Virus record (IMG/VR): IMGVR_UViG_3300008222_000004
DNA length: 7,267 bases
Source: a virus
Direction: 5' to 3' (one strand)
In this document: one piece after another, positions 1 through 7,267 of the stretch
Layout of the letters: every line of letters begins with the position of its first letter
Numbering within the stretch: the stretch's first letter is position 1
Made by a program: the position numbers and the translations under genes
Notes under the pieces: generated by a model
Databases searched by the model: none
Seen by the model: the letters and a program-made list of their open reading frames with translations, nothing else
What the model was told of the DNA's origin: nothing

Positions 1-11
1 AAGTTTTAAAG

Positions 12-37
12 CGCTATCGGATTGCTGTCTGATAGCG
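12..37. other. Intergenic stem-loop: 7-bp stem cgctatc/gatagcg with a 12-nt loop
   Basis: Arms at 12..18 and 31..37 are perfect complements, extendable by A:T and G:T pairs (8..11 with 38..41). A T6 run follows on the plus strand. On the minus strand it lies about 55 nt upstream of the rep ATG across the circle junction. It is duplicated at 7156..7181. Possible roles are a terminator, a rep-leader structure or an ssDNA origin/packaging hairpin. Confidence 0.5.
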
Positions 38-53
38 TTTTTTCGTTTTACTC

Positions 54-82
54 ATACTACTTAGTAATCAATCATTTCGCAA
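54..82 (-). promoter_or_regulatory. Candidate sigma70 promoter for rep (TTGCGA - 17 nt - TAGTAT)
   Basis: Read on the minus strand, the -35 TTGCGA is at 82..77, the spacer is 17 nt and the -10 TAGTAT is at 59..54. It points across the circle junction toward the rep start at 7102. Sequence match only, in AT-rich DNA. Confidence 0.3.
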
Positions 83-244
83 AATAAATCCATCCCAGTA
101 ACAGGCATTCCCTCATAATCTTAACAAAAAGCACAGCTTGGCAAGGAAGAAGTTCAACGGCTGCGCCTCGCAACAGATAAAAATTATCATATGTAACACG
201 TAATCACTAACTATTAACCATCGATCACTTGATATCAAATAGCA

Positions 245-460
245 TTACCTGGTTAACAATTCTGATATCAAAGTTTCCGCCATTTGCTTTCGTTCGTAGG
301 CATCAGTGATATCATTTAATTTTTTATCAGATTCAATTAAACGCTCAGCATTTTCAATCAACCAAATAATAGCCTTACTTTTAGTTGCGTGACCAGAGGA
401 AGCTAAAAAGGAATTTAATGTAGCGTCTTGCTTTTCATCAAGTCTAAGAGGAAAGGCCAT
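245..460 (-). CDS. Ribbon-helix-helix (CopG/Arc/MetJ-like) DNA-binding protein, 71 aa, second gene of the cargo cassette
   Basis: MAFPLRLDEKQDATLNSFLASSGHATKSKAIIWLIENAERL fits a beta-strand/helix/helix RHH pattern. The preferred start is ATG 460 because a strong SD (GGGAGAG) lies about 6 nt upstream. That ATG also sits 1 nt after the TGA stop (464..462) of the upstream gene, which indicates translational coupling. The longer ORF starting at 508 has a hydrophobic, SD-less extension. Confidence 0.6.
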   Translation of the reverse strand: MAFPLRLDEKQDATLNSFLASSGHATKSKAIIWLIENAERLIESDKKLNDITDAYERKQMAETLISELLTR

Positions 461-461
461 A

Positions 462-656
462 TCAAACTCTCCCATCAAAAGAATAATGAGTAATAGCATG
501 TGACTCAAAAAAACCTAAAGTCTCCAATACTCGAACATAAGTACAACTAGGTGAAATAAAATCAACTGTGTACCATTTATCAGAACCAACAATTTTAATT
601 TTAGTTACTTTAACTTTTATATCTTCTGGTAATTTAATTTCAGAATGCTTAAACAT
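462..656 (-). CDS. Hypothetical 64-aa protein, first gene of the cargo cassette, beta-rich, no TM segment or signal peptide, family not recognised
   Basis: The ORF is in frame with the 462..686 track entry. The preferred start is ATG 656 (MFKHSEIKL...), preceded by SD AAGGGG with a 7-nt spacer. The ATG at 686 would lie just downstream of the predicted extended -10 at 689..697, at about the predicted transcription start, leaving no room for a ribosome-binding site. Confidence 0.5.
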   Translation of the reverse strand: MFKHSEIKLPEDIKVKVTKIKIVGSDKWYTVDFISPSCTYVRVLETLGFFESHAITHYSFDGRV

Positions 657-688
657 TTGATAACCCCTTTTGATTTGTTTATGCATCT

Positions 689-717
689 ATTATAGCAAAA
701 TAAAGGATTAATGATAC
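689..717 (-). promoter_or_regulatory. Extended -10 promoter for the two-gene cassette (TGcTATAAT)
   Basis: The minus strand reads ...GTATCA-17nt-(TGC)TATAAT. TATAAT is at 694..689 and the TG is at 697..696. The -35 position is occupied by GGTATCA, a heptamer that recurs at 744..750 and 773..779 (plus strand TGATACC). Confidence 0.5.
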
Positions 718-788
718 CATTTTGTGTGTTTAATTTGTTATTTTGATACCTTTTAACGCCCTAAAAATATACTGATACCCGTTCAACA

Positions 789-833
789 AATCAAAATAGC
801 AATTTGACCAATCAAAATAGCAATTTGATTGGT
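789..833. repeat. 19-bp direct repeat (aatcaaaatagcaatttga, 789..807 and 810..828, period 21) overlapping a perfect 10-bp-stem palindrome (accaatcaaa / tttgattggt, 807..816 and 824..833)
   Basis: Read directly from the sequence. It lies in the intergenic region between the zot stop and the cassette promoter. Confidence 0.85.
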
Positions 834-877
834 CGTGATTGATATCATAAACGACTTACCGGTTCGCCATTTTGATA

Positions 878-2251
878 TCAAAAAGTAGAAGGTCTTGAGG
901 CCAATAAAGAGCTATCATCATCGCCAGAATCAGGGTCTTGATAATCATCTTTGTCATAACAAACAACAACACGAGAAACATCACTATAAGTCACACGGTA
1001 AACACACTCTGAAAGTGTTTCAAAATCATAACCCATTTTTATAAGCGCCGTATTATCAGTGCTAAACATAAAATTATCACCTTCATAAACATCTATAAAA
1101 ACAATATTAAAAGACGAACTTGAAACATAAGTTAACGTATTTGAAAGTCTAGAATAAGCTTTCTGAACCATATAACCAGTAGAATAAAACGTATAATCAG
1201 CTAAAGGCTCAGAATGAGAAACTTTAAAACCAACCGCACTACTATTATCATCATCAGCAACAAAACTACCCGCTTTGTGTACTTCCACAGAGTCTGTTTT
1301 AACGGCCTCAATTGTTTTCTGAGTTTCTGAAATAACGACAGCTTCATCATCAGCGAAGAAACCCGAGACATAATAAATCCAAAAAGCCAAAATGGATAAT
1401 AAAAGAACCAAAGCAAACTTAAAACCGTTTGACTCAATCGGACTAGCAGCCGCCCCACTTTTGTTGTTTTTACCCGTTTGAGTTGATTTATACAATTTAA
1501 ATACATCGAGTGGAATCTTCCTTCTTTTAATTATATCGCCCTTCTTTGCCGTTAAACCTTTCTCTTGAGCATTGTGCTCAAAAGTACGTGGTCTACGTTG
1601 AAAATAAGGCAAAGGGAAACTATCAAGAGATTTATGTTGAACGGCAGTTTCAGCAACTGACCGAATCAACGAATGGACTTTGGTTATATCTGGAGTACAG
1701 AGTAAAACGTCCCAGTTAAATTTGCGGTGACGCATCAACGCATCTTTAATATTGCGTGGATAACGAATATGACCATTCGAATCACGCTCAGAAAGTGCTA
1801 AATCATCGGTGTAACCATCATCAGCAATACATGTAAGGCACGACATAGAATAATCACGTAACTCAACAGGCAGAGAGTCAACAGCAGACATAACAGAATC
1901 AGTAGAAGCACTACTGTCTAAAGCAACGTCATGTATTTTTAATTCATTTCTGTCTTTATCTGAATAAACATTTTGAACTTCATCAATCAACAACAACGCG
2001 CCAACTGGTAACCAGTGAAACCAGTTAGCAATAATATTATGACCAACATCATTAAGCGTTGAAAAACGCCAAAGCTGAGCCGAATCAGGAAACTTTTCAC
2101 CCAAAACTTTTTCAATAGATTCTAAATCTAAAATACCCTCAACATTTGTAATAACACAGCGGCCTTTACGTAAGGCCGGAAGTAAATCGAACCAAACGGC
2201 AGACGAGGACTTATAAGAACCGGGGTTCCCGTGATAAATTTTTGAAGCCAT
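878..2251 (-). CDS. zot: Zot / pI-family phage assembly ATPase (zonular occludens toxin-like), 457 aa
   Basis: The N-terminus MASKIYHGNPGSYKSSSAVW...ITNVEG closely resembles the CTXphi Zot N-terminus as I recall it (HHGAPGSYKTSGALW...ITNVRG). A deviant Walker A GNPGSYKS is at 2207..2230 and a Walker B LLLIDE at aa 86-91. A single central TM (FKFALVLLLSILAFWIYYVSGFF, about aa 277-299) is followed by a roughly 155-aa C-terminal domain with an acidic tail. The ATG abuts the stop of the upstream gene. Confidence 0.9.
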   Translation of the reverse strand: MASKIYHGNPGSYKSSSAVWFDLLPALRKGRCVITNVEGILDLESIEKVLGEKFPDSAQLWRFSTLNDVGHNIIANWFHWLPVGALLLIDEVQNVYSDKDRNELKIHDVALDSSASTDSVMSAVDSLPVELRDYSMSCLTCIADDGYTDDLALSERDSNGHIRYPRNIKDALMRHRKFNWDVLLCTPDITKVHSLIRSVAETAVQHKSLDSFPLPYFQRRPRTFEHNAQEKGLTAKKGDIIKRRKIPLDVFKLYKSTQTGKNNKSGAAASPIESNGFKFALVLLLSILAFWIYYVSGFFADDEAVVISETQKTIEAVKTDSVEVHKAGSFVADDDNSSAVGFKVSHSEPLADYTFYSTGYMVQKAYSRLSNTLTYVSSSSFNIVFIDVYEGDNFMFSTDNTALIKMGYDFETLSECVYRVTYSDVSRVVVCYDKDDYQDPDSGDDDSSLLASRPSTF

Positions 2252-2659
2252 CTATAACACCGCCAACACAAATCGAGCAAGATAAGCTTCAACAATTAAA
2301 TTAAAAGCCTGAAAGATCTTTAATTCAACAGCAGCATTTCTAATGTCAGCAGGAAGATTACCAGCAAACTTTTCAACAAGCTGAATAAAGCCAACATCAG
2401 CAAGAATAAGCTTGGCAACACTAAAAGCAGACTCGACAGAATAAATCAAAATCGTCACTTTCATGAAAATAATAAACTCGACAAGATAAGCGAATAAACG
2501 ATCAATAAAATCAGGTATATCGACAGAAAAGAAATCGATAGCAATCGTAAAAAACGAATCTATTTGTGAAAAAATCGAGCCAAAAGTCCAATCATCACCA
2601 GCCGCAAACGCAGAAAATGACGAGAACATAAACATACATAAAATTAATTTTTTGAACAT
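2252..2659 (-). CDS. pVI/Ace-like hydrophobic minor coat protein candidate, 135 aa
   Basis: Very hydrophobic protein with several TM-like segments. It sits between the pIII-like gene and zot, as in Ff (gVI) and CTXphi (ace). It overlaps the upstream gene by 16 nt and abuts zot. No sequence motif was recognised. Confidence 0.55.
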   Translation of the reverse strand: MFKKLILCMFMFSSFSAFAAGDDWTFGSIFSQIDSFFTIAIDFFSVDIPDFIDRLFAYLVEFIIFMKVTILIYSVESAFSVAKLILADVGFIQLVEKFAGNLPADIRNAAVELKIFQAFNLIVEAYLARFVLAVL

Positions 2660-4149
2660 ACAATTACCACCGCACTCATAGATGCTATCATCATTATTAC
2701 AAGGCCAATCTGACCGTAATACTTAGACCAAGAATCCAACGGACTTGCAACAGTAGTTGTATGACCGCCTTTTGATATCGAAAATCCTAAATCACTGCCA
2801 CCGCCAGAAGAGGTAACATCTACTGTGAAAGATTCCTTTAAATCCTTATAACCGTTTTCTATTGTCGAAGTTAAAAGCGCTTTCTTATCTTCAACTTTTG
2901 TTTTAAATAAAGATAAATCAGAATCACTAAGGGAAATCCTTCCCGAAGGAAGATCAATACCACTAGTCTTGGTTAAGGAAATTTTATCGCTTAATTTATC
3001 AATACCTTCAACAACTTTATCAAGTCCATCTTTTGTCGTAGTATTTAATTTATCAAGTCCATCTTTTGTCGTAGTATTTAATTTATTAAGACCATCTTTA
3101 GTCGAATTATTTAATTTATTAAGACCATCTTTAGTCGAATTATTTAATTTATTAAGACCATCTTCAGTCGTACTTTTTAAATTACTAAAACCAGAAGAAT
3201 TCGTATTTTTTAAATCAACAAGACCATCTTTTGTCGTTGCTTCTAATTTATTAAAATTTGAATTTAATGATTCAAAGCCCAAAATATTCGTTGAATCTAA
3301 ACGCGATAATTTATTAATGATATCCGCATAATCTTGTGATTTATCACCATCGGTACCGCCATCGCCATCAGTACCGCCATCGCCATCAGTACCGCCATCG
3401 CCATCAGTACCGCCATCATTATCAATAAAGCATTTCGTCTTAACTTTATGTGTAGATTCACTGCAAGATATGATCTTAAATGTAAAATTTCTACCGCCAG
3501 CTCTCAAAGCACAATGAGCACGAGCAGAATTTACTTTTTGTCTAGCTTCAGGACCAGCACAATAAGCCCCCTCATCTGGTTTGGTATCACTGTCACCACA
3601 ATTAAACCAACAATCTTCACCAGTTTGACTACCATCAGAACCGCCATCAGTACCGCCATCAGAACCGCCATCAGTACCGCCATCAGTACCGCCATCAGTA
3701 CCGCCATCACCTTTATCAACACAATCAGTAGTTAAGGTTTTTTTTTGCTCATCACAATGGGGCGTAAAAACACTAGTAGAAGGACATTTATTTCGCTCTT
3801 TTTTTATTTCGTTTTTCACGTTATCACTACTACAAAAAAGCTCTTCTGGTTTTTCACAAACCCCCATATCATTAACTTCTTCACCAAAAGGGCAACTACT
3901 GGTATCTTCTGGTTTCACAGTAAATACAGTATTAAACCTATTTTGATACTTAACTGAATCCCCTTTAATAAAATACGATTCACCAGTTGCAGCCCTCATC
4001 TGATATACCCAAGTCTGCATATCAACAGTTGAGCCAACACCTATACCGCCAGAATCCCCGTAATTACCAACATATATAACCTCCCTCAATAAAGCAGAAG
4101 CAGAAAAGGAAAATAAGATTAACATTGAAAATAAAATATTTTTAAACAT
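2644..4149 (-). CDS. pIII-like adsorption / minor coat protein, 501 aa
   Basis: Signal peptide MFKNILFSMLILFSFSASA|LL. Two 6-Cys modules are each followed by a Gly/Asp linker: (GGTD)n at aa 147-173 and (DGGTDG)4 at aa 245-269. An 11-aa repeat array covers about aa 300-377. A C-terminal membrane anchor is IGLVIMMIASMSAVVIVCSKN. SD AGGA lies 5 nt before the ATG. The gene is downstream of the major coat gene, as in Ff gIII and CTXphi orfU. Confidence 0.8.
   Translation of the reverse strand: MFKNILFSMLILFSFSASALLREVIYVGNYGDSGGIGVGSTVDMQTWVYQMRAATGESYFIKGDSVKYQNRFNTVFTVKPEDTSSCPFGEEVNDMGVCEKPEELFCSSDNVKNEIKKERNKCPSTSVFTPHCDEQKKTLTTDCVDKGDGGTDGGTDGGTDGGSDGGTDGGSDGSQTGEDCWFNCGDSDTKPDEGAYCAGPEARQKVNSARAHCALRAGGRNFTFKIISCSESTHKVKTKCFIDNDGGTDGDGGTDGDGGTDGDGGTDGDKSQDYADIINKLSRLDSTNILGFESLNSNFNKLEATTKDGLVDLKNTNSSGFSNLKSTTEDGLNKLNNSTKDGLNKLNNSTKDGLNKLNTTTKDGLDKLNTTTKDGLDKVVEGIDKLSDKISLTKTSGIDLPSGRISLSDSDLSLFKTKVEDKKALLTSTIENGYKDLKESFTVDVTSSGGGSDLGFSISKGGHTTTVASPLDSWSKYYGQIGLVIMMIASMSAVVIVCSKN
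3021..3251. repeat. 33-bp tandem repeat array, about 7 units, inside the pIII-like CDS
   Basis: Units 3021..3053 and 3054..3086 are identical, as are 3087..3119 and 3120..3152. Units starting at 3153, 3186 and 3219 are diverged. They encode 11-aa repeats of the form (N/D)KLN(N/T)(S/T)TKDGL. Confidence 0.95.
3343..3417. repeat. 18-bp tandem repeat (atcgccatcagtaccgcc, about 4 units) encoding the (DGGTDG)4 linker
   Basis: Read directly from the sequence, within the pIII-like CDS. Confidence 0.95.
3631..3711. repeat. 12-bp tandem repeat (gccatcagtacc / gccatcagaacc, about 6 units) encoding the (GGTD/GGSD)n linker
   Basis: Read directly from the sequence. It shares the string ccatcagtaccgccatc with the 3343..3417 array, in the same reading frame. 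Confidence 0.95.
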
Positions 4150-4170
4150 GACAATCCTAGAATGAACACC

Positions 4171-4195
4171 AAAAAAAGCCCCGTATAAACGAGGC
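4171..4195 (-). terminator. Rho-independent terminator after the major coat gene
   Basis: The minus strand reads GCCTCG-tttata-CGGGGC followed by TTTTTTT (stem 4190..4195 / 4178..4183, T-run 4177..4171). It lies between the coat gene stop (4286) and the pIII-like start (4149), mirroring the terminator after gVIII in Ff phages. Confidence 0.75.
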
Positions 4196-4285
4196 GATTA
4201 ATTAACTAACAATGACACCAGATTTGAAACCCTCAACAAAAACATATGCAAATATTGAGGCTAACAATATCGATGTGGCCACCGA

Positions 4286-4495
4286 TTACTTCATCCATTT
4301 CAACAATGCACCAACACCGAAACCGATAACAGCCAGCGCAATAACAGCAGTAATTACGGCAGCTTGGTTAGTATTAGCTTCACCACCCGCAGCTGTAATC
4401 TGACTAGTATAATCGGCAGCGTTAGCAGCAACAGAAGCACCCGCAAGAGTTAAAGCAAGACCAGTTTTTTTAGCAAGAGTTTTCATTTTAGACAT
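4286..4495 (-). CDS. pVIII-like major coat protein precursor
   Basis: Signal peptide ending in AxA (SVAANA|ADY). The roughly 44-aa mature protein has an acidic N-terminus (D, E), a hydrophobic core AVITAVIALAVIGFGVGALL and a basic C-terminus KWMK. The preferred start is ATG 4495 (MSKMKT), which has a weak GGAA SD 6 nt upstream. The ATG at 4507 (MEIVMSK) has no SD but cannot be excluded. Confidence 0.85.
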   Translation of the reverse strand: MSKMKTLAKKTGLALTLAGASVAANAADYTSQITAAGGEANTNQAAVITAVIALAVIGFGVGALLKWMK

Positions 4496-4529
4496 AACAA
4501 TTTCCATATAAAAATAATAAAAATAGGGA

Positions 4530-4769
4530 TTATTTCCCTAACCAACGAACAACGCGACCAGCACCGTGAGCAACTACAAAAGAAGTCATACAAGTACCAA
4601 TAGCGATTGAAAATATCGCCATATCAAAAGCGAATATTTCATTTAAAACAGTAGTTAAATTGTTATTAACTAATGCCTCATAATCTGCTTTACCAACAAG
4701 CACTAAGGAATTAGACGAACATGTAACAGCTTTTACAAAATTCTCACTTGTTAGCTCTGCACAAATCAT
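4530..4769 (-). CDS. Small membrane protein, 79 aa, candidate minor coat protein in the pVII/pIX position
   Basis: C-terminal TM segment (AIFSIAIGTCMTSFVVAHGAG) followed by a basic tail RVVRWLGK, which is coat-protein-like. Its ATG 4769 directly abuts the TAA stop (4772..4770) of the upstream gene. It sits between the ssDNA-binding candidate and the major coat gene. Confidence 0.45.
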   Translation of the reverse strand: MICAELTSENFVKAVTCSSNSLVLVGKADYEALVNNNLTTVLNEIFAFDMAIFSIAIGTCMTSFVVAHGAGRVVRWLGK

Positions 4770-5072
4770 TTAAGCAACTTTTGCAGGATGGAAACCAACA
4801 ACTTTGATAACCATCTCACCCTTTTTTACAGTAGTTTCTAGATCAACAAGACAAGTACCAGGTACTTGACCGGATAAGGCTAAAGTTCTACAAAGCTGAT
4901 TGTCATTATCTGTAGAAACCTTAACCTTTGCGTGTTTTTGACCTACATCTATTCTTTCAGGTGTAATTTGTGAATTTTGTTCACTATCTAAAATGATTAC
5001 ACTTGCGTATAGATCACCACCATTATCTAATTTACCCGCTGAAATAGATAAAATCTGCATAGGTACTTTCAT
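4770..5072 (-). CDS. Candidate ssDNA-binding protein (pV/RstB analogue), 100 aa
   Basis: First gene of the structural operon, with size and beta-rich composition compatible with an OB fold. Good SD GAGG (5077..5080) lies 4 nt before the ATG. The assignment rests on position, not on a recognised motif. Confidence 0.45.
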   Translation of the reverse strand: MKVPMQILSISAGKLDNGGDLYASVIILDSEQNSQITPERIDVGQKHAKVKVSTDNDNQLCRTLALSGQVPGTCLVDLETTVKKGEMVIKVVGFHPAKVA

Positions 5073-5088
5073 ATAGCCTCACTAACCT

Positions 5089-5148
5089 GTAACGAATATG
5101 GAACGAATTTGGAACGTATTTGGAACGTATTTGGAACGCTTGGACGGG
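5089..5148. promoter_or_regulatory. Array of about five 11-bp iterons, GGAACG(A/T)AT(A/T)T, probable operator
   Basis: Units are gtaacgaatat (5089), ggaacgaattt (5100), ggaacgtattt (5111), ggaacgtattt (5122), ggaacgctt (5133) and ggacggg (5142). The period is about one helical turn. The array lies between the predicted -10 of the structural-operon promoter and its RBS, and upstream of the divergent RHH gene. Confidence 0.7.
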
Positions 5149-5177
5149 AATATAACAATGAAATTATTAAAACTCAA
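5149..5177 (-). promoter_or_regulatory. Candidate sigma70 promoter of the structural/assembly operon (TTGAGT - 17 nt - TATATT)
   Basis: Read on the minus strand, the -35 TTGAGT is at 5177..5172, the spacer is 17 nt and the -10 TATATT is at 5154..5149. Transcription would start at about 5142 and run straight into the iteron array. Confidence 0.4.
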
Positions 5178-5205
5178 GTATTCTTATTAAAAAGAGGTAT
5201 AAAAT

Positions 5206-5412
5206 TTGTCATATAGTGAAAATGAATATCAAGAAATGATAAAAAGAGATTTAGCTGAAATGTCAAAAATGATGTCAAGCAAAGGAGTAACAACGGTTAG
5301 AATTAAAAATGGAATATATGAAAAAGTAAAAGCAATCTGTGATAAAGAAAATTTAACAGTTGTCGATTATATTAACTCAGCAGTAGCAGAAAAAATCATA
5401 AGCGAAAAGTAG
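5206..5412 (+). CDS. Ribbon-helix-helix transcriptional regulator candidate, 68 aa, the only plus-strand gene
   Basis: The C-terminal half GVTTVRIKNGIYEKVKAICDKENLTVVDYINSAVAEKI fits a strand-helix-helix RHH pattern. It has a TTG start with SD AGAGG about 8 nt upstream. It is divergent from the structural operon and convergent with rep. Confidence 0.55.
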   Translation: MSYSENEYQEMIKRDLAEMSKMMSSKGVTTVRIKNGIYEKVKAICDKENLTVVDYINSAVAEKIISEK

Positions 5413-5422
5413 AAATAATGAG

Positions 5423-5445
5423 CGGGGAGTGGTTTGACCTCCCCG
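5423..5445. terminator. Hairpin between convergent genes, candidate bidirectional terminator
   Basis: The arms cggggag (5423..5429) and ctccccg (5439..5445) are GC-rich, with a 9-nt loop. Both flanks are AT-rich but have imperfect U tracts. It lies between the RHH gene stop (5412) and the rep stop (5456). Confidence 0.55.
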
Positions 5446-5455
5446 ATTATAAAAT

Positions 5456-7102
5456 TTAAATATTTTCATCCTTCGCGACTAAAGGACGTTTAATTAAAGA
5501 GATCCTGTCATCTAAAAACAGACCTTTAAAAAAACCTCTTCTATGCTTTGAATTTGCAATTGAATAAATATCATCTGCAATAGATTCTAAATAACTAGTA
5601 TTATGATTAAATTCGAGTGGAAATTGATATTTCACAACCTTAGTTTTAACCCGTTCGTCAAAACAATCCTCTTCAAATTCATCATGAGATTTACCGCGAG
5701 CATTAAAACCAGATTCAAAAGTTAAAAAATCATCAGCAAACTTATCAAGGCCAAAAAGATAACGGGCAACTGCAACAGAACCGCCAGACTCAGCTAAATC
5801 TAATACTAAATTTCTATGTTTAAGTTTTAATATTTGTTTCCATTCAACAGGCAAAATATGACAAAGTAAATCTGCTTTATCTTCTTCCTGCGAAATGATT
5901 TCTTCATCAGTAGCTTGCTTACCTAACCCGAAATGATCACGCAATCCTTTCGACCAACGCAACATGTTTTTACCTTTAATTGCTCGCGCGTAAAATAAAA
6001 ATAAAAATTTAGCTTCTTTACGTTGTTCCGGTGTTAAATCAGAATCAACAGAGTCAGAAAGCAAAGCCCACGGAGTCTTAGAACCTTTTTTACCAAGTTT
6101 TGTCATACCCTTGGTCGCTTCGTCCATCATATCCCAAGTTATTTTTTTACCCGATTTAGTTTCTAATATTTGCTCATCACTACCAAACTTAGAAATATAT
6201 TCACCTGCCTTGTCACCATTCTGTATATCAAGACCATTCATATTAGGCATACCCAAACCAGCACTAATAGACACCGATTTCCAACGGTTTAAAATATGAC
6301 GCCAAGCATCTGATTGATCATTTAAAATATAACCCTTATCAGTACGGTTTGTTGAAGGTAATTTCTTATCAGAAACAATGATTAAGTGAAAATGAGGATG
6401 CCAACCATTTAAACCATGCAAAACTTCAAATGATCTTATATTACCGATGATCCCATATTTATTTTTAAAACGAGTTGCCCAAGCACCCGCCCAAAATTTA
6501 GTTAATGCACAAGATATTTTAGGTAATAAATCTTCTATTTTATCCGATGCAGTGTGAGGGGTTGTAAGTGTCAAAAGAGATAAATTATTACCAATGGCCT
6601 CAGCTTGGTTGGCCATCACGCGTAATTCATTTGATTTACGTTCATTAATTTTAGCGGCACAAATGGGACAAGTTGAAGCACTAGCACAAGAGCTAAGCCC
6701 TGAATAAAAAGATTTTTTATTAGTTGAAGATTTAACAATTGAAACAGTCGAAGAAATATTAATTCTAGTACACGAACAAGTTCGATGATAAACAGGATAA
6801 CCACCTTTATTTAGTGGCGTATGATCACCATGAAAAAGATAGAGCGCATCCCTTGCGGCATCCTGTAGTTTAAAACGAATTTTTCGTGCCTCCTTAGTAG
6901 CTTCAACACTTGAAAGCTTACCAAGAACAACAAATTCGCCCGTTGATTCATCTAAAAACTCAGATGATTTTTTAGGGGGGGTACGTAACTTTGCATATAT
7001 ACCGAGGGGCTCACCGCCCATTCTTTGCTCAGCCTTCGCCATCACAGGCGATGAGCCCCCACAAAAACTTGTATTTTTTAATAATACTTTGCTATTATTC
7101 AT
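5456..7102 (-). CDS. Rolling-circle replication initiator (HUH endonuclease, Rep_1 / pC194 / phage gene II-type), 548 aa
   Basis: Motif I is LLTLTTP (6557..6577). Motif II (HUH) is HPHFHLIIV (HPHFHL at 6383..6400). Motif III is GEYISKF with Tyr302 at 6197..6199. An upstream Cys cluster, HRTCSC...GLSSCASASTCPICAAKINER (6659..6778), is typical of gene II/X-family phage and plasmid Reps. The SD is weak, so the exact start is uncertain. Confidence 0.9.
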   Translation of the reverse strand: MNNSKVLLKNTSFCGGSSPVMAKAEQRMGGEPLGIYAKLRTPPKKSSEFLDESTGEFVVLGKLSSVEATKEARKIRFKLQDAARDALYLFHGDHTPLNKGGYPVYHRTCSCTRINISSTVSIVKSSTNKKSFYSGLSSCASASTCPICAAKINERKSNELRVMANQAEAIGNNLSLLTLTTPHTASDKIEDLLPKISCALTKFWAGAWATRFKNKYGIIGNIRSFEVLHGLNGWHPHFHLIIVSDKKLPSTNRTDKGYILNDQSDAWRHILNRWKSVSISAGLGMPNMNGLDIQNGDKAGEYISKFGSDEQILETKSGKKITWDMMDEATKGMTKLGKKGSKTPWALLSDSVDSDLTPEQRKEAKFLFLFYARAIKGKNMLRWSKGLRDHFGLGKQATDEEIISQEEDKADLLCHILPVEWKQILKLKHRNLVLDLAESGGSVAVARYLFGLDKFADDFLTFESGFNARGKSHDEFEEDCFDERVKTKVVKYQFPLEFNHNTSYLESIADDIYSIANSKHRRGFFKGLFLDDRISLIKRPLVAKDENI

Positions 7103-7144
7103 AATGAATTAAACCTAGAAGCCGTCGAAGCTGTGGTTAATTTA

Positions 7145-7267
7145 AAGTTTTAAAGCGCTATCGGATTGCTGTCTGATAGCGTTTTTTCGTTTTACTCATA
7201 CTACTTAGTAATCAATCATTTCGCAAAATAAATCCATCCCAGTAACAGGCATTCCCTCATAATCTTA
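7145..7267. repeat. Terminal redundancy, copy 2, identical to 1..123
   Basis: Same 123-bp string as the window start. It is not an independent element. Confidence 0.95.

Follow-up and report, generated by a model that had tools for sequence, protein, structure and literature searches.

Several described systems resemble, each in part, the one reported here. In Escherichia coli, each dimer of the ribbon-helix-helix (RHH) protein MetJ reads one 8-bp palindromic metbox, AGACGTCT, with cooperative binding and with specificity residing in the N-terminal strand. P22 Arc and Mnt, pMV158 CopG and pSM19035 omega are mobile-element-encoded proteins of about 45-75 amino acids that act on short repeated or pseudo-symmetric sites at their own promoters, arranged as one compact 13-21 bp operator or as contiguous heptads; to our knowledge, phased arrays at 3' ends, whether of the regulator's own gene or of the operon before it, are found in none of them. 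MatP, a chromosomal organizer and not a transcription factor, acts at the 13-bp matS sites of the E. coli Ter macrodomain, where an RHH combined with a coiled coil bridges dimers at separate palindromic sites. The auxiliary operators lac O2, gal OI and deo are extra copies located hundreds of base pairs from the promoter, some of them within coding sequence, and looping strengthens repression. In pdif modules, integron attC and CTX-type attP, accessory genes of variable content lie between dyad-symmetric repeats. Finally, the repressor FpsR of the Shewanella filamentous phage SW1 is described as binding four operators, one of them inside a -35 element, and as running a genetic switch (PMC8569181, citing Jian et al. 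2019).

The locus analysed here lies in a 7,267-nucleotide stretch of inovirus DNA (IMG/VR virus record IMGVR_UViG_3300008222_000004; hereafter, the window) and consists of a set of 8-bp palindromic boxes around a gene for a 71-amino acid RHH-like protein, RHH71, which we propose as the box reader. In common with MetJ, RHH71 would have an 8-bp palindromic box for each RHH dimer, several such boxes and specificity in the N-terminal strand, but metboxes abut in tandem, whereas the RHH71 boxes stand 32-33 bp apart with a central CC(W)GG; in addition, MetJ needs the co-repressor SAM, and no sequence relationship between it and RHH71 was detected. Small size, a mobile element as carrier and short repeated sites at its own promoter ally RHH71 with Arc/Mnt, CopG and omega, from which it differs in the dispersion of its sites, in scoring below the Pfam RHH thresholds and in having a C-terminal helical extension. 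MatP-type bridging might, by analogy, serve as a model for the coupling of boxes 33 bp apart or of arrays about 500 bp apart. The lac, gal and deo operators share with the boxes a location far from the promoter and partly in coding sequence, but they are bound by other protein families and are single sites, not phased pairs with a spacer motif. Unlike pdif modules, attC and CTX-type attP, the locus shows no Xer-type 11-6-11 site, no integrase and no empty site in relatives, and a DNA-binding protein whose gene lies between the sites co-varies with them. FpsR is likewise an inovirus-encoded repressor with multiple operators, one at a promoter -35; it is set apart by its description, which places the operators in the replication-proximal fpsR-fpsA intergenic region, the position of a second RHH-like protein (Arc68) rather than of RHH71, and contains no 3'-end arrays.

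The TGATATCA palindromes are real and non-random. An initial reading of the window from sequence only (the sequence-only reading) had counted four copies, and the coordinates it gave (230-237, 263-270, 840-847 and 873-880) hold; the total does not, as the 71-aa gene holds a fifth exact copy at 307-314, which is 44 bp away from the one at 263. The five copies in the window (starts at 230, 263, 307, 840 and 873) compare with 0.17 expected, and five or more appeared in none of 200 dinucleotide shuffles. With one mismatch allowed, 11 matches were found versus 4.5 expected; outside 230-880, the one-mismatch sites number five, no more than chance would give, so the cluster does not extend beyond that region. 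All exact copies are located between the zot stop codon and the 3' end of the 71-aa gene. The finer geometry also stands: two pairs with the same start-to-start spacing of 33 bp; a 14-bp palindrome, TTTTGATATCAAAA, at 870-883; two blocks, one per pair, in direct orientation and about 70% identical without gaps (more precisely, a 44-nt direct repeat, 229-272 versus 839-882, with 73% identity); a symmetric core, ACC(T)GGT, common to both blocks; and the overlap of block 840-880 with the zot stop codon (878-880, minus strand) and of block 230-270 with the 3'-terminal codons of the 71-aa gene, its stop codon (245-247) included. The promoter carries further box-like sites, so the set comprises at least eight sites rather than two isolated pairs. 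The picture of a cargo cassette bracketed by repeats is misleading, in that the RHH gene probably encodes the box reader and is no cargo; the only variable cargo is the gene that separates it from the promoter.

Along the minus strand, the region opens with Box B (TGATATCA, 873..880), which contains the zot stop codon and forms the first box of a 33-bp array at the zot end; its orthologues lie on or just past the stop codon of the upstream gene in the inovirus lineages L003, L005, L022 and L029. A 25-bp spacer (848..872) with a central CCGG at 859-862 leads to the second box of the array, Box C (TGATATCA, 840..847). Between the array and the promoter, at 790..829, there are two copies of ATCAAA-N7-TTTGAT (790-807 and 812-829), members of a separate repeat family that is kept in L005, L022 and L029. 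The promoter-proximal box-like sites (712..778, minus strand) are GGTATCA at 778-772 and 750-744 and TGGTATCA at 719-712 (TGATACCA on the plus strand); they are weaker variants (7-mers), and the TGGTATCA site occupies the -35 position, ending 17 nt upstream of the -10 element. The extended -10 element of the cassette operon, TGCTATAAT (689..697, minus strand), was read from the sequence and is missing from the list produced by a simple promoter scan because that scan requires a -35 match; it is identical in L005 and L029 and reads TGTTATAAT in L022. The variable first gene of the cassette, orf64 (462..656, minus strand), is a 64-aa gene in the window, L005 and L029; in its place, there is a 228-aa gene in L003, no gene in L022 and apparently unrelated open reading frames of 79 aa in L163 and 109 aa in the Shewanella phage Dolos, and a family scan returned no matches for the 64-aa and 228-aa products. 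RHH71 itself (245..460, minus strand) includes Box D (TGATATCA, 307..314) within its codons N-D-I-T and Box E (TGATATCA, 263..270) within its codons L-I-S. Box E is also the first box of the RHH-end 33-bp array, the 25-bp spacer of which (238..262) carries CCTGG at 248-252 (CCAGG on the gene strand) in the codons T-R-stop, and the second box of which, Box F (TGATATCA, 230..237), is 8 nt past the RHH71 stop codon.

RHH71 models as an RHH-like fold. In the AF2 model (pLDDT 76), residues 1-8 are extended and are followed by helices 9-22 and 27-70, with a C-terminal helical extension of roughly 30 residues. The top-ranked Foldseek matches in the PDB are TCP-domain and unnamed transcription-factor/DNA entries, with probability up to 0.98, and the matches include the RHH proteins NikR, ParD, MazE9, AtaR and PutA; RHH proteins make up the majority of the best-ranked named matches. 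The TM-score is about 0.5 over about 44 residues, and the E-values, 0.09 or higher, are weak because the protein is small. At the sequence level, the family consensus is MAITLRLTEEQE..G..TKSKAI.WLIEN, and some sources name family members CopG family, NikA or DUF1778. RHH71 has no match above any curated Pfam or NCBIfam RHH cut-off; 33 family members give sub-threshold matches only, to ParD, RHH_1, TacA1, VapB and DUF6290. A sequence search of the PDB yielded nothing significant, and the match between MatP and RHH71 is at chance level (E = 0.6). The paper on Dolos grants Orf9 only 'some homologies' to a Maz-like antitoxin. A type II toxin-antitoxin system with an RHH antitoxin was considered and rejected, there being no conserved partner: the neighbouring product has 64, 228, 79 or 109 aa or is absent.

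Homologues of RHH71 were identified in eight inovirus lineages, namely, the window, L003, L005, L022, L029, L163, L166 and Dolos, with Shewanella as the named host of Dolos and L163. All eight have box arrays, and the module is found in filamentous phages with three different replication-protein families. No boxes are present in relatives that lack RHH71, either those with a related zot (L001, L002, L009 and L013) or those with a Rep that is 74-79% identical (L024-L028). Box positions and the 33-bp spacing are kept across the eight lineages, even where protein identity falls to about 35%. Two arrangements of the boxes recur, one with a spacing of about 32 bp at the operon promoter and one with a spacing of exactly 33 bp at operon 3' ends. 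At the promoter, the window, L005, L022 and L029 have a box whose end is 17 nt upstream of TGnTATAAT. In Dolos, L163 and L166, a TTGACT -35 element is flanked by boxes with 32-bp spacing, which also overlap the -10 element. L003 is an exception, with no promoter-overlapping box and with TGTGACAG repeats there instead of the ATCAAA-N7-TTTGAT family. The second arrangement, which we call the type-33 array, is always located at an operon 3' end and consists of a box, a 25-bp spacer with a central CC(W)GG and another box. The 33-bp spacing and the CC(W)GG at spacer offset 10-11 are the same in 13 array intervals from six lineages, a count that covers pairs of strict boxes only, L166 showing the geometry with relaxed boxes. 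CCGG is found at this offset in every array of the zot-end type, including that of Dolos, and AACCGG is invariant in the zot-end spacer of five lineages. The conservation of the CC(W)GG centre goes beyond what binding of dimers to the boxes alone accounts for. Small RHH dimers could not reach one another across 33 bp other than by a postulated contact through a helix.

The boxes also change in concert. Boxes of the TGATATCA/TGGTATCA type are found in the window, L003, L005 and Dolos, and those of the TGCTATCA/TGATAGCA type in L022, L029, L163 and L166. Within one genome, all orthologous boxes switch together, including the two in coding sequence, where the switch costs replacements in RHH71 (D to A, I to L or S to A). 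Box D changes along with the other boxes and reads TGCTATCA (D to A) in both L022 and L029; at Box E, L022 has TGCTATCA (I to L) and L029 has TGATAGCA (S to A). The orthologue of Box F is TGGTATCA in L003, TGCTATCA in L022 and TGATGGCA in L029, and is decayed in L005. Residues 3-4 of the RHH71 strand are IT or LT in all four C-type (TGCTATCA) lineages and FP, FL or MV in all four A/G-type (TGATATCA/TGGTATCA) lineages, a co-variation that rests on about two evolutionary events. Because the Dolos homologue groups with the C-type sequences of L163 and L166, the switch of box and residues probably happened twice.

Three interpretations of the blocks had been put forward at the outset: a pair of recombination or insertion sites, looping operators for the dimeric RHH protein, or duplicated origin elements. 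The comparison favours operators, the boxes occurring only with RHH71, at its promoter and 3' end, and co-varying with its N-terminal strand. We consider it probable, although well short of certain, that the boxes are the operator set of RHH71, serving autoregulation together with looping or a roadblock at the operon ends. One RHH71 dimer would occupy each 8-bp quasi-palindromic box, as a MetJ dimer occupies a metbox, and binding to the promoter boxes over the -35 and -10 elements would autoregulate the RHH operon. Dimers three helical turns apart would lie on the same face of the DNA and could be coupled via the long C-terminal helix of RHH71. The end arrays and the promoter boxes might then be joined in a single repression complex, acting through looping, a roadblock or both, which would insulate the small regulatory operon against read-through from the structural operon and into the replication region.

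A less probable reading, to which we assign perhaps a minor chance, gives the type-33 arrays a distinct architectural role beyond that of auxiliary operators. RHH71 dimers bridged through their long C-terminal helices in the manner of MatP, perhaps along with a second factor that reads CC(W)GG, would form a protein-dependent boundary at operon ends, serving as a roadblock terminator or insulator, and also a conserved junction for swaps of structural, regulatory and replication modules among inoviruses. The genome has almost no intrinsic terminators.

We find it improbable that the blocks are sites of recombination or module exchange, with the cassette moved by a host or unknown recombinase or by box-to-box homology, although several junctions fit this scenario. 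The homology between the window and L029 starts exactly at 880, in the box over the zot stop codon, and that between the window and L005 spans 883 to 225, from the first to the last box, with L005 differing on both sides (a secretin gene upstream and an L002-like element downstream). Furthermore, L003, L005 and L022 have a 33-bp box-plus-spacer unit that the window and L029 lack, an indel of the kind expected from unequal exchange between boxes, and the first gene of the cassette varies. However, this variable gene is not itself flanked by boxes, and the breakpoints lie at the ends of genes, which is where mosaic junctions would be expected from selection alone. The homology of the window with L022 and with L029 continues through Rep and ssb, so that there is no general right-hand boundary, and in Dolos, L163 and L166, each with one promoter array and one 3' array, the arrays bracket nothing. 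There is no recombinase among the scanned open reading frames of the window; the dif consensus has no match with up to three mismatches, the XerD arm has 7 matches versus 10.9 expected, and a 25-bp spacer between arms is unlike the core sites of tyrosine recombinases. The sequence-only reading had also suggested checking for relatives with a single empty site; the cassette-less L001, L002, L009 and L013 show no box at all after zot, which is a weak test given that zot is only about 55% identical.

We are similarly doubtful that the blocks work as hairpins in single-stranded DNA or RNA (a packaging signal, minus-strand origin or terminator) with the 8-mers as the stem. This proposal is most attractive at the zot end. 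Here, Boxes B and C are inverted relative to each other in each of the five lineages of the window clade, and two positions show compensated two-sided changes (A:T to C:G and T:A to C:G); the cells are paired in 88%, versus 32-62% in slid controls, and the pairs fold as single-stranded DNA better than shuffles (z from -2.7 to -6.6). The pair is located just after the last morphogenesis gene, which is where the packaging signal of Ff phages lies. Yet a symmetric site for a dimeric protein yields the same two-sided changes, and the other arrays do not conform: the RHH-end pair folds in the window only, being a direct TGCTATCA...TGCTATCA repeat in L022 and failing to fold in L003 and L029 (z from -0.2 to -1.0), and the 3' arrays of L163 and L166 are direct repeats. 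Single boxes also lie over promoters and inside coding sequence, no T-run follows the stem, and a terminator scan finds nothing at either block. A different hairpin, at 8-41 of the window, upstream of Rep, is the better candidate for a single-stranded DNA signal; it is kept in the window, L003, L022, L029 and L025, and L026-L028 have a hairpin of other sequence at the same position, L025-L028 all being boxless.

Binding of the boxes by a protein other than RHH71, be it Arc68, Rep or a host factor, also seems to us a poor prospect. Every phage examined has a second small RHH-like gene, and the box itself contains TTGATA, similar to the CTTG/ATA nick core of Rep_1/phiX-type origins, and resembles an extended -10 element (TGnTATcAT). 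Arc68, however, keeps an identical DNA-reading strand, TTVRIKNG, in the window, L022 and L029 despite the differences among their boxes, and co-varies with its own family of CGTTCCAAAT repeats. The phylogenetic profile excludes Rep: L024-L028 are boxless, and boxes occur with Rep_trans (L163), with G2P (L166) and with the Rep of Dolos, for which the loci search found no match to the Rep of the window. A host factor would leave the lineage-specific concerted change, nonsynonymous switches included, unexplained.

The interpretation of the blocks as duplicated origin elements is refuted, since replicons with a closely related Rep (L024 and L025, 79% identical and with a common intergenic region; L026-L028, 74%) are boxless and phages with unrelated Reps have boxes. 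That the boxes are a chance AT-rich palindrome or a by-product of coding constraint has a negligible likelihood: the genome is AT-rich and two of the five copies lie in coding sequence, but the shuffled sequences, the conserved positions and spacing and the switching of the coding copies despite the amino-acid cost all speak against it.

The operator reading overturns no concept, multi-operator RHH autorepressors being already well known. Nevertheless, the RHH71 box module, a small RHH protein with a fixed box grammar (32-bp spacing at the promoter and 33-bp CC(W)GG arrays at operon ends), appears to be undescribed; the Dolos paper does not mention it, although Dolos carries a textbook copy. 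It offers a case of a cis-element within a gene forcing amino-acid changes in its own predicted reader. Because Dolos has been cultured in Shewanella oneidensis MR-1, the predictions of box binding, of the residue-for-base switch and of looping or a roadblock are directly testable. Inoviruses cause chronic, non-lytic infection, and how their expression is controlled at a tolerable level is poorly understood. Judging from the sequence comparisons, RHH71 and its boxes most likely constitute a conserved control module of these filamentous phages, and the boxes are unlikely to be mobile-cassette ends.

Bases 1-127 of the window recur at 7141-7267, which makes the window a complete circular genome of an inovirus, 7140 bp in size. 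The minus strand carries all structural and replication genes, including those for Rep (Pfam Rep_1, 5456-7102), an ssb-like protein (4770-5072), the major coat protein (4286-4507), a g3p-like protein (2644-4149), a g6p-like protein (2252-2659) and zot (878-2251), along with a cassette that consists of orf64 (64 aa, 462-656) and RHH71, the gene of a 71 aa ribbon-helix-helix (RHH)-like protein (245-460). A second RHH-like protein, Arc68, matching the PHROG 'Arc-like repressor', is encoded on the plus strand (5206-5412). The g3p-like protein contains GGTDG/DGGTD repeats in two runs and 4-5 TKDGLNKLN-type repeats, and its gene has tandem DNA repeats at about 3000-3180, 3350-3420 and 3640-3710. Another inovirus has a gene distantly homologous to orf64 (36% identity over 47 aa) at 3108-3299 of contig L002, between its ssb-like and g7-like genes, suggesting that this small gene moves between positions.

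Relatives were gathered by four routes, using the 71 aa protein, Rep, zot and a profile of the 71 aa family. Neither whole-genome megablast against GenBank phages nor the RHH71 query against IMG/VR produced a match, and zot tblastn against GenBank phages yielded only relatives of about 30% identity. The 15-mer intergenic pattern GATTATGAGGGAATG returned more than 80 IMG/VR loci among the matches listed, almost all by chance; genuine matches among them were confined to the distant L088 and to L032, which is the phage also seen as L022. One RHH protein, P0001, is 97% identical to RHH71. Among the lineages recovered, eight encode an RHH71 homologue: the window, whose own contig is L008 (Ga0209292_1012160, a JGI metagenome; 100% RHH71 identity); L005 (79%), where the cassette follows a putative secretin gene instead of zot; L003/L004 (79%), in which orf64 is replaced by a 228 aa gene; L022/L023 (69%), without orf64 and with a zot of a different type; L029-L031 (63%); the cultured Shewanella phage Dolos (OP867012; 38%); L166 (MH649005; 35%), with a G2P-type Rep; and L163, a Shewanella xiamenensis contig with Rep_trans (34%). 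In the 1080-bp L005 contig (region 2-241), the box array, orf64 and the RHH gene come after the 3' end of a gene that, by eye, looks secretin-like (pIV/GspD-like).

The sequence-only reading had counted four copies of the 8-bp palindrome TGATATCA (the box), at 230, 263, 840 and 873; all four were recovered, but the count was one short, with a fifth copy at 307. Five copies in the window compare with 0.17 expected and were attained in none of 200 shuffles; chance is excluded as their origin. When one mismatch was allowed, additional matches beyond 230-880 were at chance level. The two blocks formed by these boxes (230-270 and 840-880) do align with each other, as a 44-nt direct repeat with 73% identity. 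On the gene strand, additional box-like sites are found at 719-712 (TGGTATCA) and at 750-744 and 778-772 (GGTATCA). The cassette promoter has an extended -10 element, TGCTATAAT (697-689); the TGGTATCA site ends 17 nt upstream of it and so occupies the -35 position. At 790-829, in the stretch that separates the zot-end array from the promoter, there are two copies of ATCAAA-N7-TTTGAT, which reuse the box flank and half-site (TTTGAT/ATCAAA) in everted orientation; they are kept in L005, L022 and L029, and L003 has 3-5 TGTGACAG-containing repeats in their place. Rfam and tRNA searches returned nothing relevant, and a literature search on TGATATCA as an operator retrieved nothing beyond cloning sites and unrelated uses.

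All eight RHH71 lineages have clustered boxes of the form TGNTANCA in equivalent places; each genome or contig contains 4-9 of them, where about one is expected. They are absent from four contigs with related zot genes (L001, L002, L009 and L013) and from L024/L025 and L026-L028, whose Rep proteins are 74-79% identical to that of the window, all of which lack RHH71. L024/L025 also have the intergenic region of the window, yet without boxes, and the more distant Rep relatives L158-L162 have other cassettes, other repeats and no boxes. This distribution indicates that the boxes go with the RHH71 module.

The boxes form two kinds of arrays. In promoter arrays, the spacing is 32 bp and the spacer lacks CC(W)GG; those of Dolos, L163 and L166 have a TTGACT -35 element inside the spacer and a following box that overlaps the -10 element, and the -35 position of TGnTATAAT is taken by a box in the window, L005, L022 and L029. 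In the other kind (type-33), the spacing is exactly 33 bp, the 25-bp spacer carries CCGG or CC(A/T)GG at offset 10-11, and the array lies just past a stop codon. Seven of the eight lineages have a type-33 array 3' of the RHH gene; in L005, the second box is decayed. The window clade (window, L003, L005, L022 and L029) has an additional one 3' of zot or of the putative secretin gene. The paired 41-bp blocks of the earlier description are therefore two type-33 arrays. The 3' array of Dolos (record positions 6728-6801, with the promoter array at 7437-7540) reads box-CCTGG-box-CCGG-box and starts within the RHH stop codon; a Dolos-like three-box order recurs 3' of the upstream gene in L003, L005 and L022, and one 33-bp unit is missing from the window and L029. 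The first box in L005 again contains the upstream stop codon. A non-coding element of about 100 nt, TTCATGTGAGC...GGAGCGATTCAAAACC, is shared by L002/L011/L012 (about 7530-7640) and L005 (920-1030), the backbones of which are otherwise different; in L005, it begins at the decayed last box.

Box sequences change in concert. The window, L003, L005 and Dolos have the TGATATCA/TGGTATCA type (A/G-type), and L022, L029, L163 and L166 have the TGCTATCA/TGATAGCA type (C-type); every copy in one genome matches the local type, including both copies inside the RHH71 coding sequence. Box D (307-314) has GCT (Ala) in place of GAT (Asp) in both L022 and L029; box E (263-270) has CTA (Leu) in place of ATA (Ile) in L022 and, in L029, GCA (Ala) in place of TCA (Ser), the latter giving the same box in reverse orientation. 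Concerted change that extends to coding copies argues that the DNA element is selected in its own right, and the pattern implies a single trans-acting reader, with a specificity that differs by lineage.

RHH71 is the candidate reader. It matches no curated family, and PDB sequence searches gave matches only at chance level. Its predicted model has an extended N-terminus, a helix at 9-22 and a long helix at 27-70; the top-ranked structural neighbours are TCP-domain and unnamed transcription-factor/DNA entries, and the named ones include the RHH proteins NikR, ParD, MazE9, AtaR and PutA. We assign it an RHH-like fold with moderate confidence. A search of 1.84 billion proteins gives a small family of 33 representatives, some of them labelled CopG family or NikA by some sources; the family consensus, MAITLRLTEEQE..L..M..tG..TKSKAI.WLIEN, fits the RHH pattern. 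In the predicted strand, residues 3-4 read IT or LT in each of the four C-type lineages, and FP, FL or MV in each of the four A/G-type ones (FP in the window, MV in Dolos). The switch probably took place twice, because Dolos is in other respects similar to the C-type L163 and L166; the co-variation comprises about two events. Arc68 provides a control: its strand, TTVRIKNG, is identical in the window, L022 and L029 despite their differing boxes, and it co-varies with its own tandem CGTTCCAAAT repeats (5097-5139). These repeats, about four tandem 11-bp copies on the gene strand between Arc68 and the ssb-like gene, are kept in L022 and L029 together with the Arc68 strand; in L003, both the repeats and the strand differ. 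The suggestion that the blocks are operators of an RHH protein is thus the likely one for RHH71, which the boxes accompany, whose promoter they occupy and whose strand they co-vary with, but not for Arc68, which does not co-vary with the boxes. The orf64 product is excluded as the reader by its absence from L003, L022, L163, L166 and Dolos.

We consider it improbable that the boxes act as a hairpin, that is, as a signal in single-stranded DNA or RNA. The zot-end pair (840-880) keeps its inverted arrangement throughout the five window-clade lineages, with compensation at two positions, and folds well as single-stranded DNA. However, the RHH-end pair (230-270) folds in the window only, its boxes have direct orientation in L022, and the arrays at the RHH end of L163 and L166 are direct repeats, so that pairing is not the common property; two-sided changes are equally expected from a symmetric dimer site, and no intrinsic terminator is predicted at either block. 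The zot-end pair may have an additional role in single-stranded DNA. Recombination at the blocks, another of the earlier suggestions, or module exchange there also appears quite unlikely. Homology between the window and L029 begins exactly at 880, that with L005 runs over 883-225, from first box to last, and a 33-bp unit is gained or lost between lineages, but these junctions are gene ends too, no recombinase was found among the window ORFs scanned and no dif-like/Xer site in the window, and in Dolos, L163 and L166 the arrays bracket nothing. No single empty site is seen in the cassette-less relatives (L001, L002, L009 and L013), which have only distant zot genes; zot-alignment scans of genomes and metagenomes recovered L008 and relatives of at most 57% identity, too distant for a close empty-site comparison, and no close cassette-less relative. 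The duplicated-origin reading is refuted by the lack of boxes beside a 74-79% identical Rep in L024-L028 and their presence with unrelated Reps in L163 and L166, a profile that also excludes Rep as the reader and the idea of a Rep_1 nick site (box TTGATA resembles CTTG/ATA). A toxin-antitoxin reading was rejected, the partner gene not being conserved.

On the gene strand, a hairpin with a 15-bp stem (AAAGCGCTATCGGA...TCTGATAGCGTTTT) at 8-41 precedes the start of Rep by about 80 nt and makes a more plausible origin or packaging hairpin than the boxes do; it is kept in the window, L003 and L025, altered in L022 and L029, and replaced in L026-L028 by a hairpin of different sequence at the same position. 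A 29-nt non-coding stretch at 191-219 (GGTTAATAGTTAGTGATTACGTGTTACAT on the gene strand) recurs unchanged in L003 and in part in L022, where the GATTACGTGTTACAT half is identical, and is absent from L025; it is kept although the window, L003 and L022 proteins are only 74-84% identical. L024/L025 (2757-bp contigs from JGI 3300025851 and 3300025738) represent an apparently circular mini-replicon of about 2.6 kb, also present in the metagenome of the window (3300025738). It encodes a 79% identical Rep and two small ORFs of 78 and 77 aa, and has the Rep-proximal intergenic region and hairpin of the window; structural genes and boxes are both absent, and it is a candidate rolling-circle satellite plasmid, comparable to pDolos (OR865871) of phage Dolos. 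In L026-L028, small contigs from the ENA SCHR19-1 metagenomes, a 74% identical Rep_1 adjoins Phage_cap_P2 (P2-type major capsid) and an Ogr/Delta regulator, an odd mix in which inovirus-type replication appears joined to P2/P4-type genes. In a related inovirus (L001/L010), a perfect (AAAACT) microsatellite of about ten units lies just 3' of zot, at about 4700-4760.

We propose that one RHH71 dimer would bind each 8-bp box, by analogy with MetJ on the metbox, and that dimers would be placed on one DNA face, three turns apart, and coupled through the long C-terminal helix, the roughly 44 helical residues of which could reach about half of the 112 angstroms separating boxes. Promoter boxes would mediate autorepression, and type-33 arrays could be distal operators looping to the promoter, or else roadblocks that would insulate the regulatory operon from zot read-through and from reading into the replication region. 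The conserved CC(W)GG centre falls outside what this mechanism accounts for. In kind, RHH71 and its boxes resemble the RHH repressor-operator systems of MetJ, Arc/Mnt, CopG and omega, and an inovirus repressor with several operators, as proposed here for RHH71, is already known in SW1 FpsR (PMC8569181, citing Jian et al. 2019). The paper on Dolos does not mention box arrays and notes its RHH71 homologue, Orf9 (WAX22041.1), only as similar to a Maz-like antitoxin. What is new is the fixed two-array grammar of 32-bp promoter arrays and 33-bp arrays, the latter with a conserved spacer core and placed at the 3' ends of operons, where one array overlaps the last codons of the regulator, and the conservation of these arrays across inoviruses of three Rep families.

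What the first reader, a model, noticed from the sequence alone, without database searches (positions are those of the whole stretch)
245..717. Self-promoted, translationally coupled two-gene module (64-aa unknown plus 71-aa RHH) at the ctxAB-equivalent cargo locus; possible reverse-order addiction or regulatory module
After zot, where CTXphi carries ctxAB and other inoviruses carry accessory genes (morons), this phage has two small genes not needed for canonical inovirus morphogenesis. They have their own extended -10 promoter (TGcTATAAT). Both have strong SDs, and the stop and start are separated by one nucleotide (TGAtATG). The second protein has an RHH fold signature typical of type II antitoxins and autorepressors. 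The first is a beta-rich protein that I cannot assign to any family. No integrase is present, so an episomal replicative form would benefit from an addiction or superinfection-exclusion module, and toxin-antitoxin (TA) pairs are known in Pf-type prophages. The unknown-first, RHH-second order is the less common arrangement. The function is entirely open.
Basis: partly seen in the sequence, partly recalled or inferred. Interest (0 to 1): 0.7.

Follow-up and report, generated by a model that had tools for sequence, protein, structure and literature searches.

The report
Self-regulated phage operon with swappable first gene
The two small genes after zot in this filamentous phage are real, but they look like a DNA-binding regulator that controls its own operon plus an exchangeable passenger gene of unknown function, not a toxin-antitoxin addiction pair.

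Summary
On the minus strand, a conserved extended -10 promoter (TGcTATAAT, 697-689) precedes a 64-aa gene (656-462) and a 71-aa gene (460-245), separated by TGAtATG. Both have Shine-Dalgarno sites and both are under purifying selection.

ORF71 belongs to an unannotated inovirus family (PHROG 36048, function unknown) with a ribbon-helix-helix (RHH)-like fold and a long C-terminal helix. In every relative examined, spanning three different Rep families, its operon is bracketed by arrays of an 8-bp box, TGNTATCA, usually 32-34 bp apart. In the window, TGATATCA occurs 5 times against 0.17 expected, and the promoter-proximal box lies over the -35.

The third base of the box co-varies with residue 4 of the protein: Thr goes with C; Pro, Val or Leu goes with A. 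I predicted this for two lineages fetched afterwards, and both fitted. ORF71 is therefore very probably a sequence-specific autorepressor.

The gene in front of it is replaceable. There are five mutually unrelated partner families (64, 228, 101-109, 79/92 and 74 aa), and one phage has no upstream gene. Nearly identical ORF71 proteins sit behind different partners. ORF64 matches no toxin family or any other family. The addiction reading is disfavoured, and the layout most resembles acr-aca-type operons. ORF64's function remains open.

The parts
689..697 (-). Extended -10 promoter element TGcTATAAT of the ORF64-ORF71 operon
   Evidence: Read directly. TG(c/t)TATAAT is conserved in window, L004-L008; L002 has TGCTATTAT.
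712..719 (-). Promoter-proximal operator box TGGTATCA, lying over the -35 position (17 bp upstream of TATAAT)
   Evidence: Conserved as (T/A)GGTATCA in L004-L007 and as TGCTATCA in L008.
744..750 (-). Operator box GGTATCA (7-mer variant)
   Evidence: 4 GGTATCA in the window against 0.55 expected, 3 of them here. Lies 32 bp from the proximal box.
773..779 (-). Operator box GGTATCA (7-mer variant)
   Evidence: Conserved as GGGTATCA in L004, L006, L007 and L008.
785..834 (.). Two copies of an imperfect palindrome (AATCAAATTGCTATTTTGATT) between the box groups; role unknown
   Evidence: I5, I20. Conserved in L004-L008 whether or not ORF64 is present.
840..847 (.). Distal operator box TGATATCA
   Evidence: The box pair at 33-bp spacing after zot is conserved in L002, L004, L005, L007 and L008.
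873..880 (.). Distal operator box TGATATCA, overlapping the zot stop codon (880-878)
664..667 (-). Shine-Dalgarno site (GGGG) of ORF64, 7 nt before the ATG
   Evidence: The leader and SD are conserved, also in L008, where they serve ORF71 directly.
462..656 (-). ORF64: 64-aa soluble protein with no homologues of known function; the exchangeable first gene of the operon
   Evidence: Only about 7 contigs carry it, always directly upstream of ORF71. dN/dS 0.22-0.74. No Pfam, PHROG, NCBIfam, PADLOC, PDB or Foldseek assignment.
467..473 (-). Shine-Dalgarno site (GGGAGAG) of ORF71, inside the 3' end of ORF64
245..460 (-). ORF71: 71-aa RHH-like DNA-binding protein with a long C-terminal helix; the conserved regulator of the cassette
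   Evidence: PHROG 36048, E 2.5e-7. 18 relatives. AF2 model: extended 1-8, helix 9-22, helix 27-70. The named Foldseek top hits are mostly RHH proteins, with weak E-values. Its residue 4 co-varies with the box sequence.
307..314 (.). Downstream-array box TGATATCA inside ORF71 codons N49-D50-I51-T52
   Evidence: In L008 the same position reads TGCTATCA, at the cost of a D50A change.
263..270 (.). Downstream-array box TGATATCA inside ORF71 codons L64-I65-S66
   Evidence: In L008 it reads TGCTATCA with an I65L change.
230..237 (.). Downstream-array box TGATATCA, 7 nt after the ORF71 stop
   Evidence: Present at +8 in L002, L006 and L008.
229..272 (.). 44-nt unit with two boxes 33 bp apart; direct repeat (73% identical) of 839-882, so the operon is bracketed
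   Evidence: family D1.

Best explanation
ORF71 is a small ribbon-helix-helix type DNA-binding protein. It has an N-terminal strand, two helices, and a second helix that continues into a long, probably coiled-coil, C-terminal helix. It recognises the 8-bp box TG(A/G)TATCA.

The boxes are arrayed, mostly about three helical turns apart, at both ends of its own operon. Five lie upstream, from the zot stop codon to the -35 of the TGcTATAAT promoter. Three lie at or just beyond the 3' end of ORF71.

Binding over the -35 would repress the operon (negative autoregulation). Bridging between the two arrays through the C-terminal helix could loop or insulate the cassette.

ORF64 is the exchangeable first gene of this regulated operon. 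It is a lineage-specific passenger whose product is made together with the regulator, not a toxin that ORF71 neutralises.

Shown here:
- the genes, the promoter and the boxes;
- their conservation in related phages;
- the co-variation between protein residue 4 and the box sequence;
- the exchangeability of the partner gene.

Inferred:
- actual DNA binding and repression;
- oligomerisation and looping;
- that ORF64 is non-toxic cargo.
For: (1) Box enrichment. TGATATCA occurs 5 times in the window against 0.17 expected, all within 230-880. GGTATCA occurs 4 times against 0.55, three of them in the promoter region.

(2) The arrays go with ORF71, not with the replication module. In 12 loci from at least 7 lineages, almost every TGNTATCA in the genome lies in arrays flanking the ORF71-homologue operon. 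This holds whether Rep is Rep_1 (window, L002, L008), Phage_GPA (L011; the Dolos Rep was not scanned) or Phage_CRI (L013, L023). It also holds whether the operon runs co-directionally with or divergently from rep.

(3) Specificity co-variation.
- Homologues with Thr at residue 4 have TGCTATCA/TGATAGCA. These are L008; Shewanella group 2 (L013, L015, L023, L024); L021/L022; and pSbal04 (L025).
- Homologues with Pro, Val or Leu at residue 4 have TGATATCA.
- I predicted the Thr-C link before fetching L021/L022 and pSbal04, and both fitted.
- Both box types occur within the marine clade and within the Shewanella clade, so there were at least two independent switches.

(4) In L008 all eight boxes switched together. 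This includes the two inside the coding sequence, at the price of amino-acid changes D50A and I65L.

(5) Fold. The AF2 model and the Foldseek hits fit an RHH. The hits include TCP domain, NikR, ParD, RHH-type MazE, AtaR and PutA, with probability up to 0.98. The sequence has the strand, helix, G-x-x-T turn and helix pattern.

(6) The promoter, leader and SD are conserved in L008, where they drive ORF71 directly without any ORF64.

(7) The partner is exchangeable.
- Upstream genes of 64, 228, 101-109, 79/92 and 74 aa are mutually unrelated by BLAST and hhalign.
- The ORF71 proteins of L007 and L002 are about 93% identical over residues 25-70 yet have different partners.
Against: - No binding or expression experiment exists.
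- The RHH assignment is fold-level only. Pfam RHH_1 is hit by 1 of 16 members at E 0.06, the best Foldseek E-value is 0.087, and model pLDDT is 75.7 from a shallow alignment.
- The tight 1-2 nt coupling of partner and ORF71 in most lineages would also fit two proteins that act as a complex.
- The most conserved part of ORF64 is a C-terminal tail (FESHAIT.YSF) that the model leaves disordered, as expected for a binding motif. Its target could be ORF71.
- Antitoxin DNA-binding modules are known to be shuffled among toxins, so exchangeability alone does not exclude a toxin.
- The function of the downstream array is not explained by simple autorepression.
Confidence: 0.62

Rival explanations
1. 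Anti-defence (acr-aca-like) operon. This reading gives ORF64 a function within the best explanation.
- ORF64 and the other variable first genes would be inhibitors of host immunity: anti-CRISPR, anti-restriction or similar.
- They would be expressed from a strong promoter when the replicative form appears.
- ORF71 would be the Aca-like autorepressor that then shuts the promoter down.
For: - The layout matches acr-aca loci. Unrelated small genes without homologues sit directly upstream of a conserved small DNA-binding gene, in one operon, across unrelated mobile-element backbones.
- The promoter has a consensus extended -10 with an operator over the -35.
- An RHH-type Aca with a long helical extension (Aca14) has been shown to autorepress such operons (bioRxiv 10.64898/2026.07.27.740549).
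Against: - No similarity to any known Acr or Aca could be tested; no anti-defence library was available.
- Ten candidate Acr proteins from Pseudomonas inoviruses tested by Roux et al. were all negative (PMC6813254).
- Bracketing arrays of 3-5 phased boxes are not the usual aca operator layout.
- The host and its defence systems are unknown.
Confidence: 0.22
2. Reverse-order type II toxin-antitoxin (addiction) module. ORF64 would be a small toxin. ORF71 would be an RHH antitoxin that neutralises it by binding and represses the operon, stabilising the non-integrating replicative form.
For: - It is a two-gene autoregulated operon with 1-nt coupling.
- The RHH fold has Foldseek hits to ParD, RHH-type MazE and AtaR antitoxins.
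- The Dolos authors noted weak similarity of the homologue Orf9 to a Maz-like antitoxin.
- Toxin-antitoxin sets with shuffled partners are reported in inoviruses (PMC6813254).
- The window encodes no integrase.
Against: - ORF64 matches no toxin family or fold.
- ORF71 occurs with no upstream gene in the L008-L010 phages, seen in at least 6 contigs.
- Five unrelated partners exist, and near-identical ORF71 proteins sit behind different partners. No partner-specific residues are visible in ORF71.
- The cassette is also present in phages with an adjacent integrase gene (L013, L015).
Confidence: 0.1
3. Regulatory pair or genetic switch. ORF64 would itself be a regulator, such as an antirepressor or co-repressor. 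It would act on ORF71 or on the Arc-like 68-aa repressor (5206-5412, plus strand), as in the P22 immI region (Arc, Mnt and Ant).
For: - The phage carries two RHH-like regulators. The 68-aa protein hits the PHROG 'Arc-like repressor' at 1.3e-7 and has its own 11-bp tandem repeats at 5098-5145.
- ORF64 has a conserved, probably disordered tail that looks like a binding motif.
- In L002 the replacement first gene has an RHH-like C-terminus, and the promoter-proximal boxes are replaced by five 23-nt repeats.
Against: - The window and L008 share the same Arc-like repressor type (70% identical) and the same promoter, but only the window has ORF64.
- There is no detectable DNA-binding or antirepressor similarity in ORF64.
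Confidence: 0.1
4. Centromere-like stability system. ORF71 would be a ParR/ParG/omega-type RHH centromere-binding protein, and the box arrays would be partition sites for the replicative form.
For: - Arrays of repeated RHH sites flank the operon on both sides, as parC1 and parC2 flank the par2 locus of pB171 (from my own knowledge).
- The C-terminal helix is coiled-coil-like.
- The phage is episomal.
Against: - None of the partner genes is an NTPase motor: no Pfam hit in any partner scanned (the 74-aa pSbal04 partner was not scanned), and no Walker motif seen by eye in the 228-aa protein.
- Multicopy replicative forms have little need for partition.
- The cassette also occurs in integrated prophages.
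Confidence: 0.05

Closest known systems
acr-aca operons, in particular the RHH regulator Aca14 (bioRxiv 10.64898/2026.07.27.740549)
   Same: - Variable small first gene(s) without homologues, followed by a conserved small DNA-binding gene in one operon.
- An operator in the promoter.
- The cassette is spread across unrelated mobile backbones.
- Aca14 is an RHH with a long helical extension.
   Different: - No sequence link to any Acr or Aca was tested.
- The operators here are arrays of 3-5 phased 8-bp boxes on both sides of the operon, including inside the regulator's own coding sequence.
- No anti-defence activity is known.
P22 Mnt and Arc repressors (MetJ/Arc RHH superfamily)
   Same: - A small phage RHH repressor.
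- Mnt likewise adds a C-terminal coiled-coil oligomerisation helix to the RHH domain (from my own knowledge).
- The window also has an Arc-like second regulator.
   Different: - No detectable sequence similarity.
- Mnt binds one operator, not bracketing arrays.
- The regulated gene differs: in P22 it is the antirepressor ant.
Reverse-order type II toxin-antitoxin modules (HigBA, HicAB, BrnTA)
   Same: - The upstream gene is followed by a tightly coupled small DNA-binding gene.
- BrnA is an RHH antitoxin (from my own knowledge).
- The operon is autoregulated.
   Different: - ORF64 has no RelE, HicA or BrnT similarity.
- The upstream gene is exchangeable or absent without any change in ORF71.
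Inovirus immunity repressors with multiple operators (SW1 FpsR; CTXphi RstR heteroimmunity)
   Same: - A phage-encoded repressor next to rep with several operators. FpsR has four (PMC8569181).
- There are discrete specificity classes (A-type and C-type boxes), like the RstR immunity types (from my own knowledge).
   Different: - The boxes bracket only ORF71's own operon, not the rep promoter. The rep promoter candidate at 144-115 lies about 85 nt beyond the last box.
Type Ib/II plasmid partition centromere-binding proteins (ParG, omega, ParR; pB171 parC1/parC2)
   Same: An RHH protein plus arrays of short repeats upstream and downstream of its operon.
   Different: No partner ATPase or actin-like motor. 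The upstream genes are small and unrelated to each other.

Membership tests
Type II toxin-antitoxin module (reverse order) | The upstream gene belongs to a recognised toxin family or fold | tested here: not met
   No hit in Pfam, PHROGs (best E 0.015, unknown function), NCBIfam, PADLOC or the PDB profile search. Foldseek against PDB and BFVD gave nothing below E 0.4, on a low-confidence model.
Type II toxin-antitoxin module (reverse order) | Toxin and antitoxin are co-inherited as a cognate pair | tested here: not met
   ORF71 homologues follow five unrelated genes, or none. L007 and L002 have near-identical ORF71 proteins but different partners.
Type II toxin-antitoxin module (reverse order) | The antitoxin carries a DNA-binding domain and autoregulates the operon | tested here: met
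   RHH-like fold. A box lies over the -35, and box sequence co-varies with the protein. Binding itself is inferred.
Type II toxin-antitoxin module (reverse order) | The toxin arrests growth and the antitoxin neutralises it by direct binding | not testable with these tools
   Needs expression assays.
Ribbon-helix-helix (MetJ/Arc/CopG) DNA-binding proteins | N-terminal strand, helix, G-x-S/T/N turn, helix; detectable by profile or structure | tested here: inconclusive
   - The pattern MAxxLRLxExQ...G.ATKSKA is invariant in 16 members.
- AF2 gives extended 1-8, helix 9-22, helix 27-70.
- The named Foldseek top hits are mostly RHH proteins, but E >= 0.087.
- Pfam RHH_1 is hit by only 1 of 16 members, at E 0.061.
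Ribbon-helix-helix (MetJ/Arc/CopG) DNA-binding proteins | Strand residues read repeated operator sites | tested here: met
   Residue 4 of the strand (Thr versus Pro/Val/Leu) co-varies perfectly with box base 3 (C versus A) in at least 9 lineages, and the link predicted two of them. This evidence is comparative, not biochemical.
acr-aca anti-defence operon | Hypervariable small genes directly upstream of a conserved small regulator gene in one operon, on diverse mobile elements | tested here: met
acr-aca anti-defence operon | The regulator represses the operon promoter through repeats in it | tested here: inconclusive
   Boxes overlap the -35 and 5' leader in all lineages. Repression was not measured.
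acr-aca anti-defence operon | The first gene inhibits CRISPR-Cas or another defence system; similarity to known Acr or Aca | not testable with these tools
   No anti-defence library or Aca14 sequence was at hand. Activity needs experiments.
Plasmid partition locus (ParR/ParG/omega type) | A partner NTPase motor gene in the operon | tested here: not met
   The partners are 64-228 aa. Those scanned (64, 79/92, 109 and 228 aa) have no Pfam hit, and I saw no Walker motif in the 228-aa protein by eye. The 74-aa pSbal04 partner was not scanned.
PHROG 36048 (unknown function) | Full-length profile match | tested here: met
   E 2.5e-7, residues 1-63 against profile positions 1-63 of 72. The family carries no functional annotation.

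The most novel reading that the evidence does not exclude
The ORF71 cassette would be an inovirus-wide regulated docking site for counter-defence or host-manipulation genes, an RHH analogue of acr-aca loci. The cassette consists of the RHH regulator, the phased box arrays bracketing the operon, and discrete A-type and C-type specificity classes. On this reading, ORF64 and the five or more unrelated partner families are new anti-defence proteins of filamentous phages. The two box/protein specificity classes would have evolved so that co-resident phages do not cross-repress each other.
Probability: 0.2. Interest if true: 0.7.

Novelty: new variant of a known kind. Interest (0 to 1): 0.5.

Why it matters
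- It gives a testable function, and a predicted operator, to a protein family currently listed as 'unknown function' (PHROG 36048; Dolos Orf9). The family is conserved in marine and Shewanella filamentous phages.
- The one-residue/one-base co-variation (Thr4 with C; Pro, Val or Leu with A) is a clean natural experiment on how RHH proteins read DNA. It can be checked with a single point mutant.
- The conserved regulator can serve as bait to find the variable passenger genes of inoviruses, among which anti-defence, exclusion or host-modulating factors are likely.
- It warns against calling every 'small unknown gene plus RHH' pair a toxin-antitoxin system.
- Shewanella phage Dolos carries the same cassette in a cultivable, genetically tractable host, so the questions are experimentally accessible.

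Tried and rejected
- **Close relatives of the genome.** A whole-window megablast against phage records found nothing.
- **ORF64 family and fold.** No assignment in Pfam, PHROGs, NCBIfam or PADLOC, the PDB profile search, or tblastn against phages and plasmids. A full HMMER scan of 1.84 billion representatives found one true homologue. Its three other hits were multi-repeat proteins (SH3_3, PPC, low complexity) that disagree with each other, so I treat them as chance. AF2 gave only pLDDT 62.5, and Foldseek against PDB and BFVD gave nothing.
- **More ORF64 loci.** IMG/VR gave none. The metagenome scan added only the source-like contig L019 and L020.
- **Host identification.** The ORF71 profile found nothing in GTDB genomes. 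Rep relatives there are at most 40% identical and taxonomically scattered, so the host is unknown.
- **TGATATCA as the Rep nick site.** I considered this because Rep_1 and phiX-type nick sites contain CTTGATA (from my own knowledge). I rejected it because the same arrays occur in phages with Phage_GPA and Phage_CRI Reps, and because they co-vary with ORF71.
- **Box pairs as obligatory ssDNA hairpins.** Rejected. The C-type arrays in L008 are mostly in one orientation.
- **The partner families as distant homologues of one another.** hhalign and BLAST say no; at best L021 versus pSbal04 gives E 0.04 in a six-sequence database.
- **A dif-like XerCD site at window 181-208.** By eye, only about 4 of 11 matches per arm. 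Not supported.
- **Known RNA families in 1-1000.** None.
Full report
**1. What is in the window**

The window is a complete filamentous-phage genome. It has a 123-bp terminal direct repeat, so the circle is 7144 bp, at 35% G+C.

All morphogenesis genes lie on the minus strand:

| Gene | Coordinates | Evidence |
|---|---|---|
| Rep | 7102-5456 | Pfam Rep_1 |
| ssDNA-binding-like protein, 100 aa | 5072-4770 | by position |
| 79-aa protein | 4769-4530 | |
| Major coat protein | 4507-4286 | |
| pIII-like | 4149-2644 | |
| pVI/Ace-like | 2659-2252 | |
| Zot/pI | 2251-878 | Pfam Zot, 4.5e-45 |

A 68-aa Arc-like gene lies on the plus strand at 5206-5412. The finding concerns the two genes between zot and rep.

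**2.

On the minus strand:
- TGcTATAAT lies at 697-689.
- SD GGGG lies at 667-664. ORF64 runs 656-462.
- SD GGGAGAG lies at 473-467.
- The ORF64 stop TGA (464-462), one base, then the ATG of ORF71 at 460-458. ORF71 runs 460-245.

The 64-aa start is the right one. The upstream ATG at 686 lies 3 nt after the -10 and is not conserved, whereas all homologues begin MFK or MYK and are 64 aa long. Pairwise dN/dS is 0.22-0.74 for ORF64 and 0.16-0.38 for ORF71. The promoter, leader and SD are conserved in six related loci.

**3. ORF64 cannot be assigned to any family**

- No family match in Pfam, PHROGs, NCBIfam or PADLOC.
- No PDB match by profile.
- No tblastn match in phage or plasmid records.
- Only close homologues exist, 62-92% identical, in about seven metagenomic contigs.
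- The three distant HMMER hits are repeat proteins of inconsistent folds. I treat them as chance.
- The AF2 model is weak (pLDDT 62.5): three strands at 19-46 and a disordered tail. Foldseek finds nothing.
- The most conserved segment is that tail, FESHAIT.YSF.
- The protein is soluble, with pI about 7.9.

**4. ORF71 belongs to a real but unannotated family**

- It matches PHROG 36048 (unknown function) over its full length, E 2.5e-7.
- It has a homologue in Shewanella phage Dolos, Orf9.
- A profile search finds 18 relatives, in marine metagenomic inoviruses and in Shewanella.
- A further relative lies on S. baltica OS155 'plasmid' pSbal04, which is an inovirus replicative form.
- The model shows an extended N-terminus (1-8), a helix at 9-22, and one long helix at 27-70 (pLDDT 75.7).
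- The named Foldseek hits are mostly RHH proteins: TCP domain, NikR, ParD, RHH-type MazE, AtaR and PutA. Probability reaches 0.98, but E-values are weak, at 0.087 or higher.
- Pfam does not recognise the family.
- The C-terminal half resembles coiled coils.

'RHH plus C-terminal helix' is therefore a fold-level inference, supported by the invariant MA..LR..E.Q...G.ATKSKA pattern.

**5. The key result: operator arrays that travel with ORF71**

TGATATCA occurs five times in the window against 0.17 expected. All copies lie at the two ends of the operon: 880-873 and 847-840 upstream, and 314-307, 270-263 and 237-230 downstream. Three GGTATCA variants fill the promoter region at 779-773, 750-744 and 718-712. 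The last of these, TGGTATCA, covers the -35. The spacings are 33, about 68, 29 and 32 bp upstream, and 44 and 33 bp downstream. A 44-nt unit holding two boxes is directly repeated at 229-272 and 839-882.

The same picture holds in every locus with an ORF71 homologue:
- There are three to five boxes, usually 32-34 bp apart, immediately upstream of the operon.
- There are one to four boxes at or after its end.
- There are almost no boxes elsewhere in the genome.

This is independent of the Rep family. Rep is Rep_1 in window, L002 and L008; Phage_GPA in L011 (the Dolos Rep was not scanned); and Phage_CRI in L013, L023 and pSbal04. It is also independent of orientation: co-directional with rep in the marine phages, divergent in the Shewanella phages. 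That excludes a replication-origin explanation and ties the boxes to ORF71.

**6. Co-variation between protein and box**

| Residue 4 of ORF71 homologue | N-terminal strand and loci | Box |
|---|---|---|
| Thr | AITLRL (L008); AITLRL (L013, L023, L024); AITIRL (L015); AITIRL (L021/L022); AFTVRV (pSbal04) | TGCTATCA / TGATAGCA |
| Pro, Val or Leu | AFPLRL (window, L007); AFLLRP (L002); AFPIRP (L006); AMVLRL (Dolos, L011, L017/L018) | TGATATCA, with some TGGTATCA |

I formulated the Thr-C rule from L008 and L013. I then checked it on P0024 (L021/L022) and on pSbal04, and both fitted. Both box types occur within the marine clade and within the Shewanella clade, so the switch happened at least twice.

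In L008 all eight boxes are C-type, including the two embedded in the gene. There the change costs amino-acid substitutions: AAT GAT ATC becomes AAT GCT ATC (D50A), and TTG ATA TCA becomes TTG CTA TCA (I65L). The DNA motif is therefore under selection in its own right. This is strong comparative evidence that ORF71 reads these boxes through its N-terminal strand, as RHH proteins do.

**7. The first gene is exchangeable**

| Gene in front of the ORF71 homologue | Where | Gap to ORF71 homologue |
|---|---|---|
| ORF64 family | window, L004-L007, L019, L020 | 1-2 nt |
| 228-aa protein | L002, L003 | 2 nt |
| 101-109-aa family | Dolos, L011, L013, L017, L023 | |
| 79/92-aa protein | L021 | |
| 74-aa protein | pSbal04 | |
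| nothing | L008-L010 | |

In L008-L010 the same promoter, leader and SD drive ORF71 directly, and an unrelated 64-aa gene follows the downstream array. The partner families are mutually unrelated by BLAST and hhalign. Those scanned against Pfam (all but the 74-aa pSbal04 protein) have no hit.

ORF71 phylogeny does not follow the partner. The L007 protein (ORF64 partner) and the L002 protein (228-aa partner) are about 93% identical over residues 25-70. That is closer than two ORF64-linked proteins are to each other. In L002 the promoter-proximal boxes are replaced by five 23-nt repeats, and the 228-aa protein ends in an RHH-like segment. The first gene may there bring its own control.

**8. 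Interpretation**

The best-supported mechanism is that ORF71 is a sequence-specific RHH-type autorepressor whose boxes bracket its own operon. ORF64 is the exchangeable first gene of that operon. The downstream array and the coiled-coil-like helix suggest looping or insulation, but that is inference. The rep promoter candidate (144-115) lies about 85 nt beyond the last box, in an intergenic region that is conserved with or without extra inserted ORFs. I therefore see no direct control of rep.

The toxin-antitoxin reading is disfavoured for three reasons:
- ORF64 has no toxin similarity.
- A partnerless version of the cassette exists.
- The partners are unrelated, and ORF71 shows no partner-specific changes.

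It is not excluded, because tight coupling and a conserved tail in ORF64 are compatible with a complex.

The layout most resembles acr-aca operons. An RHH Aca, Aca14, was recently validated. However, Roux et al. found no Acr among ten candidate Pseudomonas inovirus proteins. A centromere-like role lacks a motor protein.

**9. Novelty and score**

The family and its operator arrays are, as far as the tools and the literature search show, undescribed. The Dolos preprint only notes weak similarity of Orf9 to a Maz-like antitoxin. In kind, it is an autoregulated small-repressor operon with variable cargo, which is a new variant of a known kind.

Interest is moderate. The protein-DNA co-variation and the bait value for inovirus accessory genes are attractive. 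The function of ORF64, which was the core of the original finding, remains open.

Noticed in passing
window 1-123 and 7145-7267: A 123-bp exact terminal direct repeat. The window is a circular 7144-bp genome assembled with an overlap. L019 (7286 bp, JGI Ga0209292_1012160), whose ORF64 is 100% identical, looks like the source contig or a sibling.
   Followed up: partly
window 5098-5145 (between the ssb-like gene and the 68-aa gene): Four to five tandem 11-bp repeats, GGAACG(A/T)ATTT, lie in the divergent promoter region. The region sits between the structural operon and the plus-strand 68-aa Arc-like gene (PHROG 582, E 1.3e-7). They are probably that repressor's operators, a set distinct from the TGATATCA boxes.
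   Followed up: partly
window 5420-5446: A G+C-rich hairpin (GAGCGGGGAG...CTCCCCG) lies between the convergent ends of the 68-aa gene and rep. It looks like a bidirectional terminator.
   Followed up: no
window 1-244 plus 7103-7144 (intergenic region upstream of rep): This region is strongly conserved with L002, L006 and L008. It includes a 14-bp-arm hairpin at 8-41 and the block GGTTAATAGTTAGTGATTACGTGTTACAT. It probably holds the origin or packaging signals and the rep promoter (candidate at 144-115). I tried a dif-like reading of 181-208 and it did not fit.
   Followed up: partly
L006 1840-1968 and L008 3693-3887: Unrelated small ORFs (42 aa and 64 aa) are inserted immediately after the downstream box array, before the conserved rep-upstream region. 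This is a second cargo insertion point.
   Followed up: partly
L002 2896-3024 and 3069-3755: Five copies of a 23-nt repeat (TTGTAATATGTGACAGGTCTATA) replace the promoter-proximal boxes. The 228-aa first gene ends in an RHH-like segment (SLAITKKTADALNAY...SRNALIRLALAALI). This may be a different regulator with its own operators.
   Followed up: partly
L025 (NC_009038.1, Shewanella baltica OS155 pSbal04): This 7995-bp 'plasmid' encodes zot, a DUF2523 family protein, a collagen-like protein at the pIII position and an RCR Rep. It also carries the ORF71 cassette, so it is an inovirus replicative form deposited as a plasmid.
   Followed up: partly
L021 about 680-720 and L025 about 20-60 (downstream of the cassette): A dif-like sequence (ACTTCGCACAATGCAGATTATGTTACG) follows the downstream array. 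It is a likely XerCD attachment site. L013 and L015 instead have a tyrosine integrase there, and L017 has a partial integrase-like ORF.
   Followed up: no
window 2644-4149 (pIII-like gene): The adsorption protein carries two glycine-rich GGTDG repeat linkers and a run of KDGLNKLNN(S/T)T repeats. pSbal04 has a 'collagen-like' protein at the same position.
   Followed up: no
window 5456-7102: The Rep protein only just reaches the Pfam Rep_1 threshold (33.6 bits against a cut-off of 33.2). Its nearest genomic relatives are at most 40% identical and scattered over many phyla, so the host cannot be inferred.
   Followed up: partly

Follow-up and report, generated by a model that had tools for sequence, protein, structure and literature searches.

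A putative Arc-like regulator and a candidate tandem-repeat operator between rep and the virion genes in a lineage of inoviruses

What might a small gene antisense to all other phage genes, bordered by short tandem repeats, control between the replication gene and the structural operon of a filamentous phage? We addressed this question in a window of 7,267 nucleotides, the whole stretch of DNA analyzed, which represents a circular inovirus genome of 7,144 bp with an identical terminal redundancy (1-123 and 7145-7267). The genome combines the traits of the Inoviridae, namely, a Zot/pI ATPase (Pfam Zot, E 4.5e-45), a small major coat protein, pIII-like and pVI-like proteins, a rolling-circle Rep, and a circular genome of about 7 kb. 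A sequence-only reading of the locus had described a succession of rep, a hairpin, a plus-strand gene, repeats, and a g5-like gene, and this anatomy is correct throughout (Table 1).

Table 1. Features of the region between rep and the structural operon (window coordinates)
Feature	Position	Strand	Basis
g5-like ssDNA-binding protein gene	4770..5072	-	Position and synteny with relatives
g5-like RBS, GTGAGG (ATG at 5072-5070)	5077..5082	-	Read from the sequence; conserved in alignment
Tandem 11-bp repeat array, putative operator	5089..5147		TRF, shuffles, conservation
Predicted promoter of the g5/structural operon, sigma-70-like	5149..5177	-	Consensus scan and conservation
Regulator RBS, AAGAGG	5192..5197	+	Read from the sequence; invariant across four aligned related intergenic regions
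Predicted 68-aa Arc-like (ribbon-helix-helix type) regulator gene, TTG start	5206..5412	+	ORF, selection, profile match
GC-rich hairpin, 7-bp stem, between the convergent rep and regulator genes	5423..5445		RNA folding
rep, Rep_1-type HUH rolling-circle initiator	5456..7102	-	Pfam Rep_1, E 3.7e-8, just above the cut-off

The rep product has 31 relatives in IMG/VR inovirus contigs. A scan of reference genomes returned relatives of Rep only, at 37% identity at most (in Comamonas, Macromonas, Moraxella, Acinetobacter, and others), and nucleotide and protein searches of INPHARED with the genome and the 68-aa protein gave no matches. The structural operon opens with the g5-like gene, followed by a 79-aa gene and the major coat, g3-like, g6-like, and Zot genes. 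The downstream genes were assigned by PHROG and Pfam, with PHROG matches to major coat, Ace-like, and Zot-like families. We infer the identity of the putative g5-like gene from its position and from the neighbor of the regulator in a related contig, L076, that is annotated Putative_G5P. The hairpin that separates rep from the regulator gene is probably a bidirectional terminator, with folding z scores of -2.5 (minus strand) and -3.5 (plus strand), although a strict terminator scan did not call it. Hairpins of other sequence occupy the equivalent place in two relatives, L085 and L079, and none is found there in a third, L077. The palindrome TTGATATCAA (positions 229, 262, 839, and 872) was considered as a marker of a pC194/phiX-type nick site or origin and rejected because its only copy in L085 is coding (position 695), with none in the non-coding DNA of that relative, and because L079 does not contain the palindrome.

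Comparisons with the L085 and L079 orthologues of the 68-aa ORF gave dN/dS ratios of 0.08 to 0.42, and the orthologues have an ATG at the aligned start position. Judged from these alignments, the ORF is a real gene under purifying selection. Its product matched the PHROG 582 family of “Arc-like repressors” (E 1.3e-7), as did six of eight members of its family, with three of eight matching the Arc-like PHROG 3180 and six of eight the HicB-like PHROG 9151. By hhalign, residues 28 to 64 were placed on residues 9 to 45 of Arc, in register over the strand and both helices, with an E value of 0.0019 and a probability of only 14%. In Pfam, no ribbon-helix-helix (RHH) family reached its gathering score, the weak best matches being HicB (0.009), RepB-RCR_reg (0.019), and CopG_antitoxin (0.089), the latter two with one family member each. 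Sequence and profile searches of the PDB with three alignments gave nothing significant, Arc appearing at E 0.57, and the plasmid database yielded a marginal match to a RelB antitoxin (E 0.2). There were no matches to helix-turn-helix (HTH) profiles in Pfam or PHROG.

Two AlphaFold monomers of modest confidence (pLDDT 62 and 74) have an N-terminal helix and two C-terminal helices. Neither has a beta-strand; the segment expected to form it, residues 28 to 34, is coil in one model and helix in the other. The top Foldseek matches were RHH proteins (SvtR, Arc, ORF56, PutA, ParG, and NikA), all non-significant at E values of at least 2. The assignment of the protein to the RHH class, made initially from the sequence, is thus sustained by the PHROG profiles and the in-register alignment with Arc, but not by Pfam thresholds or a confident structure model.

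TRF delimited the repeat array at 5091-5138, with a period of 11, 4.4 copies, 94% matches, and a score of 75. The best array with a period of 7 to 15 in 300 dinucleotide-preserving shuffles of the genome scored 52, and none of the 300 reached 75. With at most one mismatch, GGAACGWATWT occurs at 5089, 5100, 5111, and 5122 and at no other site in the window, the region upstream of rep included; the degenerate units GGAACGCTT at 5133 and TTGGACGG at 5140 stretch the array to about 5147. The minus-strand sequence of the unit is CGTTCCAAATA, and four good units at 5138-5095 have degenerate ones at both ends. L085, L079, and L089 share three conserved units with the window, and the units are identical base for base among phages whose flanking genes are near saturation at synonymous sites. 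Unit number varies from three to five among close relatives, and a 99.6%-identical variant, L091, has exactly one unit fewer. This variant was the only phage that a metagenome scan added to those already in the comparison.

The array fills the predicted g5 leader, from approximately +1 to just before the RBS, because the predicted promoter and the RBS bracket it. This promoter comprises a -35 hexamer, TTGAGT (5177-5172), a 17-nt spacer, and a TG-extended -10, TATATT (5154-5149), and both hexamers are conserved in L085, L079, and L089. As the scan of the region found two sites and shuffles predicted 3.3, it is conservation that argues for the predicted g5-side promoter. The position of the repeats between the -10 and the g5 RBS, proposed at the outset, is borne out by TRF and the promoter scan. 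On the plus strand, the scan gave no promoter for the regulator gene; manual candidates, TTGGAC-17-ATTATT and TATTAA, were weak and poorly conserved.

When the 68-aa protein was the single query in a word-indexed search of 5.8 billion proteins, it matched only itself; relatives were recovered by a full HMMER scan of protein sets of 5.8 and 1.8 billion. Every regulator homologue found adjoins a divergent intergenic region with short repeats of its own. On all contigs that are long enough, the regulator gene is antisense and lies just upstream of the gene for the ssDNA-binding protein, and rep is its convergent neighbor, except in L076, which also has an inverted repeat instead of a tandem array. 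Gene order in related inoviruses thus shows that the slot is conserved throughout the lineage.

Each subgroup of regulators has its own type of repeat. L077, with a Rep 74% identical to that of the window, a highly conserved region upstream of rep, and a regulator 43% identical, carries repeats of the GTTACA type. L079, whose Rep is only 64% identical and whose regulator is 66% identical, has the same GTTCCAAAT units as the window. By these sequence comparisons, the type of repeat changes with the small protein rather than with Rep.

The predicted beta-strand of the regulator offers a possible basis for this correspondence, as its residues 28, 30, and 32 align with the residues Q9, N11, and R13 with which Arc reads DNA. 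In a correlation that spans few independent lineages, all seven regions with an x-T-R triad have at least two copies of GTTYCA and none of the eight with other triads do, T-S-R being paired with (A)GTGAT(T/G)CA. The match between triad and motif extends to a sister clade, although hhalign detected no homology of its antisense protein to the family of the window (probability of 0.2%).

Given these data, we consider it probable that the 68-aa protein is an Arc/CopG-type RHH repressor and the 11-bp array its operator, so that the virion operon would be gated separately from rep. The conserved slot, the subgroup-specific repeats, the covariation with predicted beta-strand residues, and the independence of the repeats from Rep all favor the core of the sequence-only reading, namely, that the repeats serve as an operator of the structural operon and are bound by the small protein.

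In the mechanism that we envisage, dimers would insert paired N-terminal beta-strands (residues 28, 30, and 32, V/T-T-R) into successive major grooves, with one dimer per GTTCCA-containing unit. The 11-bp period would place the dimers on nearly one face of the helix, allowing contacts between them and cooperative binding over about 55 to 60 bp, approximately from the transcription start of the g5-operon promoter to the g5 RBS. The occupied array would block promoter escape or elongation, repressing rather than activating the operon, and would also stop read-through from rep that passes the hairpin. The genes for the ssDNA-binding protein, the coat proteins, and assembly would thereby be shut off. 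As rep would keep its own upstream control region, the phage could continue to replicate in a double-stranded, plasmid-like form and make no virions, i.e., in a carrier or lysogeny-like state in which replication would be uncoupled from virion production. Changing residue 30 from T to S or Q would be expected to shift the preference to GTGATGCA-type or GTTACA-type units. Autoregulation of the regulator is also likely, because its divergent promoter must lie in the region that borders the array on the promoter-distal side.

The protein might instead bind the array mainly to autoregulate its own promoter, or to activate the g5 operon, any effect on the virion genes being secondary or opposite. 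The array is situated 60 to 115 bp upstream of the regulator start codon in a shared divergent region, an independent plus-strand promoter could not be placed, and the RHH regulators Arc, CopG, and omega autoregulate, all of which is compatible with such a role. However, the array lies downstream of the conserved minus-strand -10, a classic position for repression and not for activation, and the L077 repeats overlap with both candidate hexamers (-35 and -10) of the promoter on the g5 side. We therefore regard this alternative as rather unlikely.

A different possibility is that the repeats act as RNA or ssDNA, the ssDNA-binding protein cooperatively coating the unstructured g5 leader, or the viral strand, in a translational autoregulation. 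Translational control of this kind is exerted by the Ff gene V protein on gene II mRNA and by T4 gp32 on its own mRNA. The leader RNA has no significant structure (z -0.84), and the repeats are wholly within the predicted 5′ untranslated region and end at the RBS, as this model would have it. Moreover, the repeat type covaries with the identity of g5 as well as with that of the regulator; because the two genes travel as one recombination module, covariation alone does not distinguish between the regulator and the g5 protein as the binding partner. Other observations weigh against the coating of the leader. The units are conserved to the base, yet ssDNA-binding proteins have little sequence specificity. 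In two contigs, L082 and L083, the regulator and repeats occur without a g5-like neighbor. The inverted orientation of the motifs in some relatives suits recognition of duplex DNA and not of RNA. Finally, in two apparently unrelated families, the motif varies together with the predicted beta-strand residues of the small protein. On balance, coating of the leader appears distinctly unlikely.

The sequence-only reading had also raised the alternative that the repeats are iterons bound by Rep and enhance the origin, like the bind locus of the pMV158 family; in some rolling-circle replicons, Rep binds 11-bp direct repeats, and the array is less than 400 bp from the 3′ end of rep. This alternative is disfavored and in our view very improbable, as the repeats do not track Rep: L077 has unrelated repeats despite its similar Rep and a conserved region of about 290 nt upstream of rep that is likely the origin, and L079 keeps the same units despite its more distant Rep. 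The array also falls within the predicted leader transcript, well away from the conserved non-coding DNA, and its copy number differs among close relatives. That the 68-aa protein is an RHH antitoxin, with the repeats as the autoregulatory operator of a toxin-antitoxin pair, is scarcely credible despite the HicB-like PHROG and the weak CopG_antitoxin and RelB matches, as the gene is monocistronic, followed by the hairpin and the convergent rep, and no toxin-sized partner ORF is present in the window or the homologous loci (L076-L089).

Repression of the virion operon from the array, the reading that we prefer, would concern more than one phage. The arrangement to which attention had first been drawn in the window is present but not peculiar to it, since it is found across the lineage, including in a cultured phage, Pseudomonas phage PMBT54 (OR047306). 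The latter has a Rep_1-type rep, whose product is 27% identical to that of the window, a 64-aa antisense ORF (ORF2), a repeat-containing intergenic region, and ssb in the same layout. Its tandem array consists of 3.9 copies of TCGTGTTT at 1765-1795; unlike the 11-bp repeats of the window, these have an 8-bp period and another sequence. ORF2 was annotated by the depositors as MatP_C, an RHH domain, a match that hmmscan did not reproduce, and hhalign detected no homology between ORF2 and the 68-aa family. The function of ORF2 has been called elusive and replication-related in the description of this phage, and the passages on ORF2 to ORF4 that a term search retrieved from it mention neither the repeats nor a repressor role (PMC10534721). 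PMBT54 also has a second RHH gene, the omega-like ORF13 (Pfam RHH_9), immediately upstream of rep. The corresponding position in the window is occupied by p87, which shows no similarity to ORF13.

We tentatively propose a broader reading, which taken as a whole we consider possible but somewhat short of an even chance. A large, mostly uncultivated lineage of Rep_1-type inoviruses that includes PMBT54 would share a regulatory slot between rep and ssb. Interchangeable, partly non-homologous small antisense RHH-like repressors would fill this slot, and tandem-repeat operators in the operon leader would gate the morphogenesis genes only. The outcome would be a plasmid-like carrier-state switch whose logic differs from that of CTXphi, SW1, and Pf4, in which the repressor is upstream of rep. 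Specificity would follow a simple beta-strand code that pairs T-T-R with GTTYCA and T-S-R with GTGATNCA, and the set-point would be adjusted by slippage of whole units.

The influence of filamentous phages on biofilms, virulence, and host physiology stems largely from the balance between silent carriage and virion production. To our knowledge, the choice between these states is understood for few models only, CTXphi, Pf4, and SW1. As the layout recurs across the whole lineage, it probably represents a previously undescribed on/off control of virion production. If this is true, the control point differs, and the replicon would keep copying while virion output is off. The hypothesis is directly testable, because a cultured phage shares the layout with many inoviruses known from metagenomes. 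The correspondence between residues and motifs would provide a compact natural set for the study of specificity changes in RHH proteins, and the fact that near-identical genomes differ in their number of units suggests a simple evolutionary dial for the strength of repression.

The proposed regulator can be compared with several known repressor systems. Arc and Mnt of Salmonella phage P22 are small RHH repressors whose two-stranded beta-sheet reads the major groove, and their dimers bind cooperatively on one face of the DNA to neighboring subsites spaced by about one turn of the helix. The protein encoded in the window has matches to Arc-like PHROGs and aligns with Arc in register, although sequence similarity is marginal. 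It differs in having a predicted additional N-terminal helix of about 25 residues and in belonging to another type of phage, and the 21-bp Arc operator has two subsites, compared with four to six head-to-tail units in the window.

In the omega protein of pSM19035 and the inc18 plasmids and in MetJ, one RHH dimer binds each short repeat, direct or inverted, and affinity depends on the number of units. The arrays of the window lineage similarly vary in unit number (three to five) and orientation. Omega heptads and met boxes have periods of 7 and 8 bp, so that the protein winds round the helix, whereas the 11-bp period of the window would set the dimers on one face; searches of Pfam and the PDB gave no match of the window protein to omega or MetJ. 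CopG of pMV158, a 45-aa RHH protein encoded beside a rolling-circle rep, polymerizes over about four helical turns on one face. The copG gene shares a transcript with repB, and its product, which controls copy number, represses the rep promoter. In contrast, the window regulator gene is convergent with rep, with a hairpin between them, its motif is absent upstream of rep, and its predicted target is the morphogenesis operon.

Among filamentous phages, Pf4r of Pf4 is an HTH (Cro/cI-like) repressor encoded divergently upstream of rep. RstR of CTXphi and FpsR of SW1 are repressors of the same class and location whose target is the rep promoter; in SW1, all eight forward genes form a single operon under this promoter (PMC4762005). 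Like these three proteins, which decide between quiescence and phage production (PMC4762005), the window regulator is phage encoded and transcribed opposite to the main operon. Unlike them, it is RHH-like, and because its gene is downstream of rep and faces the g5 operon, rep would lie outside its predicted reach.

Bases 1 to 123 and 7145 to 7267 of the window are identical in a self-comparison, indicating that it is a terminally redundant assembly of a circular 7,144-bp genome (G+C, 35%). The ORF listing and the Pfam and PHROG matches place all long ORFs on the minus strand, and the genome is that of an inovirus (see table). The phage collection holds nothing that matches it at the nucleotide level. 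Judged by Rep, the closest cultured phage is Pseudomonas phage PMBT54 (27% identity), and the reference bacterial genomes hold only Rep relatives, all at most 37% identical. The repeat-rich pIII-like gene contains coding tandem repeats at 3016-3254, 3343-3417 and 3632-3709; a 33-nt unit (7.2 copies) encodes the motif K/N-L-N-x-T-T-K-D-G-L, and 12- and 18-nt units encode GGTD(G) linkers.

Features of the window, and repeats found in related loci and in phage PMBT54
Genome	Feature	Position	Strand	Remarks
Window	rep, HUH initiator, 548 aa	7102-5456	minus	first in transcription order; Pfam Rep_1, E 3.7e-8
Window	g5-like gene, 100 aa	5072-4770	minus	second, after rep
Window	79-aa gene		minus	third
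Window	major coat protein gene, 73 aa		minus	fourth
Window	pIII-like gene, 501 aa, repeat-rich		minus	fifth
Window	Ace/pVI-like gene, 135 aa		minus	sixth
Window	Zot/pI ATPase gene, 457 aa		minus	seventh; E 4.5e-45
Window	p87	245-508, probable start 460	minus	small sense-strand gene between Zot and rep
Window	p74	462-686	minus	small sense-strand gene between Zot and rep
Window	GC-rich hairpin	5423-5445		folding z -2.5 and -3.5
Window	AAGAGG ribosome-binding site of 68-aa ORF (5206-5412)		plus	
L085, L079, L089	GTTCCAAAT			3 units of 11 bp
L077, L084	GTTACA / GTCACA			about 11 bp apart
L083	AGTGATGCAAAA x2.7			12-bp period
L082	TGATGCAAAT			direct plus inverted
L076	ACTCGCG			inverted
L003, L004	AGTGATTC x3.2			
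L009	AATCACT x2			
L002, L005, L007, L008	GTTTCA			direct and inverted
L006	AGTACATCA x3.1			
PMBT54 (L094)	TCGTGTTT x3.9	1765-1795		between antisense ORF2 and ssb gene

The sequence-only reading had described 11-bp direct repeats, GGAACG(A/T)AT(A/T)T, a GC-rich hairpin and a plus-strand 68-aa ORF between rep and g5, and all of these elements were confirmed. TRF detected the array at 5091-5138 (4.4 copies, 94% matches, score 75), and in 300 dinucleotide-preserving shuffles the best array with a period of 7 to 15 scored no higher than 52. The motif GGAACGWATWT occurs at 5089, 5100, 5111 and 5122 and at no other site in the whole genome, the region upstream of rep included, with degenerate units extending the array to about 5147. 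As proposed, the repeats lie between a predicted minus-strand -10 element and the g5 ribosome-binding site. The promoter scan identified TTGAGT-17-TATATT at 5177-5149 with an extended -10 TG; the array begins 2 bp downstream of this -10, and its end is separated from the GTGAGG ribosome-binding site by 6 bp. The scan located no promoter for the 68-aa ORF.

Orthologues of the 68-aa protein in two close relatives, L085 and L079, are 66% identical to it and have ATG where the ORF of the window starts with TTG; dN/dS ranges from 0.08 to 0.42. Only eight clusters of this family, of 62 to 92 aa and with the common pattern KGTxxVR[IV]K...Y...K..C......Y.N.A.A, were recovered when 1.8 billion representatives were scanned in full with HMMER and 5.8 billion proteins were then searched with a profile. 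The proposal that the protein has a ribbon-helix-helix (RHH) fold is probable. It is supported by the PHROG 'Arc-like repressor' (E 1.3e-7), matched by six of the eight family members, and by an in-register hhalign alignment of residues 28-64 to Arc 9-45 that spans the strand and helices A and B (E 0.0019, probability 14%). On the other hand, no Pfam family scored above threshold, single members giving weak matches below it to HicB, RepB-RCR_reg and CopG_antitoxin, and AlphaFold monomer models (pLDDT 62 and 74) lack a strand, showing the two C-terminal helices and an additional helix at the N terminus. RHH proteins top the Foldseek lists, with no significant match.

Comparison of gene order with related inoviruses showed that an antisense small gene after rep is recurrent. 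Among the 31 IMG/VR contigs that encode Rep relatives, the window-type gene lies antisense between rep and g5 in L001/L085 (Rep 84% identical), L079 (64%) and L077 (74%). The same slot in L002-L009 (Rep 44-55%) holds a different antisense ORF of 59 to 82 aa, with an N-terminal K-T-x-R strand-like motif; hhalign detects no homology between it and the window protein (probability 0.2%). Antisense ORFs of 61 to 79 aa directly follow rep in the distant relatives L018, L020, L023/L024 and L054, and no obvious counterpart was found in high-G+C relatives such as L010-L014. At the matching position PMBT54 has the 64-aa antisense ORF2, annotated by the depositors as MatP_C, an RHH domain (OR047306). Passages of the genome paper call the function of ORF2 elusive, leaving it unexplained, and describe ORF13 as an omega-like RHH protein; those on ORF2-4 make no mention of the TCGTGTTT array (PMC10534721).

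Other features of these loci were observed. In the L002-L009 sister clade, the 3' end of the antisense gene is overlapped, in a different frame, by a 30-33-aa ORF conserved at 50-63% identity (...L.KLAK..KISYRRLKK.L; for example, L008 1260-1361, on the minus strand in locus coordinates). This ORF represents either a micro-gene in its own right or an extension of the regulator by frameshifting. L004 (IMGVR_UViG_3300025738_000082, 13.3 kb) contains a related inovirus genome twice in succession, in copies that are not identical; there are two g5/g8/g6/Zot sets, and Rep fragments lie at either end. This reflects either two variants joined as a tandem prophage or replicative-form dimer, or chimeric assembly. 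On the short contig L089 (797-1506), the regulator gene precedes a C-terminal piece of rep, after which comes an N-terminal piece in inverted orientation; this copy is rearranged or chimeric.

Every occupant of the slot has short repeats of its own, located between the start codons of the occupant and of g5. In close relatives, the conserved intergenic blocks are the -35 and -10 hexamers, the repeat units and both ribosome-binding sites, and the synonymous sites of the adjacent gene are heavily diverged (dS 0.6-2.8). Over 5 kb, contig Ga0209292_1012160 (L091) shares 99.6% identity with the window, and its array (about 2878-3000, equivalent to 5089-5147) has exactly one 11-bp unit fewer and a T-to-C change in another unit. 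This loss, one of only two gaps in 5 kb, indicates that unit number shifts by slippage between near-identical genomes. The close relatives have three units, and the number is evidently labile.

Residues 28/30/32 of the small protein align with the DNA-reading residues Q9/N11/R13 of Arc. The triad x-T-R is accompanied by at least two GTTYCA copies in 7/7 intergenic regions (background 0.13-0.28 per region), compared with 0/8 for other triads, and T-S-R pairs with (A)GTGAT(T/G)CA. Both pairings apply to the window family as well as to the sister family, which is not homologous to it. As the loci represent few independent lineages, this concordance is suggestive but falls short of statistical proof.

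We propose that one RHH dimer would bind each unit, along a single helix face because the 11-bp period is close to one turn. With dimers bound, the start site of the g5 operon promoter and its leader would be covered, and promoter escape or elongation would be blocked, as would any transcription that reads through the hairpin. By analogy with established Ff biology, lack of g5 and coat proteins would maintain the replicative form with no virion output. The first suggestion, in which the 68-aa protein would read a putative operator in the operon leader, is largely borne out by the comparative evidence. The same array might instead have an autoregulatory or activating role, which we consider fairly unlikely. 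An RNA- or ssDNA-level operator for the g5 protein would suit the unstructured leader and the fact that g5 co-travels with the regulator, but it fits poorly with the base-level conservation of the units, the inverted motif copies and the loci devoid of g5, and is quite improbable. L082 and L083 have regulator and repeats without a g5-like neighbour, which argues against the g5 protein as the repeat reader. The sequence-only reading had also considered Rep-binding iterons. L077, whose Rep is 74% identical to that of the window, has unrelated repeats and a small protein only 43% identical, whereas L079, with a more divergent Rep (64%), has the same array units and a small protein 66% identical. 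The repeats are dissociated from Rep, and iterons are very unlikely. An antitoxin function of the 68-aa protein is scarcely credible, as it has no toxin partner.

If the 68-aa protein represses the g5 operon, rep would stay under separate control, exerted through its conserved upstream region and possibly by the sense-strand p87 protein. The non-coding ~290 nt upstream of rep (7103-7144 + 1-244) are strongly conserved in the window, L085, L079 and L077; a hairpin lies there at 9-40, as do blocks such as GGTTAATAGTTAGTGATTACGTGTTACAT and GCTAAGATTATGAGGGAATGC. This region likely contains the rep promoter together with the origin and the packaging signal, for which it is the strongest candidate; no nick site was identified. 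p87 has an RHH-like N terminus (MAFPLRLDEKQ...), is kept in L077, L079 and L085 at 62-77% identity, and has as its sole PHROG match a family of unknown function. PMBT54 carries, in the corresponding position upstream of rep, a gene for an omega-like RHH protein (Pfam RHH_9) that shares no sequence similarity with p87. It may be that p87 is the regulator of rep. Paired palindromes, (T/C)TGATATCA(A/T)A, lie at 229-272 and 839-882 within a 44-nt direct repeat (73% identical) bracketing the p74-p87 module; in L077, ATGATATCAAA marks each end of the equivalent module. They are ruled out as a conserved origin marker by L085, where the palindrome occurs only within coding sequence (position 695), and by L079, which lacks it; they could be operator or recombination sites. 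Upstream of p74, an intergenic, perfect 21-bp direct repeat at 789-828 (AATCAAAATAGCAATTTGACC x1.9) belongs to longer, imperfect inverted repeats (719-747 with 790-818; 811-876).

A literature search on inoviruses of this lineage found nothing beyond the PMBT54 genome description. The predicted RHH repressor and its tandem-repeat operator would represent a new position and a new predicted target in filamentous phages, and their interest would rise if a lineage-wide switch proved true in experiment. The predicted system resembles Arc/Mnt, CopG and omega, small RHH repressors that act on subsite arrays. It differs from CopG-type copy control in that the regulator is neither co-transcribed with rep nor aimed at the rep promoter, and its context differs from that of the inovirus repressors RstR of CTXphi, FpsR of SW1 and Pf4r of Pf4, which are described in passages of PMC4762005 as HTH proteins encoded upstream of rep.
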